Source: Patescibacteria group bacterium
Lineage (GTDB): Bacteria; Patescibacteriota; CPR2; UBA1875
NCBI GenBank assembly: GCA_041737595.1
Contig: JBGSRK010000005.1
Location: 1,610 to 65,609, forward strand
DNA length: 64,000 nucleotides
Direction of reading: 5' to 3'
Shown here piece after piece: positions 1-64,000 of this stretch. The translations under genes and the position numbers were made by a program. The notes below the pieces were generated by a model, which worked only from the letters and a program-made list of their open reading frames with translations, was not told the origin of the DNA and did not search any database. How positions within the stretch are numbered: position 1 is the stretch's first letter; each line of letters begins with the position of its first letter.

Positions 1-465
1 CTTAATTTTGTATCCTTTTATCAACTTTTGGTTCAGACCTAAATTCGACATGACTTGAGCTGCGAAATCCTCATCTGCTATCCTCATCATCATTTCTTTA
101 CTTGTTTTTTGGGAAAGAATGTTCAGACTTCCCGCCCAAACGACCTTACGATCAATTATGGCTACCTTTTCATGAATAAAGCCTTCAATATATGTAATGT
201 ATGCTCCGAGTTCTTTGTAGTCTTGAATGGCCGATATGATCTCTTCCTGCACATATTCTTCATGCTCTAAAACAGGGCGCGTAAATATGAAGACATGAAC
301 GTTTTTTTGTTTTAGTCTAAGTAGCGTTCTCTTAAGGAAATCGGCCCTGTATTTACTGATAAAGGGACTATAAATAATTACTTCATTCTCAGCCTTTAGT
401 ACATCTCTGATAAAAGCTGGGTAAAAAGTTGTTTCGTTATATAAGTTAGGTGTTATATTCGTCAT
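1..465 (-). CDS. PLD-superfamily (HKD motif) nuclease/phosphodiesterase-like protein, partial (3' end beyond window start)
   Basis: Minus-strand ORF with ATG at 465 and RBS AAAGGAAAA upstream; no stop before position 1. Translation contains HEKVAIIDRKVVWAGSLNI, a perfect HxKx4Dx6GSxN PLD signature. It is not in the ORF track because it runs off the window. Confidence 0.7.
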   Translation of the reverse strand, partial: MTNITPNLYNETTFYPAFIRDVLKAENEVIIYSPFISKYRADFLKRTLLRLKQKNVHVFIFTRPVLEHEEYVQEEIISAIQDYKELGAYITYIEGFIHEKVAIIDRKVVWAGSLNILSQKTSKEMMMRIADEDFAAQVMSNLGLNQKLIKGYKIK

Positions 466-539
466 ATTTTTCCTTTCATATTTAATTAATCTGTCATCCC
501 GTTCTAGCCATATTTTGAATAACTTGCTATAATATCGCC

Positions 540-746
540 ATGACCAATGAGAAAGTCCGTAAAGATTTTGGCAGTCAACTTAAGCATGCGAGAGAGAAGA
601 CTGGCCTGACCCAAGCACAGGTAGCCGAAAAATCGGGTATCAATATTAGCTATTATGCCAAGATTGAACGAGGAGAGGTCAATACATCTATCGAGAAACT
701 TCATAACATTATGAAAGTTTTGAAGATTAAATCGTTGGATATTTAA
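540..746 (+). CDS. XRE-family helix-turn-helix transcriptional regulator
   Basis: 68 aa with LTQAQVAEKSGINISYYAKIERGE, the classic Cro/C1 HTH. Divergent from the PLD-like gene. Confidence 0.8.
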   Translation: MTNEKVRKDFGSQLKHAREKTGLTQAQVAEKSGINISYYAKIERGEVNTSIEKLHNIMKVLKIKSLDI

Positions 747-842
747 TTTCAGATACATCAATCAGCCCCGTATGCCTGCATTAGTAGGGTAATCCACTCC
801 ATAAGGTGTTCGAAACAAAGTGCATCAGGGCTACCAAAAAAT

Positions 843-1775
843 ATGAAAAAAATAATTTATATTATAATTCCTTTATTAATATTCATCACACTAGTAGTGT
901 TATTTTTGAGTTTTAAAAATAATACTCAAGTAAAATCTGAAAGCAATAAATCGTTTCTTGCAAAAATTGCAGAGGATAAAAAGATTAATGAGAATACAAA
1001 AAAGTATCAGCCGAAAGAAACAAAAAAAACTGTTGAAGAGGGGATTGATGTTTCGGCCGTCTCAGCTATTTTGGTTGACGAAAACACAAATGAAATTATT
1101 TATCAAAAAAATCCAAAAGAAAAGAAACCCCCAGCTTCAATTATAAAAATGTTAACCTTCTCACTAGCTCTAGAATTTTTTAAAGAAGATGAATATATTA
1201 AAATTACACAATATGCTTCTGAACAGATTTCTAACAAAATTAATATGAAACCAGGTGAAGAATTAAAAGTTTCAGATATTTTATATGGAATGATGATGAT
1301 TTCTGCTAATGATGCCGCATATGCAATTGCAGATGCAGTACCAGGCAAATTTAATGCATTTATAAAAAAGGCCAATGAAAAGGTTAGACTTCTTGGTCTT
1401 ACTGATACAGTTATGAAAAACCCAGCTGGGCTTGACGAGGAAGGACAAATTTCTACTGCATTTGATATGGCGACAATTACAAGATATACATTACTTGAAC
1501 ACCCGAAAGTTATTGATTATGCTGGGGAAACTAAAGAACATTCTGTTTATGCTACAGAAAAAAATGAACCACATTGGTGGTTTGGGCATCTTTCTGCAAT
1601 GCTAAAAAGATATCCAGGTATGATTGCAGCAAAAACGGGTTATACTGACGAAGCAAGATCTACTTTTATTGGAATCGCGGAAAGAGATGGGCGGAGACTT
1701 GTTATTGTTATTCTTGGATCAAGTGATGCGAATAATGATGTTACTAGAATTTTGGATTATGGGTTTTCTCATTAA
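843..1775 (+). CDS. D-alanyl-D-alanine carboxypeptidase (serine-type, S11/PBP5-like)
   Basis: N-terminal TM segment; SxxK (ASIIKM), SxN (SAND) and KTG (KTGYT) motifs. Confidence 0.8.
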   Translation: MKKIIYIIIPLLIFITLVVLFLSFKNNTQVKSESNKSFLAKIAEDKKINENTKKYQPKETKKTVEEGIDVSAVSAILVDENTNEIIYQKNPKEKKPPASIIKMLTFSLALEFFKEDEYIKITQYASEQISNKINMKPGEELKVSDILYGMMMISANDAAYAIADAVPGKFNAFIKKANEKVRLLGLTDTVMKNPAGLDEEGQISTAFDMATITRYTLLEHPKVIDYAGETKEHSVYATEKNEPHWWFGHLSAMLKRYPGMIAAKTGYTDEARSTFIGIAERDGRRLVIVILGSSDANNDVTRILDYGFSH

Positions 1776-1824
1776 TTAGAAATTTTTACCTTTTGATTTT
1801 ATGTTTTTAACATTATAATTATAA

Positions 1825-3486
1825 ATGGAGGGGAATCTGGAAAAATATTATAAATCTATTAGAATATGGCTTACGGCTTTTCATCTTTCTGTAATAATTG
1901 CTTATGGTCTTATTCTTTTTTTTACTGATTGGGAGATTCTTAGATATGCTGGGTTTCGAATTGCAGCAATATATGGATTATTTGGATTTATCGGTTATTT
2001 TATTTTAAATAAATGGGAAGAGAAAATGCCAAAAGATATTTTTGAGTTAACTTTTCTTTCAGTATTTGTTTATATATTTTTTATTGTCGATTTTTTTGGT
2101 GGACCTGACAGCTTTTTATTCCCGATATTATATGTTGTGTTAATTAGTTGTTATTATTACCACAAGTTATGGGGGTATATTGCTAGTGCATTTTGTATCG
2201 GTTATTTAATTTTACATGGAGCGATTATTTCTACAGAATTAATTAGTAATCCTGGTAAATATTTAGGACTTGTTGTATCATTTTTACTTGTTTCTGTTGC
2301 AGGTTATATTATGAGCAAAAAAACGTCTGAGATTTCAAACAAAAATGAATCTTTAACAGAACTTGCGTCAAAAGTAACAGCCGAAAAATCACAAGATGAA
2401 GCAGTCCTTACTGCGATAGCAGATGGAGTTTATGCAGTAGATATGGATAGAAATCTTGTACTTCTTAATAAAGCCGCAACAGGGTTAACAAACTGGGAAG
2501 AAAAAGATGCACTAGGGTTAAAATGTTCGACAGTTATGAAATTAATAAATGATGGGGATGTATCTGTGTGTGAAAAAGATTGTCCTGCGATGGCAGTCTG
2601 GAATACTGGAGAACCAGTATTTAGAGCAGATACCTGTTTTGTAAATAAAAAATCAAAGAAAAGAATTCAGCTTTCATCATCATATGCACCTATAAAAGAT
2701 TTTCAGGGAAATATGTCTGGTGCAATTTGTGTTTTCCGTGATATCACAAAAGAGAAAGAGGTTGAAAGACTTAGAAATGAGTTCGTTTCAACGGCCTCAC
2801 ATGAGTTAAGAACACCAATCACAGCGACAGAAGGATATATTTCAATCGTAACTGATTCTGGTATGTGTAAAGTTGATGGAAAAAGTAAGGAATATCTTGG
2901 AAAAGCAAAGAATACTCTTCTTTCAATGTCAAAATTAATTCAAAATCTTTTAGCTGTTACAAAGATTGAGGAGGGGAAGTTAGAGACAAATATTACCAGC
3001 TTTTCAATACATGACCTTGTTAAAGAGGTGATAGATGTATTTCTAAAAAAATCACAAGATAAAAATATTAGTCTTGAGATAGTTGATTCTAAAGATTTAA
3101 CCCTAAAAGGAAAGAAAGTAGTTGGTCGTTCTTTAAATGTAAAAGCCGATATGGAGATGTTAAGAGAAGTAATAAATAATCTAGTTGAGAATGCAATTAA
3201 ATTTACAGAAAAGGGAGGGGTGTCAGTATCAATAGATTATGATGAGGAATTCGCTACTGTAAATATTTCAGATACTGGTATGGGGATGCAAAAGGATGCT
3301 CAAAAACATCTATTTGAAAAATTTTATAGGATTGATAATACGGCAACTAGAGAAGTAGGGGGGACGGGCCTTGGCCTTTATATCACTAGATCTATCGTAG
3401 AAACTTTTGGTGGAAGGATATGGGTAGAATCAATTGTGGGGAAGGGTTCAACCTTTCATTTCACAGTTCCTTTGACTCTTGACTAG
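1825..3486 (+). CDS. Sensor histidine kinase with membrane N-terminus and PAS domain
   Basis: Multiple TM helices, then a PAS-like region, the H-box FVSTASHELRTPIT, and HATPase_c G-boxes (GGTGLGL). Confidence 0.85.
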   Translation: MEGNLEKYYKSIRIWLTAFHLSVIIAYGLILFFTDWEILRYAGFRIAAIYGLFGFIGYFILNKWEEKMPKDIFELTFLSVFVYIFFIVDFFGGPDSFLFPILYVVLISCYYYHKLWGYIASAFCIGYLILHGAIISTELISNPGKYLGLVVSFLLVSVAGYIMSKKTSEISNKNESLTELASKVTAEKSQDEAVLTAIADGVYAVDMDRNLVLLNKAATGLTNWEEKDALGLKCSTVMKLINDGDVSVCEKDCPAMAVWNTGEPVFRADTCFVNKKSKKRIQLSSSYAPIKDFQGNMSGAICVFRDITKEKEVERLRNEFVSTASHELRTPITATEGYISIVTDSGMCKVDGKSKEYLGKAKNTLLSMSKLIQNLLAVTKIEEGKLETNITSFSIHDLVKEVIDVFLKKSQDKNISLEIVDSKDLTLKGKKVVGRSLNVKADMEMLREVINNLVENAIKFTEKGGVSVSIDYDEEFATVNISDTGMGMQKDAQKHLFEKFYRIDNTATREVGGTGLGLYITRSIVETFGGRIWVESIVGKGSTFHFTVPLTLD

Positions 3487-3551
3487 ACCATACAGGGATT
3501 AGTGTTGACAATAATATAAGTAAAAATCATAATGAATTAAGGAGAAATTAA

Positions 3552-3920
3552 ATGTCAAAAATAATGATAGTTGAGGATGACCCAACCCTAAGAGATATAT
3601 ACACTACAAGATTTACAGCTGAAGGGTATACTGTAATTTCTGCTTCTGATGGTGAAGCCGCACTATCAATAGCTGTTAAGGAACAACCAAATTTAATCCT
3701 TCTTGATATAATGATGCCAAAAATTTCAGGTTTCGATGTACTTGATATTTTACGTGCAACACCTGAAACAAAAGAAACAAAGATCATTGTTATGAGCGCA
3801 CTTTCTCAAACTGCCGATATTGAGAAAGGTAAAAGTTTAGGAGCGAATGCTTATCTTGTTAAATCACAGGTAACACTGACTGAAGTTGTTGAAAAAGTTA
3901 AAGCAGTTATTGCTTCATAA
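3552..3920 (+). CDS. Single-domain response regulator (CheY-like receiver)
   Basis: 122 aa, MIVEDD...LLDIMMP receiver motifs, no output domain. RBS GGAGA upstream. Confidence 0.85.
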   Translation: MSKIMIVEDDPTLRDIYTTRFTAEGYTVISASDGEAALSIAVKEQPNLILLDIMMPKISGFDVLDILRATPETKETKIIVMSALSQTADIEKGKSLGANAYLVKSQVTLTEVVEKVKAVIAS

Positions 3921-3932
3921 TATAAAATATTT

Positions 3933-3962
3933 AAAAGTCACTTATCGTAAGGTGGCTTTTTG
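3933..3962 (+). terminator. Rho-independent terminator after the response regulator
   Basis: Hairpin AAAAGTCAC...GTGGCTTTTT followed by T-run. Confidence 0.5.
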
Positions 3963-4059
3963 ATTGTATTTAAGCACAAATAGACTATAATAATATATAA
4001 GATCATATTATATTGATTTAAAAATTAAGCTTAATTTTACACCAATCTTTAGGGGGATA

Positions 4060-4755
4060 ATGTACGAAATAAAGGTAGAAAAATTTGAAGGACCACTTGA
4101 TCTTCTATTAGAACTAATAGTAGATGAAAAACTTGATATTACAGAAGTTTCTCTATCTGCTATAACTGATAAATATTTAGCCGAAGTGTCTGGGCTTGAT
4201 CCAAAAACTCACGATGTTGCTGAATTTTTAGTTATAGCTGCACGTCTTATATATTTAAAATCTAAGGCAATATTACCAACTATTGAAACGCCAGAAGAAG
4301 AGGCAGAAATAGAAGACCTTAAAGCAAAATTGGAAATATATAAAAAGTATAAAGACGCTGCAAAAGAATTTGGGAACATATTAAATAAAAATCAACGATC
4401 ATTCCCGGCAAAAACTCCAAAAAAGATAATAAATACTTTTACTGCACCAAAAGGTATCGAACTTAAAGATATGTGGAGTATTTTTCAAAGATTACTAAAA
4501 GATATGCCTGAAGAGTTAAAGAGAGAACAAGTTGAATTACCTTCAGAGAAGATTACGGTAGAAGATAAACTAGCAGATCTTGAATTAATTTTTAAAGCGA
4601 AGAAAAAACATACTTTTTCTTCGCTACTTAAAAAATCAAAATCCAAGCTAGACGCAATCATTACCTTTTTAGCAATATTAGAACTAGTTAAATGTAAAAA
4701 AATTAGAGTTGCCCAAACATCAAATTTTAAAGATATTGGATTGGAGATTTTATGA
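4060..4755 (+). CDS. scpA: Segregation and condensation protein A
   Basis: MYEIKVEKFEGPLDLLLELI N-terminus typical of ScpA; RBS GGGGGA. Confidence 0.85.
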   Translation: MYEIKVEKFEGPLDLLLELIVDEKLDITEVSLSAITDKYLAEVSGLDPKTHDVAEFLVIAARLIYLKSKAILPTIETPEEEAEIEDLKAKLEIYKKYKDAAKEFGNILNKNQRSFPAKTPKKIINTFTAPKGIELKDMWSIFQRLLKDMPEELKREQVELPSEKITVEDKLADLELIFKAKKKHTFSSLLKKSKSKLDAIITFLAILELVKCKKIRVAQTSNFKDIGLEIL

Positions 4756-5303
4756 AGAAAGATAATGAAAAAATAAAGAGTTTTATAGAATCAATATTAC
4801 TTGTAGCAGAAAAACCAGTTTCAATAAAAGAATTATCTTCTTCTATCGGCCAAATGAATAGTGAGATTCAAAAAGCACTTACTGAATTAATTAATGAATA
4901 TAAAAATAAAGGTATTAAGATTATTAAAAAAGGGGAGTACTTTTCACTTGTTACAGACCCAGAAAATTCTGAAATTGTTGGAAAATTTTTAAATGAAGAG
5001 TTAAGACATGACCTTTCAGACGCGGCGATTGAAACCCTTTCAGTAATAACATACAAACAACCCGTTACCAGAGTCGAGATTGAAGATATTAGAGGAGTTC
5101 AATCTGATCAGCTTTTAAGAAACTTAATGATAAGAGGTCTAATAACAGAAGTTGGGCGAAAAGAAACTCCCGGAAGACCAATCCTTTATGGGACTACTAT
5201 GGAATTTATGCAATATTTCGGCTTTTCTAATGAATCTCAAATCCCAGAATTTAAAGAACCAGTTTCTGAGGAGCTGTTTAATAATATAGACACTATTACT
5301 TAA
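4752..5303 (+). CDS. scpB: Segregation and condensation protein B
   Basis: Overlaps the scpA stop by 4 nt; ScpB-like winged-helix protein in the conserved scpAB arrangement. Confidence 0.8.
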   Translation: MKKDNEKIKSFIESILLVAEKPVSIKELSSSIGQMNSEIQKALTELINEYKNKGIKIIKKGEYFSLVTDPENSEIVGKFLNEELRHDLSDAAIETLSVITYKQPVTRVEIEDIRGVQSDQLLRNLMIRGLITEVGRKETPGRPILYGTTMEFMQYFGFSNESQIPEFKEPVSEELFNNIDTIT

Positions 5304-5329
5304 TAATATTTTATAGAGGGCTTATCTTT

Positions 5330-6010
5330 ATGAGAATCAATAGATATATTGCAAGATCAGGAATAACCTCTCGCCGTAAAGCTGAGGAACTTATTCTTTC
5401 TGGCAAAGTATCAGTTGATGATAAAATTATAACCACACTCGCAACTGAAGTTGATGAAAAAAAATCTATTGTAAAAATTGATGGAAAAATAATATTACTT
5501 TCTAAACATATTTATTATCTTTTTAATAAACCAGTTGGTTATACTACTACAAAAAGTGATCCATACGCTCTACATACAATTTATGAATTATTACCAAAAA
5601 ATAATTCCCTTTTCGCTGTAGGTCGACTGGATCGTAACACTGCTGGTCTTATTTTAATTACTAACGATGGTAATTTTGCACAGAATATTATCCACCCAAA
5701 AATGAAAATCGAAAAAGAATATATTATAAGAACAAGGTTTCCTATTACTCGCGATCAATTAGATTTACTCGAAGGTGGGATTGAACTAGATGATGGGTTT
5801 GCAAAAATAAACTCTGTAAAAAAAATAAATGATAAAGAACTTTCTTTAATAATAGAGATGGGAAGAAATAGAATAGTAAGAAGATTAATCAAAGCAACTG
5901 GGAATGAGGTTTCTGGTTTGTTAAGAAATCGCATAGGGAAGATAGTTTTAAATATACCTGTTGGAAAATATAGAGAACTTACACAGAAAGAGGTTAAAGA
6001 TTTTATCTAA
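5330..6010 (+). CDS. RsuA/RluB-family pseudouridine synthase with S4 domain
   Basis: S4 RNA-binding N-terminus (ARSGITSRRKAEELI) and catalytic GRLDRNTAGLIL motif. Confidence 0.85.
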   Translation: MRINRYIARSGITSRRKAEELILSGKVSVDDKIITTLATEVDEKKSIVKIDGKIILLSKHIYYLFNKPVGYTTTKSDPYALHTIYELLPKNNSLFAVGRLDRNTAGLILITNDGNFAQNIIHPKMKIEKEYIIRTRFPITRDQLDLLEGGIELDDGFAKINSVKKINDKELSLIIEMGRNRIVRRLIKATGNEVSGLLRNRIGKIVLNIPVGKYRELTQKEVKDFI

Positions 6011-6926
6011 TTATTTTTTTGGAATATTATTAATAGTAATTTCAATATTACCTAGCTCTTCTTTTAAAACAAATATTGATAATTTTGCAAAACGAAAAAT
6101 TGCAAAAACAATTGATCAATCAAATATTAGAGATGATATTAATGTATTAATACCTCAAGTACCAGAAAAAAATATTTTATATGAGAAAATAACAGTTGGG
6201 GCTAAATCTGCTGTTTTTATTGATAGGGATTCTGGGGAAATACTTTTTGAAAAAAATATGAATAGTAGATTACCCATGGCATCTACTACAAAATTAATGA
6301 CGGCATTAATCGTTTATGAAAATTTAAAAATGGATGAAATTATTACTGTCCCAAAATTAACAACAAGACCTCTTGATTCAGTAATGGGAATAAAGGAAGG
6401 TCAAAAATTCACAACACTTGATTTACTCCATGGTCTATTAATAGAATCTGGTTCTGACGCTGCTAACACTTTAGTCACAACTGTTTCGAACAATGAAAAT
6501 AGTTTTGCCGCACTAATGAATGAAAAGGCTAGTCTTTTTGGTCTGACAAATACTCAGTTCACAAATTCAATTGGTTATGATTCAAGTGGACATTATACAA
6601 CTGCATATGATCTTGCAAAACTATCTAAAATTTTTTTAGAAAACAAATTACTATCTAATATTGTAAGTAAATCTTCATATATTGCTACCTCAGAATCTGG
6701 AGAAAAATTTTATTTAAATAATACTAATCAACTATTAAATGGTAGCACTTATAAGGGTCTCAAAACTGGAACAACATTTTCAGCTGGTGAGTGTCTTATT
6801 TCATATTATGAAAAAGATAATCAAAAAATAATTGGCGTTGTTCTTAATAGCCCTTCGAGGTTTTATGAAAGTGACAAAATAATTAAGTGGGCAAAAAATA
6901 ATTTTACTTGGGGCGGTAATAATTAA
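5961..6926 (+). CDS. D-alanyl-D-alanine carboxypeptidase (second paralog); start uncertain, ORF overlaps upstream gene by 50 nt
   Basis: SxxK (ASTTKLM), SxN (SGSDAA), KTG (KTGTT). Hydrophobic signal/TM near the N-terminus. No in-frame ATG after 6010. Confidence 0.75.
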   Translation: MENIENLHRKRLKILSNYFFGILLIVISILPSSSFKTNIDNFAKRKIAKTIDQSNIRDDINVLIPQVPEKNILYEKITVGAKSAVFIDRDSGEILFEKNMNSRLPMASTTKLMTALIVYENLKMDEIITVPKLTTRPLDSVMGIKEGQKFTTLDLLHGLLIESGSDAANTLVTTVSNNENSFAALMNEKASLFGLTNTQFTNSIGYDSSGHYTTAYDLAKLSKIFLENKLLSNIVSKSSYIATSESGEKFYLNNTNQLLNGSTYKGLKTGTTFSAGECLISYYEKDNQKIIGVVLNSPSRFYESDKIIKWAKNNFTWGGNN

Positions 6927-7190
6927 ATGCAAAAAGAATTATGGTACGTTTATATTATAGAATGCCTAAATGGAAGATATTATACTGGGATAACAAAGAA
7001 TGTAGAGGAGAGGTTCAAAAAGCACAAATCAGGTAAGGGGGCACGCTTTACAACCAGAAATCCAGTAAAAGCAGTGATTTATACAAAAAAATGTGGTAGA
7101 ATGAGCGACGCGCTTAAGAAAGAATCAGAAATTAAAAAATTAAGCCGAACTGAGAAAGAAAATTTAGTGAATAGTTCTATATCAAAATAG
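6927..7190 (+). CDS. GIY-YIG nuclease-domain protein (UPF0213/YhbQ-like)
   Basis: 87 aa; WYVYIIECLNGRYYTGITKNVEERFKKH matches the GIY-YIG core. Confidence 0.8.
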   Translation: MQKELWYVYIIECLNGRYYTGITKNVEERFKKHKSGKGARFTTRNPVKAVIYTKKCGRMSDALKKESEIKKLSRTEKENLVNSSISK

Positions 7191-7227
7191 AAAAAATAAA
7201 TAAAATTTTTTATATCAAGGATAATAA

Positions 7228-8559
7228 ATGAAAAAAATACCAAATATAGTTATAATCGGTCGTCCAAACGTAGGGAAGTCATCACTTTTCAATCGATTAG
7301 TACACTCCCGTAAGGCCATTGTCCATGATGTTGCAGGTACTACAAGAGATATAGTTTCTGAAACAGTAGAATATTCTGGGAAAAAAATAAAACTTCATGA
7401 TACAGCCGGATATCTTCGTGATAAAGATGAGCTTTCTGAAAGAGCATACGAAAAAATCAAAGAAGCTGTTGATTTTTCTGATTCCTTAATTTTAACTGTT
7501 GATGGGAATGTAGGTGCAACAAATATTGATAAAGTAATTGCTGATATTGCAAGAAAATCTGGTAAAGAAATCTTTTTAGTTATAAATAAAATAGATAACA
7601 ATAGAATTCCTGAAAGTGTAGATGATTATAAAAAATTTGGTTTTAAAAATACTTTTTTAATTTCTGCTATCCATAATATTGGAATGGATGATTTTTTATC
7701 TGCACTTTTTGAAAATATTAAAATAACCAAAGAAATTGAAAATGATATTATCCCTGACAAAATAAGAATTGCAATAGTTGGGAGACCAAACGTAGGGAAA
7801 AGTTCTTTACTTAACGCAATAATTAAAAAAGAAAAAGCTATAGTTTCAAGTATTCCTGGGACTACAAGAGATATAGTCTCTGAGGAATTTATTAAAGATG
7901 ATATTGTTATGACTGTTTCAGATACTGCTGGAGCTAGAAAACCTGGGAAAATAGGTAAAGCCTATAAAAAAGGTGAGCCAGTTGAAAAATATTCTTTTTT
8001 AAGAACAAAAAGAGAAGTGGAAAAATCAGATATTACTCTTGTTGTCATAGATGCTTCTGAAAGAATCGCAGCGCAAGATCTTCATATCGCGGGTGATGCA
8101 AAAGAATTAGGTAAAGGCATAATACTTGTTATAAATAAATGGGACTTAGTAAAAGAAACTGCTCAGGATAAATTTTTAGCACGTTTAAGATATCATTTTA
8201 ATTTTATGATTTGGGTGCCTGCTATTTTTGTTTCCGCTAAAACTGGTAGAAATATTGATGAAATAGTTGAAATTATAAAAACAGTTTCTAAAAACCAAAG
8301 AACTGAGATTAATACATCTAAATTAAATAGAATAGTTGAAGAATTTGCTCTTAATAATACCGTCAAAGGGCTTGGGACATTTAGACCAAAACTATTTTTT
8401 GCTTCACAAACAGATAAAATCCCACCTACTTTTACTATAACTGCAAAATTTCATGAGTTTATCCATTTTGCTTGGAGAAGAGCTCTCGAAAATGAATTGA
8501 GAAGACATTTTGATTTTACGGGGACACCGATTAAAATAGAATTTAAGGCAAAACGATGA
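7228..8559 (+). CDS. der: Ribosome-biogenesis GTPase Der (EngA), tandem GTPase domains + KH-like C-terminus
   Basis: Two G1 motifs GRPNVGKSS, DTAG G3 motifs and NKxD. Confidence 0.9.
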   Translation: MKKIPNIVIIGRPNVGKSSLFNRLVHSRKAIVHDVAGTTRDIVSETVEYSGKKIKLHDTAGYLRDKDELSERAYEKIKEAVDFSDSLILTVDGNVGATNIDKVIADIARKSGKEIFLVINKIDNNRIPESVDDYKKFGFKNTFLISAIHNIGMDDFLSALFENIKITKEIENDIIPDKIRIAIVGRPNVGKSSLLNAIIKKEKAIVSSIPGTTRDIVSEEFIKDDIVMTVSDTAGARKPGKIGKAYKKGEPVEKYSFLRTKREVEKSDITLVVIDASERIAAQDLHIAGDAKELGKGIILVINKWDLVKETAQDKFLARLRYHFNFMIWVPAIFVSAKTGRNIDEIVEIIKTVSKNQRTEINTSKLNRIVEEFALNNTVKGLGTFRPKLFFASQTDKIPPTFTITAKFHEFIHFAWRRALENELRRHFDFTGTPIKIEFKAKR

Positions 8560-9053
8560 AAATTAGATTTCCTAAAATTAATGACTATGGAGATTATACT
8601 AAATTAATTAATAGCATTATTGATGAAGGAGAATATACAGCTCTTTCAAAAAAAATATCAGAAGAAGATGAAAAAAGATGGTTAGAAGATATTTTAGATA
8701 AAATTAAAAATAAAAAAGTTTTAGTTATTTGTGCTGAAAAAGATGGTTTAATTATTGGACATGTTTCGGTTACAAAGGGGACGGGGGCTAACTCTCATAT
8801 TGGAACTTTAGGATTAATTATCCACCCAAATTATAGAAGAGGTGGAGTAGGATCAAACCTTTTAAATGAGGCTCTAGCCATTTCAAAAGAATTTATTAAT
8901 GTTGATATTATTAATTTACAAGTGAGAAAAGGGAATGATGGAGCACAAGGATTTTATAAAAAATTAAAATTTCTAAAATATGGCGAATTGAAAAATGGCC
9001 TTATAATAAATAATAAAAATTATGATACTATATTTATGTATAAGGAGATTTAA
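8556..9053 (+). CDS. GNAT-family N-acetyltransferase
   Basis: 165 aa with the RRGGVGSNLL acetyl-CoA binding motif; 4-nt overlap with der. Confidence 0.7.
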   Translation: MKIRFPKINDYGDYTKLINSIIDEGEYTALSKKISEEDEKRWLEDILDKIKNKKVLVICAEKDGLIIGHVSVTKGTGANSHIGTLGLIIHPNYRRGGVGSNLLNEALAISKEFINVDIINLQVRKGNDGAQGFYKKLKFLKYGELKNGLIINNKNYDTIFMYKEI

Positions 9054-9629
9054 ATGATACTTGTAGTAGGGCTCGGAAACCCAGAAAAAAAGTATGAAGA
9101 AACACGACACAATATTGGCTTTAGGGTTTTGGATGTATTTGCAAAGGAAGTAAAAGCTGATTTCAAAATATCAGAAAAATTTAATTCAGAAATAGCTGAG
9201 TCAACATTAACTTTTCCGGGTGAGAAAAAGCATGCCAAGGTTTTACTTATAAAACCTCAAACATACATGAATAATTCAGGAGATGCAGTTTCAAAAGTGG
9301 TTAATTTTTATAAATTAAGGACCGAGGATCAAATAATAATTATTCACGATGATTTAGATATAGAACTTGGGAAAATTAGAATTAGGCTTAGTGGTTCTTC
9401 AGCTGGACAAAAAGGGATTCAGTCAATTATAGATAAAATTGGGACAGATAAATTTATCCGATTTAGAATTGGTATAAAACCAGAAGGTGGTCAATTAAAA
9501 CCAGCTGAGAAATTTGTTCTAGAAAAATTTACTACAACTGAAAAAAGGGTTATAAGTGAAAAAATAAATGAAACAGTTAAATTGTTATTTGAATCAATTG
9601 ACAATGGTGTAATACAGACTAGTATTTAG
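9054..9629 (+). CDS. pth: Peptidyl-tRNA hydrolase
   Basis: MILVVGLGNPEKKYEETRHNIGF is the canonical Pth N-terminus. Confidence 0.9.
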   Translation: MILVVGLGNPEKKYEETRHNIGFRVLDVFAKEVKADFKISEKFNSEIAESTLTFPGEKKHAKVLLIKPQTYMNNSGDAVSKVVNFYKLRTEDQIIIIHDDLDIELGKIRIRLSGSSAGQKGIQSIIDKIGTDKFIRFRIGIKPEGGQLKPAEKFVLEKFTTTEKRVISEKINETVKLLFESIDNGVIQTSI

Positions 9630-9649
9630 TCATCATATATTTATATATA

Positions 9650-9692
9650 ACAAAAAGACAGCCCAGGGGGATGAGACTGTCTTTTTGTTTTC
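9650..9692 (+). terminator. Rho-independent terminator of pth
   Basis: Inverted repeat AAAAAGACAG...CTGTCTTTTT (10 bp) followed by TTTTGTTTT. Confidence 0.7.
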
Positions 9693-10112
9693 TCCCATCA
9701 ATAAACCGTGTCATACACTTGATCCGTTTCATTTTTAGACGGACGTTATTGTTGGGAGAGTCCCTCCGGCAAGCGAGTCGGCCTCAGGAGGGTGATGAGG
9801 TTTATTTGACCCAGCTTGCCAAAAGGGACACTTCCAGCAAATTTATTGATTTAATTTTCAAATTTTTTACCACATTTTATAAATCCGAGCGCGGTTACAA
9901 CCATTTTTTGGTCGACGTAGAAGTTTATCACATAAATTATTATTTGTCAACACTTTTTTTATGAATGTTGATAACCCCTCATAATAGATAATCTCTGACT
10001 AAATATAATAATATATTTTCACACTACATTACTACGTAGTAGCGTAGTGTCTAGGATATTAAACATAAAGACTATATTAATATATTTAAACTTAAGTGAT
10101 ATAATATTGCTT

Positions 10113-11174
10113 ATGAATAAAAAGTATTTAGCAAGTTTTGGTGCATTTAAAAAAATTAATTCAGATATATGGCATAAAATAGTAGGTTATTTCCCAAATT
10201 TAGAAATAGCTTGGAACGCTAGTGAAAATGATTATATTAAGGCTGGACTAAAAGATAAACAAGCTAAAGAATTAAGAGATCATATTAAAACATTTGATAA
10301 TGAAAAATATATAAATCTTTTAAATAAAAATAATGTAAATATTATCTCGATAATGGATCCCGAATATCCTAAGCTCTTAAAAGAAATTCATACCCCACCA
10401 TTTATTATTTATATTAAGGGTAAATTAGATATTAAAGATGAAGGGGCTATTGCGATAGTGGGGTCAAGAAAGGCGACCGATTATGGACGAAGGGTTACCA
10501 ATGAACTAGCAGGAGAGTTAGCGAGTGCTGGTATTACTATAATTTCTGGTCTTGCTTTAGGGCTTGATACTCAAGCACACACCGCAGCTTTAAAAAAAGG
10601 TGGGAGAACAATTGCTGTACTTGCAAATGGTCTTGATATGATATACCCAACATCTAACACTAATTTAGCAAATGAAATAATTAATAATGGAGCAATTATA
10701 TCTGAACAACCACTTGGTATGCCTGCTTTAAAACCAAATTTCCCAGCTAGAAATCGAATTATATCTGGTCTTTCTCAAGGAGTGATAATTACAGAAGCGG
10801 GGGATAAATCTGGGACACTGCATACTGCAAATTTCGCTCTTGAACAAAATAGACAAGTATATGCAGTACCTGGCCCAATATATAATCCATTAGCACATGG
10901 GCCAAACACTTTAATAAAATTAGGTGCTAAATTAGTAACGTCTTCTTCTGATATATTAGAAGATTTTGGGATAGAAAAAGAACTTATAATTTCTAAACCA
11001 GAAAATAGTGATGAAAAATTAATTTTTGATCTATTAATAAATGGAGAAAAACACATAGATGAAATAACAAATATTTCAAAAAGATCTTCACAGGAAATTT
11101 CAAGAATTATTTCGTTGATGGAAATAAATGGGAAGCTAATCCATCTTGGCGGAATGATTTATGATTTAAAATAA
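10113..11174 (+). CDS. dprA: DNA processing protein A (SMF family, Rossmann-fold DNA-binding)
   Basis: GSRKATDYG...GLALGLDTQAHTAAL...NRIISGLS motifs typical of DprA. The track ORF begins at an upstream GTG (10047) inside a palindrome. The ATG at 10113 lies 6 nt after a TATAAT box, so it is a possible leaderless start. Confidence 0.8.
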   Translation: MNKKYLASFGAFKKINSDIWHKIVGYFPNLEIAWNASENDYIKAGLKDKQAKELRDHIKTFDNEKYINLLNKNNVNIISIMDPEYPKLLKEIHTPPFIIYIKGKLDIKDEGAIAIVGSRKATDYGRRVTNELAGELASAGITIISGLALGLDTQAHTAALKKGGRTIAVLANGLDMIYPTSNTNLANEIINNGAIISEQPLGMPALKPNFPARNRIISGLSQGVIITEAGDKSGTLHTANFALEQNRQVYAVPGPIYNPLAHGPNTLIKLGAKLVTSSSDILEDFGIEKELIISKPENSDEKLIFDLLINGEKHIDEITNISKRSSQEISRIISLMEINGKLIHLGGMIYDLK

Positions 11175-11241
11175 TTGAAATATCTATAAATATTAATAAA
11201 ATATGTTTAAATAGATAAAGTAGTGTATAATCACAAGTCGT

Positions 11242-13197
11242 ATGAAATTAGTAATTGTAGAAAGTCCTGCAAAGGCAAAAACAATTGAAGGTTACCTAGG
11301 ACCTGGTTATAAGGTGCTTGCATCTTATGGTCATCTTCGTGATCTTCCAAAATCCAAATTAGGTGTTAATGAAGAAACTTTTGAGCCAGAATACATTATT
11401 CCTGTAAAAAGTCGTAAAAATGTAACTGCTATAAAAAAGGAAGCCGAAAAAGCAGAACTAGTTATTCTCGCTACTGATGAAGATAGAGAAGGGGAAGCAA
11501 TATCTTGGCATATAATTTTTGCAGCAAATATTCCTAAAGGTAAATACCAAAGAATTACATTTAATGAAATAACTAAAGAAGCAATTAAAGAGGCTGTTGC
11601 AAATCCTAGAGAAATTAATCAAAATCTTGTTGACGCTCAACAAGGCAGAAGAGTGCTCGATAGGATAGTTGGGTATAAACTTAGCCCACTATTATGGAAA
11701 AAAATAAGAAGAGGTCTTTCTGCGGGGCGCGTACAATCAGTTGCCGTAAGACTTATTGTTGAACGTGAAAGAGAAATACAGGCATTTATTCCAGAAGAAT
11801 ATTGGGAAATTTTGGCAGTATTGAATAAAGATGATAATTTTGAAGCCAAGCTTATAAAAAAGAATGATAAAAATATAGAGATTAAAAATAAGTCAGAATC
11901 TGATTTAATTTTAAAAGAGATCAAAGATAAAGATTTTATAGTCGAAAAAGTTGATGTCAAAGAGATGAAAAAGTCTCCTGGTGCCCCTTTTACAACCTCA
12001 ACTCTACAACAAGAAGCTTCAAGAAAACTCCGTTTCTCAGCTAAAAAAACAATGATGCTAGCCCAGAAGTTATATGAGGGGATAAATGTCCCTAGTGAGG
12101 GCTCTGTGGGCCTTATAACCTATATGAGGACAGATTCAACAAATCTTTCAGAACAAGCCGTCACCCAAGCTCGTAAATTAATTGATGAAAAATATGGGAA
12201 GAAATATGTTTCTCAAATAATGAGGATATGGAAAAAGAAAAAAGGAGCTCAAGAAGCTCATGAAGCAATTAGACCAACTGGATTTTATCGTTTACCCGAA
12301 GCCTTATCAGATATATTGGAACCAGACATGTTAAAGCTTTATGAACTTATTTGGAGAAGAGCCATGGCCTCACAGATGTCTGACGAGGTTTTGGATTTAA
12401 TGGGCGTCGATATAAAAGTTTCTGACTATACTTTTCGATCAAATGGTAAAAAAGTTAAATTTGATGGTTTTTCAATAGTTTATAATAATCTCGCAGGAGA
12501 TAAGGATATTATATTACCATCACTTAATGTCGGTGATAAATGTGATGTCATAGAAATAAATCCATTACAAAAATTTACAAAACCAAAGGCCAGATATACT
12601 GAAGCTTCACTTGTTAAAGTATTAGAAGAAAATGGTATTGGTCGACCTTCAACGTATGCCCCAACAATTTCCACTATAAAAGATAGGGGATATGTCCGCG
12701 TTGAAAATAGATTTTTAATTCCCGAAGAAATATCATTTATAGTTACTGATGGTTTAGTTAAATTTTTCCCTGATGTTATTGATGTTGATTTTACTGCAAA
12801 AATGGAGAATGATCTTGATAAAGTAGCAGAGGGAAAAATTAAATGGAAAAATCCTATTAAAGAATTTTATGGACCGTTTATTTTTGAGGTTGCAAAAGCA
12901 GAAGAAGCTTGGGATTACGAAAAACCAAAAGATGAACCTACCGACGAAATTTGTGAAAAATGTAAATCTCAAATGGTAATAAAAATTGGTAGATATGGTA
13001 AATTTATGGCTTGCTCAAATTTCCCTGATTGTAAAAACACAAAGAGTATGGCCGAATCTCTTGGACCATGTCCAAAATGTAAAGATGGAAATATTATAGC
13101 CAGAAAAACAAAAAGAGGTAGAACATTCTTCGGTTGTTCAAATTATCCTAAGTGCGACTGGGCTACCTGGAAACTTGAAGATCTAGATAAAAATTGA
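11242..13197 (+). CDS. topA: DNA topoisomerase I with C-terminal zinc ribbons
   Basis: Toprim N-terminus (MKLVIVESPAKAKTI...DEDREGE), active-site region, C-terminal CxxC-x-CxxC fingers. Confidence 0.9.
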   Translation: MKLVIVESPAKAKTIEGYLGPGYKVLASYGHLRDLPKSKLGVNEETFEPEYIIPVKSRKNVTAIKKEAEKAELVILATDEDREGEAISWHIIFAANIPKGKYQRITFNEITKEAIKEAVANPREINQNLVDAQQGRRVLDRIVGYKLSPLLWKKIRRGLSAGRVQSVAVRLIVEREREIQAFIPEEYWEILAVLNKDDNFEAKLIKKNDKNIEIKNKSESDLILKEIKDKDFIVEKVDVKEMKKSPGAPFTTSTLQQEASRKLRFSAKKTMMLAQKLYEGINVPSEGSVGLITYMRTDSTNLSEQAVTQARKLIDEKYGKKYVSQIMRIWKKKKGAQEAHEAIRPTGFYRLPEALSDILEPDMLKLYELIWRRAMASQMSDEVLDLMGVDIKVSDYTFRSNGKKVKFDGFSIVYNNLAGDKDIILPSLNVGDKCDVIEINPLQKFTKPKARYTEASLVKVLEENGIGRPSTYAPTISTIKDRGYVRVENRFLIPEEISFIVTDGLVKFFPDVIDVDFTAKMENDLDKVAEGKIKWKNPIKEFYGPFIFEVAKAEEAWDYEKPKDEPTDEICEKCKSQMVIKIGRYGKFMACSNFPDCKNTKSMAESLGPCPKCKDGNIIARKTKRGRTFFGCSNYPKCDWATWKLEDLDKN

Positions 13198-13245
13198 CCT
13201 ACCTATTAATATTTAGGTATAATCTAATCATAATATAGAGGCAAT

Positions 13246-13647
13246 ATGGCAATACAATCAAAATGTAAAAAATGCAGTAATGATTTTTTAATAATCACTA
13301 AAGAAGAAGAGTATTATAAAGAAAAAGATTTACCATTACCTAAATTGTGCCCTGAGTGTAGATATGAAAGAAGGATATCTTTACGAAATAAAAAGAAACT
13401 TATTGGGTATAATTGTGATAGTTGTGGCAATGATATAATTACGGCAGTTGAACCAGAAGAAGGTTTACAAATTTTTTGTAAAACCTGTTATCAAAAATTT
13501 TTGCAGGAAAATGATTGCATACTCGGATATTCTGATGCTGCAAAGGCTGAAATGGGAGGTGATACAAATAAAAATGAATCTCCATCAACCCCTAATATAA
13601 ATGAAAAAACTGATAATGGGTCAGCAAAAGATCCTGTGAGTTGGTAA
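13246..13647 (+). CDS. Tandem zinc-ribbon protein (FmdB-like CxxC...CPxC pairs), unknown function
   Basis: Two ribbons: CKKCSNDF...CPEC and CDSCGNDI...CKTC. RBS AGAGG upstream; acidic/Ser-rich tail. Confidence 0.55.
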   Translation: MAIQSKCKKCSNDFLIITKEEEYYKEKDLPLPKLCPECRYERRISLRNKKKLIGYNCDSCGNDIITAVEPEEGLQIFCKTCYQKFLQENDCILGYSDAAKAEMGGDTNKNESPSTPNINEKTDNGSAKDPVSW

Positions 13648-14540
13648 TGATAGATGAAAAGATAAAAGAACTTATTAAGAAGTTCCCAATTATATCAACA
13701 GTTCAAAGAAGCTGTGATAATTGTGATTGGGGGCACCATGTTTATAGTTCTCAAAATTGTTATCAAATTTTTGATGCATCTCAATTAGATGAATGTATGT
13801 ATGTAAAAGATTCTTTTAAGGAATCAAAATGTATTGATACAACCTGGAACGCTTTTTGTGAAAGGTGCCTTGAAACAAGTGATTCTTTAGAATCAAATAA
13901 CTGTGTTTATTCTCAATATATAGGCCAATGTTACAATATGTGGTATTCGTTTAATTGTGGTTCATGCCATGACTGTTTTGGTTGTTATAATCTATCGAAT
14001 AAAGAGTATTGTATATTTAATGTTCAATATACAGAATCTGAATTTAATGAAAAAATTAAAGAATTAAAAAAACAAGACCCTGAAGAAATTATCAAAAAAG
14101 TTAAAAAGGAAGTTGAACTAAAATTTCCTAAGATGCATTCTAATTTTAGAGATAACCAAAATTCAGAATATGTAGATTATGTTTACAGATCAAAAGACGC
14201 ATATTACTGCTTTGACTGTAATGATATAGATAGCTGTTTCTATTGCACAACAATTAATGAATCAAGTGACTGTGTTGATTGTTCGTTTATATTTAGGACT
14301 CAACATTCCACTAACTCTACAGATTTAAATGAATGTTACAACTGTTATGAGTCAAGAGAGTGTGATAGATGTACGAATTCATATTTTTTATATAGCTGTC
14401 AGGATTGTACAGATTGTTTTGGATGTGTGAATCTTGCGCATAAAGAATACTGTATTTTCAATGTTCAATATACTAAAGAAGAGTATCCAAAAAAACTTAA
14501 TGAAGTAAAAAAACAGTACGGTATAACCAATCAAAGCTAG
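13641..14540 (+). CDS. Cys-rich protein with internal tandem duplication, unknown function
   Basis: About 36 Cys. A repeated block CHDCFGCYNLSNKEYCIFNVQYTESEFNEKIKELKKQ aligns with CTDCFGCVNLAHKEYCIFNVQYTKEEYPKKLNEVKKQ. Start overlaps the upstream gene by 7 nt. Confidence 0.55.
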   Translation: MVMIDEKIKELIKKFPIISTVQRSCDNCDWGHHVYSSQNCYQIFDASQLDECMYVKDSFKESKCIDTTWNAFCERCLETSDSLESNNCVYSQYIGQCYNMWYSFNCGSCHDCFGCYNLSNKEYCIFNVQYTESEFNEKIKELKKQDPEEIIKKVKKEVELKFPKMHSNFRDNQNSEYVDYVYRSKDAYYCFDCNDIDSCFYCTTINESSDCVDCSFIFRTQHSTNSTDLNECYNCYESRECDRCTNSYFLYSCQDCTDCFGCVNLAHKEYCIFNVQYTKEEYPKKLNEVKKQYGITNQS

Positions 14541-14553
14541 CAAAATTAAATAA

Positions 14554-14582
14554 TTGACGAATACTTAAGTTTCTGCTATAAT
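14554..14582 (+). promoter_or_regulatory. Consensus sigma70-type promoter (TTGACG-N17-TATAAT), likely leaderless transcript
   Basis: -35 at 14554-14559, 17-nt spacer, -10 at 14577-14582. The ATG at 14592 is only 9 nt downstream with no RBS. Confidence 0.55.
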
Positions 14583-14591
14583 TGTATTGTT

Positions 14592-15632
14592 ATGACAGAA
14601 AAAGTTGCATTATTTGATGATTCAAACACACAAGTTGGCGAATGGGAGAAACTTGCCGTACTTAGTGTTACAGATTGTCCAAAAATTAAAAAAGACAGAG
14701 AAAGAAAAATTATTTTTGACCGCTTTGGTATTGGTAAAAATATTAAAACTTTAAATGCTATTGGGAATCAATATGGGGTCACTCGAGAAAGAATAAGACA
14801 GATTGTTAATAATGTACTAAAAAAGATAAAAAAGTTTTGTAAAAATGATAAAGTAAATAATACAATTAAATCAATTGAAGAATTTGTAAATAAATCTGGC
14901 GGATATATTTCAAATATTGATCTTTATTCAAAATATACTAAAGATTCAAAAAGAGAACAAAATGCTATAAGATTTATTGCTACACTATCAGAAAACTTAG
15001 ACATAGTTAAAGAATCTAATTATTTAAAAGAGGGTCTTGTAGATAAAAAAGTTAAAGAAGTAAAATTAAAGAAAATTGTAGTTGAATCAATTACTTTATT
15101 AAAAAAACAAGGGAAAACATTAAGATCAAAAGAAATAGCAGAAACTATTAATTATCCCGAAGATATAACAAGAGCTGCTCTTTCTGGTGCAAAAGCTATT
15201 ATGAAAGGTGATGATAATAAATGGGGGCTAAAAACATGGCCACACGTAAATCCTAAAAGTATAAAAGATAAATCTATGTATATTTTAAAAAGATATTCAA
15301 AACCAATTCATTATACTGAACTTACAATTAAAATAAGTGAACTTTCTAATAAAAAAGTTACAAAGCAATCAGTTCATAATGAATTAATCAAAAATTCTGA
15401 ATTTGTACTCGTTGGTAGGGGAATATACGCTCTTTCTGAATGGGGGTATACCCCCGGGGTTGTTGAAGAAGTAATTGTCCAAGTTTTAATTGAAGCTGGA
15501 AAACCTATGCATAAAAATGAAATTATTGATTTGGTTCTTGAACGTAGAATAGTAAAGGCAAGTACAGTTATTTTAAATCTTCAAAAACCAAGATTTAAAA
15601 GAGTTAAAAAAGCAGTATATACTTTAAATTAA
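14592..15632 (+). CDS. DNA-binding protein: sigma-70 region-4-like HTH plus two HARE-HTH-like winged helices
   Basis: N-terminal FDRFGIGKNIKTLNAIGNQYGVTRERIRQIVNNVLKKIKK resembles sigma70 region 4.2 (VTRERIRQIE). C-terminal VLVGRGIYALSEWGY and NKWGLKTW resemble HARE-HTH. Confidence 0.55.
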   Translation: MTEKVALFDDSNTQVGEWEKLAVLSVTDCPKIKKDRERKIIFDRFGIGKNIKTLNAIGNQYGVTRERIRQIVNNVLKKIKKFCKNDKVNNTIKSIEEFVNKSGGYISNIDLYSKYTKDSKREQNAIRFIATLSENLDIVKESNYLKEGLVDKKVKEVKLKKIVVESITLLKKQGKTLRSKEIAETINYPEDITRAALSGAKAIMKGDDNKWGLKTWPHVNPKSIKDKSMYILKRYSKPIHYTELTIKISELSNKKVTKQSVHNELIKNSEFVLVGRGIYALSEWGYTPGVVEEVIVQVLIEAGKPMHKNEIIDLVLERRIVKASTVILNLQKPRFKRVKKAVYTLN

Positions 15633-15639
15633 GGGGAAT

Positions 15640-18600
15640 ATGTACGACATTTTAACAGAAATTTTTAAGGGAGTTGTATCTGTGATACTTTATTTTTGGT
15701 GGCTTATAGCCGCTTTTTTATTTTATATTGCTTGGCAGAATAAAAGAAAAACTTCTTTTGTATCTAAAACAGAACATATTATTATGGAGGTTAAGATTAC
15801 CAAAACTAATGATAAAGATCCAACTGCAGCAGAAATGATGTTTGCTACCTTACATGGTATATTAAAGCCAAGGACAGAACTACTTAAAAAGGGAGAGATA
15901 CAAGAACACATTAGTTTTGAAATTATTTCAGATACTACATCTATTCGTTTTTATGTTTGGACACCAAAACACCTAAAGGATTTTGTTGAAGGACAAATTT
16001 ATGCTCAGTATCCATCTGCCGAAATCCGCGAAGTTGAAGATTATACAAAAAGTATAGATCCTTCTGATAAAAATATTAATGTTACTTCAGCCGATATTGT
16101 ATTAACAAAAGACGATTATCTTCCTATTAAATCTTTTAATAATTTTAAAGTAGACCCACTTGCTGGAATTACTGGGGTTTTATCTAAACTAGATGAAAAA
16201 GGTGAACAAATTTGGATTCAAATACTTGCAAGGCCAGTTTCTGATGAATGGAAAAGAAGAGGGCAAAACTGGGCTGCAAAGAAAAAAGGTGAAGCCGTTT
16301 CGGGGTTTGGTTTTACGGAATCTTTTGGTAAGTGGATTATAGAGGCCCCTCTAAAATTAATAACTGATTTAATTAAAGTAGCAATAGTTGGGGGACTTGA
16401 CCCAGATAGTGATTCAAAAACCAAATTATCACCAGACACAGAAAGTATGATTTCTGCTATACAGGAAAAATCAGAAAAATTAGCATTTAAAGTGAGAATC
16501 AGAGCTATATATTTAAGTCCAAATTCAGTTAAATCAAGTGAAAGAATGCAAGCTGTTTTTGGAGCTTTCAAGCAATTTAATACAACAAATTTAAATGGAT
16601 TTAAAGGTAAGCATATAGCAAATGATAGATCTTATCTTAAAGAATATAATAATAGATTATTTTTAAAAGGTGGGTTTCATTTAAATATAGAAGAACTTGC
16701 ATCTATTTATCATCTACCACATACCTCAGTCGAAACACCCAATATTAAATGGACTTCCTCAAAAGTTGGCGAACCACCAACTAATTTACCAATTGAAGAA
16801 ACTACCCCAATAGAAGATTTAGCACTTTTTGCTGAAACAAATTTTAGAAGTCATAAGGAAGTTTTTGGTATAAAAAGAGATGACAGACGTAGACATATGT
16901 ATATTATTGGTAAATCTGGTATGGGGAAAACTAAACTTCTAGAAAATTTAATTAATAACGATATTAAAAGAGGAGAAGGGGTTGCGCTTATGGACCCTCA
17001 TGGTGATTATTATGCAGATGTTATTAATAAAATCCCTGAGGAAAGAATAAAGGATGTAGTGCTTTTTGATCCTTCTGATGTAAGTAATCCGATAGCTTTT
17101 AATCCAATGGAAGTAATTGATGAAAATTTTAAAGTACAGATAGCATCTGGTATTGTTGGCACTTTCAAAAAAATATTTGGGACATCTTGGGGCCCTCGAC
17201 TTGAATATATTTTAAATTATACTGTCCTTGCTCTTTTGGATACTCCTGATACAACTATTCTAGGTATTGTGCGGGTTTTAACAGATAAAAATTATAGAAA
17301 AATTATTGTAGATAATATTCAAGATCCAGTTGTAAAAAAATTCTGGACTACTGAGTTTGCTTCATATAATGAAAAATTCGCTACAGAGGCTATAGCACCT
17401 ATCTTAAATAAGGTTGGACAATTTGTTGCAAATTCATTAATTCGAAATGTTATTGGTCAACCTAAATCTAGTTTTAATTTAAGAGAACTAATGGATAATA
17501 AAAAAATAATACTTATTAATCTTTCTACTGGTAAGGTAGGGGAGACTAATGCTGCACTTTTAGGTTCTTTAATGATTACTGCTATTCAGCTTGCTGCTAT
17601 GAGTAGAGCAGATATTGCAGAAGAAAATCGGGCTGACTATTATCTATATGTTGATGAGTTCCAAAATTTCGCAACTGAATCATTTAAAACTATTCTTTCA
17701 GAGGCAAGAAAATATCGACTCAATCTTGTTATGGCTAATCAATATATTGCGCAGATGGAGGATACGGGTGTTAAGGACGCAATTTTTGGTAATGTAGGTA
17801 CAATTATTACTTTTAGGGTTGGGGCACAAGACGCTGATGAGCTCGTAAAGGAATTTAGCCCACCATTTGAAGCTCAAGATTTAATTAATCTTGCAAGACA
17901 AAACATCTATATCCGTATGACTATTGATGGGCAATCAGAAACTGCATTCTCTGGAGTAACACTTACTGTATCCCCAGACGTAACTGGAAACTTTGATAAA
18001 ATTATTGAACACTCAAGAAAAATGTATACCCGTCCAAGAGAGGAAGTAGAAGCTGAGGTAGCTGCAAAATCAGGTATGCAAATTAATGCCAAGCCATCTA
18101 CCGCACCAGGGATGGAAAACGCTGTAGTTGAAATAGTAACATCAGATACTAAAATTACTGCAACAGAAGAAGGAGATGTTTTTGAAGCACCATTAGTAAA
18201 AAAAGTTAATAATAAATCAAAGAACACAAGCCCTTCAAAAGAAAATTTAGTAAACATTATAAAAGAAAATACTGCTCACTTAGAAAAACCAAAAAAAGAT
18301 AAAGATAAAGAAGAATTAAAATTAGAACAAAAAAATGATAAAAATATTATTAAAGGGGATAAAGAGGGTAATATTAAGAGTGAAATAAAGAAAGATAATT
18401 TTCTTATTAAAGATAAAATAGATAAAGAAACCTTATCTGAAATATTAAAATCTGTAGTCAAACCTACAGAAGATTTAAATAATAATAATTCAATAAAAAT
18501 AGATGCAAAAAATGATGAGACAAATAGGGGAGACGAAAAAAAAGAAAATGTTATAAAAAATAATATTATTAATAATACCCCCAAAGATAAAACCGAGAAC

Positions 18601-18753
18601 CATGTTTCCCCTACTTCAAAAAATGAAAAAATAATTACTTCGGATAATTTTAAAGATATAAAAACTATACATCCAAATGAAACCGTAAAAGTATTAGAAC
18701 GAACTGGCGAACCCCAAAAAATTAATGAAGGTGACATAATTAAATTTAAATAA
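15640..18753 (+). CDS. Membrane-anchored FtsK/HerA/TraG-VirD4-superfamily P-loop ATPase with long Lys/Glu/Asn-rich C-terminal tail
   Basis: N-terminal TM (ILYFWWLIAAFLFYIAW); Walker A HMYIIGKSGMGKTKLLENL; Walker B YLYVDEFQNF. About 240 aa of low-complexity K/E/N-rich tail. RBS GGGGAA, adjacent to the upstream gene. Confidence 0.65.
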   Translation: MYDILTEIFKGVVSVILYFWWLIAAFLFYIAWQNKRKTSFVSKTEHIIMEVKITKTNDKDPTAAEMMFATLHGILKPRTELLKKGEIQEHISFEIISDTTSIRFYVWTPKHLKDFVEGQIYAQYPSAEIREVEDYTKSIDPSDKNINVTSADIVLTKDDYLPIKSFNNFKVDPLAGITGVLSKLDEKGEQIWIQILARPVSDEWKRRGQNWAAKKKGEAVSGFGFTESFGKWIIEAPLKLITDLIKVAIVGGLDPDSDSKTKLSPDTESMISAIQEKSEKLAFKVRIRAIYLSPNSVKSSERMQAVFGAFKQFNTTNLNGFKGKHIANDRSYLKEYNNRLFLKGGFHLNIEELASIYHLPHTSVETPNIKWTSSKVGEPPTNLPIEETTPIEDLALFAETNFRSHKEVFGIKRDDRRRHMYIIGKSGMGKTKLLENLINNDIKRGEGVALMDPHGDYYADVINKIPEERIKDVVLFDPSDVSNPIAFNPMEVIDENFKVQIASGIVGTFKKIFGTSWGPRLEYILNYTVLALLDTPDTTILGIVRVLTDKNYRKIIVDNIQDPVVKKFWTTEFASYNEKFATEAIAPILNKVGQFVANSLIRNVIGQPKSSFNLRELMDNKKIILINLSTGKVGETNAALLGSLMITAIQLAAMSRADIAEENRADYYLYVDEFQNFATESFKTILSEARKYRLNLVMANQYIAQMEDTGVKDAIFGNVGTIITFRVGAQDADELVKEFSPPFEAQDLINLARQNIYIRMTIDGQSETAFSGVTLTVSPDVTGNFDKIIEHSRKMYTRPREEVEAEVAAKSGMQINAKPSTAPGMENAVVEIVTSDTKITATEEGDVFEAPLVKKVNNKSKNTSPSKENLVNIIKENTAHLEKPKKDKDKEELKLEQKNDKNIIKGDKEGNIKSEIKKDNFLIKDKIDKETLSEILKSVVKPTEDLNNNNSIKIDAKNDETNRGDEKKENVIKNNIINNTPKDKTENHVSPTSKNEKIITSDNFKDIKTIHPNETVKVLERTGEPQKINEGDIIKFK

Positions 18754-18790
18754 AATAATATTATTTATTAATAACTAGTTAATTTTAGAT

Positions 18791-18814
18791 ACAGCCTAAG
18801 AGGGCTGTTTTTTA
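18791..18814 (+). terminator. Rho-independent terminator
   Basis: ACAGCC-TAAGAG-GGCTGT hairpin followed by TTTTTTA. Confidence 0.7.
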
Positions 18815-19022
18815 TTAATTAAATATTATATAACATAAATAGATTAAGAATGGTAAGGGAGAAAGAGCAGAGTATAAATATATATAAATAATTAATTATT
18901 AAAATTTTGGCTTTACAATGGGAGATACTAGCAGTCACATAAACTAATAAATAGTTAATGTCGCACAATATATCTTATGCGACTTTCTTTATATGGAGTT
19001 AATGAGTAAAAGAGTATGGGCT

Positions 19023-19805
19023 TTACTTATAAAATATCTTACCCTTTACCCTCATGTCTATATATTCTATATTCTTTGTTCCATCTTTCTTGGCTTCTTC
19101 AAGAACCCTTATTAAATTTGATAATTGTGTATCAATATCTTTAGATGAATCCAAGTAAACAGTCCAGCCATCAGTACTAAGTACATGAACATCTGATAAT
19201 ATATCAAATATATTAATTCTTGCTATCTTGGTGCCAGTAACACCTTCAAATTTTTCGTATATTATTTTAATAAAATTAATAAAGGTAGGGGATGCCACTC
19301 TCTCCCCGATTTTTGGTTTAATATTTGCTGCATCAAATATTTCAGGTAAATTTTCATCGGCCGCTTCTCCCAAAACTTCTCCCCTATCAGAAATAAAATA
19401 TTTATCCCCTGCCGAAATCCAGATTATAGAAGGTTTAGTTTCTTTAATAATCACTAATATAGTATCAGGGTATTTTTTCTTAATTATTATATCCTCGATT
19501 TGAGGGTCCCCCGAAAGAACATTTGTAAGATGATTTTTTGGGAAAAATAAAATATTACTTTTTATAAAATTGTCTTCGGTTTCTTCTAAAATTAATGATT
19601 TTACCAATTCAGGGTGATCATAACCTTCGACATTATAATTATTAATATTTAATAATCCGGAGAAAAATATCAAATATCCGGATCCAATTATAAGTAGAAA
19701 AATAATTAAAATATAAAACCAACTTAGAGAAATGGGTGATTTGTCTTCTTTTGTTCTAGAATGAACTAAATTATTATTATTTGATATTTTGTCTAATCTG
19801 CTCAA
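19023..19805 (-). CDS. ftsQ: Cell division protein FtsQ/DivIB-like (POTRA)
   Basis: Single N-terminal TM followed by a POTRA-like region; located at the end of the dcw cluster after murG. Confidence 0.6.
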   Translation of the reverse strand: MSRLDKISNNNNLVHSRTKEDKSPISLSWFYILIIFLLIIGSGYLIFFSGLLNINNYNVEGYDHPELVKSLILEETEDNFIKSNILFFPKNHLTNVLSGDPQIEDIIIKKKYPDTILVIIKETKPSIIWISAGDKYFISDRGEVLGEAADENLPEIFDAANIKPKIGERVASPTFINFIKIIYEKFEGVTGTKIARINIFDILSDVHVLSTDGWTVYLDSSKDIDTQLSNLIRVLEEAKKDGTKNIEYIDMRVKGKIFYK

Positions 19806-20946
19806 TTGTATCTTCCCCTGTTTTTAAAATAACATTTGCAACATCGTCAGATGAATGTAGATTAGCCCATTTATTCATTTTACTCGCCATGTCATTAAGC
19901 TCATTTTGATTTTCAAAAAGATATTTAACTTGATGTAATAATTTTTTAGAGGTTATGGTTTCCTCTTTAAAAATATAGGCAGCCCCTGATCTAGAAAGAA
20001 CTCTTGCATTTTCAAACTGATGGCTACCGGCAGATGAACCAAGTGGTATAAATATAGAAGGTATATTATATGAGGCTAATTCAAATATTACATTACTCCC
20101 CGCTCTACCAATATATAAATCAGTGCTAGCATAAATATCTGCTATTTCTGTTGTTATAAAACCATATACCTTAATATTCTTTTTAAGTTCTTCATCTAGC
20201 TCAGATACCCTAAAATCAATTATTTGATAATCTCTATCCCCTGCTACCCAAATTAATTGGAAATCTCTTAATATTTCTTCAAGTTTTTCCATTATTAATT
20301 CATTCACAAATAAGGAACCCTGAGACCCCCCTAATATTAATATTGTTTTTTTATTATTTGAAAAACCAATTTCAGAAAGGTACCGCTCTTTTCTCCCCCC
20401 TAAAATATCTTCTCTAATTGGATTACCAGTTTCTATAATTTTTTCTGGGTCAATTTCTTTATAATTATTTATAGGGAACGTAACACATACTTTTTCTGCA
20501 AATTTTGCCATTTTTCTATTTGCAAGACCCATCACAATATCAGATTCGTGAATTACAAGTGGTATTTTTAATAATTTTGCAGCAATTCCAACTGGGAGAC
20601 TAACATAGCCACCTTTTGCAAAAATTACATCTGGTTTTTCATGTGAAATAATTTTTTTTGCTTCAAATATCCCTTCTATAAAATTAAAAAAATCTTTTAT
20701 ATTTGAAATAATTGTCGTAGGGTCAATAATGTTTAAAATTTTTGATTTATGATACCGACGGAATTTACCTGCAGAAATACCATAATATTTGATACCCATT
20801 TTAGGGATCAATCTTCCTTCCATACCAAATTTTGATCCAATAAATAGTATATTACTATTTGGGTCTATTTTTCTTATTGAATTAATTACGGCTAAAGTTG
20901 GTAATGTATGACCACCAGTTCCGCCGCCTGATACTGCGATTTTCAC
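19777..20946 (-). CDS. murG: UDP-N-acetylglucosamine--N-acetylmuramyl-(pentapeptide) pyrophosphoryl-undecaprenol N-acetylglucosamine transferase
   Basis: MKIAVSGGGTGGHTLPTLAV N-terminus is canonical MurG. Confidence 0.9.
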   Translation of the reverse strand: MKIAVSGGGTGGHTLPTLAVINSIRKIDPNSNILFIGSKFGMEGRLIPKMGIKYYGISAGKFRRYHKSKILNIIDPTTIISNIKDFFNFIEGIFEAKKIISHEKPDVIFAKGGYVSLPVGIAAKLLKIPLVIHESDIVMGLANRKMAKFAEKVCVTFPINNYKEIDPEKIIETGNPIREDILGGRKERYLSEIGFSNNKKTILILGGSQGSLFVNELIMEKLEEILRDFQLIWVAGDRDYQIIDFRVSELDEELKKNIKVYGFITTEIADIYASTDLYIGRAGSNVIFELASYNIPSIFIPLGSSAGSHQFENARVLSRSGAAYIFKEETITSKKLLHQVKYLFENQNELNDMASKMNKWANLHSSDDVANVILKTGEDTIEQIRQNIK

Positions 20947-22066
20947 GGGTTTCTCCTTGTGTGTGTTTAGATATATTTAAAAGTATACCAGAAGCAAGCA
21001 TCAGCATCAAAGTTGATGATGACCCATATGAAATAAATGGTAATGGAACACCCGTAAGTGGGATAAGGGAAAGCATTGCAGACATATTAATAAAGGCCTG
21101 AACTACAATCCAACTTGTTATACCCACTGCAAGTAGGCGTGAAAAGGCATCAGGGGCTTTCTGAGCCACTTTATACCCCTGCATGGCTATAAAGACATAC
21201 AAAAGTATAATTGCTGCTGCTCTGAAGAACCCTAACTCTTCAGATGTTATGGCAAAGATGGAATCAGTTGCTGCTTCTGGCAGATAATTAAATTTTTGTC
21301 TTGATTGGCCAAACCCAAGTCCAAAAAGGCCACCTGTACCTATTGCCAGAAGTGCTTGGTTAATTTGGTAACCAGCAGATGATTGGTCAGATGTTGGATT
21401 AAGAAATATCATAAATCTAGCCATTCTATATGGCTCAGTCTTAATTAAAAATATAATACCCGCGATACCTGCTCCAAACATAGCAAAAATGTGAGTCCAG
21501 CTAGCACCTGCAGTGAAGTATAAAATACTTGATACAGAAGCGATAACCATCATTGTCCCCATATCAGGTTGAGCAATAACTAGACCAATAGACAATATTA
21601 ATATTATCCAAAACGGGATAGCAGAATATAATAATTTTTTTACTGTTGCACCTCTTTTTTCAAACCAAGCAGCAAGATATATAAAAAGTGCAAGTTTAAA
21701 GAATTCAGTTGGAGACAACTGTTGTCCAAAAACATTTATCCAACGGTTAGCACCCCCATGGCTAAACCCTATACCTGGAACAAAAACTAGAATTACTGAA
21801 ATAAGCCCGATAAGTATCATATAGGGTGCAGCTTTTCTCCAAAAACTATAATCAATTTTATATCCTATAAACATTAATACAAAACCTATGGATATATTTA
21901 TTAAATGTCTTTCAAAATATAAATTAGGATTTTGGGCAACTTGTTTTGACATAACAACTGATGCAGAAGAAATTAGAATAGTCCCAATTGCAATAAGTGC
22001 TAAAATACCTGAAAGAAGGCCTAAATCTGGTCGATGAGAAGAGTTATGTGCCCCCCTAGGAGTCAT
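20882..22066 (-). CDS. ftsW: SEDS-family peptidoglycan glycosyltransferase FtsW
   Basis: Ten TM helices with FtsW/RodA conserved blocks; dcw context. Confidence 0.85.
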   Translation of the reverse strand: MTPRGAHNSSHRPDLGLLSGILALIAIGTILISSASVVMSKQVAQNPNLYFERHLINISIGFVLMFIGYKIDYSFWRKAAPYMILIGLISVILVFVPGIGFSHGGANRWINVFGQQLSPTEFFKLALFIYLAAWFEKRGATVKKLLYSAIPFWIILILSIGLVIAQPDMGTMMVIASVSSILYFTAGASWTHIFAMFGAGIAGIIFLIKTEPYRMARFMIFLNPTSDQSSAGYQINQALLAIGTGGLFGLGFGQSRQKFNYLPEAATDSIFAITSEELGFFRAAAIILLYVFIAMQGYKVAQKAPDAFSRLLAVGITSWIVVQAFINMSAMLSLIPLTGVPLPFISYGSSSTLMLMLASGILLNISKHTQGETRENRSIRRRNWWSYITNFSRN

Positions 22067-23098
22067 TTAACCTCTCCCCAATATACCGATAACTACACCT
22101 ATAATTGCAGATACTATACCTATTAGCCAAAACCTCATAGTAACTTTTGTTTCGGGCCAACCCATTGCTTCAAAATGATGATGAATTGGTGCTGATAAAA
22201 AAATCTTTTTCCCTCTAAAATTTTTTGAAATAAGTTGAATAGCAGAAGAAGCCGCCTCTGCAAAAAATACAAACCCAATCACGGGCAGGGCAAAGACTGA
22301 ATTTGTCAGTAATGCAATAACCCCCAAAGTAGCACCCAAGGCAATTGAACCAGAATTACCCATAAAAAACCTTGCTGGATATATATTAAACCAGGTATAA
22401 GTAATCATTGCACCAACAATAGTTGCACAAAATAGAGATATTCCATAATTCCCTTGAAAAATTGAAATTATACCAAATGCACCGTAGGCAAAAGTTAGTA
22501 AACCACCAGCAAGTCCATCCAGACCATCTGTAATCCCAACTGATTTTGACGAAGCAAAAAATACAATAATAAATAATGGAATATATAACCAACCAATTTC
22601 TAAATTACCCCAAGCTGGGATATGGATAATATTCCAACCTAATTTATAATAGAACCACCACGCACCAAGTAATGCAAAAAGGGTCAACCAAATTATTTGG
22701 ACTTTTGCCGATAAACCACCTGTTTTATTTGCTATACCTTTTACATTTAAAAAATCGTCAGTTAGACCAACTAGCCCAATTGTAACTAATGTGAACAATG
22801 GTAACCATGTTTGAGATCTATCAAAATTAAAAACTAATGTAATTATTGTTACCGTTGCAAGTATTACTAAACCAGCCATCGTTGGGATATGTCTTTTATG
22901 TTTTTGTGCATGCAACTTGTGGAATATTGGTGCAGCTTTACCATCAACTGTTTTTGTTCTAACCTTTCTCCACCACTGATGTTTATATGCAAAATGAGTA
23001 TAAATTGGCGTAAATGCCATGGAAAGTAAAAATGCGCTAAATGTAAATAAACCTAATTTTGCTAGTTCAGGGATTAACTCAATTTCATTTAATGGCAT
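22067..23098 (-). CDS. mraY: Phospho-N-acetylmuramoyl-pentapeptide transferase
   Basis: Polytopic membrane protein with MraY motifs (DDxxD-like LTDDF, NxxNxxDGxDGL). Confidence 0.9.
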   Translation of the reverse strand: MPLNEIELIPELAKLGLFTFSAFLLSMAFTPIYTHFAYKHQWWRKVRTKTVDGKAAPIFHKLHAQKHKRHIPTMAGLVILATVTIITLVFNFDRSQTWLPLFTLVTIGLVGLTDDFLNVKGIANKTGGLSAKVQIIWLTLFALLGAWWFYYKLGWNIIHIPAWGNLEIGWLYIPLFIIVFFASSKSVGITDGLDGLAGGLLTFAYGAFGIISIFQGNYGISLFCATIVGAMITYTWFNIYPARFFMGNSGSIALGATLGVIALLTNSVFALPVIGFVFFAEAASSAIQLISKNFRGKKIFLSAPIHHHFEAMGWPETKVTMRFWLIGIVSAIIGVVIGILGRG

Positions 23099-23124
23099 GC
23101 TTCTCCTTTTCTACTGTAAATAAT

Positions 23125-24390
23125 TTACTTAACTTTTTTCCAAAATTCAGATTGTCTTACTAATATATTTTTTTTGTTTTCTGGGTGAGCCATTACTTTT
23201 TCAACTGCATTTTCGAGCCTTACATTGTTTTGTGAGCCTTTAAAAAGTACTATATCACCTTTCTTAATGTTTTTCAGTAGCCAATCACCTGCTTCTTCAG
23301 CAAGTGTGAAAGAATGGACATATTTTACCTTACTTCTCGCCTCTCCAGCAATATAATTTTCTGCAACTTTACCAACTGTAATCAGTATATCAACAATCTG
23401 TGAGGCCTTTTTCCCAACAAGTTCATGCCCAACTCGTTCATAATCACCAAGCTCATTCATATTACCCAAAACTGCAATTTTTCTTCCCGTAACTCCATAA
23501 AGAAAATCAAGAGACTCTTCCATTGATTTTGGATTAGCGTTATATGAATCATCTATCAATATAGATTCATTTATCCCCTCAATAACATTCATTCTACCTT
23601 TATATGGTTTTATATTTTTTATTTCTGCTACTATCTTTTTTAATGGAATATTTTCAGAAAGAGCAACTGAAATTGCTGCAAGAAGTGGATAAATCATATG
23701 TTTACCATAAATTTTTACTGATATTGGGACTGCACTACCTCCCATAGAAAAATCAAATTTCATTCCATTAAGTCCAACTGATACATTACTAGCGATTATA
23801 TCGTTGTTCTTTTTTGTTCCAAAGAAAATTACTCTGGCTTTTGTTCTTTTGGCAATTTGTCTTACAAGTTCATCATCCCCATTAAGAAAAAGAGTCCCGT
23901 CTTCGGGTAATATTTCTGCAAGCATACCTTTTTCTTTCGCAATGTTTTGTATATTTTTAAAAGATTCTAAGTGAACAGGTAAAATAGTTAATATTACGCC
24001 CTTTTGTGGCCTAAATAATTTAGATAAATATTTAATATCTCCTAATTTATCAGCTCCCATTTCTATAATAATTTTGTCTGCTAAGTCCTTTTTTGTTATT
24101 GATTCATATGATAAACCCATAAGCATCATGAACCATGAGAAAATATTAGATAAATTTTTCGGAACTTTTTTTGAAAAAACAGAAAGTGGGGCACCAATTT
24201 CTGTGTTATAACCCTCCTCAGTCGCAAGCACATCAAAATCAATATCTAAAAATTCTCTTATTAATTCCTTTGCAGTTGTTTTGCCTGCACTACCAGTAAC
24301 TGCAATTACTTCTGGTTTTTCCCTCAAAAGTAATATTTTAGTTAAAATATTGAGTTTCCAAACTATTATTTTTCTAATTATTTTTTTCAT
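23125..24390 (-). CDS. murF: Mur ligase family protein, MurF-like (UDP-MurNAc-tripeptide--D-Ala-D-Ala ligase)
   Basis: P-loop VIAVTGSAGKTTAKE; Mur ligase middle and C-terminal domains. The only Mur ligase between ftsI and mraY. Confidence 0.65.
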   Translation of the reverse strand: MKKIIRKIIVWKLNILTKILLLREKPEVIAVTGSAGKTTAKELIREFLDIDFDVLATEEGYNTEIGAPLSVFSKKVPKNLSNIFSWFMMLMGLSYESITKKDLADKIIIEMGADKLGDIKYLSKLFRPQKGVILTILPVHLESFKNIQNIAKEKGMLAEILPEDGTLFLNGDDELVRQIAKRTKARVIFFGTKKNNDIIASNVSVGLNGMKFDFSMGGSAVPISVKIYGKHMIYPLLAAISVALSENIPLKKIVAEIKNIKPYKGRMNVIEGINESILIDDSYNANPKSMEESLDFLYGVTGRKIAVLGNMNELGDYERVGHELVGKKASQIVDILITVGKVAENYIAGEARSKVKYVHSFTLAEEAGDWLLKNIKKGDIVLFKGSQNNVRLENAVEKVMAHPENKKNILVRQSEFWKKVK

Positions 24391-24403
24391 ATTTACCTTA
24401 TTT

Positions 24404-26161
24404 TTATTGGATTATTTCAGTTGGCGGAATGTGATAATACTTAAATAAAAAATCAAGCATCTTCCCTACTGGCGGAGCAGCAGATGTTTCTGCCCAAGGG
24501 ATTCCTTTTGGTGTATCTATTTTAACAAGAACAACAAATCTTGGCGAATCTGCAGGGCCAAAACCAATAAAGGAACCAATATTTTTCTTTGGATCATAAC
24601 CACCACCGTCTTTTTTGGGGACTTGAGCTGTCCCTGTTTTCCCGGCGATTTTGTAGCCACTTACCCGAGCCGACTTACCATGGCCGTTTTCAACCTGACT
24701 AACCATCATTTTGGTTTCCTTTACTGTTGCTTCTTTAGTCATAACTTCCCCTATTGGTCTATTATCTGTTATTTCCTTGTGTTTATCTGGAAATATTTTT
24801 TCAGCAATTAAATGAGGTTTTATTAATTTTCCACCATTAGCAATTGCAGCAAATGACCTGATCATTTGTATTGGTGTTGTTGAGATTGACTGACCAAATG
24901 TCATGGTGGCATATCCGTGATCATTTATTTCTTCTGGAGTATATATTTTCCCTTCTCCTTCTTGTGGCTGTTCTATCCCAGTGGCAGTTCCAAATCCAAA
25001 CTTTTTTAAATAATCATAAAATATATTTTTACCTATCTTATTTAAAACAAATACGGTCCCTGTGTTAAGTGACTCTTCAATAACAAATGTCATATCAACA
25101 ATCCCATATGCTTTTCTTGTTGAATTCATAATTTTATACCCGTTTAATAATATTACGCCCTTATCATCATATTCGGTATCTGGTTCAACTTTTTTTGTAT
25201 CAAGGCCAGCTGCCATTGTAATAATTTTAAATATAGAACCGGGTTCAAAAACATCTGAAACTGATGAATTACGGAAAAGACTGTAGTCTTCAACCTCTTT
25301 ATATTTATTTGGATCAAATGTAGGATAGTTAGCCATTGCAATTATTTCACCATTATCAGGGTTCATTACTATCATATTTCCATTTTCAGCTGAAAATTTT
25401 GTAACTGTTTCTTTTAATAATTTTTCCGCCTGTGATTGGATATCTCTGTTTATAGTCAAAACTAAATCTGCCCCATCAGTTGATGGTTTAAGAACACTGT
25501 CACCAAAGGCTATCTTTTTTTTACTTAAGTCTACTTCTGCTTTATATTGACCATCTTCACCTGAAAGTTCCTCATTAAAATATTGCTCTAGACCATATTT
25601 ACCTACCCCCTCTGAATCTACATAACCTAAAAGTTGAGAAGCTAATGTCCCTTCAGGATACAAACGTCTTTCTTCATCTGTCAAATATACTCCCGGGAGT
25701 TCTAATTTATCAATTTTTTCTGCATCATCAAAAACAAGATAGTGCTTTATTGGAACATATGTATGATTGCTTTCAAATAAACTTAAAAGCTTATCTTTAT
25801 CAATATTTATATAAGTAGATAATTTTTCAGCTACTTCTGATTTTTTATCAATTTTATTTTCATCGTCATCTAATATAAACATCTCTGATGGTGAACCAAA
25901 AACTAATGATAATTTTTGATTTGTAGCAAGTGGATATAACCCATCAGTCATGTCATCCTTTACATATATTTCTCCTCTTTTTGCTGGTATATCCCCTTGT
26001 GCCCAATGCTGAACAGAAGCTATTTTTGTATAATATTGGTGCTTAAATACTTGTAAATAAAACAAGCGACCAATTATTACAAAACTAAATATCACTAAAA
26101 AGGCCAAAATGGTTTTTATTCGGCCTTTCTGTTCCCCTAAATCGTGATATTCACGTTGCAT
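24404..26161 (-). CDS. ftsI: Penicillin-binding protein, transpeptidase (FtsI-like, class B)
   Basis: N-terminal TM; SxxK (GSIFKI) and KTG (AGKTGTAQ). Confidence 0.85.
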   Translation of the reverse strand: MQREYHDLGEQKGRIKTILAFLVIFSFVIIGRLFYLQVFKHQYYTKIASVQHWAQGDIPAKRGEIYVKDDMTDGLYPLATNQKLSLVFGSPSEMFILDDDENKIDKKSEVAEKLSTYINIDKDKLLSLFESNHTYVPIKHYLVFDDAEKIDKLELPGVYLTDEERRLYPEGTLASQLLGYVDSEGVGKYGLEQYFNEELSGEDGQYKAEVDLSKKKIAFGDSVLKPSTDGADLVLTINRDIQSQAEKLLKETVTKFSAENGNMIVMNPDNGEIIAMANYPTFDPNKYKEVEDYSLFRNSSVSDVFEPGSIFKIITMAAGLDTKKVEPDTEYDDKGVILLNGYKIMNSTRKAYGIVDMTFVIEESLNTGTVFVLNKIGKNIFYDYLKKFGFGTATGIEQPQEGEGKIYTPEEINDHGYATMTFGQSISTTPIQMIRSFAAIANGGKLIKPHLIAEKIFPDKHKEITDNRPIGEVMTKEATVKETKMMVSQVENGHGKSARVSGYKIAGKTGTAQVPKKDGGGYDPKKNIGSFIGFGPADSPRFVVLVKIDTPKGIPWAETSAAPPVGKMLDFLFKYYHIPPTEIIQ

Positions 26162-26168
26162 TAAGAAA

Positions 26169-26504
26169 TTACCTCACTGCTACATTAGTAGATGGTAGAT
26201 AATTAATTTTTTTAACTGGAATATAATTACTGTCTGTATTACTTTGAGTATTTTGTATTTCTTGTATAGATTGTAATCTAGTTGCTTCTATTTGAAGTCT
26301 ATCTCTTTCTGATTCAAGTTCTGTTTTTTGTCTTTCTAATTCGGAAAGGCTATAACCCTTAAGAGCAATTGCATTAGATTGAGAAAGATATAAAAGACCA
26401 AGCATAACTAAAAGACCAATACTTGCAATAACCATTGAACCTTTACCTAAAAATATATTACTTTTATAGTTCTGGTTAAATATTTTTCTTTTTCTTTCTC
26501 TCAT
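26169..26504 (-). CDS. ftsL: Cell division protein FtsL/FtsB-like (septum formation initiator)
   Basis: 111 aa, one TM then a coiled-coil (LERQKTELESERDRLQIE); position between rsmH and ftsI. Confidence 0.6.
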   Translation of the reverse strand: MRERKRKIFNQNYKSNIFLGKGSMVIASIGLLVMLGLLYLSQSNAIALKGYSLSELERQKTELESERDRLQIEATRLQSIQEIQNTQSNTDSNYIPVKKINYLPSTNVAVR

Positions 26505-26520
26505 TTTTACTGCCTTTCTT

Positions 26521-27462
26521 TTATAATTTCTCTGCTACTCTTAATTTTGCGCTTCTCGCCCGTGGATTTTCTTTAATTTCGTTATCTGATGCTACAACTG
26601 GTTTTTTAGTTATTTTTTTTAAAACTGGAGTTGTTTCACAAATACACTTTGGAAAATCTGGTGGGCATACACATGCGATTGACCGAGAATCAATAAATCT
26701 TTTCACGATTCGGTCCTCTAGAGAATGAAACGAAATAATCGCCATTCTCCCGCCCCCCTTGAGGATCTCGACCATCTGAGGTAGCGCCGACTGAAGAACA
26801 TCTAGTTCTCCATTAACTTCGATTCGAAGCGCTTGAAAGACCTTGGTAGCTGGGTCTATTTTTGTTTTTCTTTTTATCACCCTCCTTACTACCTCAGACA
26901 GTTGATCGGTCCATATAATCCGACTCTGACATCTTGTTTTTACAATCTCTTTTGCAACTCCTCTTGCTTGTGGTTCTTCTCCATATTTTCTGAAAATACT
27001 TATTAGTTCGTCTTCACTGTAAGTATTAACCACATCTTCAGCAGTAAGATCCTTTGTTTGATCCATTCTCATATCAAGCTTTGCTCTTTTTGAAAATGAA
27101 AAACCTCTTTCTGCTTCATCAAATTGCATCGAAGAAACACCTATATCTGCTAAAATACCATCCACCTTTGTAAAACCGTTATCTTTTGCGATTTTAGATA
27201 TATCTGCAAAATTACCATGTACATAGGTGATATTTCTGCCTTTAAGAACCTTTTTTGCAATTTCTAACGCATTCTTATCCTGATCAATTGCTAAGATCTT
27301 ACCGGTTTCTCCAATTTTTTCCGAAAGTTCAAGTGTGTGCCCCCCGGCACCAACGGTAGCATCAATATAAATACCACCAACTTTCGGTTCTAAGAGATTG
27401 ATTGTTTGTTGTAAAAGTACGCTTTTATGCATTTTTCTTCCCCCTGTCGAATTTACGTTCAT
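26521..27462 (-). CDS. rsmH: 16S rRNA (cytosine1402-N4)-methyltransferase
   Basis: DATVGAGGHT SAM-binding motif and other RsmH/MraW blocks. The true start is probably the internal Met (MHKSVLL). Confidence 0.9.
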   Translation of the reverse strand: MNVNSTGGRKMHKSVLLQQTINLLEPKVGGIYIDATVGAGGHTLELSEKIGETGKILAIDQDKNALEIAKKVLKGRNITYVHGNFADISKIAKDNGFTKVDGILADIGVSSMQFDEAERGFSFSKRAKLDMRMDQTKDLTAEDVVNTYSEDELISIFRKYGEEPQARGVAKEIVKTRCQSRIIWTDQLSEVVRRVIKRKTKIDPATKVFQALRIEVNGELDVLQSALPQMVEILKGGGRMAIISFHSLEDRIVKRFIDSRSIACVCPPDFPKCICETTPVLKKITKKPVVASDNEIKENPRARSAKLRVAEKL

Positions 27463-27482
27463 TTAATTCACGTAAATCTTAT

Positions 27483-27697
27483 AGACAGGTAGATAGCAGT
27501 CAGCCATTAAAGGACTTGAGAGAGATTTCTTCAAGTCATGATCGACACCCCCTGGTACGATCATATATTTGTTTTTCACCCGAAAATTCGGGTTTAAGAA
27601 CAATTGGGTAGGATTTTGTTGGGCTTATTCCGCCAAAGGCGGATAAGGTGGATATTTGTTTTTATTTAGGTACATGCTGATTGCTATCTACCTGTCT
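27483..27697. repeat. 215-bp element bounded by 22-bp near-perfect terminal inverted repeats (MITE-like or structured RNA)
   Basis: AGACAGGTAGATAGCAGTCAGC at 27483-27504 and its reverse complement (21/22) at 27676-27697. The interior has at least four stem-loops. It sits in a 420-nt mraZ-rsmH gap. Confidence 0.5.
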
Positions 27698-27884
27698 GCG
27701 ACTAAAGTCGCAAGACTTGTCATCCTGAACGCAGTGAAGGATCTAGATTCTTCGCTCCGCTCAGAATGACAATGTTATTTATTTTTCAAGTTACTTTTCC
27801 CTGATTTTTTTAAAAAAAGGTTTTGTTTTTGTTTTTGTTTAAGTCCGGCTTTTTGCTCCGGCTCCCCCTCGAAAATTATATTAT

Positions 27885-28316
27885 TTAAATCCCAAGGTTC
27901 TCTAATTCTTCGGCAATACTTGATGCATCACCCTCTGTCTTCGTCTTATATTCTTGCCAGTTTTTCTGACTCCATATTTCTACTCTTTTAAATAAACCAG
28001 CAACAACAACTATTCCCGAAATACCGGCGTATTCACGTAAGTATGCTGGAATATTAATCCGTCCCTGTTTATCAATAATAACCTGAGTGGCCCCAGCAAG
28101 CATTAACCTCGCAAATGCTCTTGATGCAGCTTGTGTAAGTGGTAAATTAGCAAGTTTTTCAGCCAATACTTCCCATTCTTCATTTGTGTATACAGAAAGA
28201 CAGTTGTCTAAACCTTTTGTTACAACTGCACCTCCTGCCATTTTGGCTCTAAATTTGACCGGCATTGCCAGTCTTCCTTTTTCATCTATTGAATGATTGT
28301 ATTCACCTATAAACAT
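27885..28316 (-). CDS. mraZ: Transcriptional regulator MraZ
   Basis: MFIGEYNHSIDEKGRLAMP N-terminus; duplicated MraZ fold. Confidence 0.9.
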   Translation of the reverse strand: MFIGEYNHSIDEKGRLAMPVKFRAKMAGGAVVTKGLDNCLSVYTNEEWEVLAEKLANLPLTQAASRAFARLMLAGATQVIIDKQGRINIPAYLREYAGISGIVVVAGLFKRVEIWSQKNWQEYKTKTEGDASSIAEELENLGI

Positions 28317-28326
28317 TTTTTATTCT

Positions 28327-28352
28327 CCACTTTCCCCCACTTCATTCCACTT
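28327..28352 (-). promoter_or_regulatory. Three AAGTGG direct repeats at 10-bp spacing in the mraZ leader (putative MraZ operator), adjacent to a TATAAT -10 box at 28359-28364
   Basis: CCACTT (minus-strand AAGTGG) at 28327, 28337 and 28347. MraZ is known to bind short G-rich direct repeats in its own promoter region. Confidence 0.55.
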
Positions 28353-28426
28353 TTCTCCATTATACATATTTTTAGTATACTAATGCAATAGTTTTATTCC
28401 AATTTTAATAGATATTAATACATACT

Positions 28427-28454
28427 AAAAAGTGGCTCTATAGAGCCACTTTTT
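28427..28454 (-). terminator. Palindromic (bidirectional) Rho-independent terminator after rplA
   Basis: AAAAAGTGGCTC-TATA-GAGCCACTTTTT perfect hairpin with flanking A/T runs. Confidence 0.7.
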
Positions 28455-28535
28455 AGTATAATAGTTATATTTTGATTACATTATTTGTTCATTTATCCAC
28501 AACTGTGAAAAAATATATTCCCCACAATCAATTGA

Positions 28536-29444
28536 TTATTTGTCCGAAAGCTTAACGCTCGGTCCCATAGTAGTTGTTAAAAATATTGATTTAACAAACG
28601 TACCTCTAACACTAGTAGGTTTTGAATTATGAATAGTAGATATAAACGCTTCTACATTTTCTTTTATTTTTGCATCATCAAAAGAAACTTTGCCAACAGC
28701 TGCATGGATTGTGCCGCTACTATCAACTCTAAAATCTGCTTTACCTTTTTTAATTTCAAGTATAATTTTGCCAACTTCTGGTGTTACTGTTCCTGTTTTA
28801 GGATTAGGCATTAAGCCTTTTGTACCTAAGATTTTACCAATTTTACCAATATGAGGCATCATATCTGGCGTTGCAACAACAACATCAAAATCCATCCAAC
28901 CCTTTTCAATTTTTTCAATTAAGTCTTGGCCACCAATATTTTCAGCTCCAGCATCTTTAGCTTCTTTTTCTTTATCTGCACCAACAATAGCACATATTTT
29001 CTTAGATTTTCCCAACCCTTGTGGCATAGAAACAGATCCCCTAACTTGCTGTTCGGGATTTGTTAGATCTACATTAAGGTTCATATGAATTTCAATTGAA
29101 CTATCAAATTTTGTAGTTGCAGTCTTTTTTAAAAGAGTAATAGCTTCATCAATATCATAATCTTTACCCTTCTCTATGATATTTGCAACTTTTTGATATT
29201 TTTTACCATGAACGTTCTTCTTAACGTTTGGTTTAACAGATTTGTGTTCTTTAACTTCTTTTATCTCTTCTGTAGTATCTTCTGTTTCGGATATTTCTTC
29301 TAAATTAGTGTCTTTAGCATCTAATTCAACTGATTTGTCTTTTTTAACATCTTTTTTAATTTCTTCAGTTTCTTTTTTTTCGGTTTTGTCTATTTTTTTA
29401 GGCATATCTTTCCTTTCGTGGTAAAAACGCCAATTGGCTCCCAC
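28536..29444 (-). CDS. rplA: 50S ribosomal protein L1 with about 65-aa Lys/Glu-rich N-terminal extension
   Basis: [27 protein letters not shown] aligns with the canonical L1 N-terminus. The track ORF begins at a GTG; a plausible ATG start (MPKKID, RBS AGGAAAG) is at 29405. Confidence 0.85.
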
Positions 29445-29453
29445 TTAAGTTAA

Positions 29454-29879
29454 TTATTTTTCTATTTCAATACCCATTGAACGGGCAGTTCCAGCAATAA
29501 TCTTTTTTGCTTCTTCAATATCATTTGCATTAAGATCAGGCATTTTTTGTTTAGCAATCTCTTCAAGCTGAGCACCAGTTAATTTTCCAACCTTTTCTTT
29601 TTTCGAAGAACTTGAACCCTTTTGAAGATTAATTGTTCTTTTAATAAGTTCTGATGCAGGTGGTTGTTTTACTATAAAATCGAAAGATCTGTCTTCATAA
29701 ACAGTTATTAATGCAGGTAAAATAATACCCATTTTATCTTTTGTTCTTTCATTAAATTGAGTACAAAACTGCATTATATCAAGACCGTGTGGCCCGAGCG
29801 CAGTTCCAACTGGTGGAGCTGGATTTGCTTGGCCCCCTGGAACTTGTAATTTAATTTTTATCTTAACTTTTTTTGCCAT
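29454..29879 (-). CDS. rplK: 50S ribosomal protein L11
   Basis: [29 protein letters not shown] is canonical L11. Confidence 0.95.
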
Positions 29880-29927
29880 TTTATCTCCTTGTGGTTCAAG
29901 CCCCGCATTTGGCGGGTCCCACTAAAT

Positions 29928-30470
29928 TTAAACTTTCTTTACTTGTAATGAATCTAATTCTACAGATGTTTCTCGACCAAACATCGATACCATCACTTTT
30001 AATTTGCCTTTTGCTTCATCTACTTCATCAACAGAACCATCAAACCCTTTGAATGGACCATCGGTTATTGCAACCAGGTCACCATTTTTAAGATCTATTT
30101 GATATTTAGGCTCATCAACTCCCATTCTTCTTTGGATTTCCTTCATTTCTGGTTCTGCAACAGGGACAGGGACAACACCAGCACCAATAAAACCAGTAAC
30201 TTGAGGGGTGTTTCTTACAACATACCAAGATTCATCAGTTACAATCATATCAACCATAATATATCCTGGGAAAATTTTCTTTTCTATAGTTCGACGCTTA
30301 CCGTTTCTGATCTCAATTGTTTTTTCTTTTGGGGCAATAACATCAAAAACATAGCCCTCTAGCCCGAGATTTTTAATTCTTTCTTTAAGATTTTCAGCTA
30401 CTTTCTCTTCATAGCCTGAATAAGTTTGAACTACATACCAGTGACGACCTTGTGATTGTTGTTTTGCCAT
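29928..30470 (-). CDS. nusG: Transcription termination/antitermination factor NusG
   Basis: NGN domain (WYVVQTYSGYE) and a KOW C-terminus. Confidence 0.9.
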   Translation of the reverse strand: MAKQQSQGRHWYVVQTYSGYEEKVAENLKERIKNLGLEGYVFDVIAPKEKTIEIRNGKRRTIEKKIFPGYIMVDMIVTDESWYVVRNTPQVTGFIGAGVVPVPVAEPEMKEIQRRMGVDEPKYQIDLKNGDLVAITDGPFKGFDGSVDEVDEAKGKLKVMVSMFGRETSVELDSLQVKKV

Positions 30471-30502
30471 TTTATATTAACTCCCTTTAGTGAAATAAAT
30501 TA

Positions 30503-30688
30503 TTATTTTTTAAGTAAAAATGTAAGTGCTTTAGTCAGTAAATAGTCTGCCCCGCCAAGATAAAGACCAATAAAAAGAACGATAATAATTACAGCCAATG
30601 TCATTTCTGTGGTTTCTTTTCGGTTGGGCCATACTACTTTTTTTAATTCATCCTTAGATTCTATTAAAAATTTAAAGAATTTTTTCAT
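30503..30688 (-). CDS. secE: Preprotein translocase subunit SecE
   Basis: 61 aa, a single C-terminal TM, and the conserved position upstream of nusG. Confidence 0.8.
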   Translation of the reverse strand: MKKFFKFLIESKDELKKVVWPNRKETTEMTLAVIIIVLFIGLYLGGADYLLTKALTFLLKK

Positions 30689-30699
30689 TTTGCCTCTTT

Positions 30700-30726
30700 T
30701 GTATTTTAAAAAAGCCTTTCGGCTTC
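30700..30726 (-). terminator. Hairpin (AAGCC-GAAA-GGCTT) + U-run; terminator of the NUDIX gene and/or leader attenuator of secE
   Basis: GNRA-looped stem followed by TTTTAAAA on the minus strand, 12 nt before the secE RBS. Confidence 0.45.
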
Positions 30727-30734
30727 CTAAACAA

Positions 30735-30763
30735 ATGATATCAAATTATTACCTCCCTGTCAA
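30735..30763 (-). promoter_or_regulatory. Candidate promoter TTGACA-N17-TATCAT upstream of secE
   Basis: -35 at 30758-30763 and -10 at 30735-30740 on the minus strand. Confidence 0.4.
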
Positions 30764-30781
30764 GATACATAATGTGATAAA

Positions 30782-31198
30782 TTATTTAGAACTGTTCAAA
30801 TACTCATCAATTACTGGCTTGATATTTGGTGCGCAATCATCAGGAAGATTATTTATACCAAACCAATCCCATTTTAAAATATCTTCTCCCGGTTTTATCT
30901 CCCCTTTTCTTTCAGCTAGATAATGTATTAAAATAACAACCTTTTCTGGCATATTTATCATCATTGGTTTTAAGGGACGGATTAAATTAACCTCGAGTCC
31001 CATTTCTTCCATAACTTCCCTTTTTGCAATATCTTCTAGTGAAACATCAAAAGTTTCAGCTCTCCCCCCAACAAATTTCCAAAAATCATCGTCCCCATGT
31101 TTATTTAAAAGAACCTTGTTATTTTCAATGATAACCGGCCCCGATGCGATAATAATTGATTTTTGTTTCATATATATATTATAAAAAAAGATGATCAA
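30782..31198 (-). CDS. NUDIX hydrolase
   Basis: Nudix box GGRAETFDVSLEDIAKREVMEEMGL (Gx5Ex7REUxEExGU). Confidence 0.85.
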   Translation of the reverse strand: MIIFFYNIYMKQKSIIIASGPVIIENNKVLLNKHGDDDFWKFVGGRAETFDVSLEDIAKREVMEEMGLEVNLIRPLKPMMINMPEKVVILIHYLAERKGEIKPGEDILKWDWFGINNLPDDCAPNIKPVIDEYLNSSK

Positions 31199-31219
31199 TA
31201 ATGATACACCTTTTTAATT

Positions 31220-31293
31220 TGGCAGGGGCGGAAGGGATCGAACCCTCAATAAAGGTTTTGGAGACCTTCGTTATACCATTTAACTACGCCCCT
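31220..31293 (-). tRNA. tRNA-Trp (anticodon CCA), CCA 3' end encoded
   Basis: Cloverleaf traced by hand: 7-bp acceptor stem, anticodon loop CUCCAAA, T-loop TTCGATC. Confidence 0.85.
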
Positions 31294-31330
31294 ATGTCAC
31301 AAAAATCGACAGATTCTTGTGATAAGCAAA

Positions 31331-31519
31331 CTATTTATTAACTTTACCGCTGTTAATTTTCATCTCTTTATGAATAGTGGATTTTTTACAAGTGTTACAA
31401 AATTTCTTCATTTCAAGTTTTTCAGTTGTATTTTTAACGTTCTTTTTAGTAACATAGTTTCTATTATTACATTCTGAACATTTAAGCCAAATTTGTAATC
31501 TGTTATCTTTTTTTGCCAT
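31331..31519 (-). CDS. rpmG: 50S ribosomal protein L33 (zinc-binding type)
   Basis: CSECNNRNY...CNTCKK zinc-ribbon motifs; 62 aa. Confidence 0.85.
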
Positions 31520-31638
31520 TTTTATCCTTTCTTATTTTTTTAATTTATTAATCAAAATCTGTTGATTTTGGTTAAAGAGGAAGAATTACGATAAGGTGAA
31601 GCATCTTTGATGCGCAACCTGTAAGTAAATTCTTTCGA

Positions 31639-31713
31639 TGGAGCCCATGGGCGGAATTGAACCGCCGACCTACTCCTTACCATGGAGTTGCTCTACCCCT
31701 GAGCTACATGGGC
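31639..31713 (-). tRNA. tRNA-Thr (anticodon GGT)
   Basis: Acceptor GCCCATG/CATGGGC; anticodon stem ACTCC/GGAGT with loop ATGGTAA; T-arm GGCGG-TTCAATT-CCGCC; CCA encoded. Confidence 0.85.
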
Positions 31714-31833
31714 AAGATGGTGAGGAGAGAGTCGCCGCTCGCTCCGACTTGCGGTCCGGAGCGCTACACTCAGGAAAGCTCTAAGTATTCGCTTTCTTTC
31801 TCGCGCCCGTTCGACGCCATTTTTTCATAGTTA

Positions 31834-31919
31834 TGGTGGCGAGAGAGGGAGTCGAACCCCCGAAGGCGTAAGCCAGCAGATGTACAGTCTGCCCCGTTTG
31901 ACCACTTCGGTATCTCGCC
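31834..31919 (-). tRNA. tRNA-Tyr (anticodon GTA), long variable arm
   Basis: Acceptor GGCGAGA/TCTCGCC; anticodon loop CTGTACA; 14-nt variable arm; T-arm GGGGG-TTCGACT-CCCTC; CCA encoded. Confidence 0.85.
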
Positions 31920-32107
31920 GTATTAGAAACTATTTTAGGATTATAGCATGAAAATATCATATCTTCATTCGTTCGCAATCCCTACCCTTTCAAAATACCA
32001 TCAATTTTTTGATAAACAGTGAAAATCTGTCGATTTTTACTGCAAAGGAAGAATAACGATAAACCGTAAAAATTTTAATTTTGAAGGTTTTTAGTTTATT
32101 CTGACGA

Positions 32108-32182
32108 TGGAGCCACCTGTCGGACTCGAACCGACGACCGACTGTTTACAAAACAGTTGCTCTACCACTGAGCTAAGGTGGC
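32108..32182 (-). tRNA. tRNA-Thr (anticodon TGT)
   Basis: Acceptor GCCACCT/AGGTGGC; anticodon stem ACTGT/ACAGT with loop TTTGTAA; T-arm GTCGG-TTCGAGT-CCGAC; CCA encoded. Confidence 0.85.
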
Positions 32183-32241
32183 ATAATTTAAAAATCTCGC
32201 CGTTTGGCGCGTTGATATTATAGCATCCCAGTAGTTCTAAA

Positions 32242-32946
32242 TCAATCTTTTAGGATAGCTTCTTGTCTCTTGGCCCAAGGGTTATGAGGGTCAATTTCTA
32301 AAAGTCTTTCTATTGAACCAAGTGCTAATTTTTTGTTAGACATTTTAATATAATTTCTGGAAAGTAATGTTAAGTTTTCGGTGTTAGCATGAATTTTAAC
32401 AGCTTGTTCTAAGGCAATTGCTGCCCTATCAAGTTTTTTTGTTTCTTGATAAGCAAGTGCTATATTCAAATATCGATGAGCAATTTTATCGTTTAAGGAA
32501 ATAGATTTTTCAAAATTCTCAATTGCTTTTTCGAAATTTTCTGTGTTGTAATATGCAAGCCCTAAATTATTAAATGCAGTGTCATTAAGTGGATCAATTT
32601 TACAACCTTTTTCCAAGGCTGCAATTGCGCCTTTATACATTTTTTGTCTTAAATATATCATCCCTAAAAAATGGTAAGCTGTAGCTGCCATTGGATCAAT
32701 CTTAATTGCTGATAGAAACTTTTTTTCAGCTCCGTCAATTTCCCCTTTGTTAAAAAGTATTTGACCCTCATCAATTAATTCATTTTCTGGCCTATTCTCT
32801 TCTAATTGAACTCCTGGTTTATTTACCTCTTTTTGGGGTATTACTTCATCTTTTTTAAGTTTAAAAATTAAGCCAGGCGTTGCAACTTTTGTTACAACAT
32901 AATAAATTAAAATTGCGGCAAAAATAATAAGTATTGCTTCTGTCAT
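32242..32946 (-). CDS. Tetratricopeptide-repeat protein with N-terminal TM anchor
   Basis: Multiple TPR units (AxxYxxLGxxYxxxxxYxxAI pattern) after an N-terminal hydrophobic segment. Confidence 0.7.
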   Translation of the reverse strand: MTEAILIIFAAILIYYVVTKVATPGLIFKLKKDEVIPQKEVNKPGVQLEENRPENELIDEGQILFNKGEIDGAEKKFLSAIKIDPMAATAYHFLGMIYLRQKMYKGAIAALEKGCKIDPLNDTAFNNLGLAYYNTENFEKAIENFEKSISLNDKIAHRYLNIALAYQETKKLDRAAIALEQAVKIHANTENLTLLSRNYIKMSNKKLALGSIERLLEIDPHNPWAKRQEAILKD

Positions 32947-32948
32947 AA

Positions 32949-33626
32949 TTAAATCTTATCCTTTTTTTTAAATATTTTTTGAAATTTTGGCCCCTGTTCT
33001 TCATAATTTATGCAACACATAAGTCGACCGCATATCCCGGATATCTTATTGGCATTTTTTGGTCCACCGTATTGAGATTCAACTGTCTCCATTGTTACAC
33101 CTTCAACACCCGTTAAAAATGAGCCACAGCATATCTGTCTACCACAGCGGCCATAGCCTCCAATTAATTTTGCTTCATCTCTTGGCCCAATTTGCCTTAA
33201 TACAGCTTGTTTTTGAATAGTTCTTGATAAATCTTTAGCAAGCTCCCTAAAATCAATTCTCCCTTCAGAAGTAAAATAAAAAATTGCCTTGGTTTCATCT
33301 AATGAATAGCCAACCCCTACAGGGTTCATTACAAGGTTATGTTTTTCAATTTTATCTAAAAAAATTGGCATGAGTTCTTTTGCATCTTCTGCAAGTTTTT
33401 CACTTTTTTTTATATCCTCGGGTTTCGCAATGCCTACAATTTCTTTTAAACTAGAGTCAACATCCTTTTCTTTTATTTCTCGATCTTTATATACTACCTG
33501 ACCAATTTCTGTACCTTGTGTAGTTTCGACAATCACAAAATCTCTTAAAGATATCTTTTTATCTCCAGGTAAAAAGTCATATATTTTTAGTGTATGAGGA
33601 AATTTTATTCCGATAACTTTTGGCAT
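32949..33626 (-). CDS. PSP1 C-terminal domain protein (RicT/YaaT-like)
   Basis: Cys-rich block GRCGRQICCGSFL...GICGRLMCCINYE typical of the PSP1/RicT family; conserved position downstream of holB. Confidence 0.75.
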   Translation of the reverse strand: MPKVIGIKFPHTLKIYDFLPGDKKISLRDFVIVETTQGTEIGQVVYKDREIKEKDVDSSLKEIVGIAKPEDIKKSEKLAEDAKELMPIFLDKIEKHNLVMNPVGVGYSLDETKAIFYFTSEGRIDFRELAKDLSRTIQKQAVLRQIGPRDEAKLIGGYGRCGRQICCGSFLTGVEGVTMETVESQYGGPKNANKISGICGRLMCCINYEEQGPKFQKIFKKKDKI

Positions 33627-33653
33627 TAAATAATCTCCGTTATTCGCATAATT

Positions 33654-34622
33654 TTAGGAAAGCCTTATGTTGTTTTCTATAATTATCTCTTCCATGGCGA
33701 TCTTCAGATTCACATTATACTCTAAATTTGAGTATATTTTAAGAGTTTTAAGCGCAATTCTTGTTAATTCATATATATCATATTTTTTTGCAACTGTTAC
33801 TGTTTTTACTTCTTCACCTTTTATATAAAATGATAATAATTCATAAATTGAGTAACAAAATAAGTCAAAAAACTCTTTTAGGTTTTTATTTTTATCATAT
33901 TTTTCGATCACCTTAAATTTTTCGATGGTTGATTGTGAATTAAAGATAATCTCAATATCTTCAAATTTCTCTTTTTTTTCTTTTAAATTATTAGGGTCTT
34001 CTAATAGTTTTAATATTTTTTCAATATTCCCCTCTGAATAATTTATTACTTTATTTATTTCTTCATCACTAAACTTCTTTTTTAGTATTTTTTTTATATC
34101 TTCTTTTTTTAAAGAATTTAATTTAATCTTTTGCGCTCGGGATATTATTGTTTGAGGTAATGATTTTTCTGATATCGTAGTTAAGATAATGACACTATCA
34201 AGCGGAGGTTCCTCAAGAGTTTTAAGTAATGAATTAGCTGCTTCAATACCAAGGTTTTCAGCTCTAGAAATAAATAATATCTTTCTCTTACCTATACTGG
34301 GGGTAAGATTTATTCTTTCAATAACGGCCTTAACTTGTTCAATTTTTATACCATCTCTGCCATCAATATATATATAATCTGGGTGAACCCCTTTTTCAAA
34401 ATTAACACAATTTGTGCAATCATCTTCTTTAGAATTGGGGCACAAAAGATACTTAGAAAATTTTTTAGCTAAATAATCTTTGCCTACACCTTCATCACCA
34501 ATAAAAATATATGCATGAGAAATTTTATCACTCTCAAATTGAGCAGTAAGTATCTTTACCGCAGTACTTTGACCAACAATATCTGAAAAAAGCTTACCCA
34601 TAACTCCGTTATTATATCGCAA
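33654..34622 (-). CDS. holB: DNA polymerase III subunit delta'
   Basis: AAA+ clamp-loader fold with a degenerate P-loop (GDEGVGKDYLAKKF), a zinc-module Cys cluster, and sensor motifs. Confidence 0.75.
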   Translation of the reverse strand: MRYNNGVMGKLFSDIVGQSTAVKILTAQFESDKISHAYIFIGDEGVGKDYLAKKFSKYLLCPNSKEDDCTNCVNFEKGVHPDYIYIDGRDGIKIEQVKAVIERINLTPSIGKRKILFISRAENLGIEAANSLLKTLEEPPLDSVIILTTISEKSLPQTIISRAQKIKLNSLKKEDIKKILKKKFSDEEINKVINYSEGNIEKILKLLEDPNNLKEKKEKFEDIEIIFNSQSTIEKFKVIEKYDKNKNLKEFFDLFCYSIYELLSFYIKGEEVKTVTVAKKYDIYELTRIALKTLKIYSNLEYNVNLKIAMEEIIIENNIRLS

Positions 34623-34658
34623 AACAGCTATATGGTGTATGTTTTTAATATAAATAGT

Positions 34659-35297
34659 TTAAGTAAGTTTTTTTAAAAAAACTTCAAGATCTTTTGGTAG
34701 TGGTGATTTTACGACAATTATTTCATTTGTTAGTGGGTGTTTAAAGGTTAATTGGTATGAATGTAAAAATTGGCGAGATATTTGTGATTTAAATTTTGAA
34801 TATTTATTATCTCCCACTACAGAATGACCAATCGCATTAAAATGAACTCTTATTTGGTGTGTCCTCCCCGTCATTAGATCTATTTCACAAAGAGATACGT
34901 TTTCCTTAGGATAATATTTTTTTACTTTATATATGGTTCTAGATTCCCTCCCTAAACCATCAGGGACCACCCTTAATCTATCTTTTGATCCTCTGCCTAG
35001 TGGTATATTGATTTCTCCCTTACTAGGCCTTACCTCCCCCCAAACAAGGGTAAAATATTTTTTTTCTATCTTTCTCTCCTTAAATATTTTTTGTAAAGCT
35101 AATAAGGTTTTGTCGTTTCTTGCCATAAGTAGAACACCAGAAGTATCTCTATCTAGGCGATGAGCGGGTTTAGCATTAACAATATCCCCTATCGTTCTTT
35201 CTTTACTTGAGGGTAATGGATATGACAACATCCCTGCAGGTTTATCAACTGCAATTATATTATTGTCTTCAAATAAGACTTTTATTTTATCTAACAC
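34659..35297 (-). CDS. RluA-family pseudouridine synthase
   Basis: Catalytic HRLDRDTSGVLLMA motif. Confidence 0.85.
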   Translation of the reverse strand: MLDKIKVLFEDNNIIAVDKPAGMLSYPLPSSKERTIGDIVNAKPAHRLDRDTSGVLLMARNDKTLLALQKIFKERKIEKKYFTLVWGEVRPSKGEINIPLGRGSKDRLRVVPDGLGRESRTIYKVKKYYPKENVSLCEIDLMTGRTHQIRVHFNAIGHSVVGDNKYSKFKSQISRQFLHSYQLTFKHPLTNEIIVVKSPLPKDLEVFLKKLT

Positions 35298-35316
35298 CTG
35301 ATTATTATATCATTAT

Positions 35317-36306
35317 TTAGGATAATTCTTTGAGGATAGATACTAAATTTTCTTTAGTGCCCATTAAAATTAATTGATCATCTCTTTCAATAATTTCATC
35401 TCCAGGTGGGTTTATACTTGATTTACCATCTTTCTTATTAATTGCGAGTACACTTGTACCTGTTTTTTCTCGGCTAATTGCTGCTGATATTTTTTGTCCA
35501 ATCAATGGTGAACCTCTTTCTATTAGTATTTCTTCAACCTGAAGTTCAGTATGTTTACCATCGATAATCACATCCAGAAAATCAACTACTGCAGGTCTAA
35601 GCGCAATTGCAGCCATATGAAAACCACCTATCTGGTAAGGTAGTGATACTTTGTCTGCACCAGCTTTTTCAAGTTTTGAAACATTTTCTTGTTCAGATGC
35701 ACGAGAAACAATATACAGGTTTGGATTTAATGATTTTGCAGTAAGTGTAAGAAATAAATTATCAGTATCATCACCAAGTGCAGCAAGAAGTGATTTTGCT
35801 TTTTTAATCCCAGCCTTAACAAGAACATCTTCTTTTATTGGATCACCCTCGATAAACAAATAATTATTTTTTTCGGCATCTTTTATTTCAAGTGGGCTTC
35901 TATCAACAATCACAAAATCTACCCCCTCATCGGCTAGTTCTTGAGCAACCTGTTTCCCAACTCTCCCGAATCCAGCAACAATATAGTGTCCTTCAAGTTC
36001 TGATATCTTTTTATTCATTTTTTTTATTCTCCTCCTTTCTTTATATTCTCCTCCAAATAGAAATTCTGCTGAACCTTTAATAATATACGCTAAAATTAAA
36101 TAACTACCTATTATTAGAATGATTGTTAGCATTTGTTCAATAACTGGTTCATCTACACCATGTTTGAAATGACTGAGTAGAATAATAACTGTAGTATAAA
36201 AAGAATGCCAAAGATCTTCACCCAAAAGATAAAAACCGAAAATACCGAAAATAGTTAAACCTATTAGGATAAAAAATAAATTTCTTAATGGATGTTGTTC
36301 TTTCAA
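35317..36306 (-). CDS. Membrane protein with TrkA-N/TrkA-C (RCK) domains, putative K+ channel/transport regulator
   Basis: N-terminal TM helices; Rossmann motif IVAGFGRVGKQVAQEL; C-terminal TrkA-C. Confidence 0.7.
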   Translation of the reverse strand: MKEQHPLRNLFFILIGLTIFGIFGFYLLGEDLWHSFYTTVIILLSHFKHGVDEPVIEQMLTIILIIGSYLILAYIIKGSAEFLFGGEYKERRRIKKMNKKISELEGHYIVAGFGRVGKQVAQELADEGVDFVIVDRSPLEIKDAEKNNYLFIEGDPIKEDVLVKAGIKKAKSLLAALGDDTDNLFLTLTAKSLNPNLYIVSRASEQENVSKLEKAGADKVSLPYQIGGFHMAAIALRPAVVDFLDVIIDGKHTELQVEEILIERGSPLIGQKISAAISREKTGTSVLAINKKDGKSSINPPGDEIIERDDQLILMGTKENLVSILKELS

Positions 36307-36373
36307 TTACCCTCCGTAATAATCTAATTTTAACAGAAATGTATACAAATATAAAACATAAAAATTTGATTTT

Positions 36374-36400
36374 CCAAAAAACCCGCCTTCTGGCGGGTTT
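36374..36400 (-). terminator. Rho-independent terminator after rpsI
   Basis: AACCCGCC-TTCT-GGCGGGTT hairpin with U-run on the minus strand. Confidence 0.7.
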
Positions 36401-36405
36401 TAGTA

Positions 36406-36798
36406 TTAACGTTTTGAAAATTGAGGTTTTTTTCGAGCCCCTTTTAATCCTGGTTTCTTTCTTTCTTTAGCCCGAGGATCTCTTGTGATATACCCTAATT
36501 TTCTTAGAGTTGATTTTACAGTTTCATCTTCTTTAACTAGTGCTCTTGCCACACCATGTCTGATTGCTTCAGCTTGACCATTTTTACCCCCACCAACAAC
36601 CTTAACAGTAAGATTATATTTCCCTTCTTGAGATAATGCTTTAAGTGGTGCAATAACCTTTTCAAATAATGGTTGGCTACCTAAATATTCAAGCCCTGTT
36701 TTCCCATTGATTTGGACTTCGCCCTTACCAGATTCTATTTTAACTCTAGCAGTTGCTTCTTTTCTACGACCCACTGTTGCATAATATTTGTCAGCCAT
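36406..36798 (-). CDS. rpsI: 30S ribosomal protein S9
   Basis: C-terminal ...KKPQFSKR typical of S9. Confidence 0.95.
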   Translation of the reverse strand: MADKYYATVGRRKEATARVKIESGKGEVQINGKTGLEYLGSQPLFEKVIAPLKALSQEGKYNLTVKVVGGGKNGQAEAIRHGVARALVKEDETVKSTLRKLGYITRDPRAKERKKPGLKGARKKPQFSKR

Positions 36799-37238
36799 TA
36801 TTTAATCTCCTTCAAATCTATGTTTATTAACTCTTGAGTATGAGCATGTTCTGCATTCGCATAAACTTTAAGTCTCTTTAGTTGGTTTGTGCCCAGTTTA
36901 TTATTTTGTAACATTCCTCGAACAGCATGCTTTATCACTTTTTCAGGATGTTTTTCCATAGCTTCCGCAAATGTTTCTTCTCTTATCCCTCCTGGATATC
37001 CAGAATGTCGATAATATTTTTTGTCTTCTAACTTGTTATCATTTGATAATTTAATTTTAGCTGCGTTTAAAACTACTACATTATCTCCCCCATCAAAATT
37101 TGGTGAATAAGTAGCCTTCCCTTTACCTCGTAATAAATCAGCAACTACAGTAGAAAAACGACCAAGTATAATACCTTTGGCGTCTAACACATACCATTTT
37201 CTGTCTGCATCACGGGTTTGATATACTTTAGTTGTCAT
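36798..37238 (-). CDS. rplM: 50S ribosomal protein L13
   Basis: KTY...WYVIDA-like N-terminus (MTTKVYQTRDADRKWYVLDA). Confidence 0.95.
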   Translation of the reverse strand: MTTKVYQTRDADRKWYVLDAKGIILGRFSTVVADLLRGKGKATYSPNFDGGDNVVVLNAAKIKLSNDNKLEDKKYYRHSGYPGGIREETFAEAMEKHPEKVIKHAVRGMLQNNKLGTNQLKRLKVYANAEHAHTQELINIDLKEIK

Positions 37239-37759
37239 TATTTATCCCCTTTCGTTGCGGGTTTGATTTTTTTTGTATCTACCTTTTTTACTGTTTTTTT
37301 ATCTGTCTTAACCTTTTCAGTAATTTTATTTGTAGATTTTACTTTGTCTTTTTTAATTTTATTTTTCCCCTCAAGAACAGCTTTTTTTGTAAGCTTTTCA
37401 GTATCTAAAAGAGAAATAACTGCCATTTTTGCATTATCTCCAGCGCGATTTGGAAGCTTTATTATTCTTGTATAACCGCCTTTTCTATCTTTATAAAGAG
37501 CACCGATTTCTAGAAAAAGTTTTTCAGCAGCTTTATTATTGAATGAAAGAAATTTTTCAACATTTCTTCTGTCTGAGAGTGTCCCTCGGATAGCTTTTGT
37601 AATAAGTTTTTCAAGAATTGGACGTGATTCTTTAGCTTTTTCTAAGGTTGTAGTCACCTTTTCATGTAATATAATTTGAGAAATTAAATTCTTAAGCAAA
37701 GCCTTTCTTGGCCCAGCTTCTCTCCCTAATTTTCTGCCTTTATATTGGTGACGATGCAT
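37238..37759 (-). CDS. rplQ: 50S ribosomal protein L17 with Lys-rich C-terminal extension
   Basis: L17 core (GYTRIIKLPNRAGDNAKMAVI) plus about 55 aa of K-rich tail. Confidence 0.9.
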   Translation of the reverse strand: MHRHQYKGRKLGREAGPRKALLKNLISQIILHEKVTTTLEKAKESRPILEKLITKAIRGTLSDRRNVEKFLSFNNKAAEKLFLEIGALYKDRKGGYTRIIKLPNRAGDNAKMAVISLLDTEKLTKKAVLEGKNKIKKDKVKSTNKITEKVKTDKKTVKKVDTKKIKPATKGDK

Positions 37760-38706
37760 TATTCTTCTCCTATGTCCTCTTTAGCAAGTTCATAACCAAG
37801 TTCTGCTACTTTATCTTTGATTTCATCATATGCTTTGGCCCCAAAACCTTTTAATTGTTTTAGATCACTATCCTTAAGATGAAGTACATCATCAATGGTT
37901 TTTAGCTCATTATTTAGTAGAGCGTTAGTTGTTCTTGGTGAAAGGTTAATTTCTTCAATTAATATTTTTGAAGCAGTGTTATCAATTTCACTTATTTCAA
38001 CTTCTTTTTCTCTTTTACAAATAGAATCCTTGCCTGTAATAACAAGGAAATGTTCTACAAGTATTTCGGATGATTGCTCAATTGCTTCTTTTGGAGTTAT
38101 TGTTCCATCGGTTTCTACTTCAATGATTAATTTATCAAGATCAGTCATTTGTCCTACACGAGTTTTCTCAACATTATATCGAACTTTTTTGATTGGAGCA
38201 TAAAGAGCATCAACTGCAATCATGCCCACGCCTAATTTTTCATCTTCTCTTTTCTCTATTGGTACAAACCCTCTACCTTGTTCAAGTTTGATTTCCATTT
38301 CAATTTTTGCTTGCTTATTGTCTAGTGTAGCAATATGTAATTCAGGATTACCAATTTCAACGTTTGAGTTTGCTTTTATATCTTTTGCAGTAACTTCACC
38401 CGCTCCACTTGAAGTTAGGGTCACATATTCTTCTTCACTATGAAGTTTGACTCTTAGTTGTTTTAAATTAAGAATAATTTCAATAACGTCTTCTTTGACA
38501 TTTGGTATTGTAGAAAATTCATGAGAAACTCCATCAATTTTCACTGCAGTGACAGCTGCCCCTGGAAGTGATGATAAAATAACTCGTCGAAGAGAATTAC
38601 CAAGAGTCATGCCATAACCAGGGAAAAGTGGTTCTATGGCAAAAGTAGCTCGGTTTTTTTCTTCGGTGATTGTTTTAAACTCTGGAAGATGAATGTCGTG
38701 TAACAC
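37759..38706 (-). CDS. rpoA: DNA-directed RNA polymerase subunit alpha
   Basis: Alpha NTD and CTD (LSPRTTNALLNNELKTIDDVL). Confidence 0.95.
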   Translation of the reverse strand: MLHDIHLPEFKTITEEKNRATFAIEPLFPGYGMTLGNSLRRVILSSLPGAAVTAVKIDGVSHEFSTIPNVKEDVIEIILNLKQLRVKLHSEEEYVTLTSSGAGEVTAKDIKANSNVEIGNPELHIATLDNKQAKIEMEIKLEQGRGFVPIEKREDEKLGVGMIAVDALYAPIKKVRYNVEKTRVGQMTDLDKLIIEVETDGTITPKEAIEQSSEILVEHFLVITGKDSICKREKEVEISEIDNTASKILIEEINLSPRTTNALLNNELKTIDDVLHLKDSDLKQLKGFGAKAYDEIKDKVAELGYELAKEDIGEE

Positions 38707-38760
38707 TTTTGCTCCTTCTCCCGAAATTAATTCGGGACCCCGATTAAATCGGGCTTTTTA

Positions 38761-39381
38761 TTATTTAGAATAAAATTCGACTATTAATTGTTCGTTGATT
38801 TCCTGATCTAATTGCTCTCTTATTGGCATTGTTACATATTTACCCTTAAGGCTCTTTAGATCAACTGTTAACCATGAAAATTCTTCTCTTACTTTTGTAA
38901 TTTTAATATTTTCAAAATAAGTAAGATTTTTCTTAGTATCTATAACTGCGATTTCTTGACCTGGCTTAATAATTCTTGAAGGTATTGTTGTTCTTCTGCC
39001 ATTAACAGAAAAAAGACCATGTGCAACTAATTGTCTTGCCTGATGTCTTGAACTTGCAAATCCCATTCTATAAACAATATTATCAAGTCTTGATTCTAAG
39101 AGTTGTAATAAAAGTTCCCCGGTTACCCCAGTTTTTGCAGATGCTTTTTTAAAATAGCCTGCAAATTGCTTTTCTTGCATCCCATAAATTCTTTTTACTT
39201 TTTGTTTTTCACGTAACATTATTCCAAATTGAGATGGTTTTCTTCTTCTTGATAGACCATGTTGGCCTGGGACATATCCTCTTTTTACAAATACACATTT
39301 TGTAAAACATTTATCACCCTTTAAAAAGAGCTTTGTGCCCTCTCTTCTGCATTGTTTACATTTTGGATTAATTGTAGCCAT
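38761..39381 (-). CDS. rpsD: 30S ribosomal protein S4
   Basis: Zinc-type S4 N-terminus (CKQCRREGTKLFLKGDKC) and an S4 domain. Confidence 0.95.
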   Translation of the reverse strand: MATINPKCKQCRREGTKLFLKGDKCFTKCVFVKRGYVPGQHGLSRRRKPSQFGIMLREKQKVKRIYGMQEKQFAGYFKKASAKTGVTGELLLQLLESRLDNIVYRMGFASSRHQARQLVAHGLFSVNGRRTTIPSRIIKPGQEIAVIDTKKNLTYFENIKITKVREEFSWLTVDLKSLKGKYVTMPIREQLDQEINEQLIVEFYSK

Positions 39382-39412
39382 TTATTTCCTTAAAAAATTG
39401 ATAATATATTAT

Positions 39413-39796
39413 TTAAACTCTTCTAGCCTTTGGAGGTCGGCAACCATTATGTGGAACAGGGGTCACATCTTTAATGGTATTTATATAAATGCCATTTGAA
39501 GATAGTGCACGAACTGCTGATTCTCTACCAGAACCGATCCCTTTTACAAATACATCAGCTTTCTCGAAGCCAAATGCTTTTGCTTTTTCACATGCAGCTG
39601 CTGCTGCCATCTGTGCTGCATACGGTGTTGATTTTCTTGAACCTTTAAACCCCGCCATACCAGTAGTAACTGTAACTAGCGCGTTACCAGAAACGTCAGT
39701 AATAGAAATAATAGTATTATTGAAGGTAGATTTTATATAAATATTACCTTCTTTAACTATCTTTTTTACTTTTTTCTTTTTTACTACTTTTGCCAT
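39413..39796 (-). CDS. rpsK: 30S ribosomal protein S11
   Basis: Canonical S11 C-terminus [12 protein letters not shown]. Confidence 0.95.
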
Positions 39797-39833
39797 TTTT
39801 GCCTTATCTTTAGTTAACTTTTATAAATTTATT

Positions 39834-40220
39834 TTATGTTTTTTCAGATGATTTCTTACGACCTGATCCCATAGTAACTTTTCTACCTCTTTTACCTCTT
39901 GCGTTTGTTTTTGTTCTTTGCCCTCTAACTGGTAAATTTGCTGTATGTCTACTCCCTCGGTATGAACCAATCTCTTTCAAGCGACGTATATTAGAAGCTG
40001 TGTCGCGCCTTAAATCACCTTCTACCATAATCTTACCCTCTATGGCTTCTCTTAATTTATTAACTTCTGCTTCAGTTAATTCTTTAACTCTTGTATCAGG
40101 ATTTACACCAGTTTCTGTTAATAATTTTTTTGATGTGGTTAAACCAATTCCATAAATATAAGTTAGGCCGATTTCGACCCTTTTAGCTAGTGGTAAATTT
40201 ACTCCTTGAATTCTTGCCAT
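39834..40220 (-). CDS. rpsM: 30S ribosomal protein S13
   Basis: [11 protein letters not shown]-terminus. Confidence 0.95.
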
Positions 40221-40233
40221 AATTTATTATTTC

Positions 40234-40347
40234 CTATCCCTGTCTTTGCTTATGACGAGGATTTTCACAAATAACGCGGATAACTCCTTCGCGTTTTATA
40301 ACTTTACATTTATCACATCTTTTTTTTACTGATGGTTTAACTTTCAT
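40234..40347 (-). CDS. rpmJ: 50S ribosomal protein L36
   Basis: Hand-translated [37 protein letters not shown] (37 aa); below the ORF-track size cutoff. Confidence 0.9.
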
Positions 40348-40372
40348 AATAATTTCTCTAATTAACTAAATA

Positions 40373-40609
40373 TTATTCGTCATCACGCAATCTGTAAGTG
40401 ATTCTACCTTTTGTAAGATCATATGGAGTCATTTCAATTCTAACTCTATCTCCGGGCAGTATTTTTATATAATGCATTCTCATTTTCCCAGAAATATGAC
40501 CCAAAATAACATGGCCGTTCTCGAGTTCTACCCTAAACATTGCGTTTGGGAGAGGTTCAAGGACGGTCCCTATTACTTCAATTACTTCCTTTGTATTATC
40601 ATTCATCAA
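40373..40609 (-). CDS. infA: Translation initiation factor IF-1
   Basis: S1-like fold with the sequence [20 protein letters not shown]. Confidence 0.9.
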
Positions 40610-40665
40610 GGTATCTTTTTTGTGCCTATCTACTATAACAAAAAATTATATTTTTTGCAACAGTT

Positions 40666-41979
40666 TTAAATTGATTCATATGAACGTGTAATTATCTGTG
40701 CTTCTACTTGACCTTTAACCTCTATTGCGACCCCAACAACAATTAAAAGACCTGTCCCACCAATAACAAGATTACCTGTATTCGCAAACTTATCAATAAT
40801 AAATGGTAATGCAGCAATAAAAGCCAAAAATATTGCTCCCCATAGTGTTGTTCTATTAATTAACCATGAAAGATATTTTTCCGTTTGAGTCCCTGGTCTT
40901 ATCCCTGGTATAAAACCGCCTTGTTTTTGAATATTTTCAGATACATCTTTTGGTTTAAAGTATAAATATGTAGAGAAGAAAGTAAATACAAATACAAGTA
41001 AACCATATGCAACAGCATAAGAGATTGTTTGTGGTGCAAAAGTTGTTTTAACCCACTCTGCCGATTTAGCTATCCACTGTGTTTTAGCAGAAGAGAGAAA
41101 TCCTATCATTACAGGTAAGTTTAAAAACGCTCCGGCGAAAATAATAGGTATAACTCCTGACATATTTAATTTAATAGGTAAAAAACTATCTATGCTTCCA
41201 TATAGCTTAGCCCCTCTCATTTTTTTGGCATAAGATATTGGGATTTTTCTTTGACCTTCAGTAACAATAACAATTGCTACAGTTACAAGAAGAGCAGCCA
41301 CTAAAATAGCTAAATATTTTATTAATTGTGTGCTATCAAATTCCGGAACAAATATTTTTTGGATAGCTTCTCCTAAAAATTGAGGAAGTCTCGCAACAAT
41401 ACCTGCAAATATTATTAATGAAATTCCATTACCAAGCCCTTTTTCTGTTATCAATTCCCCTAGCCACATTAAAAACATTGTTCCACCAGTCATTGCAAGA
41501 AGCATAAATGCCCATTGTGCAATTGACGGAGTACCAAGAAGATCTCCACCAATTTGAGAAGTAGAATATTGTAAAAGTCTAATCGCACCATAACCTTCTA
41601 TAAATGCTAATGGAAGAGCTAAAACTCTTGAGTATTGGTTTAATTTCATCTGACCCTGTTCGCCATCTTTACTAATTGATTCAAGTTTTGGTGATATCAT
41701 AGTTAAAAGCTGAATCATAATAGATGCAGTAATATATGGACCAACACCTAACATTACAATAGAAAATCGACTAATCCCTCCTCCTGAAAAAATATCAAGA
41801 AATGATAAGACAGAATTAGAAGAAAATGCTTCTGAAAGAAATTCTCTTATTTTCACTACATCCGGACCAGGTATCGGGATATGAGACGCCACACGAAAAA
41901 TTAACAAAATAAAAACAACATAAAGTATCTTTTTTAATAAATCTTTGCTTGTAAATATTTGCTTAATTTTGTGCATCAA
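40666..41979 (-). CDS. secY: Preprotein translocase subunit SecY
   Basis: 10-TM protein with SecY signature blocks; position after rplO. Confidence 0.95.
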   Translation of the reverse strand: MMHKIKQIFTSKDLLKKILYVVFILLIFRVASHIPIPGPDVVKIREFLSEAFSSNSVLSFLDIFSGGGISRFSIVMLGVGPYITASIMIQLLTMISPKLESISKDGEQGQMKLNQYSRVLALPLAFIEGYGAIRLLQYSTSQIGGDLLGTPSIAQWAFMLLAMTGGTMFLMWLGELITEKGLGNGISLIIFAGIVARLPQFLGEAIQKIFVPEFDSTQLIKYLAILVAALLVTVAIVIVTEGQRKIPISYAKKMRGAKLYGSIDSFLPIKLNMSGVIPIIFAGAFLNLPVMIGFLSSAKTQWIAKSAEWVKTTFAPQTISYAVAYGLLVFVFTFFSTYLYFKPKDVSENIQKQGGFIPGIRPGTQTEKYLSWLINRTTLWGAIFLAFIAALPFIIDKFANTGNLVIGGTGLLIVVGVAIEVKGQVEAQIITRSYESI

Positions 41980-42011
41980 CCGCCCCTTTTTCTGTTAATT
42001 ATTTACGCGAT

Positions 42012-42440
42012 TTAGAGTTCTATTTTACCACCAACTTTTATTATTTCTTCGCCAGCTGTTTTGGTTACTGGAACGCTTACTACTAATTTTTTTGTTAATT
42101 TACCAGAAAAAACTATTTTAACTTTTTTAACTGATTTTTTGATTATACTATTTTTTATTAAAAGTTCTAATGTAACCTTATCACCATCTTTTAGATTTTC
42201 CAACATAGTGAAAGTCACGGTTTGTGGTTTGGTTTTTCTAGCATTAAAACCTCTTTTTTTAGGGATTCTTTGAGCTAGTGGCATTTGGCCACCCTCAAAA
42301 CCAGGTCTTAGTTTTTTACCTGTTCTTGATTTTTGACCTTTTGTCCCTCTCCCAGAAGTTTTGCCTTGACCTGCTGAAATACCTCGACCAACTCTTTTTT
42401 TATTTTTTCCGGGTGTTTTAGATAATTTTGAAAGATTCAT
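42012..42440 (-). CDS. rplO: 50S ribosomal protein L15
   Basis: Gly/Arg/Lys-rich N-terminus typical of L15. Confidence 0.9.
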
Positions 42441-42979
42441 TATTTATCTCCTTTTTTCTTTGGAGTAGTTTTTTTATTTTTACTATCAGTTTTATCCTTT
42501 TCAACAGCCTCTGGTTTATTTACAAGTACAAGCATTTTTAAAGCTTTTAAAGAAGCATATACATTATTTATTTTAGAAGAGGACCCTTGTATTTTTGATA
42601 AAACGTCCTTAACCCCAGCAACTTCTAATACTGCACGAACAGCTCCACCAGCGATAACTCCTGTACCCTTACGAGCTGGTTTAAGGAAAACTTGAGCACC
42701 AGCGAATCTCGCAGTTACTTCATGTGGGATTGTAGTCCCAAAAAGTGAAATCTCTTCCATGCTTTTTTTTGCTTTGACAGTCGCTTTTTCTATAGCAAGA
42801 ACGACTTCTGCCCCTTTTTCTATTCCAACCCCTACTTTTCCATTTTTATCACCCACAACAACAGTGGCTCTAAATCTAAGTCTTCGTCCACCCTTAACTA
42901 CACGAGTAACTCTGTCGATTTGGACTACTCTTTCTTCCATTTCCTGTTTTTCTTCTTCTAAAACTAAATTATCTACCAT
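42440..42979 (-). CDS. rpsE: 30S ribosomal protein S5
   Basis: S5 dsRBD and C-terminal domains; a short K-rich tail. Confidence 0.9.
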
Positions 42980-42987
42980 ATAGCTCC

Positions 42988-43332
42988 TTAAAATGTAAGT
43001 CCGGCTTTTCGTGCCGCTTCTGCTAAAGCTTTTACCCTACCGTGATACAATTTGTAACCACGATCAAATACTGCTTTGTTAATTTTTAATGTTTTTGCTT
43101 TTTCTGCAATTTCTGTTCCAATTTTTTCAGCTTTTTCGATTTTTGTCATTTTTTCTTTAATTTTTAAATCAGTTGACGCACAAAGAGTAACACCGTTTTC
43201 GTCATCTATTAATTGAACGGTTGTATGTTTTAATGTTGCAGAAACTGAAATTCTTGGAATTGTTTTTGTTCCAAAAACTTTAGCTCTAACTCTTTTTTTT
43301 CTAATTTTTCTAGTTAACATTTTTTTATTCAT
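42988..43332 (-). CDS. rplR: 50S ribosomal protein L18
   Basis: Conserved position and sequence (RPRLSV...[11 protein letters not shown]). Confidence 0.9.
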
Positions 43333-43340
43333 AATAATTT

Positions 43341-43886
43341 CTATGCTCCTGCTTTCGCTGCTGCTTTACCAGCCTTTCGTCTAATTTTTTCTCCAACATA
43401 TTTAATCCCTTTACCCTTATATGGTTCAGGTTTTTTAAATTCTCTAATTTCTGCTGCTGTTTGACCTACCAACTGTTTTGAAATACCAGTAACAGTAATA
43501 ATATTTTTTTCTACTTTTAAATCAATGCCAGCTTTTGGTTTATATTTAATCGGATGTGAATAACCCATATTAAGGACGAGCTCATCTCCTTCAATTGCTG
43601 CTCTATACCCCACTCCATGGAATTCAAGCTGTTTTTCAAACCCTTCAGATACACCAATAATCATATTTGCGATAAGAGTTCTTGTTAGGCCAAAAAGGCT
43701 TACTGTATTTTTGTTCTCTTTTACTAGAGATACTGTAACGTTTTGATCATTTATTAAAACTTCTAAACTTGGTAATAGTTTATATGTAAGCTCTCCTTTA
43801 GGACCATTCACGGTAACCAAACGGTTATCAATTGATATATTGACTCCTTGTGGTATTTCTATTGGTAATTTTCCTATTCGTGACAT
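43341..43886 (-). CDS. rplF: 50S ribosomal protein L6
   Basis: MSRIGKLPIEIPQGV N-terminus. Confidence 0.95.
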   Translation of the reverse strand: MSRIGKLPIEIPQGVNISIDNRLVTVNGPKGELTYKLLPSLEVLINDQNVTVSLVKENKNTVSLFGLTRTLIANMIIGVSEGFEKQLEFHGVGYRAAIEGDELVLNMGYSHPIKYKPKAGIDLKVEKNIITVTGISKQLVGQTAAEIREFKKPEPYKGKGIKYVGEKIRRKAGKAAAKAGA

Positions 43887-43928
43887 TTTATTTCCTTAAT
43901 TTTCCTAAATAATATTTTATCTTTATAA

Positions 43929-44312
43929 TTAATAAACTCTACAAATTATTTCCCCACCTAGATTGTCTGTTTTTGCTTGTTCGCCTGTCATCATACCTTT
44001 TGATGTTGAAATAATTGCAATACCTCTACCCGACAAAACTACCGGGATTTCATCTTTTTTAGCGTACACCCTTCTACCTGGTCGTGAAATTCTTTCAACC
44101 TTTTCTATTGCCGGTAATGTTTTATTATACTTAAGAGTAACATTTGTCAGCTGTCCTTCTGTTTTATATTCTGAAACATATTCATTATCTTTTAAAATAC
44201 CAAGAACAGCTTCTTTCAATTTTGAAGCGGGGAAAGAAACAGATTCTTTGCCTACGGCGTAAGCGTTTCTTATTCTTGTTAACATGTCTGAAATTGGATC
44301 TACAATACTCAT
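43929..44312 (-). CDS. rpsH: 30S ribosomal protein S8
   Basis: DPISDMLTRIRNA motif. Confidence 0.95.
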   Translation of the reverse strand: MSIVDPISDMLTRIRNAYAVGKESVSFPASKLKEAVLGILKDNEYVSEYKTEGQLTNVTLKYNKTLPAIEKVERISRPGRRVYAKKDEIPVVLSGRGIAIISTSKGMMTGEQAKTDNLGGEIICRVY

Positions 44313-44367
44313 CTTACTCCTTTATATTTATCGGATTCCTATAATTTTCATTCTTTAAATAATTATT

Positions 44368-44553
44368 TTACCAGCTTGATTTTGTTACTCCAGGGATTTC
44401 ACCCTTTGATGCATATTCTCTAAAACAAATACGACACATTTTAAACTTTCTTAAGTATCCTTTTGGTCTACCGCAAATTTCACACCTAGTTTGGATTCTA
44501 GATGAAAATTTTGGTTTTTTATTTGCTTTTAATACTAATGCTTTTCTTGCCAT
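44368..44553 (-). CDS. rpsN: 30S ribosomal protein S14, zinc-binding type Z
   Basis: 61 aa with CEICGRP...CRIC. Confidence 0.95.
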
Positions 44554-44566
44554 ATATACTCCCTAA

Positions 44567-45103
44567 TTATTTTTTAAAAGGAAACCCAAAGGCACTTAAA
44601 AGCACCCTTGCTCCGTTATTATCTTTTGCTGTTGTTTGAATATTTACCTGTAATGAAACTGCTGGGACATCTTTACTTATTAATTCAGGGAAAACGTTGT
44701 GCTCTTTTATCCCAAGTGAATAACCACCATGACCATCAAAAGCATTTTCATTTATTCCACGGAAATCTCTAACACGAGGTAATGCAATATTTATTAACTT
44801 ATCAAGAAATTCATACATTCTATCCCCACGCAAAGTAACCATCACACCAATTGGCATACCTTCTCTCAATTTAAAACCGGCAATTGATTTTTTAGCTATT
44901 GTACGTACTGCTTTTTGACCAGTAATTACAACTAATGCTTCTTCTACCTCTTCAATTTTTTTACTATCAAGAGCGGCTCTACCAACTCCAGAGTTAACAA
45001 CAATCTTTGAAATTTTTGGTATAGCCATTGCATTTTTTATATCAAGTGTTTTAGCAACTTCATCTTTTATTTTATTAAGATATAAATCTTTTAATCTAGC
45101 CAT
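44567..45103 (-). CDS. rplE: 50S ribosomal protein L5
   Basis: Canonical L5 blocks. Confidence 0.95.
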   Translation of the reverse strand: MARLKDLYLNKIKDEVAKTLDIKNAMAIPKISKIVVNSGVGRAALDSKKIEEVEEALVVITGQKAVRTIAKKSIAGFKLREGMPIGVMVTLRGDRMYEFLDKLINIALPRVRDFRGINENAFDGHGGYSLGIKEHNVFPELISKDVPAVSLQVNIQTTAKDNNGARVLLSAFGFPFKK

Positions 45104-45438
45104 TATTTATCCTCTTTCTTGATTTTTAAAATAGCTTTACCACATTTTTTACAAACTCGGTTTTTTTCTTTACCGTTTATTTGCCATCCTACTCTAGTTG
45201 GCTTACCACATGAAGGACAAACTAGTGCTGTTTTCCCAACCGACATAGGCATATTAATTTCTACAATACCCCCGGCATGATTATTTTTAGATACTTTAAC
45301 GTGCTTTTTAGCAATATTTATACCCTTAATAATCATCTTTCCAGTTTTAGAAAATACTCGCTCAACCATACCGGTTTTGCCCTTATCTTTTCCGGCTATA
45401 ACCATTATTTTGTCGCCTTTTTTGATTTTAATTGTCAT
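45103..45438 (-). CDS. rplX: 50S ribosomal protein L24 with C-terminal CxxC...CxxC zinc-ribbon extension
   Basis: KOW-type L24 core followed by CPSCGKPTRVGWQINGKEKNRVCKKCGK. Confidence 0.9.
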   Translation of the reverse strand: MTIKIKKGDKIMVIAGKDKGKTGMVERVFSKTGKMIIKGINIAKKHVKVSKNNHAGGIVEINMPMSVGKTALVCPSCGKPTRVGWQINGKEKNRVCKKCGKAILKIKKEDK

Positions 45439-45806
45439 TATACTACCTCCGGTGCTAGTGAAATTATCTTCATGAAACCCTTTTCTCGTAGTTCACGAGC
45501 GACTGGTCCAAAAATACGAGTTCCTCTTGGAAGTTTATCTTTACTTATAATAACTGCTGCATTTTCATCAAATTTAAGAGTTGAACCATCTTTTCTTTTA
45601 AATTCTTTTCTTATTCTAACCACAACTGCCTGTACGATTTCTTTCTTTTTTACAGTACCGTTTGGTGTGGCAGTTTTTACAGATGCAGTAATAATATCAC
45701 CAAGTGATGCATATCTTCTTCGGCTTCCACCAAGAACCTTAATACACATTATTGTTTTTGCACCAGTATTATCTGCTATTTTTAACATTGTTTGGGTTTG
45801 GATCAT
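45438..45806 (-). CDS. rplN: 50S ribosomal protein L14
   Basis: [18 protein letters not shown]-terminus. Confidence 0.95.
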
Positions 45807-46057
45807 TATTCTACCTCAAGCTCTTTTTCTGATATTACTTTTACGGCGTTCCAATTTTTTCTTTTTGAAAGTGGTTTTGTTTCTTCAATTACAACAAAAT
45901 CACCTACTTTTGCAGAAATATCATTCTGCGCCATAAATTTTTTTGTTACTGTATATTTTTTTCTGTATATTGGATGAGTCTTTTTTGAATCAATAGAAAC
46001 AACAATAGTTTTTTCCATTTTATCAGAAGTAACTTTTCCTCTAAGTGTTCTTTTCAT
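45806..46057 (-). CDS. rpsQ: 30S ribosomal protein S17
   Basis: Canonical S17. Confidence 0.95.
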
Positions 46058-46262
46058 TTTTTTCCTCTTCTCTTTGAATTGCTCTTTCTCGCATTATAGT
46101 ATTAATTCTGGCAATATCCTTTTTTATTTTAGCAATATCGGTATGTTTATTGGTTTCTTTTGATGCAACTTCGAATTTAATTTTAGTCAATTCCGCTTTA
46201 AATTTAGTTAAATCAGAAATTAAATCTTTATCTTTTTTTTCTATTATTTCTTTAATCTTCAT
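46041..46262 (-). CDS. rpmC: 50S ribosomal protein L29
   Basis: Position between rplP and rpsQ; a 73-aa coiled-coil protein. Confidence 0.85.
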
Positions 46263-46686
46263 CTTTGGCCTCTTTTACACTTTCTTTCACAACAATTTTA
46301 GTTCTTAACGGAAGTTTGTGAGCAGCAAGTCTTAACGCTTCTCTTGCAACATCTTCTGCTACACCATCCATTTCAAATAATATTCTACCCGGTAAAACTT
46401 GAAAAATAAAATGATCTGGAGCACCCTTACCGCCACCCATTGTCATTTCGTTCGGTTTTTTTGTAACTGGTTGTTGTGGGAATATTCTAATCCAAACTTT
46501 TCCACCACGTTTTATATATCTAGTCATCGCACGTCTAGCTGCTTCAATTTGTCTTGAATCAATCCATTTAGGAGACATTGCTTTAAGCGCATATTTACCA
46601 AAATCAATTTGAGTACCCCGTGTCTCCTTACCTTTACGGATATTTTTCATTGATTTTCTAAATTTTGTTTTCTTTGGTGTCAGCAT
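46252..46686 (-). CDS. rplP: 50S ribosomal protein L16
   Basis: [12 protein letters not shown]-terminus. Confidence 0.95.
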
Positions 46687-47354
46687 TATCTTATCTCCAA
46701 GGTTTCTTTATTATCCTTAGTTTCTTCTTTAATTTCACCCTTATAAATCCAAACTTTTACGCCCAAGGTGCCATATGTAGTTGCTGCTCTTCCTGTTGCA
46801 TAATCAATATCTGCACGAAGAGTTGCAAGTGGTATTTTACCTTCAACAAAAAATTGACTTCTTGAAATATCTGCGCCATTCAAACGTCCACCTATCATAA
46901 CTTTTGCACCTTTTGCTCCAGCTCTGATTATTTTATCAATAACAGATTTTGCAGCTCTTTTATAGGCAATACGTTTTTCAAGTTGCTGGCAAATAGAATC
47001 TACCATAATTTGCGCGTTTAATTCTGGGTTTCTGACTTCTTCTATGTTTATATCTTTGATTTTTGATGTGATTAATTTTGTTAAATTTTTCTTAAGTTCG
47101 ATTGCGCCTGCACCACCTCTACCGATAATAACGCCAGGACGTGAAGTGTGGATAATTATTGTAACCATATTTGCGTTTCTTTCAATATCAACTCGCGCGA
47201 TTCCAGCTCGTCCACCAAGATTTTTTACAATATATTCTCTTACTTTAATATCTTCATGTAAAAATTTACTGTAATCAGCCTTTGAAAACCATCTTGATCT
47301 CCAGTCTTTGCTTACTTGTAGTCTAAAACTAATTGGATTTACTTTGTGTCCCAT
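46686..47354 (-). CDS. rpsC: 30S ribosomal protein S3
   Basis: [13 protein letters not shown]-terminus and KH domain. Confidence 0.95.
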
Positions 47355-47356
47355 AA

Positions 47357-47851
47357 TTATCCTGTCTTCCTTCTAAAGAAATTACTTTTAACATCAACTT
47401 TTGGAGCATTTTTTTCTTTTTTATTAAAATTTGGTTTTTCCATTTCTAATTTATGGCTATCATCACTCTTAGAAACTTCTTTTATATTTTCATTTTTATC
47501 TGTAATTTTTTTCGTCTTAACATCACCTGATACAATAACTGTAATATGTGAGGTTCTTTTTTTAATAGCTCCTGCAGCGCCCTTAGCTCTTGGTCTCCAT
47601 CTTTTTAAAGATGGTCCTGCGTCAATTGTTATTTTTGAAACAATAAGTTCACTTTTATCAAGGTTAAAGTTATTTTCTGCATTTGCCATTGCGGCTGTTA
47701 TTACTTTTTTAATTTCACCAGCTGTTCTTTGAGGCATAAGTTTAAGCATCTCAAGAGAAACCTTTGCATTCTTACCACGAATAAGATCTGCAACTGGTCT
47801 TGCCTTTTTGGCTGATATTCTAATATATTTACCTTGTGATATTACTTCCAT
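47357..47851 (-). CDS. rplV: 50S ribosomal protein L22 with C-terminal extension
   Basis: L22 core plus about 50 aa of K/E-rich tail. Confidence 0.9.
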   Translation of the reverse strand: MEVISQGKYIRISAKKARPVADLIRGKNAKVSLEMLKLMPQRTAGEIKKVITAAMANAENNFNLDKSELIVSKITIDAGPSLKRWRPRAKGAAGAIKKRTSHITVIVSGDVKTKKITDKNENIKEVSKSDDSHKLEMEKPNFNKKEKNAPKVDVKSNFFRRKTG

Positions 47852-47853
47852 AA

Positions 47854-48135
47854 TTAACCCTTTTTAGCCTGTTCTTTTGCCATTTTACCACCATGACCAC
47901 GGAATTTTCTTGTTGGAGAAAATTCGCCTAATTTATGACCAACCATATCTTCTGAAATAAATACTGGTATATGTTCTTTACCATTATGAACTGCAAGTGT
48001 AAAACCAACCATTTCAGGTGATATCGAACATTTTCTTGACCAAGTTTTAATGATTTTTTTATCGCTACCCGAAGCTACTATCTTTGCAAGAAGTCGTTCA
48101 TCAATATATGGGCCTTTTTTAAGTGATCTTGACAT
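47854..48135 (-). CDS. rpsS: 30S ribosomal protein S19
   Basis: [13 protein letters not shown]-terminus. Confidence 0.95.
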
Positions 48136-48144
48136 AATTATTTC

Positions 48145-48981
48145 CTATCTCTTATTCTTTTTCTTTCTACCTCTAACAATAAATTTATTTGTTGGGTGGT
48201 TCTTTTTTCTAGTTATTTTACCAAGTGCAGGTGCTCCCCAAGGTGTTTTAGGGTGTTTAAGACCAATTGATTGGTTCCCTTCACCACCACCATGTGGATG
48301 ATCTACTGGATTCATTGCACTACCACGTACAGTAGGTCTGAAACCCATTTTTCTTGTACGTCCTGCCTTACCCCAATTAATATTTTGATAATCTGGATTT
48401 GATACTGCTCCCATTGAAGCCATACATTCTTGATTTATTTTTCTAATTTCTCCTGAAGGTAATTTTATTTGTACAAATGCACCTTCTTTTGCTGATAATT
48501 GAGCTCCAACGCCAGCAGAACGAGCTATTTTACCACCTTGACCAGGATTCATTTCTATATTGTAAATAGATGTCCCAACAGGTATATTACGTAATTTTGC
48601 CCTATGACCAGCTCTTATTTGAGCATCTGCCCCAAAAACTACTTTTTTACCAACCTTAAGACCGACTGGTGCAAGAATATATATTTTTTTGCCGGCTTCG
48701 GATTGACATAGTGCTATTCTCGCAGTTCTATTTGGATCATATTCGATTGTTTTTACTTCAAACTCTCCTTCTAGCATTTTAAAGTCTACTAATCGATATT
48801 TTCTTTTTACTCCACCACCTCGGTGTCTTGTTGTTATTTTCCCTTGATTGTTGCGTCCAGCTTTTCTTTTTAGGGCGACAAGAAGAGATTTTTCTGGTTT
48901 TCTTGTGGTGACATCTGAAAAGTCATCAACTGATAGTTGACGTGTAGCATTTGAAATAGGTTTTACTTTTCTTATAGCCAT
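48145..48981 (-). CDS. rplB: 50S ribosomal protein L2
   Basis: Canonical L2 (GRNNQGKITTRHRGGG). Confidence 0.95.
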   Translation of the reverse strand: MAIRKVKPISNATRQLSVDDFSDVTTRKPEKSLLVALKRKAGRNNQGKITTRHRGGGVKRKYRLVDFKMLEGEFEVKTIEYDPNRTARIALCQSEAGKKIYILAPVGLKVGKKVVFGADAQIRAGHRAKLRNIPVGTSIYNIEMNPGQGGKIARSAGVGAQLSAKEGAFVQIKLPSGEIRKINQECMASMGAVSNPDYQNINWGKAGRTRKMGFRPTVRGSAMNPVDHPHGGGEGNQSIGLKHPKTPWGAPALGKITRKKNHPTNKFIVRGRKKKNKR

Positions 48982-49256
48982 TATATTTTAAACTCCTCAA
49001 TCTTTTGATCTTTTTTGATTGTAACAATAGCTTTTTTAATATCATTTCTTTTCCCAAAAACTTTTCCTGATCTTTTAACTTTTCCAGGGATAGACACAAT
49101 ATTTACAGCAATTACATTTACTTTAAAAAGTTTTTCAACTTCTTTTTTAACTAAATTTTTATTCGCAAATGGTTCAACATTAAAAACATATTTACCGGTT
49201 TCTTGTAGGGCAAATGATTTTTCTGATATTGTAGCTTTTACAAGTACACTTTTCAT
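48981..49256 (-). CDS. rplW: 50S ribosomal protein L23
   Basis: Position and size; L23 fold motifs. Confidence 0.9.
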   Translation of the reverse strand: MKSVLVKATISEKSFALQETGKYVFNVEPFANKNLVKKEVEKLFKVNVIAVNIVSIPGKVKRSGKVFGKRNDIKKAIVTIKKDQKIEEFKI

Positions 49257-49876
49257 TATTTTTTCTCTCCTACTTTTGCTTTACTAGCGGTTTTTGGTTC
49301 GATTTTATTAGCCTTTGTAGTTTCCATTTTTAAAATAACTATATTATCTGCTCTCAAAACATCTACACCGCTAACATCACCATTTTTTGCCAATAAAACA
49401 TTTTTAATATTTCCGAATACTCTTCTTAAATTTCTTAATGATTCAGATTCTTTCTGTGATTTTTCAGATTTTTCATCTACTAAGACTAGTGTTCTTCCAG
49501 AAATGTTATTTTTTTTCAAAAGGTCTGCTGCTTCTTTAGTTTTTGAAATCTTACCAATTGATAATTCTACTGTGTTTGATTTTTTTGACTCTAAAGCAGC
49601 TTGTTTAACTGCTTCTCTTTCTTTTTTATTCAAATTAAGTGAAGGATTTTGTTCGCCAGTTGGGCCAAAAGTAACTCCACCACCTCTCCAAAGAGGTGAA
49701 CGTGTTGAGCCTGCTCTAGCTCGGCCTGTTCCCTTTTGACGATGAGGTTTTCGCCCCCCACCAGAAACTTCACCGCGTTTTTTTGTTCTTGCGGTTGCTC
49801 TTCTTTTGTTCGCTTCAATAACTCTTGTAACCTTGGCGACTAATTCTGGTAAATTTTCTTTATTTTTAATAGCCAT
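49256..49876 (-). CDS. rplD: 50S ribosomal protein L4
   Basis: Canonical L4 blocks. Confidence 0.9.
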
Positions 49877-49877
49877 A

Positions 49878-50501
49878 TTATTCCTTTTTTGCTTTCTCTT
49901 TTGAAATTAAAAGAACAACGCCCTTTTTTGGGCCAGGAACTGCACCTTGGACCAAAATAAGATTTTCTTCTTCCATAATTTTAACAATTTTTATATTTTT
50001 AGTTGTTACCTGAATAGCACCCATTCTGCCTGGTAATTTTTGTCCTTTTAAAACATGTTGTGGGAACATAGCACCTATAGAACCAGGGGCTCTATAATTA
50101 TGTGAACCATGGGTCTTTGGACCTCTGTGAAAATTATGTCTTTTAATTGTTCCTGCGAAACCTTTTCCCTTAGAAACACCGGTAATATCAACTAAATCAT
50201 TTTCTTCAAAGATATTAATTTCAATTTTGTCGCCTACTTGGTATGTTTTCCCATCTTCGGCTTTGACTTCTTTTAATTTTCTTGTTTGGGCTTTTGATTT
50301 TAATAAATGCCCTGCAAGTGGTTTAGATATTTTTTTTGATTTACCATAACCAAGCTGGATTGCTTCATAACCATCTTTTTCGGCTGTTTTTATTTGTGTG
50401 ACAACATTACCCTCAACTAAAAGCAAAGTAACAGGAACTAAATTCCCTTTTTCATCAAATATATGTGTCATCTCTACTTTTTTAGCAAGTAATGCTTTCA
50501 T
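49878..50501 (-). CDS. rplC: 50S ribosomal protein L3
   Basis: Canonical L3 ([13 protein letters not shown]...QIKT). Confidence 0.95.
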
Positions 50502-50617
50502 TTTTCTCCTTTTAGCAAAACAAATTTCGACAGTGGATGGTTCCCTCTAGGCTTACTAGTCTTGGGCCTTTCTCACTCTCGAATTTAATATTTTTGTGCT
50601 CTGCTAAGCGCCTAGAA

Positions 50618-50646
50618 ATTATAGTGAATAATCAGACAAAAGTCAA
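50618..50646 (-). promoter_or_regulatory. Perfect-consensus sigma70 promoter TTGACT-N17-TATAAT driving rplC and the downstream r-protein operon, followed by a ~110-nt structured leader
   Basis: -35 at 50641-50646 and -10 at 50618-50623 on the minus strand. Confidence 0.6.
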
Positions 50647-51434
50647 GAATTTTTTACTAACTTCTTGCCTGCTCGATATCTTAAATATAATCTTGGATAG
50701 TTAAGAATATAAACAATTATACATAGAGGTTTTTGAAACGCAATTTTATGAGGCAAAAATGGCTCTCCGGTTGGATTAAATTTGAGTGTTCTTTTTTGAC
50801 CCGTTATATTTTCCCATATTTCTTTTTTATTAATTGTTTTGTTTGAAGAAATTTCTGTAAAAATTTTACCCATATCTGCTGGGAAAAAATGCATATCTGA
50901 CGCTCCAAATTTTAATACTTTATTATCTTTTTCAATATGTTCTTGTGCTTTTATGTTTCTAGATTCTCCTGTAAATGCATTAATTACTTCTATTGCATCA
51001 ATGTTAATCTCTTTATTATGTAAACCACGCAAAATACCCTTCCGGCCGAATGGGTGGGGAGCAACCACTGCACCTTTATACTTTTTGATTATTTTAATAA
51101 CCTCAGAAACATTTTTGAAATGTGGTATAAAGCCATTATTATATCTGTATTCTTTATAAAAATCTTTTATTTCTTGGATCTCATAAAAGTATGCAAGAAG
51201 TTCATATGGTAACCCTTTAATAGTAAATGTAAGTTCAATTCCGGGGAAAAAGATTATCCCAGCCTTCTCGGCATATTTTTCAGCTTTAATTGTCCCAATA
51301 ATTTCATTATGATCTGTGATTGAAAGTACTTTTATATTTTTATGTTTAGCATAAGCCACAATAAACCTAGGGAAATGTATCCCATCACTATTATTACTAT
51401 GAACATGTAAGTTAGCTTTATATGAGTATTCCAT
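50643..51434 (-). CDS. PHP-domain (polymerase/histidinol-phosphatase family) metal-dependent phosphoesterase
   Basis: N-terminal LHVHSNNSDG...ITDHN His motifs of the PHP fold. Confidence 0.8.
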   Translation of the reverse strand: MEYSYKANLHVHSNNSDGIHFPRFIVAYAKHKNIKVLSITDHNEIIGTIKAEKYAEKAGIIFFPGIELTFTIKGLPYELLAYFYEIQEIKDFYKEYRYNNGFIPHFKNVSEVIKIIKKYKGAVVAPHPFGRKGILRGLHNKEINIDAIEVINAFTGESRNIKAQEHIEKDNKVLKFGASDMHFFPADMGKIFTEISSNKTINKKEIWENITGQKRTLKFNPTGEPFLPHKIAFQKPLCIIVYILNYPRLYLRYRAGKKLVKNS

Positions 51435-51443
51435 AAATACTAC

Positions 51444-52658
51444 TTATTCATAACGGAGTGCTTCGATTGGATCTTTTTTAGCGGCGCGAAGAGCGGGCCA
51501 TAAGCCAAAAATTACACCTATTATGGTTGAGATTCCTATTGCAAGACCAACTACAGATGGAGTTATGGCGGGGGTCAAATCAGTTTTCGAAGCTACAACT
51601 CCTGAAACTGCAAATGAAATACCAAGCCCAATCAAACCACCAACCATTGTGACCATTACGGCTTCTATCAAAAATTGTAATGCAATGTCAAAACGTGTCG
51701 CACCAACTGCCTTCCGAAGACCTATTTCCTTTGTTCTTTCGGTGACAGTAACAAGCATAATATTCATAATTCCAATCCCACCAACAAGCAAGGATATTGA
51801 TGCAATTGCTGATACAAGAGTGGTTAACAACCCCAAAAGATCATCCAATAAACCAACGATATCATCTTGAGTAAGCACAGTGAAATCCTCTTCATTTTCA
51901 TGATTTTTAAGCATTGTGCTTTTTACGGACTCTTTTACATCGAGTACCTTATACCCGTCAGTTACTTTAATCATAATCCGTTGAATATTTACTTTATTTT
52001 GGTTTATCCTTGTGGCCGTATCAAATGGTATTGCAGCAAGAGTTGAAAATTGATCTCCAAAGACGCTAGATGCTTCAACTTCACTAAATACACCGATTAC
52101 CTTAAAATCTTCTTTCCCAACTTTTACAATTTTATTAACTGGGTCTTCATTTTCAAAAAGGTCTTTTTTTGTTTTTGGCCCTATAATTACAACATTACCT
52201 GATTTATTTGATTTAAAAGTAGCACCCGATTCTACCTTAATAATTTGTAATGTTTCCCCTATTTCGGGGTATGTCCCTATTATCATTGGGATAGTCTTTT
52301 TATCATTATATGATATTTCACCAGGGACAAGTGACATTGGTGCAATTTTATCAACTCCTTCTACTTCACTTATTTTATCCATATCACTTACAGTTAAAAC
52401 ATTCCCACTCACAAAATTTGCAGGATTTGTTTGCTGCATACCTTGAGGATTGTTTGTGTCTATTTTGCCAGCGACTACAAACAATAAATTAGAGCCGAAC
52501 CCTTTTACAAGACCCGAGACATCATTTTTTAAACCCTGCCCTAAAGAAATTAAAATTGTTACAGAAGATACTCCAATTACAATCCCAAGTACGGTTAAAA
52601 GACTTCTTACTTTATTACCAAAAATTGACATTAATGCACTTTTTATTCCCTCAATCAT
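51444..52658 (-). CDS. ABC transporter permease, FtsX/MacB family
   Basis: N-terminal TM, a large periplasmic domain, and a C-terminal FtsX 3-TM bundle. Confidence 0.85.
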   Translation of the reverse strand: MIEGIKSALMSIFGNKVRSLLTVLGIVIGVSSVTILISLGQGLKNDVSGLVKGFGSNLLFVVAGKIDTNNPQGMQQTNPANFVSGNVLTVSDMDKISEVEGVDKIAPMSLVPGEISYNDKKTIPMIIGTYPEIGETLQIIKVESGATFKSNKSGNVVIIGPKTKKDLFENEDPVNKIVKVGKEDFKVIGVFSEVEASSVFGDQFSTLAAIPFDTATRINQNKVNIQRIMIKVTDGYKVLDVKESVKSTMLKNHENEEDFTVLTQDDIVGLLDDLLGLLTTLVSAIASISLLVGGIGIMNIMLVTVTERTKEIGLRKAVGATRFDIALQFLIEAVMVTMVGGLIGLGISFAVSGVVASKTDLTPAITPSVVGLAIGISTIIGVIFGLWPALRAAKKDPIEALRYE

Positions 52659-53335
52659 TTTGCCTCCTTTATCAGCTTACCATCCATGATTTTATAGGTT
52701 CTTTTAGCATAATCTGCTATTTTTTGATCATGCGTAATAAGTATAATAGTCTTCCCCTTTTTATTTAAATCAACTAAAACTTTCATTATTTCTTGCCCAC
52801 TTTTTGAATCAAGATTTCCAGTGGGTTCATCAGCAAGTATTATATCAGGATCATTAATAAGAGCTCGCGCGATTGCAACTCTTTGAGTTTCGCCCCCTGA
52901 AAGTTCTGATGGCTTGTGTTTTATTCTATTTTTAAGACCAACTTCTGAAAGAAGATTAACAGCTCTTTCTTGAGCAGATTTTTTCCCAATTTTTTTATAG
53001 ATTGTTGGCATCACAACATTAGAAAGTGCTGTCATTTTATTCAAAAGATTAAACTGTTGGAAAATAAAACCAATTTTTTCGGAACGGATTTTAGCAAGCT
53101 TAGAATCTGGCATACTCATATTTATCTTTTTATTATCAATTAAAAGATCTCCAGAGGTTGGCCTATCAAGTAATCCTATTATGTGCATTAAGGTTGATTT
53201 GCCAGAGCCAGAGGGCCCCATAATAGCTATTATTTCTCCCTTTTCTACTTTAATAGAAATACCACAAACTGCGTTAACAGATAATTTACCTGATTTATAG
53301 GTTTTAGTAACATTTTTTAGTTCAATAATAGGCAT
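52655..53335 (-). CDS. ABC transporter ATP-binding protein (MacB/LolD-like)
   Basis: Walker A GPSGSGKST, signature LSGGETQRVAIARAL, Walker B ILADEPTGNLD. Confidence 0.9.
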   Translation of the reverse strand: MPIIELKNVTKTYKSGKLSVNAVCGISIKVEKGEIIAIMGPSGSGKSTLMHIIGLLDRPTSGDLLIDNKKINMSMPDSKLAKIRSEKIGFIFQQFNLLNKMTALSNVVMPTIYKKIGKKSAQERAVNLLSEVGLKNRIKHKPSELSGGETQRVAIARALINDPDIILADEPTGNLDSKSGQEIMKVLVDLNKKGKTIILITHDQKIADYAKRTYKIMDGKLIKEAK

Positions 53336-53336
53336 A

Positions 53337-54071
53337 TTATTTCCATTCCATTGTGGCCATCATTTTTTCAAAATAATTTGTAATTTCTGCTACAACTAAA
53401 TCTGTAGTACTTGTGCTTTCTGAATGGAAAAAATAATTATGGTTATTTTGAATTTGATAACCCGACCCAGTTTTAGGTATTGTAGAAATTGAATAACCAT
53501 TAAGATTAGCATTGTCACACATTAAATTTTCACCACTATTTAATGAATTATCTATCTCTTTTTTATTTGAAAGGATGAGTTTATTTGCCAATATTTCAGT
53601 TGAATAAGTAATATTCTTTTTAACACAAGTTCCTCCTCGACCAAATATTTCGTCCATATTTAATGAAATTGCATATTTTTTTTCCTGGTTATCAAAGATA
53701 ACATTATCAATAGAAAAAACATTTGAACCTACATAAGTACTACCACTGCTTGTCTCATTTTCACTAACAACAAAGGAGCTCGGGTATTTAATAGAAAAAT
53801 TATATTTAGTGCTTGTATACGTTTTCCAATCTTTCATTTCATCATTCGAAACAGACGAAGATGTCGTTTTATTAAAATTTAGTTTAGTAGAATAGTCTTC
53901 GTTATAATTTCTTGATCCTAAATACCAATATATTCCATAACCTATTAACGTTACAACAATTGCAAGAATTGAAAAAGCCGCAATAGTTTCTAAATGAAGA
54001 TTTTTCTTATTTATATCTTTTTCAACCTCTTTTTTAAATTCATCAACTTGTTTTTTCTCTTTTTCTGTCAT
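53337..54071 (-). CDS. Hypothetical membrane-anchored Ser/Asn-rich extracytoplasmic protein, cotranscribed with the ABC transporter
   Basis: N-terminal K/E-rich segment, then a TM (AAFSILAIVVTLIGYGIYWYL), then an S/T/N-rich domain. Confidence 0.5.
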   Translation of the reverse strand: MTEKEKKQVDEFKKEVEKDINKKNLHLETIAAFSILAIVVTLIGYGIYWYLGSRNYNEDYSTKLNFNKTTSSSVSNDEMKDWKTYTSTKYNFSIKYPSSFVVSENETSSGSTYVGSNVFSIDNVIFDNQEKKYAISLNMDEIFGRGGTCVKKNITYSTEILANKLILSNKKEIDNSLNSGENLMCDNANLNGYSISTIPKTGSGYQIQNNHNYFFHSESTSTTDLVVAEITNYFEKMMATMEWK

Positions 54072-54200
54072 AATTATCCCCTTTTTTGTTTTTTGTATTA
54101 ACCAACAAATATATTATCACTCTTGTCAATAAATATCAAACCAAAGCGCTTACTTAATAAGTTAATACTTTACTAATGTACATTAGTAAAGTGCTTTTTT

Positions 54201-54245
54201 ATAAAAAGCAATAGACCGGCCTCGCGAAATCGCGAAGACCGGTCT
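54201..54245 (-). terminator. Compound hairpin terminator at the downstream edge of GC island B
   Basis: AGACCGGCC-TCGCGAAATCGCGA-GACCGGTCT nested hairpin, then a U-run on the minus strand. Confidence 0.6.
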
Positions 54246-54252
54246 TTACTTG

Positions 54253-54543
54253 TTATACCTCATACACGCACATCGTTACTTCGCCCAGACAAGCTGGTGC
54301 TTCAGCATGATATATCTTGCCTGTAGCGTGCACTTCGATTCGATAATGTAGAGTTACTCCTTCAAGATTACCGGAAAGAAGTGTGAACGACCCCTTAATT
54401 GAATCAAGAAGATTGCGCTCATAGAGAGCATCAAGCAACTCTCTTCTAACTCGAATCGTTCCATTTGTTGTCTCTTTACCATCGGCCCGATAGACCTTTG
54501 TGAAAAGTGGTTCCCTGTTGGAAACCGCAGCATCTGTCCCCAT
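54253..54543 (-). CDS. Small ORFan protein B4 (96 aa) in high-GC island B
   Basis: RBS AAGGGGG 6 nt before the ATG; own promoter TTGACG-N17-TATTAT at 54622-54650; GC about 45-48% versus about 30% background. Confidence 0.5.
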   Translation of the reverse strand: MGTDAAVSNREPLFTKVYRADGKETTNGTIRVRRELLDALYERNLLDSIKGSFTLLSGNLEGVTLHYRIEVHATGKIYHAEAPACLGEVTMCVYEV

Positions 54544-54621
54544 CTCGTTACCCCCTTAAACTGATGGAATGAGTTTTTTCGACATATGCTGTGGTGCTTG
54601 AGGCATTTAACAAGCAAAACA

Positions 54622-54650
54622 ATAATAACTTTAATTTTGAGCCACGTCAA
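54622..54650 (-). promoter_or_regulatory. Promoter TTGACG-N17-TATTAT for ORF B4
   Basis: -35 at 54645-54650 and -10 at 54622-54627 on the minus strand. Confidence 0.45.
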
Positions 54651-54669
54651 GCCAATATTATATTAACTT

Positions 54670-54702
54670 AGAAAAACACCCTAGGTATATTTCAACCTAG
54701 GG
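54670..54702 (-). terminator. Internal terminator after the B1-B2-B3 operon
   Basis: CCCTAGG-N10-CCTAGGG hairpin followed by UGUUUUU on the minus strand. Confidence 0.55.
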
Positions 54703-54725
54703 TAGTTGCTCAACCAACGAGGCTT

Positions 54726-55031
54726 TCACCGATGTATCCTTGGATCAATTTGGGAAGTGAGTTCAAAATCAAAATACCTTATCTTCCCCTCCCCTTCACA
54801 AACAGTCCGGTAGACACAGTTGAACCTTCGCCCCTTGTTTCCAATTTCGAAGACTCCAACCGAAGTCTGAAACGCCTCAGCCCGGGAACCAAGTCGAATC
54901 CCGAACTTAGCCAACGTTCTACGTGCCTCGGCTACTATTTCGGTACACGATTGGCATGGATCTTTCCCGACAAGAGGGACCGTAATGATGCCATAGTTGG
55001 TCCTTCTATAACCAGAAGTGTCGCACTCCAT
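54726..55031 (-). CDS. Small ORFan Cys-containing protein B3 (about 101 aa) in high-GC island B
   Basis: Start at MECD with a perfect RBS GAGGAGG 6 nt upstream, 9 nt after the B2 stop. The track ORF extends to 55055 from a less likely start. Confidence 0.5.
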   Translation of the reverse strand: MECDTSGYRRTNYGIITVPLVGKDPCQSCTEIVAEARRTLAKFGIRLGSRAEAFQTSVGVFEIGNKGRRFNCVYRTVCEGEGKIRYFDFELTSQIDPRIHR

Positions 55032-55042
55032 CTTGAGCCTCC

Positions 55043-55330
55043 TCACGTCGCCCATTGCTTGAGTATGACATTACCATCCTTGAGTGAACATGAATACACC
55101 GACATAAGGATGCCGGTTCGGGAATGAACCTGAATTCTGACAACTTGTGATAGATATCCACTTCGTGGGACGATGTTCTTATTGACATCGAATGCACGAA
55201 ATGACGTATCGCACTCGCTATCAGGAAGGCCATACCCATTGGAACGAATACGACGAAGTTCAGTGAAGACACACTCGAGCATATCTTCGTCAGGGCAACC
55301 TATGAGCTCAATGTTTATAGGCTCATTCAT
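55043..55330 (-). CDS. Small ORFan protein B2 (about 95 aa) in high-GC island B
   Basis: ATG overlaps the B1 stop in an ATGA coupling; RBS GAGGTGG upstream. The track ORF extends to 55366. Confidence 0.5.
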   Translation of the reverse strand: MNEPINIELIGCPDEDMLECVFTELRRIRSNGYGLPDSECDTSFRAFDVNKNIVPRSGYLSQVVRIQVHSRTGILMSVYSCSLKDGNVILKQWAT

Positions 55331-55605
55331 GCTGCCACCTCTTCGATACCCGAGATAGTATACCAAGCTTTCACCTGGTAAGTACTATCTGTCTTTTCGA
55401 CACGAGCTTCCACCTTTTGACCATCCGTATTAGTAAAATCAATACGAATGATTTTCTTGATGACGATTTTGACACTTACTGTCTTAAAACCGTAAACAAG
55501 AAGTAGAAGCTTCTCACAAGCAAGAGTCAGGGTACATATTTCTTTTGCGGTTGGACGTCCAGCTGAGGACTCAATCGCAAGATCAAGAATGTTATTCACA
55601 TCCAT
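55327..55605 (-). CDS. Small ORFan protein B1 (about 92 aa) in high-GC island B
   Basis: Start at MDVNN with a GGGGGG RBS. The longer track ORF (to 55650) would overlap the extended -10 element TGGTATATA at 55651-55659. Confidence 0.45.
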   Translation of the reverse strand: MDVNNILDLAIESSAGRPTAKEICTLTLACEKLLLLVYGFKTVSVKIVIKKIIRIDFTNTDGQKVEARVEKTDSTYQVKAWYTISGIEEVAA

Positions 55606-55687
55606 TTTGAGCCCCCCTTGGGTTCCTACCGTCTCTGACGTTATCGGCATTATATACCAAAAAAACTAATTTTAAAAGAATAAAAAA

Positions 55688-55717
55688 CAAAAAAAGCAGC
55701 TTTCGCTGCTTTTTTTG
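55688..55717 (-). terminator. Bidirectional terminator separating rpsJ from island B
   Basis: AGCAGC-TTTC-GCTGCT hairpin flanked by an A-run and a T-run. Confidence 0.65.
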
Positions 55718-55762
55718 AATAGTTCTAGACCATCCGCCCATTGGCGAATAAAGTCTTCGGTT

Positions 55763-56083
55763 TTACATTTTTATTTCGATATCAACACCCGCTGGTAGAG
55801 AAATATTCATTAGACTATCAATTGTCTTCGCATTTGGTTCAAGAATATCTATAAGTCTTTTATGAACTCTCATTTCAAACTGTTCTCGGGCATTTTTATC
55901 AACATTCGAAGCCCTAAGCACTGTTATTGGAGTTCGATCAGTTGGAAGCGGAATCGGACCAGAAATTTTTGAACCACTTCTTTGCGCGGTTTCAATTATT
56001 TGTTTAACAGACTGGTCAATGATCTTATGATCATATGCTTTCAGTTTAATTCTGATTCTTTGAGGTTTCTTTTCTTCTACCAT
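55763..56083 (-). CDS. rpsJ: 30S ribosomal protein S10
   Basis: [17 protein letters not shown]-terminal block. Confidence 0.95.
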
Positions 56084-56112
56084 TTTTTGTAAGGTTCCTT
56101 GCGTTTATCGCT

Positions 56113-57291
56113 TTATTTTGTAATCTTTGTTACTATACCCGCACCAACTGTTCTACCACCTTCTCGGATAGCGAACTTAAGACCTTGGTCCATAGCAATT
56201 GGTTGCATAAGTTTAACATTGAAAGTGATTTTATCACCTGGCATTACCATTTCGGTACCTGCAGGCAGTTCTACTTCTCCTGTAACATCTGTTGTTCGAA
56301 TATAGAATTGAGGTTTGTATCCTTTAAAGAATGGTGTATGTCGTCCACCTTCTTCTTTTGTTAGGATATAAACTTCTGCTTCAAATTCTGTGTGAGGTGT
56401 AATTGAACCTGGTTTTGCAAGAACCATACCACGTTCGATATCATCTTTTTCAATACCACGTAGTAAAAGTCCTGCGTTATCACCAGCTTGACCTTGGTCA
56501 AGTTGTTTTTTGAACATTTCTACACCAGTAACAACAGTTTTTCTTGTTTCTTTTATCCCAACAATTTCTACTTCTTCATTGATTTTAATAATACCTGATT
56601 CAATACGACCCGTAGCAACTGTTCCACGACCTTTAATCGAGAAAACATCTTCTACCGGCATAAGGAAAGGTTTATCTAAATCACGAACTGGTTCTGGGAT
56701 AAAATCATCAAGAGCTTTAACAAGTTCAAGTATAGATTCTTCATATTTAGCATCGCCTTCAAGAGCTTTAAGAGCTGAACCACGAATAATTGGAGCATTG
56801 TCTCCATCAAAATCATATTTTGAAAGCAATTCTCTAATTTCCATTTCAACAAGATCAAGCATTTCTTCATCGGCTACCATGTCACATTTATTCATAAAAA
56901 CAACAATTTTAGCTACACCAACTTGGTTAGCAAGCAAAATGTGTTCACGAGTTTGTGGCATTGGACCATCTGTTGCAGCTACAACTAATATAGCTCCGTC
57001 CATCTGAGCTGCGCCGGTAATCATGTTTTTAACATAATCTGCATGACCCGGACAGTCAACGTGTGCATAATGTCTTTTATCTGATTCATATTCAACGTGA
57101 GCGGTAGAAATAGTTATACCACGTTCACGTTCTTCAGGGGCTTTATCAATATTTTCGAAGGCAGTAAATTCTGCTTTACCGTCTTTTGAAAGAACTTTAG
57201 TAATAGCAGCTGTCAAAGTTGTTTTCCCATGGTCTACGTGACCTATAGTACCGACATTGACATGAGGTTTTGAACGATCAAATGTTGCCAT
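56113..57291 (-). CDS. tuf: Elongation factor Tu
   Basis: [23 protein letters not shown] and NKCD motifs. Confidence 0.97.
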
Positions 57292-57424
57292 TTGGGGTCC
57301 TCCTTTAGATTAACTTTATAGTTTAGACAATAAAACTTATCCACAATAAGTGGAATTGGTAACTAACTTTTTGTGTTACTTCGCTATTCTATTATAATTT
57401 GAGTTGATTTGCAAGTATTTTTAT

Positions 57425-57456
57425 CTAAAATGACAGGACCCCGCCGGTTGGCGGGG
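57425..57456 (-). terminator. GC-rich hairpin terminator at the downstream edge of island A
   Basis: ACCCCGCC-GGTT-GGCGGGGT stem; a weak U-tract follows on the minus strand. Confidence 0.5.
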
Positions 57457-57478
57457 TCAATGGACAAGAAGAGGATCA

Positions 57479-57656
57479 TTCAGTCGAGGTGCATGTATGA
57501 AAAGGCTGCGTCACGTTCTTCGCGAAAAGTGCGTACCTTCGGCGAAACCAGTGATGCCAACCAAATCGGAAATTCGATCAGCATACACATAATCGCGCTG
57601 AGTACGACGAGAGTGATCAAAACCGAATCGATCACCCATTCTTTGAATCTAAACAT
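57479..57656 (-). CDS. Small hydrophobic protein A2 (58 aa), second gene of high-GC island A
   Basis: Hand-translated MFRFKEWVIDSVLITLVVLSAIMCMLIEFPIWLASLVSPKVRTFREERDAAFSYMHLD. RBS GGAGG 5 nt upstream; starts 8 nt after the A1 stop; below the track size cutoff. Confidence 0.45.
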
Positions 57657-57666
57657 AGCGGCCTCC

Positions 57667-57987
57667 CTATCCTAGGCCCATTTCGTTGAGCTCGTCGAGA
57701 GTCGAGTTGTAGTCGGGCTCAAAGTTCGGTTTGATGAAACGGCCATGAATTCGAGATTCTTCGAGTTCCCTCACAAGCATATCATGTGCGGGCTTGTTGT
57801 GACATTGAGTACAAACGCTCGGCGACTCAAAGTCACAGTCGATACAGATCGCCGGATCAGGCCTGCCGGAGTTCTTTGCTCGCAACAGACGGATGACTCC
57901 GCCTGCCACAACTACTACAAAAGCGACCAAAAGAACCAAAACGATGGCACCTTCGGTTGTCGAGATAAGACCAATGAACCTCCCCAT
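57667..57987 (-). CDS. Membrane-anchored zinc-ribbon protein A1 (106 aa), first gene of high-GC island A
   Basis: N-terminal TM (AIVLVLLVAFVVVVAGGVIRLL), then CIDC-x8-CTQC; strong RBS GGGAGG; GC about 50%. Confidence 0.5.
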   Translation of the reverse strand: MGRFIGLISTTEGAIVLVLLVAFVVVVAGGVIRLLRAKNSGRPDPAICIDCDFESPSVCTQCHNKPAHDMLVRELEESRIHGRFIKPNFEPDYNSTLDELNEMGLG

Positions 57988-58038
57988 GTTTCCTCCCTTA
58001 GGTTCGCACGGATTTACACCGTGAATATTAATACGATT

Positions 58039-58066
58039 ATTATATAATATTTTTAAAATAATTCAA
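58039..58066 (-). promoter_or_regulatory. Promoter TTGAAT-N16-TATAAT for island A
   Basis: -35 at 58061-58066 and -10 at 58039-58044 on the minus strand; a small hairpin and the RBS follow. Confidence 0.5.
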
Positions 58067-58072
58067 TAACAC

Positions 58073-58099
58073 AAAAAGAGCCCACATGGGCTCTTTTTT
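58073..58099 (-). terminator. Palindromic terminator after fusA
   Basis: AGAGCCCA-CA-TGGGCTCT hairpin with flanking A and T runs. Confidence 0.7.
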
Positions 58100-58111
58100 A
58101 TAATTATTTTG

Positions 58112-60223
58112 TTATTCAGTTTCTAGATCTACTTCTGTTTCTGATTCTAATTTACTGCCACGTTTTGCTTTAATTTCTTCGGCAATGTTATTTGGAACTT
58201 CTTCATAATGGTCAAATTCCATTGCATAAGAAGCTCTTCCTTGAGTCATAGAACGAAGGGATGTTGCATAACCAAACATTTCTGAAAGTGGGACAAAAGC
58301 ATCTACCACTTTTGCACTAGCCCTATCTTCCATCTTTTGAATTCGGCCACGTTTTGAGTTAAGGTCACCCATAACATCACCCATAAATTCTTCAGGGGTT
58401 ACAACTTCTACTTTCATAACAGGCTCCATAATTACTGGTTTACCCTTTTTAACACCTTCTTGGAAAGCCATTGAACCTGCAATTTTAAAAGCCATTTCTG
58501 ATGAATCAACTTCGTGATATGAACCTTCAAGAAGTGTAACTTTAATATCTACAACTGGGTATCCAGCGATAACACCATTAGCCATAGCATCTTTAACCCC
58601 TTGTTCAACTGGTTTTATATATTCTTTTGGTACAGAACCACCAACAATTTTGTTTACGAATTCAAATCCTCCGCCTTGTTCCATCGGTTCAACTTCAAGC
58701 CAAACGTGACCATATTGACCACGACCACCAGTCTGTTTGATATATTTACCTTCAGCTTTATTAGCATTTTTAATTGTTTCACGGTAAGCAACTTGAGGTT
58801 TACCAACATTTGCCTCAACCTTAAATTCTCTTTTCATACGATCAACAATAATTTCAAGATGTAATTCACCCATACCACCAATAATTGTTTGGTTTGTATC
58901 TTCATCAGTTCTAACCACAAAAGTTGGATCTTCTTCTGCTAAACGAGAAAGTGCAACACCCATTTTTTCTTGGTCAGCTTTAGTTTTTGGTTCTATTGCA
59001 ATATGAATAACTGGATCAGGGAAAGTTATTGCCTCAAGTATTACTGGATTTGCAGCATCACAAAGTGTATCTCCAGTTGTAACTTTTTTCAAGCCAACTG
59101 CAGCTGCAATCTCTCCTGAATATACTTGATCAACATCTTCTCTCTGATTTGCATGTAATCTAATAATTCGGCCTAAACGCTCTTTTTCACCAGTGGTTGA
59201 ATTATGAACATATGAACCAGCCATAATTGTTCCAGAATATACACGGAAAAATGCGAGTTTACCAACAAATGGATCAGATGCAATTTTGAAAGCAAGAGCA
59301 GTAAATGGTTCTTCGTCAGAAGCATGTCTTTCAACCTCTTCGCCTGTCTTAACATCAATTGCCTTAATTGCAGGAACATCAAGTGGGTTTGGTAAAAAAT
59401 TTACGATAGCATCAAGTAATGTTTCTACTATTACTCCTCGTCCATCACCACCCATAATTGGAAAAAAATCACCGGCTAGAACAGATTTTCGAATAGCTGT
59501 AATAAGTTCTTCTTCGGTCAGTTCTCCCCCGTTAAGATATTTTTCCATTATAACTTCATCAGCTTCTACAGCTTTTTCTAAAAGCTCGTGTCTATATTTT
59601 TCGACTTTTTCTTTCATATCTTCAGGGATTTCAATTTCAGTTAATTCTTTATCTTTATAATCTGTATATTTGTATGCTTTTCTAGTAATAATATCGACAA
59701 CACCATTTATGGCTTGTTCAAAACCTATTGGTAATTGTATAGGATATGCATTTTTTGAAAGTCTTTCTTTTATTGAATCAAGGGATTTATAAAAATCTCC
59801 ACCAGTTTGATTTATTTTATTAATAAAACAAATTCGTGGGACATGATATTTATCAGCTTGGCGCCAAACTGTTTCAGATTGAGGTTCTACACCCATTTTC
59901 CCATCAAAAACCACAACTGCACCATCAAGCACTCGAAGTGAACGTTCAACTTCAACTGTAAAGTCCACGTGTCCTGGAGTATCAATAATATTTATTCTTT
60001 TTTGTTTCCAAAAACAAGTTGTTGCTGCAGAAGTAATTGTTATCCCACGTTCTCTTTCCTGTTCCATCCAATCCATAGTTGCTTCACCTTCGTGAACTTC
60101 ACCTATTTTATGAGTTTTACCAGTTCTATAAAGAACACCTTCTGTAACTGTGGTTTTACCGGCATCTATATGTGCGATAATACCAATATTTCTAGTATCT
60201 TTTAAGCTATATTCTCGAGCCAT
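58112..60223 (-). CDS. fusA: Elongation factor G
   Basis: [17 protein letters not shown] and full five-domain EF-G blocks. Confidence 0.97.
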
Positions 60224-60246
60224 ATTTCCCTTATCCCCTCTTTATT

Positions 60247-60723
60247 TTAGTATCTAGCAAAATGGGCAAAGGCTTTATTTGCTTCGGCCATTTTATGAGT
60301 GTCTTCTCTTTTTTTAACTGCATTACCAGTGCCATTTGCTGCATCCATTAATTCCTCTGCTAAACAAACATCAAAAGGTTTACCTTTTCTGGCCCTTGCA
60401 GCTTCTCTTAGCCAAACAATGCCATAATGCATTCTTCTTGTAGGGCTAACTTCGATTGGGATTTGATAATTTGAACCACCGATTCTTCTAGATTTAACCT
60501 GGACAGTGGGTGAAGCATTTTTAAGAGCTTCTTCAAAAACCTGGATAGGATCTTTTTTTGTTTTTTCAGCAATAATATCCATTGCTGAATAAAAAAGTCT
60601 TTGGGCTATTGATCTTTTCCCATCTAACATAAATTTACCAATAAATTTTGAAACTACAATATTTTGGAATCTTTCATCTGGTTGGATTTTATTTCTTTTT
60701 GCTCTTCTTGGATCTCTTGCCAT
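60247..60723 (-). CDS. rpsG: 30S ribosomal protein S7
   Basis: Canonical S7. Confidence 0.95.
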   Translation of the reverse strand: MARDPRRAKRNKIQPDERFQNIVVSKFIGKFMLDGKRSIAQRLFYSAMDIIAEKTKKDPIQVFEEALKNASPTVQVKSRRIGGSNYQIPIEVSPTRRMHYGIVWLREAARARKGKPFDVCLAEELMDAANGTGNAVKKREDTHKMAEANKAFAHFARY

Positions 60724-60725
60724 AT

Positions 60726-61133
60726 TTAACCTTTTTTAGCCCCGTATTTAGAGCGTCCCTTCTTTCTATTAGCAACTCCAGCTGTATCTAAAACTCCTCG
60801 GACAATATGGTATCTAACACCTGGTAAGTCTTTTACCCTGCCTCCGCGTATCATAACAACACTGTGTTCTTGTAGATTATGCCCGATACCAGGGATATAA
60901 GCTGTAACTTCCATACCGTTTGAAAGTCTTACCCTTGCGATTTTTCGAAGTGCAGAGTTAGGTTTTTTAGGAGTTGTTGTTGAAACTTTAACACAAACTC
61001 CCCTCTTAAATGGAGAGTTTGTTGGTTTTACTTTATTTTTAAGAGTATTAAGTGTTCTCCCCATTGCTGGTGCTTTGGTTTTTCGAACTTTTGTTACTCT
61101 TCCTTTTCTTACTAGTTGATTTATTGTAGGCAT
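60726..61133 (-). CDS. rpsL: 30S ribosomal protein S12
   Basis: [13 protein letters not shown]-terminus. Confidence 0.97.
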
Positions 61134-61241
61134 ACGTATTCACCCCAAAAATCGGCAGATTTTTGGGGACCCCGATTTTTCTTTGATTAGTTTATTTGTT
61201 TTAATCATATTTATTATTTAACCTGTACGATTCTAGCAGAA

Positions 61242-64000
61242 TTATTCGATTTCTTCAAGAATTTCTTTTTCGGATACTTCGACTGTAGTATCAATATTTG
61301 GTTTATTAATTTCTAATAATGGGGCCGGTGTAACAAGGTCAAAGTCATAGCCTGTTCCTACTGGTATAAGCTTACCTATAATCACATTTTCTTTAAGCCC
61401 ATTTAGGTGATCTATTTTACCTTCTGTTGATGCGTTTATAAGCACTCTATTTGTTTCTTGGAAAGATGCAGCTGAAAGCCATGAATCAGTAGAAAGTGAT
61501 ACTTTAGAAATTGAAAGAAGTAAGTTTTCATATTGAGCTGGTTTTTTCTTTGATTTTATAACTCTTTCATTTTCTCCCATCAATGATTGGCGTGAAACAA
61601 TTTCTCCAGTTATGAATTTTGTATCTCCTGGTTCATCTATTCTAGCTCTTGAAAACATTTGTCTTATAATTACTTCAATATGTTTATCATTAATAGTTTG
61701 CCCTTGAATAGCATAAATCTTTTGAGTTTCTAGAGTAATATATCTTTGGATAGCTGCTTCACCAATCAACTCTAGTGCTTTTTGTAAGTTCCATGAACCT
61801 TCTGTAAGTTGTACTCCCCGTTTTATTTCTTCACCATCAGTAACTAAAACACGAATCTGTGAAGGAACTTCATATTCACGAATATCAGCTTCTTTTACTA
61901 ATGTCATTTTATCGCCCCGGAATTTAATAATTCCTGTGGCTTTTGCTCTAATCGGTTTTTTCTTTTCAGAAGTTGCAATTATATCTTTTATTTCTACTAC
62001 GGAATTATTTTTAACTGCTGGTTTATAACCTTTGATATCAATTTCTTCTTCATCAACAATAGTAGAAACGACTTTAATAATTTTTTTCTTTCCCTTTGTC
62101 TCAAGTTGAACTCTACCATCTATTTCTGCAAGTTTAGCTTCACCTTTTGGAGATCTGGCTTCAAAAAGCTCTTCAACACGAGGTAACCCTTGAGTAATAT
62201 CTACCCCAGCGACTCCACCCGTGTGAGTTGTTCTCATTGTTAATTGAGTACCAGGTTCACCAATAGATTGAGCGGCAATAATACCAACTGCTGTTCCCAT
62301 TCGAACAATGTCATTTTTAGCAAGATCTGCCCCATAACATTTTTGGCAAACACCCCATTTAGTTTTACAAGAAAGAACTGATCGAATTTTTACTTCTTCT
62401 ATACCATTCTTTTCAATTTCTTTGTAAACATCCTCTGTAATTAAGGTGCCCTTTTTAACAATTATCTCGCCTGTTTTCATATTTACTATTTTTTCAGCTG
62501 TGTATCTTGATAAAAGTCTTGAGATGAATTCTTCACCAATTTTTTCAGATTCAGATTTAGAAATTATCAAACCATCAGTGTCTTTACAATCTTCTTCTGC
62601 AACAGTTACATCTTGAGCTACATCAACTAGACGACGAGTTAAATAACCAGAATCTGAAGTACGTAGAGCAGTATCAGAAAAACCTTTTCTTGTACCATGT
62701 GTTGAAATAAAGAACTCCAAAGAACTAAGACCTTCGATATAGTTTGATTTTATAGGAAGTTCAATTACACGACCAGCTGGGTTATTTACATTTCCTTTCA
62801 TTCCTGCAAGTTGAGTTATTTGAGAAATATTACCACGAGCTCCACTATCTTTTGCAAGTGTTAAAAATGACTCAGAATCAAGCGCATCTGCCATTTTAAT
62901 TTGAATTTGTTCTTTTGCATTTTCCCAAACTTGGACTGAAAGGGTATATTTTTCATCTTCTGTAATAAACCCTTGTTCAAATTGGCTTCGAATTTCTAAT
63001 ACCTTTTTTTCTGCTTCATCTAATATACCTTGTTTTTCTTTAGGTACACGAACATCATCCATTGAAATAGATAGGCCAGATTCAGTCGCAAATCTAAATC
63101 CAAGATCTTTAATATTATCTAAGAATATAGTAGTTTCTTCTTCCCCATATTGTTCAAAAATTCGAGATACTAATGCAACTTGTTTTTTGTTATCAAATGG
63201 TTCATTAATATATTTCATACCCTTAGGTATAATTTTATTAAAGAATATTCTCCCAACGGTAGTATCTAAAACTTTTTGATCAATTTTTACTTTAATTTTT
63301 GCTTGAGGATGAACATAACCTAGATCATAAAAATTAATGGCCTCATCTGCTGAAGCAAATGATTTACCTTCGCCCTTTACTCCATCTTTTTCAAGTGTCA
63401 TCCAATAAACCCCAAGTATCATTTCATGCCTTGGTTTTGCTACAGGTTCTCCTGCAGCTGGTTTTAATAGATTGTGTTTTGAAAGCATTATTTGTTCTGC
63501 TTCTGCTTGAGCCATTCTTGAAAGAGGAACATGAACTGCCATTTGGTCCCCATCAAAATCAGCATTAAAGGCCTCACAGGCTAACGGATGGAGTTGGATT
63601 GCCTTACCTTCGATTAGTATTGGTAAGAATGCTTGGATACCAAGACGATGGAGCGTCGGGGCACGATTCAAAAGAACATATTTGTGTTCAATAACTTTAT
63701 CAAGCGCATCCCAGACTTCACTTCTTCCACGTTCTATCATTCTTGAAGCTGTTTTAATATTATGTGCAGTACCTTCACCTACAAGTACAGAGATAATAAA
63801 TGGTTTAAAAAGTTCAAGCGCCATCATTTTTGGTAATCCACATTGATTCATTTTAAGTTCTGGGCCAGCAACAATAACTGAACGACCGGAATAATCTACA
63901 CGTTTACCAAGCAGATTTTGTCTAAATCGCCCTTGTTTCCCTTTTAACATATCAGCTATAGATTTTAATTTTCTTTTAGCGCCAGTAGTTGCCATTGCTT
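61242..64000 (-). CDS. rpoC: DNA-directed RNA polymerase subunit beta', partial (N-terminus beyond window end)
   Basis: Conserved blocks [12 protein letters not shown] (catalytic Asp triad), the trigger loop and the C-terminal clamp. The track 'M' at 63995 is internal. Confidence 0.95.

Follow-up and report, generated by a model that had tools for sequence, protein, structure and literature searches.

A sigma-region-4/winged-helix protein and a coupling-protein-type ATPase form a conserved two-gene operon in Patescibacteria

Genes and signals at the locus

The window analysed here, a 64-kb stretch of DNA from an ultra-small patescibacterial cell taken as a whole, carries four plus-strand open reading frames, g1 to g4, at the positions that a first-pass annotation had given them. 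These genes and the features in and around them are listed below.

13194..13223, plus strand: promoter of g1, sigma-70-type TTGACC-18-TATAAT, 11 of 12 consensus positions
13246..13647, plus strand: g1, 133 aa (from ORF, Pfam and CxxC count)
13641..14540, plus strand: g2, 299 aa, no Pfam family
14554..14582, plus strand: promoter of g3-g4, TTGACG-17-extended -10 TGcTATAAT
14592..15632, plus strand: g3, 346 aa, pI 9.8
14694..14834, plus strand: sigma70 region 4.1-4.2 HTH, g3 residues 35-81 (PF04545; alignment with RpoD 519-566)
14847..15626, plus strand: four tandem winged helices, g3 residues 86-345 (86-151, 156-213, 224-281, 291-345)
15630..15642, plus strand: g3-g4 junction, consisting of the g3 stop TAA, GGGGAAT and the g4 ATG
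15640..18753, plus strand: g4, 1037 aa, membrane-anchored ATPase of the coupling-protein (T4CP) family
15661..15735, plus strand: transmembrane helix, g4 residues 8-32 (hydropathy scan; AF2 helix 2-43)
15757..16839, plus strand: DUF8128 (PF26449) domain, g4 residues ~40-400, VirB4/TrwK N-terminal-domain-like fold
16868..18009, plus strand: TrwB/VirD4-type P-loop ATPase, g4 residues ~410-790, including the TraG-D_C region
16909-16932, plus strand: Walker A of g4, GKSGMGKT (coordinates checked)
17644-17658, plus strand: Walker B of g4, LYVDE (coordinates checked)
18040..18750, plus strand: K/E/N-rich low-complexity tail, g4 residues 801-1037, length and sequence not conserved
18791..18818, plus strand: terminator-like hairpin and T-run, TTTTTTATTA; hairpin at 18791-18808, 7 bp with 4 G-C pairs
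18958..18985, plus strand: dif-like 28-bp imperfect palindrome, ATGTCGCACAA-TATATC-TTATGCGACTT, adjacent to the operon and outside it

The first-pass annotation had read g1 to g4 as a single unit with a consensus, apparently leaderless promoter before g3 and a clean terminator at its end. Both signals are present. Only 9 nt separate the promoter of g3-g4 from the g3 ATG, so the transcript is predicted to be leaderless or nearly so, and an intrinsic-terminator-like hairpin followed by a T-run ends the g3-g4 operon. The single unit did not survive, because the second strong promoter before g1 points to two transcription units, g1-g2 and g3-g4. Within the first, the start of g2 overlaps the end of g1 by 7 nt. 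Within the second, the tight coupling proposed earlier is reflected in a gap of 7 nt with a Shine-Dalgarno-like GGGG between stop and ATG, a sequence arrangement consistent with translational coupling. A TTGACx-17-TATAAT element 8-14 nt before the ATG recurs in 11 of 72 related loci, and others have a leader of about 20-40 nt. Among the neighbouring genes are scpAB, topA and those of the dcw cluster. As the first reading had also stated, the 64-kb window has no relaxase or T4SS gene beside g3-g4; an oriT is likewise missing nearby, and the large ORFs in the rest of the window include neither a VirB4 nor a relaxase.

The two Cys-rich proteins matched their initial descriptions in part. Paired zinc fingers with four CxxC motifs are indeed encoded by g1, but they are treble-clef fingers (Pfam zf_Tbcl, E 6.8e-9, and zf_Tbcl_2) and not generic tandem ribbons. 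The internal duplication of g2 was confirmed, its halves being 38% identical over 132 aa (E 2e-29), while its Cys count is 29 and not about 36. The g2 family is small and patescibacterial, with 368 relatives.

If all four genes made up one module, g1 and g2 might be substrates, effectors or adaptors of g4. The window's own clade keeps all four genes in the order g1-g2-g3-g4, and many g2 relatives share contigs with relatives of g3 and g4. Moreover, fused g1+g2-like proteins of 572-618 aa adjoin 4 of 57 loci in a distant clade, right after or between the ATPase genes, and a second, short T4CP-like ATPase often comes after them. We nevertheless regard such a module as very unlikely, since it is in the lineage of the window alone (L002, L083/L084) that g1 and g2 accompany g3-g4; they are missing from 79 of 80 related species loci and from 53 of the 57 distant loci, and they stand under their own promoter. 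Tandem arrays of the g2 family also occur away from g3-g4, so that 4 of 57 may be within chance for multi-copy genomes, although the recurrence of the fused form may reflect a loose association with the pair. The neighbourhood comparison thus did not uphold the four genes as a unit. Only g3-g4 is deeply conserved, and g1 and g2 are lineage-specific passengers in a variable slot between topA and g3.

Domain composition of g3 and g4

The g3 product is a basic protein with a bona fide sigma-factor region 4 and four winged helices, two of them of the RNAP-delta/HARE-HTH type. Pfam assigned it Sigma70_r4 (PF04545, 38.3 bits against a cut-off of 24.1) and, in two stretches, HARE-HTH (PF05066, 33.9 against 25.9). 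Residues 35-81 align with region 4 of RpoD, and the family profile matched RpoD/SigA region 4 at E ~3e-15. In its recognition helix, GVTRERIRQI, g3 agrees with primary sigma factors, VTRERIRQI being identical to RpoD, and T64, R65, E66, R67, R69 and Q70 were invariant among 58 homologues. In the AF2 model (pLDDT 90.7) four winged helices follow the sigma-4 HTH, and Foldseek matched them to the WH1-4 array of SelB; the last two are the HARE-HTH domains and the most conserved part of the protein (TVHNELI..RFVL.GRG.YAL.EWGY). The first-pass annotation had therefore recognised both module types correctly but had counted two winged helices where there are four.

Despite these modules, g3 is not a sigma factor, because it lacks sigma regions 1-3. 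Pfam gave no Sigma70_r2 match in g3, and NCBIfam sigma models produced C-terminal matches of about 55 residues only, far below their cut-offs. Nor is it the RNAP delta subunit (RpoE), with which its C-terminal winged helices have the HARE-HTH signature in common. The delta model TIGR04567 scored 15.7 against a cut-off of 42, and whereas delta carries an acidic tail, g3 has a pI of 9.8 and ends in a winged helix.

To g4, Pfam assigned TrwB_AAD_bind (PF10412, 56.1 bits against 20.5, residues 413-734); DUF87 was also above its cut-off, as was TraG-D_C, the TraM-recognition region (PF12696, 28.3 bits against 22, residues 668-731). By sequence and profile search, the only relatives of g4 in the PDB were the T4CPs TrwB (E 8.6e-6) and DotL. 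The transmembrane anchor, both Walker motifs and the K/E/N-rich tail of about 240 aa described earlier were all located, and the Walker motifs are invariant in homologues. A single hydrophobic segment (residues ~8-32) precedes NKRK, which under the positive-inside rule would place the remainder of g4 in the cytoplasm. Between anchor and motor, the N-domain has a fold like that of the VirB4/TrwK N-terminal domain; its PF26449 annotation was precomputed on g4 relatives.

The initial assignment of g4 to the TraG/VirD4/FtsK/HerA type stood for the T4CPs (TraG/VirD4/TrwB) and fell for FtsK. FtsK/SpoIIIE was rejected for want of any FtsK_SpoIIIE, alpha or gamma Pfam match and because g4 has one transmembrane helix rather than four. 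VirB4 was likewise rejected, as Pfam gave no AAA_10 or CagE_TrbE_VirB match and BLASTP against a plasmid VirB4 returned E 1.5; compared with VirB4/TrwK, the ATPase domain of g4 is instead closest to VirD4-type proteins. NCBIfam TraD models also stayed below their cut-offs on g4 (TIGR03743, 44.7 against 366; TIGR03754, 41.4 against 647; TIGR02759, 22.2 against 521).

The nearest full-length counterparts are on plasmids. Residues 40-770 of g4 are collinear with a DUF87 protein of a B. subtilis plasmid (E 3e-54, 25% identity), which is the first gene product of a conjugation operon in the order DUF87, Replic_Relax relaxase, Tcp-like genes and AAA_10 VirB4; coverage of the g4 query is at least 80% in 43 plasmid records. 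Bacillus plasmid DUF87/DUF8128 proteins, and also those of Streptomyces and haloarchaea, share with g4 the collinear N-domain and ATPase and a low-complexity C-terminal tail. Unlike g4, they adjoin a Replic_Relax relaxase and a Tcp/VirB4 transfer operon, and one of them (L081) has no obvious N-terminal transmembrane helix. Relaxase or T4SS (Mpf) genes alongside are a criterion for a T4CP, and g4 has none beside it in the 64-kb window. Its end-to-end alignment with proteins encoded next to relaxase and T4SS genes nonetheless places it in a T4CP lineage that is now fixed on the chromosome and goes back to the coupling ATPase of monoderm-type conjugation systems. Like TrwB (R388), TraD (F) and PcfC (pCF10), it is a membrane-anchored TrwB-type ATPase with a TraG-D_C region and a variable C-tail. 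Classical T4CPs have two transmembrane helices and g4 has one; g4 differs from them further in its extra VirB4-like N-domain and in having no oriT or relaxase.

Conservation and surroundings of the pair

In 77 of 80 related species genomes, g3 and g4 share a strand and g3 comes immediately before g4, with a gap of at most 100 nt in 51 of these 77 loci. The distant clade keeps the arrangement in altered form. There, g3 is about 30% identical and g4 is split into two genes, the DUF8128 domain being encoded separately, yet the order g3, N-domain gene, ATPase gene was found in 56 of 57 loci, and secDF rather than topA lies directly upstream in the loci that we read. Thus g3 and g4 are adjacent and co-oriented across deeply diverged Patescibacteria despite the changed flanks and the split of g4. 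The conserved unit is a two-gene g3-g4 operon, not four genes, and the proposed pairing of a sigma-r4/HARE-HTH gene with the ATPase is amply borne out. At the three exceptional loci of the 80 (L067, L069, L078), an unrelated protein of about 190 aa and a paralogous ATPase replace g3 upstream of g4. On plasmids we found no full-length g3 homologue and no g3-like neighbour beside the DUF87/DUF8128 proteins, and viral contigs yielded no relatives.

This distribution bears on whether the pair could be a conflict or addiction module, in which g3 senses foreign or modified DNA and controls g4, or neutralises a toxic g4; in the latter case, g3 would be essential only while g4 is present. An Abditibacteriota plasmid does encode a protein with sigma-4 and winged-helix domains next to an Eco57I/MmeI-like methylase and DUF4007, region 4 of g3 matches region 4 of the MzaA defence protein, and 6mA sensing is connected with winged-helix and HARE-HTH domains in the titles and abstracts of papers. 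We still consider such a module highly improbable. Both genes are 'core family', near-universal and vertically syntenic, whereas defence islands are patchy; PADLOC matched no system-specific defence model, giving only generic hits at the level of the P-loop (mad8, HerA) and of region 4 (MzaA); and relatives were absent from viral contigs.

Downstream of g4, the dif-like site lies in the convergent spacer between g4 and ftsQ, where GC skew and gene orientation flip. Across 45 loci compared, it is conserved and found 28-530 nt from g4. It could serve as a terminus marker for these genomes. This position, the GC-skew sign change in the window and the neighbouring scpAB, topA and dcw genes could suggest that g3-g4 is an FtsK-like machine for segregation or dimer resolution, working at the dif site and the division septum. 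The pair shares with FtsK/SpoIIIE the FtsK/HerA/TrwB ATPase superfamily and a membrane anchor, and winged helices like those of FtsK gamma would be supplied in trans by g3. Even the dispensability of the g4 orthologue (see below) would fit, the FtsK motor being dispensable in E. coli. We give this reading very little credence. S. epibionticum has a separate, complete and essential FtsK (4TM, alpha, motor, gamma) and a XerC-like recombinase, the FtsK_SpoIIIE family has no match in g4, and g3-g4 loci of the distant clade lack the dif-like motif, so that the adjacency of g4 and dif is one lineage's synteny.

Genetic evidence and possible function

Published Tn-seq data for S. epibionticum (Southlakia epibionticum) cover the two syntenic genes. 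SEML1_0294, a 349-aa protein with Sigma70_r4 and HARE-HTH, was scored ES/ES/ES, whereas SEML1_0293 (PF10412, PF12696, PF01935; 921 aa) was scored NE/NE/NE; the paralogue SEML1_0142 is essential (PMC10633639 Table S1). From synteny and shared domain content, we infer that SEML1_0294 and SEML1_0293 are the orthologues of g3 and g4. With the g3 orthologue essential and the g4 orthologue dispensable, g3 must have a role independent of g4 and cannot be its adaptor only.

Patescibacterial T4CP homologues as such are not new. In the accessible text of Quinonero-Coronel et al. 2025 (PMC12102498), 5,713 such proteins are counted in 2,918 of 3,035 genomes, most of them distant from virB4 and lacking a relaxase; only 148 of the 5,713 lie near virB4, and exaptation is considered possible by the authors. 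These orphan VirD4-like proteins are, as far as that text describes them, most likely of the same family as g4. It treats the T4CP homologue only as a CONJScan hit, and the sigma-4 partner, the VirB4-like N-domain, the split form and the two-paralogue pattern are not mentioned in it. Our literature search found no description of the g3 partner or of its linkage to g4. The first-pass view that no described system has this composition therefore holds for the partner and its linkage, but not for the orphan T4CPs, already catalogued in 2025, nor for the presumed orthologues, for which Tn-seq exists; what appears to be undescribed is the association of g4 with g3, its VirB4-like N-domain and its split into two genes.

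The Tn-seq pattern invites the view that g3 is for the most part an essential factor, either of general transcription or associated with RNAP. Its sigma-4 module would sit on the beta-flap or on -35 elements and its delta-like HARE-HTH domains on the polymerase, and g4 would be an operon mate with no common substrate. Both module types of g3 are known from RNAP subunits, and the HARE-HTH of RNAP delta binds polymerase rather than DNA. Databases call g3 relatives 'RNAP delta subunit' or 'sigma factor-like', and the absence of a full-length g3 homologue from plasmids fits as well. This explanation seems to us rather unlikely, because adjacency kept at about 30% identity, among other flanks and with a split g4, would be surprising if no functional link existed, and because the two genes are tightly spaced and apparently coupled in translation.

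We prefer, at a probability of roughly 0.45 and hence tentatively, to see g3-g4 as a functional two-gene operon in which g3 is an adaptor for the T4CP-derived g4 and has an additional g4-independent role. The sigma-4 helix of g3 may read -35-like TTGACA DNA, although docking on the RNAP beta-flap is also possible. Bound to DNA or RNAP, g3 would present a nucleoprotein substrate to a membrane-anchored g4 hexamer, which might feed a patescibacterial T4SS encoded elsewhere, by docking through its VirB4-like N-domain, or act alone. By analogy, the pair would parallel TraM-TraD, TrwA-TrwB and PcfF-PcfC, in which an adaptor sitting on the DNA hands the substrate over to the hexamer. TrwA, TraM and PcfF are of the ribbon-helix-helix type, whereas g3 has a sigma-4 and winged-helix fold and an essential orthologue; as plasmids hold no full-length g3 homologue, the likeness rests on function, not descent. 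The housekeeping role of g3 would probably be exerted at promoters or on RNAP, and g4 would be an accessory, substrate-specific coupling ATPase beside its essential paralogue. Counting against the adaptor reading are the missing relaxase, oriT and T4SS genes nearby, the three loci in which g3 is replaced, and the statement of Wang et al. that the T4SS of S. epibionticum (Se) has no recognisable coupling protein.

The adaptor might also serve a machine of another kind. T4CP homologues are reported for 96% of genomes and VirB4 for 80% in the text accessible to us, which argues that at least some of the former act without a T4SS. It is conceivable, though we think it unlikely, that g3-g4 is a T4SS-independent, near-universal patescibacterial machine in which g3, guided by its sigma-4 module and associated with RNAP or promoters, ties specific DNA, whether chromosomal or incoming, or else transcription complexes to the membrane-anchored g4. 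If so, a part of the conjugation apparatus would have been repurposed for host-dependent handling of DNA or nucleoprotein in episymbionts, and g4 would unite a VirD4-like motor and, for docking, a VirB4-like domain.

Much of the diversity of bacteria belongs to the Patescibacteria, and their T4SS, which has no recognised relaxase, is essential for epibiotic growth. That an essential sigma-4/winged-helix protein nearly always accompanies one of the two orphan T4CP paralogues, both ubiquitous, raises the questions of which molecules these ATPases recruit and whether DNA is among them. The g3-g4 pairing offers a genetically testable handle on both in S. epibionticum or N. lyticus. Furthermore, the VirB4-like N-domain of g4 and its natural split from the motor bear on the divergence of VirB4 and VirD4.

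Organization of the locus

Four ORFs, present exactly as the first-pass annotation had described them, lie between topA and ftsQ: the Cys-rich g1 and g2, the sigma-4/winged-helix protein g3, and the 1037-aa ATPase g4.

Features of the locus in the window (position, strand, description)
13194-13223, +, near-consensus promoter of g1, by sequence
13246-13647, +, g1, a zf_Tbcl and a zf_Tbcl_2 treble-clef finger, four CxxC
13641-14540, +, g2, 29 Cys, internal duplication of 38% identity over 132 aa (E 2e-29)
14554-14582, +, near-consensus promoter of g3, its last base 9 nt ahead of the g3 ATG
14592-15632, +, g3, Sigma70_r4 and HARE-HTH above Pfam cut-offs
15640-18753, +, g4, TrwB_AAD_bind, DUF87, and TraG-D_C, each above the Pfam cut-off
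18791-18818, +, hairpin and T-run at the end of the region, by sequence
18958-18985, +, dif-like 28-bp imperfect palindrome ATGTCGCACAA-TATATC-TTATGCGACTT in the g4/ftsQ convergent spacer

The spacer between g3 and g4 is 7 nt long and contains GGGG. Given the two promoters and the closing hairpin with its T-run, the genes therefore constitute two transcription units, g1-g2 and g3-g4. The internal duplication of g2 proved genuine, whereas the cysteines first put at about 36 actually number 29.

The window is core chromosome of a Patescibacteria (CPR) bacterium and low in GC (~0.28-0.35, about 0.40 at 54-58 kb). On the 5' side lie dacA, a histidine kinase and response regulator, scpA, scpB, a pseudouridine synthase, der, a GNAT gene, pth, dprA, and topA; on the 3' side, ftsQ, murG, ftsW, and the remaining division and cell-wall cluster genes occupy the opposite strand, as do, farther away, ribosomal-protein operons, secY, tuf, fusA, and rpoC. 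Among these neighbors, scpA, scpB, dprA, and topA (window 4060-5303 and 10047-13197) form a chromosome-maintenance cluster less than 15 kb upstream of g3-g4 and the dif-like site. That the locus is of mobile or viral origin was rejected in view of this core-chromosome synteny, the uniform GC of the window, and a search of IMG/VR contigs that found no relatives.

Persistent linkage of g3 to a coupling-protein-lineage ATPase

The g4 protein is a membrane-anchored ATPase of the type IV coupling protein (T4CP) lineage with intact catalytic motifs; its Walker motifs, single N-terminal transmembrane helix, and K/E/N-rich tail are all as first described. By sequence, the ATPase half is of the VirD4/TrwB type, and the only solved structures related to g4 are TrwB and DotL. 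Its relatives number more than 7,400, almost all in Patescibacteria, and have the N-terminal Pfam family PF26449 (DUF8128) in common according to precomputed assignments. An exact-sequence search of contigs for the window's own g4 gave no match. The fold of this N-domain matches VirB4, yet g4 was rejected as a VirB4 since its sequence is VirD4-like, and the ATPase half displayed no similarity to a plasmid VirB4.

When plasmids were searched with g4 by tblastn, 727 records matched, 43 with a query coverage of at least 80%; among the source organisms were Bacillus (358 records), Streptomyces, haloarchaea, and Sulfolobus. In two B. subtilis plasmids the g4 homologue is the first gene of a conjugation operon, in which DUF87 is followed by a Replic_Relax relaxase, Tcp-like transfer genes, and an AAA_10 VirB4. 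Because g4 is collinear with this plasmid protein (residues 40-770, E 3e-54), we assign it, on sequence grounds, to the coupling-protein lineage of monoderm-type conjugation systems. The context of g4 itself is that of a housekeeping chromosome, relaxase and T4SS (type IV secretion system) genes being absent nearby. This orphan setting agrees with a 2025 survey of 3,035 Patescibacteria genomes, which lists 5,713 VirD4-like homologues from 2,918 of the genomes, only 148 of these homologues being near virB4, and VirB4 itself in 2,417 genomes (PMC12102498).

A g4 alignment, used to scan a single genome of each species, yielded 80 related loci, mostly from Saccharimonadia but also from Howlettbacteria and Berkelbacteria. 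In 77 of the 80, a g3 homologue sits immediately upstream of g4 in the same orientation, and for 51 of these 77 the estimated gap is no more than 100 nt. Since the wider order is kept as well (pth, dprA, topA, a variable slot, g3, g4, and convergent ftsQ-murG-ftsW), adjacency within this set alone could reflect inherited gene order. To break this confound, we scanned metagenome contigs with the C-terminal region of the most remote g3 relatives (~30% identity). In this distant clade, a g4 homologue comes directly after g3 in 56 of the 57 loci with sufficient downstream sequence, and the loci read in detail have secD/secF rather than topA immediately upstream. Moreover, two neighboring genes consistently take the place of a single g4 in this clade (L087-L166), the first encoding the transmembrane helix and DUF8128 N-domain (~435-476 aa) and the second the ATPase (~580-690 aa). 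The split point is a PPxNLPxE linker equivalent to g4 residues ~378-390.

Example of a split g4
L088, 8480-9820 and 9892-11832

The operonic linkage of g3 and g4 is thus persistent, and because it survives both changed flanks and the split of g4, it provides strong evidence for a functional tie between the two. In the three exceptions (L067, L069, L078), the gene upstream of g4 encodes an unrelated protein of ~180-195 aa, and upstream of that gene in turn lies a paralogous ATPase gene with the same architecture. A Pfam scan of the L067 copy of this replacing protein returned no match; its sequence suggests a coiled-coil-like N-terminus ahead of a KYPVPxNY..SKSKLVxGD motif.

Related loci with paralogous DUF8128-T4CP ATPases in tandem
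L067, 6845-12988
L069, 6892-12619
L078, 6862-12787
L019, 5454-13180

Cys-rich genes and the dif-like site

Genes g1 and g2 accompany the pair in 1 of the 80 related loci. The window's own clade keeps the order topA, a ~300-aa ORF without a Pfam match, g1, g2, g3, g4. In four distant loci, the ATPase genes have genes for fused Cys-rich proteins (572-618 aa, 27-40 Cys) directly behind them or in between; these proteins carry a g1-like zf_Tbcl finger at the start, g2-like repeats, and a zf_Tbcl_2-like finger at the end. Often there follows a second, short T4CP-like ATPase (481-496 aa) that starts with '..KYAPPPPELP..' and lacks the N-domain.

Fused g1/g2-like proteins in distant loci
L118, 9827-13121
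L124, 9899-16399
L130, 12074-16376
L151, 5132-9255

A Pfam scan of g2 found no family. With 368 relatives, g2 belongs to a small, expanding Cys-rich family. On an 894-kb contig (L085, 6001-11347), a tandem array of five or more g2-family members (298-305 aa) has no g3-g4 nearby; the array is broken by a PIN-domain gene and adjoins pth, and that genome holds at least nine paralogues. Because the order is kept in the window's own clade, arrays exist without g3-g4, and fused forms appear in four distant loci, the association of g1/g2-like genes with T4CP loci is recurrent but facultative, and it may be within chance for multi-copy genomes. The initial observation was largely right, while its reading as a four-gene module holds only in part; that all four genes form one module whose substrates are the Cys-rich proteins appears improbable.

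The dif-like palindrome, in which 9 of 11 arm positions are complementary, has a single copy in the window, where none is expected by chance. The same motif in the same orientation lies 28-530 nt downstream of g4 in 45 of 45 compared loci, with a family consensus of about GTGTCGCACAA-TGTATA-TTTTGCGACAT, whose central hexamer is that of E. coli dif. The palindrome is probably the chromosome dimer-resolution site (dif). At ~18.8-19.0 kb, where cumulative skew peaks, gene orientation and GC skew change sign: all genes before this point are on the + strand with G>C, and all from 19 to 64 kb are on the - strand with C>G. The switch is consistent with a replication terminus and is confounded with coding-strand bias.

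Together with the dcw, scpAB, and topA neighbors, the site and the skew flip speak for g3-g4 as an FtsK-like dimer-resolution system. However, a relative, Southlakia epibionticum, has a separate, complete, and essential FtsK along with a XerC-like recombinase, and the g3-g4 loci of the distant clade lack the dif-like motif. For these reasons an FtsK substitute was dropped as the main reading, and we consider it very unlikely.

Essentiality of the likely g3 orthologue and a proposed partnership of g3 with g4

Residues 35-81 of g3 are a bona fide primary-sigma region 4 (family profile against SigA/RpoD region 4, E ~3e-15). The recognition helix VTRERIRQI is the same as in RpoD and invariant in 58 homologues; in known structures of sigma region 4 bound to -35 DNA, these are the residues that read TTGACA. 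Pfam and NCBIfam models detected no sigma region 2. In the AlphaFold model (pLDDT 90.7), region 4 precedes four tandem winged helices that resemble the SelB WH1-4 array, the third and fourth being HARE-HTH and the most conserved portion of this basic protein (pI 9.8). The family comprises about 499 clusters at 50% identity (E <= 1e-30), and among the 150 best matches listed nearly all are 320-400 aa long. No full-length homologues were found on plasmids; given this and an hhalign probability of 0.4% against the plasmid Replic_Relax protein, a reading of g3 as a diverged relaxase or relaxosome protein was rejected.

On an Abditibacteriota plasmid (AP024153.1; L086, 26-6403), a 568-aa protein annotated 'RpoD' has sigma region 4 mid-protein, and its C-terminus matches the winged helices of g3 at 34% identity. 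The genes behind it encode an N6-adenine methylase resembling Eco57I/MmeI, a DUF4007 protein, and a small AAA protein. A restriction/defence-like context thus also contains a related sigma-4 and winged-helix protein.

The syntenic locus of S. epibionticum ML1 has Tn-seq calls, and SEML1_0294 and SEML1_0293 are the likely orthologues of g3 and g4, judging from synteny and shared domain content. A Cas9 gene (SEML1_0291) interrupts this region just past the g4 orthologue.

Tn-seq calls in S. epibionticum ML1 (PMC10633639, Tables S1 and S2)
SEML1_0298, DprA: NE
SEML1_0296, topoisomerase I: ES
SEML1_0294, annotated 'RpoS', 349 aa, Sigma70_r4 and HARE-HTH: ES/ES/ES; 24 insertions in input, 1-2 after selection
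SEML1_0293, 921 aa, PF10412, PF12696, PF01935: NE/NE/NE; 82 insertions in input, then 87-120
SEML1_0142, T4CP-like paralogue: ES/ES/ES

Of the pair, the g3 orthologue alone is essential; its domains parse as a tri-helical and three winged domains. Normalised reads of SEML1_0293 nonetheless fell from 5,817 to 1,372 across passages, and SEML1_0294, 0293, and 0142 are all flagged as core, Patescibacteria-enriched families (PMC10633639). The tandem T4CP paralogues of the related loci match this two-paralogue pattern of one essential and one dispensable copy. The authors also describe an essential S. epibionticum T4SS without a recognisable coupling protein or relaxase (PMC10633639). That g3 is an essential transcription factor merely sharing an operon with g4 seems unlikely to us.

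We tentatively favor, with a probability of about 0.45, a joint reading in which g3 is an adaptor for an accessory coupling ATPase, g4, and has an additional essential role. The g3 protein would bind -35-like DNA and/or RNAP and hand a nucleoprotein substrate to a g4 hexamer, in parallel with TraM, TrwA, and PcfF, which present substrate to TraD, TrwB, and PcfC. The ATPase would either dock via its VirB4-like N-domain on a T4SS encoded elsewhere or work alone, and g3 would also be essential at promoters or on RNAP. We regard an addiction or defence module as highly improbable, and a defence system was rejected as PADLOC gave generic matches only.

The ATPase family, its orphan status, and the fitness data are already published. 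In the literature we found no description of the near-obligate pairing of g4 with a sigma-4 and four-winged-helix protein, of the VirB4-like fold of DUF8128, or of the fused and split g4 forms and the paralogue pattern, and nothing relevant on DUF8128/PF26449 or on HARE-HTH combined with Patescibacteria. Genetics already established for Saccharibacteria would allow the g3-g4 pairing to be tested directly.

Follow-up and report, generated by a model that had tools for sequence, protein, structure and literature searches.

The spacer between mraZ and rsmH in the stretch of Patescibacteria DNA analysed here (64 kb in total, hereafter the window) contains a 215-nt element that is predicted to be the core of a structured RNA specific to one Patescibacteria lineage. 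The RNA family is previously undescribed and absent from Rfam 15, and the sequence very probably represents a new, functional leader RNA confined to this clade. On balance, we lean towards a role as a cis-regulatory leader that would gate rsmH and the downstream dcw genes via a three-part switch, a reading that builds on the conservation, secondary structure, strand and single-copy syntenic position of the element and on the co-variation of an alternative helix at the rsmH ribosome-binding site.

The minus strand of the window encodes, in this order, nusG, rplK, rplA, mraZ, rsmH, ftsL and a class B PBP, with a gap of 452 nt separating mraZ from rsmH. The ORF upstream of the spacer (27885..28316, minus strand) encodes a protein of 143 aa, the orthologues of which at related loci carry the MraZ domain PF02381. 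The rsmH gene (26521..27432, minus strand; 303 aa from the ATG at 27432) is followed by ftsL and the class B PBP gene, and the RsmH protein is 100% identical to that of the relative P0001, with an identical start position. The closest RsmH relatives are labelled Patescibacteria, with one source labelled 'Candidatus Saccharibacteria'. Counted between the stop codon of mraZ and the ATG of rsmH, the spacer spans 452 nt (27433-27884) instead of the 420 nt given in an earlier, sequence-only reading of this DNA. The GC content is 0.38 in the spacer and 0.405 in the core, versus 0.33 in the window. Upstream of the mraZ start, three copies of AAGTGG with a 10-bp period (28327-28352) are located downstream of a promoter-like site, and the same triple AAGTGG also precedes mraZ in 13 loci. 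We take this repeat to be the operator of the autoregulator MraZ, in agreement with the known features of MraZ operators. A terminator-like hairpin was identified after rplA (28429-28454), and no terminator-like site was found in the mraZ-rsmH spacer; likewise, no promoter or terminator belonging to the RNA element itself was found, and a promoter consensus scan detected fewer sites than in shuffled sequences, with a single weak candidate that overlaps the end of mraZ (27904-27875). As no terminator-like site was found in the spacer and the operator and promoter-like site lie upstream of mraZ, the RNA most likely sits inside the operon transcript and is co-transcribed with mraZ and rsmH.

The hairpin-rich 215-nt element is enclosed by an inverted repeat with arms of 22 nt, AGACAGGTAGATAGCAGTCAGC (27483-27504) and GCTGATTGCTATCTACCTGTCT (27676-27697), which are complementary at 21/22 positions (95%), as the sequence-only reading had recognized. 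Compared with shuffled sequences, the element folds far better on both strands (z = -10.4 and -10.8). The four interior hairpins of the earlier description (GACTTGA/TCAAGTC, ATGATCG/CGATCAT, ACCCGA/TCGGGT and CCGCC/GGCGG) are all present and predicted to form, corresponding to P5, P4, P3 and P2, respectively. Three further hairpins that it had announced were located at 27698-27711, at 27717-27772 (28-nt arms, 82%) and, as a small hairpin in the 5' part of the spacer, at approximately 27843-27864.

For comparison, mraZ-rsmH regions were taken from relatives selected by RsmH similarity, the comparison covering 16 genomes or contigs in all. Each of the 16 relatives carries the element at the orthologous position between mraZ and rsmH, and their RsmH identities range from 100% to 52% (relatives with the element include L002, L003, L005, L006, L009-L014, L016-L019 and L141). 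In relatives with at least 52% RsmH identity, the spacer measures 229-692 nt and carries the element on the operon strand. L020, which has 50% RsmH identity and a different gene neighbourhood, has an mraZ-rsmH spacer of 8 nt and no covariance-model match, consistent with the view that the two genes are normally adjacent. Genome and metagenome collections were additionally scanned with two invariant blocks of the element. Of 185,579 GTDB species representatives, 2 contain the exact invariant block, once per genome and in both cases between mraZ and rsmH, and the metagenome scan returned three true copies, all upstream of rsmH, plus one chance match. As the element occupies the same locus in all relatives and occurs once per genome, it is single-copy, syntenic and old, which is the opposite of what characterizes a MITE.

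Read in the direction of the operon (minus strand of the window, to which the coordinates of the RNA parts refer), the spacer contains a conserved 5' module (27812..27868) that consists of the G-run GGGGG(A) (27864-27868), a small hairpin and AAACAAAAACAAAAACAAAACCUUU (27812-27841). Alignments A1 and A2 show little or no variation in this module, which is missing from a divergent subgroup formed by L018 and L141, and its A/C repeat occurs a single time in the window. Small conserved ORFs in the spacer were considered and rejected, given indels that are not multiples of three and the lack of a start codon after the G-run. A second conserved sequence, the box CUUGAAAAnUAAAUA (27776..27790), is shared by nearly all spacers, including that of the divergent L018, and its frequency in the window at up to 2 mismatches is not above chance. 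Two candidate functions of the box were considered. A sigma-70 promoter is doubtful, as no consistent -35/-10 spacing was found in the aligned spacers, and a role as a competitor for the P5 3' strand was rejected, as the pairing is lost in L013, L019 and L018.

The core is preceded by P0 (27698..27711), a hairpin of the form GCGAC-UUUA-GUCGC that directly abuts the 5' strand of the closing helix P1; 12 of 14 members have a hairpin that ends 0 nt before P1, and the sequences of their stems are unrelated. P1 is formed by a 5' strand (27676..27697) and a 3' strand (27483..27504) of 22 nt each. The outer 6-7 nt of the 5' strand have the sequence of a segment proximal to the Shine-Dalgarno (SD) sequence and are a candidate 'anti-anti-SD', and the outer end of the 3' strand, CCUGUC, can pair with that segment and is a candidate 'anti-SD'. 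The SD-proximal segment itself, GACAGG together with GGGGGAAG (27437..27448), overlaps the rsmH Shine-Dalgarno and complements the outer part of the P1 3' strand.

Inside P1, hairpins are connected by invariant, single-stranded and C/A-rich joining regions. J1/2 (27644..27675) is a conserved single strand, G[CU]ACCU ... AAAAACAAA(U)AUCCACCUU, with invariant columns in alignments A3 and A4, the consensus of which can also be written G[CU]ACCU...AAAAACAAAAAUCCACCUU. A pairing of GCACCUA in J1/2 with the P1 5' strand was rejected, as it shows no co-variation when GGUAG in P1 changes to GAUAG. P2 (27629..27643; UCCGCC-UUU-GGCGGA) is a hairpin in every member, differs in sequence and length each time, and has all 6 of its 6 modelled pairs changed on both sides. 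The following J2/3 (27604..27627), UAAGCCCAAC(A)AAAUCCUACCCAA, is unpaired and invariant, being the same in 13 members save for a 1-nt deletion of A, still recognizable in L018 and L141, and unique in the window. P3 (27578..27593; ACCCGA-AUUU-UCGGGU) is again a variable hairpin with 7/7 modelled pairs changed on both sides, and is separated by a AAAACAAAAAC stretch from P4 (27538..27564; ATGATCG/CGATCAT). The latter hairpin is optional, being present in the window, L002, L003, L005, L006 and L012, and not in L009-L011, L013, L016, L017 and L019. P5 (27513..27537), in turn, is an invariant hairpin, GACUUGA-AnnAUCUCUC-UCAAGUC, with stem and loop identical in 14 members and 100% of cells paired, and an optional hairpin, P6, lies between P5 and the P1 3' strand. 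The invariant junctions presumably form a functional site, either as a tertiary fold or by binding a small ligand or a protein. The P5 loop UCUCUC could form 6-8 bp, including G-U pairs, with the G-run or with the Shine-Dalgarno; the partners are invariant, which makes covariation uninformative for this pairing. The sole hint in its favour is that both partners are absent together in L018 and L141.

RNAalifold recovered P1 and P5 with 11 compensatory pairs. When 15 members were aligned to the model, 92.5% of cells were paired, 28 of the 44 modelled pairs had changed on both sides and the covariation score was 0.385, compared with 0.151 for shuffles, none of 500 of which reach 0.385. These figures lean towards structure, since the model guided the alignment and the members are related, a relatedness through which the shuffle statistics also overstate independence. 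As a control, sliding the pairing partners by one to three columns lowered pairing to 28-44%. The support for P1 is independent of the alignment, because its two 22-nt strands always face each other in one register: compensatory double changes affect 14 of the 20 pairs modelled for this helix, 97% of cells are paired, and the helix measures exactly 22 bp in 14/14 main-group members, with zero indels and one internal non-Watson-Crick site. A covariance model seeded with 14 members scored these at 157-199 bits and detected the unseeded divergent L018 (E = 7e-8) and L141 (E = 8.5e-13). The model retrieved nothing else in the window or the loci and had 0 matches in 0.9 Mb of unrelated viral contigs. 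The structure is thus conserved in the relatives of the window.

MITEs likewise have terminal inverted repeats around a short non-coding unit, and the element had been suggested to be a MITE-like remnant. With its 22-bp terminal inverted repeats bounding a 215-bp unit, and with a truly dispersed repeat (the palindrome at 27717-27772) 20 nt away, the locus has some resemblance to such elements; however, an origin from a MITE or another mobile element is hardly credible in view of the other observations. When the 64-kb window was searched for the repeat arms with up to 3 mismatches, it yielded the two arms themselves and no further copies (0 expected by chance), and the two GTDB genomes with the invariant block contain one copy each. 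The element is found at the same locus down to 52% RsmH identity and shows no presence/absence polymorphism, occupying the same site in all 16 relatives. Moreover, the flanks (...CTTAT/AGACAGG and CCTGTCT/GCGAC) are without direct repeat, in agreement with the earlier observation that no target-site duplication is evident, and the downstream copy of GACAGG repeats the interior of the left arm and not the flank. Finally, the arms co-vary, with compensatory changes at 14/20 pairs, and the internal single strands are better conserved at the nucleotide level than the flanking coding DNA.

The neighbouring palindrome (27717..27772, unstranded; 56 nt, 28-nt arms, 82% complementary) is located in the variable part of the spacer and has a different history. 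Its arm motif, TCATYCTGARCGNAGYGAAGRATC, occurs singly or as inverted pairs in at least 120 IMG/VR stretches, compared with approximately 0.02 expected by a rough estimate. Among the spacers, the palindrome is present in the window/L001 and L005/L007 only, and it is missing from L006 even though L006 and L005 encode identical RsmH. The palindrome is a widely dispersed repeat that was inserted here and is separate from the conserved RNA. The short-read contigs L001 and L007 end within it.

The functional strand is predicted to be that of the operon (minus strand of the window), because of an excess of G-U pairs, the link to the Shine-Dalgarno and the orientation of the element, which is that of the operon in every member. 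Outside position 17/18, P1 has 11 G-U pairs versus 1 A-C on the operon strand, and across all modelled pairs the numbers are 32 G-U versus 14 A-C; P1 of L018 has 6-7 G-U pairs on this strand. An antisense RNA to the dcw operon, transcribed from the plus strand of the window, is very improbable by comparison. It would account for the predicted stability of the plus strand, which is higher in every member (e.g., -94.1 versus -81.8 kcal/mol in the window), and for one site in P1 at position 17 or 18 that is non-Watson-Crick in each member, as the A-C or C-A found there in 11 of 14 members would become G-U on the plus strand. However, the 11 operon-strand G-U pairs of P1, as well as the 6-7 in L018, would in turn become A-C mismatches, and the surplus stability of the plus strand is attributable to spurious G/U-rich pairing among the complements of the C/A-rich junctions. 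Position 17/18 is never Watson-Crick, and in 3/14 members (C-U in 2, G-A in 1) it is unpaired on either strand; it is a conserved imperfection and not a hidden G-U pair. Furthermore, only a transcript of the operon strand would give meaning to the alternative pairing with the Shine-Dalgarno region.

The RNA has no counterpart among the known families that were searched. At the gathering score, an Rfam 15 cmscan detected only tRNAs elsewhere in the window and no family for the element, which also holds for 14 relatives, and at E <= 10 the region 27300-28000 (701 nt) returned noise only. ARAGORN identified no tRNA or tmRNA, and the enclosed RNA had no rRNA, SRP, 6S, RNase P, tRNA or tmRNA match. 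The sequence-only reading had proposed a structured RNA in the dcw transcript, either cis-regulatory or resembling 6S RNA. The cis-regulatory form of this proposal agrees with the reading favoured here, and the 6S-like form was dropped, given a fold that is a multi-stem junction and not a rod with a central bubble, and no Rfam 6S match (RF00013 and related models) at E <= 10. A literature search found no description of this mraZ-rsmH RNA. The closest known RNA by position, the mraW RNA motif (RF01746), is a candidate structured RNA upstream of mraW (= rsmH) at the head of a cell-division/cell-wall cluster (PMC2864571); it is restricted to Actinomycetales and is tabulated as a likely RNA that is likely cis-regulatory, with uncertain switch status (PMC2864571). 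The two RNAs share their location directly upstream of mraW/rsmH, all members of the present family lying between mraZ and rsmH. In contrast to the mraW motif, the RNA described here is much larger (core 183-260 nt, leader 229-692 nt), is closed by a 22-bp helix and has other conserved sequences, and RF01746 matched neither at E <= 10 in 27300-28000 nor at the gathering score in the window or the 14 relatives. The mraW motif is a positional analogue and not a homologue.

The potential connection of the element to translation lies at the outer end of P1. In 14/14 members of the main group, a Watson-Crick helix can form between the outermost 6-10 nt of the P1 3' strand and a segment at the Shine-Dalgarno position, and this downstream segment repeats the start of the P1 5' strand. 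Five co-varying haplotypes of this alternative helix were identified (CCUGUC/GACAGG, CCUGCU/AGCAGG, CCUGCUA/UAGCAGG, UCUGCC/GGCAGA and CUAUCUGCCG/CGGCAGAUAG), which often extends by two or three pairs into the purine run. Its 3' end is located 7-11 nt before the AUG, the position of a Shine-Dalgarno, in 12/14 members, the exceptions being L014 and L016 with distances of 74 and 44 nt from the start codon, respectively. In L013 and L016, the downstream segment fits the P1 3' strand better than the P1 5' strand does, which indicates that it is kept for its complementarity and is not a mere duplicate. In any single sequence, the alternative helix is only modestly unlikely, being reached by 0-16% of composition-preserving shuffles, and the case for it therefore rests on recurrence and co-variation. 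In the divergent L018 and L141, the downstream copy is missing; there, the P1 3' strand itself extends to the start region, where it terminates in ...CUUAUGG. A search for a fourth strand, located upstream and able to pair with the outer P1 5' strand, gave nothing but chance matches of 3-5 nt.

In the cis-regulatory leader that we propose, the 22-bp P1 would close a multi-stem junction composed of P2, P3, the optional P4, the invariant P5 and the optional P6, and the outer P1 3' strand would act as an anti-Shine-Dalgarno sequence with two alternative partners. Paired with the P1 5' strand, it would complete P1 and leave the ribosome-binding site free; paired with the purine-rich repeat of the 5' strand that precedes the AUG by 7-11 nt, it would mask the ribosome-binding site. 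Full P1 is predicted to be more stable than the alternative helix, with a margin of 2.8-14 kcal/mol (9-12 kcal/mol for the majority and 3-4 kcal/mol for L013, L014 and L019), so that the ribosome-binding site would be open by default. This margin and the lack of a fourth, upstream competitor speak against a switch that is easily thrown. In the divergent subgroup, the P1 3' strand would run into the start region and P1 itself would mask the start. The resulting opposite polarity of the subgroups, with P1 freeing the ribosome-binding site in one and masking it in the other, counts against the switch reading. The state of the core could set the translation, and possibly the stability, of rsmH together with ftsL, ftsI, murE and mraY, independently of the MraZ-mediated control of transcription at the operon promoter. 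The switch could be triggered by an effector that acts on the core, or by processing that removes the P1 5' strand; that the RNA regulates, that an effector exists and which polarity the switch has are what we infer here.

By mechanism, three-strand translational riboswitches and protein-binding leaders come closest, together with the RNase III processing stems discussed below. They likewise have a covarying multi-stem core closed by P1, and the alternative pairing predicted here between the P1 3' strand and the Shine-Dalgarno would correspond to that of their expression platforms. Unlike in those systems, P1 is unusually long here (22 bp) and predicted to dominate by mostly 9-12 kcal/mol, and the RNA occurs at one locus per genome, inside an operon after mraZ and not at its 5' end. 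Known riboswitch classes include ON and OFF variants, with which the apparently inverted logic of the L018/L141 lineage may be compared. More tentatively, and with clearly less confidence than for the regulatory leader as such, the RNA might be a new class of riboswitch-like sensor that reads a cellular signal inside the dcw operon of one Patescibacteria lineage. The signal could be, for example, a precursor of the cell envelope, a nucleotide second messenger or an RNA-binding protein linked to division, translation of rsmH, ftsL, ftsI and the mur genes would be gated apart from MraZ, and the two subgroups would represent opposite wiring of the same sensor. In a more speculative variant, the invariant GCCC- and CACCU-containing strands would mimic the decoding-centre and 3'-end region of 16S rRNA and be bound by RsmH itself, resulting in autoregulation.

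The main rival of the regulatory leader, or else a step complementary to it, would be excision of the core by RNase III. According to this possible, if rather doubtful, explanation, the core would be a stable trans-acting or housekeeping ncRNA cut from the operon transcript. RNase III would cleave P1 and release a core RNA of approximately 190 nt, P0 would become the 3'-terminal protective hairpin of the mraZ fragment, and what is left of the P1 3' strand would pair with the downstream copy, giving the rsmH mRNA a hairpin at its 5' end. The smallest helix that serves RNase III as a substrate measures 22 bp, or two helical turns, and P1, with exactly this length in 14/14 main-group members and without indels, lies within the length range of such substrates (approximately 20 bp or more of double strand). 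The abutment of P0 on the P1 5' side in 12/14 members and the use of precisely the outer P1 3' strand by the alternative hairpin, which by predicted energetics forms only once the 5' strand is gone, are also consistent with excision, and the invariant junctions and P5 loop resemble those of a functional RNA in its own right. RNase III stems of the rRNA precursor, of phage T7 early mRNA and of the Bacillus scRNA precursor similarly place a helix of about two turns around a structured RNA, and here too hairpins sit at the would-be cut ends. However, the refolded hairpin would mask the Shine-Dalgarno in most members, which would be odd for a purely protective role, and in L018 and L141 the cut would land beside the start region. 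In addition, the RNA is strictly confined to a single locus, where neither a promoter nor a terminator of its own was found. Excision would be compatible with cis-regulation, and processing could itself be the regulatory step.

Less probable still is an RNA that binds or titrates a protein, with repeated C/A-rich motifs as the sites and helices that merely present them. Putative sites would be ACAAAAA (at least 4 times), CACCU/CUACCC and UGAAAA (2 times), and the protein could be one with a KH or S1 domain, or Hfq. Several copies of similar single-stranded motifs are indeed invariant across the family, and the (AAC AAA) x3 sequence fits an A-R-N repeat. Furthermore, a weak CrcZ-like cmscan match of the same composition was found at 27799-27838 (E ~1, far below the gathering score). 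The uniqueness of the motifs in the window, the single-copy location in cis and the absence of the upstream A/C repeat from the L018/L141 subgroup argue against this explanation, which overlaps with the regulatory leader if the protein is the effector.

The Patescibacteria (CPR) are a large, mostly uncultivated radiation of bacteria with tiny genomes, and to our knowledge almost nothing is known about their gene regulation. The element described here illustrates that, in a small genome, what looks like a '22-bp terminal inverted repeat' may close a functional RNA as a helix and need not be the scar of a transposon. Absent from Rfam 15, the family is currently invisible to annotation pipelines, and it represents a new candidate for the discovery of a ligand or a protein partner. 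If true, a regulatory RNA in the most conserved operon for division and cell-wall synthesis would offer a rare handle on the post-transcriptional control of cell division in these organisms.

The 56-nt palindrome that adjoins the conserved structured RNA in the mraZ-rsmH spacer (window positions 27717-27772) is a copy of a very widely dispersed repeat family. Its repeat unit, TGTCATYCTGAGCGnAGCGAAGRATCT(C), occurs singly or as inverted pairs with variable loops, and the family was also found in the related locus L005 (3627-3676) and, in a scan of IMG/VR, in at least 120 viral-contig stretches (L021-L140). The repeat is polymorphic between L005 and L006, two loci that encode the same RsmH. The contig breaks of two assemblies (L001 and L007) also fall within this repeat.

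The RNA itself occurs as a divergent subtype in L018 (1295-1504) and L141 (1308-1504), the hosts of which show 52-54% RsmH identity. Hairpin P3 is missing from this subtype, as are the A/C repeat and the upstream G-run. The P5 hairpin of the subtype consists of AGAAC-loop-GUUCU, with another copy of GUUCU located upstream. Furthermore, the 3' strand of its closing helix P1 extends into the annotated start codon, and L141 contains a second in-frame ATG at the site homologous to the start in the main group of 14 members.

In the minus-strand region that precedes mraZ, AAGTGG recurs three times with a period of exactly 10 bp (28327-28352), between the mraZ start codon and a promoter-like site, TTGGAA-17-TATACT (28402-28374). 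The triple is also present upstream of mraZ, with its position kept, in L002-L006, L009-L013, L016, L017, L019 and L020, the last of which has an mraZ-rsmH spacer of 8 nt, and it appears to be the MraZ operator at the dcw promoter. Between rplA and mraZ, a perfect hairpin (AAAAAGTGGCTC-TATA-GAGCCACTTTTT; 28429-28454) sits between an A-run and a T-run. This bidirectional terminator-like site probably ends the nusG-rplK-rplA transcript; it was absent from the sites listed by the consensus scan. A cluster of four tRNA genes (31223-32182, minus strand) lies upstream of the secE-nusG-rplK-rplA block, an arrangement likewise found in L017.

At the scale of the whole window, cumulative GC skew climbs to ~18-20 kb and then declines, which suggests a leading-strand switch (replication origin or terminus) at about 18000-20000. 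The G+C content of positions 54000-58000 is 0.40-0.41 versus ~0.33 elsewhere, and neither rRNA nor any other Rfam match was identified in this region.

In some leaders the variable parts contain short tandem repeats, which are lineage-specific additions. Those of L010 (~2555-2620) are TTAGCAG-like units; in L016 (~2330-2420) they are GTGACAAGAAAC units, accompanied by copies of AGTCAC in inverted orientation. Directly 3' of the mraZ stop codon (27864-27880 and equivalent sites in relatives) lies a conserved G-run, with an AT-rich -10-like hexamer 5-10 nt upstream of it. In several relatives (L010-L013 and L019) the G-run is followed by ...UUACAUAAA, and together these resemble the ribosome-binding site and start region of rsmH (GGGGGAA..AUGCAUAAA). 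This segment may be what remains of an ancient duplication of the start of rsmH that took place when the leader arose.

What the first reader, a model, noticed from the sequence alone, without database searches (positions are those of the whole stretch)
54160..55725. High-GC four-gene ORFan cassette splitting rpsJ from rplC
A 1.5-kb segment at about 45-48% GC sits in a roughly 30% GC genome, exactly where S10 (rpsJ) and L3 (rplC) are normally contiguous. It is bracketed by hairpin terminators at 55688-55717 and 54201-54245.

It has its own extended -10 promoter. Three small ORFs (92-101 aa) are translationally coupled, with an ATGA start/stop overlap and perfect GAGGAGG/GAGGTGG RBSs. An internal terminator follows, then a separate promoter driving a fourth small ORF. 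None of the four proteins resembles any family I recognise.

The operon-like organisation, foreign composition and insertion into one of the most conserved gene orders in bacteria suggest horizontal acquisition. Candidates are a mobile, defence or toxin-antitoxin-like module, but the function is entirely open.
Basis: partly seen in the sequence, partly recalled or inferred. Interest (0 to 1): 0.85.

Follow-up and report, generated by a model that had tools for sequence, protein, structure and literature searches.

The report
GC-rich small-gene array beside rpsJ
The flagged segment holds four real but functionally unknown small-protein genes, one instance of a clade-wide pattern in an uncultured ultra-small (Patescibacteria) bacterium in which GC-rich mini-genes with their own promoters and terminators fill fixed gaps in the translation-gene cluster.

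Summary
The anatomy is real. Four minus-strand ORFs (92, 95, 101 and 96 aa) have strong RBSs, two promoters and three hairpins. Their GC3 is 0.36-0.48, against a host median of 0.195. They code for protein: dN/dS is 0.13-0.47.

The framing needs correcting:
- rplC lies 3.7 kb beyond the cassette, after four genes of host composition.
- A second GC-rich islet sits between fusA and tuf.
- In Patescibacteria these junctions are commonly interrupted.
- Tiny homologous families exist only in close relatives, at the same positions. They are GC-rich everywhere, each with its own promoter and terminator.

ORF4 always precedes the same membrane-protein gene. ORF5/6 share a conserved promoter and 5'UTR with a relative. 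Recent foreign insertion is therefore unsupported for these genes. It stays possible for ORF1-3, which are patchy.

I found no match in Pfam, PHROGs, PADLOC, NCBIfam, PDB, phages or plasmids, and no integrase or repeats. The ORF4 model is a generic cystatin/NTF2-like roll. ORF4-family mRNAs carry a conserved box in the 5'UTR that is complementary to codons 2-7.

Best reading: a clade-specific, fast-turnover array of moron-like small-gene units. Function is unknown, and the long-lived GC excess is unexplained.

The parts
55763..56083 (-). rpsJ (ribosomal protein S10), the upstream core-gene anchor of islet 1
   Evidence: Pfam Ribosomal_S10, E 4e-35. GC3 is 0.22. Similarity to relatives L084 and L091 stops exactly at its stop codon.
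55688..55717 (-). Terminator-like hairpin directly after rpsJ
   Evidence: 13-bp stem plus T-tract. MFE -18.0 kcal/mol, z -5.35.
55649..55676 (-). Promoter-like site P1 (TTTAAA-16-TATAAT) for ORF1-3
   Evidence: 10/12 match with no TG extension. The -10 overlaps the upstream ATG at 55650, which argues for the 92-aa start at 55605.
55327..55605 (-). ORF1, 92 aa (a longer 107-aa reading starts at 55650). Predicted helix-helix-beta protein.
   Evidence: Homologue P0005 is 92 aa, 47% identical, and aligns from residue 20 of the long form. dN/dS 0.47. GC3 0.36. No family hit.
55043..55330 (-). ORF2, 95 aa. Its ATG overlaps the ORF1 TGA (ATGA), and a GAGGTGG RBS precedes it. Four Cys are conserved in its one known homologue.
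   Evidence: Sequence. Homologue P0003 is 68% identical with the same 4-nt overlap in L082. dN/dS 0.15.
54726..55031 (-). ORF3, 101 aa. The GAGGAGG RBS overlaps the ORF2 stop codon.
   Evidence: 81% identical in L082 and 39% in L083 (P0010), where it lies directly after rpsJ. dN/dS 0.13. Low-confidence model shows beta-alpha-beta4 topology.
54677..54704 (-). Terminator-like hairpin ending the ORF1-3 operon
   Evidence: MFE -18.9 kcal/mol, z -4.45.
54622..54650 (-). Promoter-like site P2 (TTGACG-17-TATTAT) for ORF4
   Evidence: 10/12 match. It aligns with the promoters of ORF4-family genes in five other loci.
54524..54597 (-). Candidate mRNA element of ORF4. The conserved 5'UTR box (54581-54595, within GCACCACAGCATATGTCG at 54580-54597) is complementary to codons 2-7 (54524-54538). 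Pairing would enclose the SD and AUG in a closed loop of about 42 nt.
   Evidence: The box occurs once in the window (expected 0.03) and once upstream of every ORF4-family gene with DNA in hand. RNAalifold predicts the helix. 95% of cells pair in register against 31-57% when slid, with no compensatory change.
54253..54543 (-). ORF4, 96 aa, a stand-alone gene of a family found only in this clade. The N-terminus MGTDA[AE]V and the C-terminal motif LGE[VI] are invariant, and nearly all members end in YEV.
54201..54245 (-). Terminator-like hairpin after ORF4
   Evidence: MFE -27.7 kcal/mol, z -6.41.
53337..54071 (-). p244, a membrane-anchored 244-aa protein of host composition and the conserved downstream partner of ORF4
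   Evidence: GC3 0.18. Weak PsbP_2 hit, E 0.003. Homologues in L084, L085, L091 and L120.
51444..53335 (-). MacB-type ABC transporter: ATPase 52655-53335 and permease 51444-52658, both of host composition
   Evidence: Pfam ABC_tran, MacB_PCD and FtsX. The same order ORF4 - p244 - TM protein - ABC occurs in L120.
50643..51434 (-). PHP-domain phosphoesterase, a native member of the rpsJ-rplC gap in this clade
   Evidence: Pfam PHP, E 1e-9. Homologues lie before rplC in L083, L084, L085 and L093. In L091 and L092 the contig ends before rplC.
49878..50501 (-). rplC (ribosomal protein L3), the real downstream ribosomal neighbour
   Evidence: Pfam Ribosomal_L3, E 2e-18.
57437..58098 (-). Islet 2 between fusA and tuf, built the same way: terminator 58073-58098, promoter 58039-58066, conserved 5'UTR hairpin 58007-58023, ORF5 57667-57987 (106 aa; TM helix plus Cys4 motif and HD), ORF6 57480-57656 (58 aa; TM), terminator 57437-57458.
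   Evidence: GC3 is 0.56. Homologous pairs lie in fusA|tuf of L084, L087 and L089. The spacers are conserved with L087 while the ORF bodies are about 50% identical at nucleotide level.

Best explanation
The segment is one instance of a clade-specific array of autonomous small-gene units, not a single foreign cassette.

Each unit is a promoter, one to three small ORFs and a terminator, as in a phage 'moron'. In this Patescibacteria lineage the units occupy fixed junctions of the str-S10 translation cluster: fusA|tuf, rpsJ|p244 and, in relatives, PHP|rplC.

Shown:
- The ORFs are real genes under purifying selection.
- They encode either small soluble alpha+beta proteins or small membrane proteins. 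ORF4 is a cystatin/NTF2-like roll. ORF2 and ORF3 probably share its beta-alpha-beta4 topology.
- The proteins are rich in Cys and Arg.
- Their families occur only in this clade.
- The set of units differs between close relatives.
- Every unit is GC-rich relative to its genome.
- ORF4 (with p244) and ORF5/6 are long-standing syntenic residents.
- ORF1-3 are a patchy, translationally coupled operon.

Inferred:
- ORF1-3 probably form a complex.
- ORF4 translation is probably controlled by a helix between its 5'UTR and its first codons.
- Units are gained, lost or replaced by homologous recombination. The conserved flanking genes and spacers would serve as homology arms after DNA uptake.
- The proteins act as binding or inhibitor-type accessory factors in epibiont-host, interbacterial or phage conflict. 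This last step is a guess, at about 0.2.
For: Composition:
- GC3 is 0.36-0.56 against 0.195 +/- 0.027.
- Cys is 3.2% against 0.4%, and R/(K+R) is 0.61 against 0.18-0.31.

Coding: dN/dS is 0.13-0.47, and only the sense frames stay open across homologues.

Homologues and their contexts:
- The full HMMER search found P0001-P0010. The ORF4 profile search found 8 members.
- L082 carries the ORF1-3 operon with the same ATGA overlap.
- L083 has an ORF3-like gene right after rpsJ.
- L084 and L085 have 10 or more small GC-rich ORFs at the same junctions.
- L087 and L089 have ORF5/6-like genes in fusA|tuf.
- L091, L092 and L093 carry different sets of small ORFs.
- L120 and L086 keep the ORF4-p244 linkage.
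- The 46 clade proteins fall into 9 small families and 12 singletons.

Unit architecture: promoters and terminators flank each unit in the window and in L084, where promoters match 10-11/12.

Long residence:
- Promoter, 5'UTR and terminator are conserved with L087 at 33-35 of 40 positions, while the ORF bodies are about 50% identical at nucleotide level.
- Fourfold sites differ at 62% in the islet and 42% in the flanks. GC4 is 0.6-0.7 against 0.12 in both genomes.

GC excess is special to this clade: 135 small gap ORFs in other CPR genomes average a GC3 excess of -0.04, and only 2 exceed +0.15.

Hotspot nature: gaps are 0.4-6.4 kb across Saccharibacteria and CPR2 but 17-54 bp in the Bacillota- and Chloroflexota-labelled MAGs among the 80 loci.

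Recombination route:
- Saccharibacteria are naturally competent and integrate DNA by homologous recombination (PMC10633639).
- Predicted HGT and genomic islands in Patescibacteria are enriched in tuf and ribosomal-protein genes (PMC12455944).
- DprA is encoded in the window.
Against: - The ORF1-3 model is low-confidence, with pLDDT 54.5.
- The recombination route is inferred. No recombination breakpoints or phylogenetic incongruence were shown.
- Flanking genes show no GC3 gradient.
- The persistent GC excess is not explained by this model. mRNA-structure selection is only marginal: z is -1.73 against -1.02, p = 0.044.
- Ancient acquisition from a very GC-rich donor with slow amelioration is not excluded.
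- ORF1-3 are known from only two sources, so recent acquisition of that operon remains possible.
- Most related contigs are short metagenomic fragments.
Confidence: 0.55

Rival explanations
1. One reading: the 1.5-kb block is a recently acquired foreign cassette from a GC-richer donor, inserted downstream of rpsJ as a mobile, defence or toxin-antitoxin module.
For: - Composition is deviant in GC1-3, Arg/Lys and Cys, with sharp boundaries.
- ORF1-3 are patchy: they appear only in this organism and one 76%-identical variant contig.
- Units are self-contained, with promoter, RBS and terminator.
Against: - ORF4 and ORF5/6 have syntenic homologues in relatives, with conserved promoters and UTRs.
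- GC excess persists although synonymous sites are largely turned over.
- The spacers have host-like composition.
- No donor was found among 1.84 billion representative proteins outside the clade.
- There is no integrase, transposase or repeat.
- PADLOC, Pfam and PHROGs give no hit.
Confidence: 0.2
2. The units are phage-derived morons or remnants of a clade-specific prophage or other mobile element of about 50-55% GC. That element would repeatedly seed these junctions.
For: - The promoter-ORF-terminator build with deviant composition is the defining moron pattern.
- L088 is a 2.2-kb contig made only of such ORFs at 53.5% GC.
- The best BFVD matches are uncharacterised phage proteins, but they are weak (E at least 0.009).
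Against: - IMG/VR has no relative of the ORF3, ORF4 or ORF5 families or of ORF1-3.
- tblastn against 50,697 phage and 72,556 plasmid records found nothing.
- No PHROG matches.
- No phage structural or integration genes lie nearby.
- The two IMG/VR matches to the UTR box are chance hits inside a structural gene.
Confidence: 0.1
3. The genes are ordinary vertically inherited clade-specific genes. Their GC-rich codon usage is actively maintained, for example by selection on mRNA stability or structure, by rare-codon control of expression, or by a gene-specific substitution bias.
For: - Orthologous ORF5/6 keep GC4 of 0.6-0.7 in two genomes whose flanks have GC4 of 0.12, although 62% of shared fourfold sites differ.
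- The boundaries coincide with ORF ends.
- All 26 tested islet mRNAs but one fold better than synonymous shuffles, with mean z of -1.73.
- A conserved UTR-CDS helix in ORF4 mRNAs shows RNA-level constraint.
Against: - The structure z-scores are only marginally below those of host genes (p = 0.044) and are not conserved between homologues: ORF1 scores -4.7 and its L082 homologue -1.1.
- Amino-acid composition is also shifted, which codon-level selection does not explain.
- Unit content varies between close relatives.
Confidence: 0.3
4. The ORFs are spurious, and the GC-rich segment is a structured non-coding RNA or an assembly artefact.
For: - In AT-rich genomes structured RNAs are GC-rich.
- Long antisense ORFs exist here.
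Against: - dN/dS is well below 1 in the annotated frames.
- Only the sense frames are conserved open.
- Protein families have conserved motifs.
- The AF2 model of ORF4 is confident.
- No Rfam hit appears at gathering or relaxed thresholds.
- Two independent SRA assemblies are 100% identical to the window.
Confidence: 0.02

Closest known systems
Phage 'morons' (independent promoter-gene-terminator units between conserved phage genes; Hendrix/Juhala concept, from my own knowledge)
   Same: The units are autonomous, with their own promoter and terminator. They are inserted between genes that are adjacent in other genomes. Their nucleotide composition differs from the surroundings, and their presence varies between relatives.
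   Different: These units lie in a bacterial chromosome inside the str-S10 translation cluster, not in a phage or prophage. No phage relatives were found. Some units are long-term syntenic residents.
Chromosomal HGT hotspots or 'islets' flanked by core genes (Oliveira et al. 2017 concept, from my own knowledge)
   Same: Variable accessory genes concentrate at a few fixed intervals between conserved core genes. No integrase is present. Turnover by homologous recombination through the flanks is the proposed mechanism.
   Different: Here the flanks are fusA, tuf and rpsJ themselves. The cargo consists only of 58-135-aa ORFan proteins. The cargo keeps a uniform GC excess across the clade.
Arrays of orphan immunity genes of polymorphic-toxin, T6SS or CDI systems
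   Same: Both are tandem arrays of small, fast-evolving, lineage-restricted proteins, often with alpha+beta (NTF2- or cystatin-like) folds, whose content varies between strains.
   Different: No toxin gene, no known immunity family (Pfam) and no secretion-system context was found. Immunity function is untested.
Free-standing homing-endonuclease genes between conserved genes (T-even phage seg/mob; 'intronless homing')
   Same: Both are small selfish ORFs with their own promoters that sit between highly conserved genes and spread by recombination with the flanks.
   Different: Pfam and NCBIfam find no GIY-YIG, HNH, LAGLIDADG or PD-(D/E)xK motif. The proteins are about 95 aa, and one class is membrane-bound.
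Type II toxin-antitoxin operons, including tripartite forms
   Same: ORF1-3 are small, translationally coupled genes with overlapping stop and start codons.
   Different: No toxin or antitoxin domain was found, and no DNA-binding fold is predicted. PADLOC and Pfam are negative.

Membership tests
Phage moron | Self-contained transcription unit: own promoter, ORF(s) and terminator | tested here: met
   Promoter-like sites match 10/12, and strong hairpins flank ORF1-3, ORF4 and ORF5-6. The same holds for each unit in L084. These are consensus and folding predictions, not transcript data.
Phage moron | Lies between genes that are adjacent in related genomes, and its composition differs from the surroundings | tested here: met
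   L001 has fusA|tuf of 198 bp and rpsJ|rplC of 274 bp. The Bacillota- and Chloroflexota-labelled MAGs have rpsJ|rplC gaps of 17-54 bp. GC3 is 0.36-0.56 against 0.195.
Phage moron | Resides in a phage or prophage genome | tested here: not met
   The flanks are fusA, tuf, rpsJ and an ABC transporter. No phage genes are present. No PHROG, IMG/VR or INPHARED relative was found.
Toxin-antitoxin system | Recognisable toxin and antitoxin domains in adjacent small genes | tested here: not met
   Pfam, NCBIfam and PADLOC give no significant hit for ORF1-4. No PDB sequence hit was found.
Toxin-antitoxin system | Growth inhibition by one component, neutralised by its partner | not testable with these tools
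   This requires expression experiments.
Known anti-phage defence systems (PADLOC-DB 2.0) | Match to a defence-system protein model | tested here: not met
   No family matched any of seven proteins at E up to 1.
Integron gene cassette | attC recombination site at the cassette end and an integron integrase with attI nearby | tested here: not met
   The five hairpins have unrelated sequences, and each is followed by a T-tract. No shared repeat family was found. No integrase-sized ORF lies in the cluster, though I made no specific attC model search.
Integrase- or transposase-borne genomic island | Recombinase gene, flanking direct or inverted repeats, often a tRNA target | tested here: not met
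   The only similarity between the two islets is a 34-nt AT-rich stretch at 71% identity. No terminal repeats were found. No recombinase is present, and the tRNAs lie 22 kb away.
Free-standing homing endonuclease gene | Nuclease domain (GIY-YIG, HNH, LAGLIDADG or similar) | tested here: not met
   Pfam and NCBIfam show no such domain. ORF5 has a Cys4+HD motif, but it is membrane-anchored and lacks the conserved His of HNH.
Cystatin/NTF2-like/Mog1-PsbP-like alpha+beta roll (fold class only) | A helix packed on a curved antiparallel beta-sheet | tested here: inconclusive
Cis-regulatory mRNA structure (new candidate; ORF4 family) | Conserved base-paired helix supported by covariation | tested here: inconclusive
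   A 14-bp UTR-CDS helix pairs in 95% of cells in six sequences, against 31-57% when slid. There are 0 compensatory double changes, and 9 of 14 pairs never vary.

The most novel reading that the evidence does not exclude
The GC-rich, Cys/Arg-rich mini-genes would be a dedicated, actively maintained class of conflict or interaction genes of this epibiotic lineage, acting as effector-, immunity- or inhibitor-like binders. They would be parked at the junctions of the most conserved and most highly expressed genes so that those genes serve as universal homology arms for exchange by natural transformation. Their non-host codon usage, together with RNA elements such as the ORF4 UTR-CDS helix, would be selected as an expression-control layer. 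This would be a chromosomal 'moron exchange' system with no recombinase and no phage.
Probability: 0.15. Interest if true: 0.8.

Novelty: new variant of a known kind. Interest (0 to 1): 0.6.

Why it matters
Patescibacteria make up a large share of bacterial diversity, and most of their lineage-specific genes have no known function.

This locus shows that part of that 'dark' gene content is organised:
- It forms arrays of autonomous mini-genes at fixed junctions inside the translation-gene cluster.
- Close relatives carry different sets.
- The genes keep a compositional signature that has outlasted near-saturation of synonymous sites.

That combination challenges the routine reading 'GC-deviant, therefore recently transferred'. 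It may also explain why island-prediction tools flag translation genes as horizontally acquired in this phylum.

The locus offers three concrete handles for experiments in the now genetically tractable Saccharibacteria-like systems: a conserved ORF4-p244-ABC linkage, a candidate translational-control helix, and a three-gene coupled operon.

If the function is mundane, the value is mainly cautionary for HGT inference.

Tried and rejected
- **Structured RNA.** Rfam gave only four tRNAs elsewhere at gathering thresholds, and sub-threshold noise on the islets. Rejected.
- **Curated protein libraries.** Pfam, PHROGs, PADLOC and NCBIfam found nothing for ORF1-6. PDB sequence searches with four family profiles found nothing.
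- **Phage or plasmid origin.** All of the following were negative: blastn and tblastn against INPHARED and PLSDB, four IMG/VR protein-pattern scans, and one DNA-motif scan whose two hits were chance matches.
- **Concatenated queries.** Concatenated-ORF queries to the k-mer-indexed protein search returned nothing, although identical proteins exist in the collection. This cost two of the three searches. The index-free HMMER search worked.
- **Common origin of ORF3 and ORF4.** hhalign probability was 0.2%. The shared topology rests only on models.
- **Terminal repeats or att sites.** None found.
- **Dual coding or antisense genes.** Antisense ORFs are not conserved.
- **gBGC-like regional effect.** There is no GC3 gradient in the flanking genes, and the S10 excess of +0.06 is within control scatter.
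- **mRNA-structure selection as the cause of high GC.** The difference from host genes is marginal.
- **AFDB Foldseek.** The library was unavailable.
- **L120's 70%-GC end as a clue to a GC-rich donor.** It is a phosphoglucomutase fragment that interrupts the permease, most likely a chimeric contig.
- **L086 as an 'unrelated context' for ORF4.** This was corrected: its downstream flank is the same p244 promoter as in L120.


Full report
**What is in the window.** All genes here are on the minus strand. The order is rpoC, rpsL, rpsG, fusA (58112-60223), tuf (56113-57291), rpsJ (55763-56083), and then the flagged segment. After the rpsJ stop codon come, in order:
- a hairpin with a T-tract (55717-55688)
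- a promoter-like site (TTTAAA-16-TATAAT, 55676-55649)
- ORF1, ORF2 and ORF3
- a second hairpin (54704-54677)
- a second promoter-like site (TTGACG-17-TATTAT, 54650-54622)
- ORF4
- a third, very stable hairpin (54245-54201)

ORF1's TGA overlaps ORF2's ATG (ATGA). ORF2's stop codon lies inside the GAGGAGG RBS of ORF3. The 107-aa reading of ORF1 would start inside the -10 hexamer. The 92-aa start at 55605 fits the promoter and the 92-aa homologue P0005.

**Is the composition shift real?** Yes.
- The segment is 43.0% GC, against 33.0 +/- 2.8% for all windows of equal length. Only this segment and one other region exceed 40%.
- The excess sits in the ORF bodies. GC3 is 0.36-0.48, and 0.56 in the second region, against a host median of 0.195 (MAD 0.027).
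- The promoter and terminator spacers are 29-37% GC.
- Flanking genes show no GC3 gradient towards the boundaries.
- The encoded proteins are also unusual for this genome. Cys is 3.2% against 0.4%, and R/(K+R) is 0.61 against 0.18-0.31.

rplC is at 49878-50501. Four genes of host composition lie between ORF4 and rplC:
- a 244-aa membrane protein (p244)
- a MacB-type ABC ATPase
- a MacB-type ABC permease
- a PHP-domain protein

A second islet with the same build lies between fusA and tuf. It has a terminator, a promoter, ORF5 (a TM helix plus a Cys4 motif and HD), ORF6 (a TM protein) and another terminator.

**Are the ORFs genes?** Yes.
- An index-free HMMER search of 1.84 billion representative proteins found ten proteins. 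Two are identical to ORF3 and ORF4.
- The others are homologues of ORF1 (47%), ORF2 (68%), ORF3 (39%), ORF4 (44-50%) and ORF5 (46-54%).
- A 1058-bp contig (L082) carries the ORF1-ORF2-ORF3 operon at 76% nucleotide identity, with the same 4-nt overlap.
- dN/dS is 0.47, 0.15 and 0.13 for ORF1-3, and about 0.3 for ORF4 against two homologues.
- Only the sense frames stay open across homologues.
- Two independent SRA assemblies match the window at 100% across rpsJ, ORF1-4, p244 and the start of the ABC ATPase gene.
- Rfam finds nothing.

**Where the homologues are.** They lie at the same junctions in relatives whose tuf is 88-94% and S10 85-93% identical to the window.
- L083 has an ORF3-like gene directly after rpsJ and before PHP and rplC.
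- L084 and L085 have small ORFs in fusA|tuf, including an ORF5-like one. Between rpsJ and rplC they have about ten more, including an ORF4-like gene immediately upstream of the p244 homologue.
- L087 and L089 have ORF5- and ORF6-like genes between fusA and tuf.
- L091, L092 and L093 carry other sets of small ORFs.
- L120 has the order ORF4-like, p244-like, TM protein, ABC ATPase, permease.
- L086 has an ORF4-like gene followed by the same p244 promoter as L120, but different upstream genes.

In every case the small ORFs have GC of 0.47-0.59 and GC3 of about 0.4-0.75. Neighbouring core genes have GC3 of 0.15-0.45. Forty-six such proteins fall into nine small families and twelve singletons.

In L084 each unit has its own near-consensus promoter and terminator.

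**Wider context.**
- A scan of species-representative genomes with S10 put the window nearest to an unclassified 'bacterium ELA257' (77%) and a CPR2 genome (73%), followed by many Saccharibacteria.
- In those genomes fusA|tuf, tuf|rpsJ and rpsJ|rplC are frequently 0.4-6.4 kb and hold variable ORFs. In the Bacillota- and Chloroflexota-labelled MAGs of the same set rpsJ|rplC is 17-54 bp.
- In that wider set the small gap ORFs are not GC-rich. Their GC3 excess averages -0.04 +/- 0.10, and only 2 of 135 exceed +0.15.
- Interruption of this gene order is therefore a phylum-level habit. The GC-rich cargo is special to the window's clade.

**Recent transfer or long residence?**
- In the alignment of islet 2 with L087, the fusA terminator region, the -10 element, a 5'UTR hairpin (CACGG-N7-CCGTG) with the SD, the islet terminator and the tuf promoter are conserved at 33-35 of 40 positions. 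The ORF5 and ORF6 bodies are about 50% identical, and L087 has an extra paralogue. That is orthology.
- Shared fourfold sites differ at 42% in the flanks, where GC4 is 0.12 in both genomes. They differ at 62% in the islet, where GC4 is 0.6-0.7 in both (n = 32 sites).
- With that much turnover, neutral amelioration would need an ancestral GC4 close to 1.0. Either the source was extremely GC-rich, or the excess is maintained.
- ORF4 is likewise a stable partner of p244.
- 'Recent foreign insertion' is therefore not supported for ORF4 or ORF5/6. It stays open for ORF1-3, which are known from only two sources.

**What the proteins look like.**
- No curated library recognises them, and PDB sequence searches are negative.
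- An AlphaFold2 model of ORF4 built from eight family members is confident, with pLDDT 84.6 and pTM 0.76. Its topology is beta-alpha-beta4.
- Foldseek against PDB and BFVD finds nothing below E 0.001.
- A fused model of ORF1-3 is poor (pLDDT 54.5). It suggests the same beta-alpha-beta4 topology for ORF2 and ORF3.
- hhalign sees no sequence relationship between the ORF3 and ORF4 families.
- ORF5 is a membrane-anchored Cys4 protein with an invariant HD. ORF6 is a small TM protein.

**An RNA element found on the way.**
- Every ORF4-family gene with DNA in hand carries the box GCACCACAGCRTWTGTCG in its 5'UTR.
- The box is more conserved than the protein, which is 43-63% identical across the family.
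- It is complementary to codons 2-7. This probably explains the invariant N-terminus MGTDA.
- RNAalifold predicts the helix. In six sequences 95% of cells pair in register, against 31-57% when slid. There is no compensatory change.
- The helix would enclose the SD and AUG in a closed loop, which suggests translational control. It remains a candidate only.

**Mechanism: what is shown and what is inferred.**

Shown:
- The units are autonomous, as far as consensus promoters and terminator hairpins can show.
- The ORFs are real genes, restricted to the clade.
- Unit content varies between relatives.
- The compositional signature is long-lived.
- No recombinase or repeats are present.
- No phage or plasmid relatives were found.

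Inferred:
- Turnover goes by homologous recombination through the very conserved flanks and spacers after DNA uptake.
- Support for this is indirect. Saccharibacteria are naturally competent and integrate DNA by homologous recombination (PMC10633639). Predicted HGT and genomic islands in Patescibacteria are enriched in tuf and ribosomal-protein genes (PMC12455944). DprA is encoded in the window.

Guessed: small binder or inhibitor-type roles in host, competitor or phage conflict.

**The GC excess is unexplained.**
- mRNA-structure selection is only marginally stronger than in host genes (z -1.73 against -1.02; p = 0.044).
- A regional effect such as biased gene conversion is not supported by the flanks.

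**Verdict.** This is not a lone foreign cassette that splits rpsJ from rplC. It is one locus of a clade-wide array of moron-like mini-genes at fixed junctions of the translation cluster.

I found no description of this pattern in the searched literature, but that search was not exhaustive.

Noticed in passing
window 57437-58098: A second GC-rich islet (49-51% GC) lies between fusA and tuf. It has its own terminator, promoter, ORF5 (TM helix plus Cys4 motif and HD) and ORF6 (TM protein). It is built like the flagged segment and is conserved in relatives.
   Followed up: yes
window 54524-54597 (also L084 9948-9965, L086 2250-2267, L088 1782-1799, L120 885-902): A conserved 18-nt box in the 5'UTR of all ORF4-family genes is complementary to codons 2-7. 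It is a candidate long-range helix that encloses the SD and AUG. No covariation supports it yet.
   Followed up: yes
window 58007-58023; L087 about 770-790: A conserved 5'UTR hairpin, CACGG-N7-CCGTG, lies just upstream of the ORF5 SD. L087 shares it with loop differences only.
   Followed up: partly
L003-L080 (about 50 Saccharibacteria and other CPR genomes): The fusA|tuf, tuf|rpsJ and rpsJ|rplC junctions are commonly 0.4-6.4 kb and filled with variable ORFs of host-like GC. A 15-member family recurs in rpsJ|rplC and an 8-member family in fusA|tuf. These families were not characterised.
   Followed up: partly
window 50643-54071: This clade natively carries p244, a MacB-type ABC transporter and a PHP-domain phosphoesterase between rpsJ and rplC. 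That content is unusual for an S10 operon. The ORF4-p244(-ABC) linkage is conserved in L084, L085, L086 and L120.
   Followed up: partly
window 9630-10046: The spacer between peptidyl-tRNA hydrolase and DprA holds a 97-codon ORF (9671-9964). Its protein looks implausible and its GC3 is elevated (0.43). It may be an unrecognised ncRNA. Rfam gives no hit even at relaxed thresholds.
   Followed up: partly
window 540-746 (+) and 55-270: There is a small XRE-type HTH gene (Pfam HTH_3, E 8e-14) at about 40% GC. A neighbouring short ORF has GC3 of 0.54. Both are mildly GC-elevated relative to the genome.
   Followed up: no
L120 3900-4148: The contig switches abruptly to about 70% GC. That stretch encodes, on the opposite strand, a phosphoglucomutase-like fragment that truncates the ABC permease. 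It is most likely a chimeric metagenomic assembly, not evidence of a GC-rich donor.
   Followed up: partly
window ORF1 (55327-55605) and ORF2 (55043-55330): The two mRNAs fold much better than synonymous-codon shuffles (z -4.7 and -3.5). Their L082 homologues do not (z -1.1 and -1.9).
   Followed up: partly
tool behaviour (vs 28, 45): The k-mer-indexed protein search returns nothing for concatenated multi-ORF queries, even when a 100%-identical protein is in the collection. Single-family queries and the index-free search do find them.
   Followed up: yes
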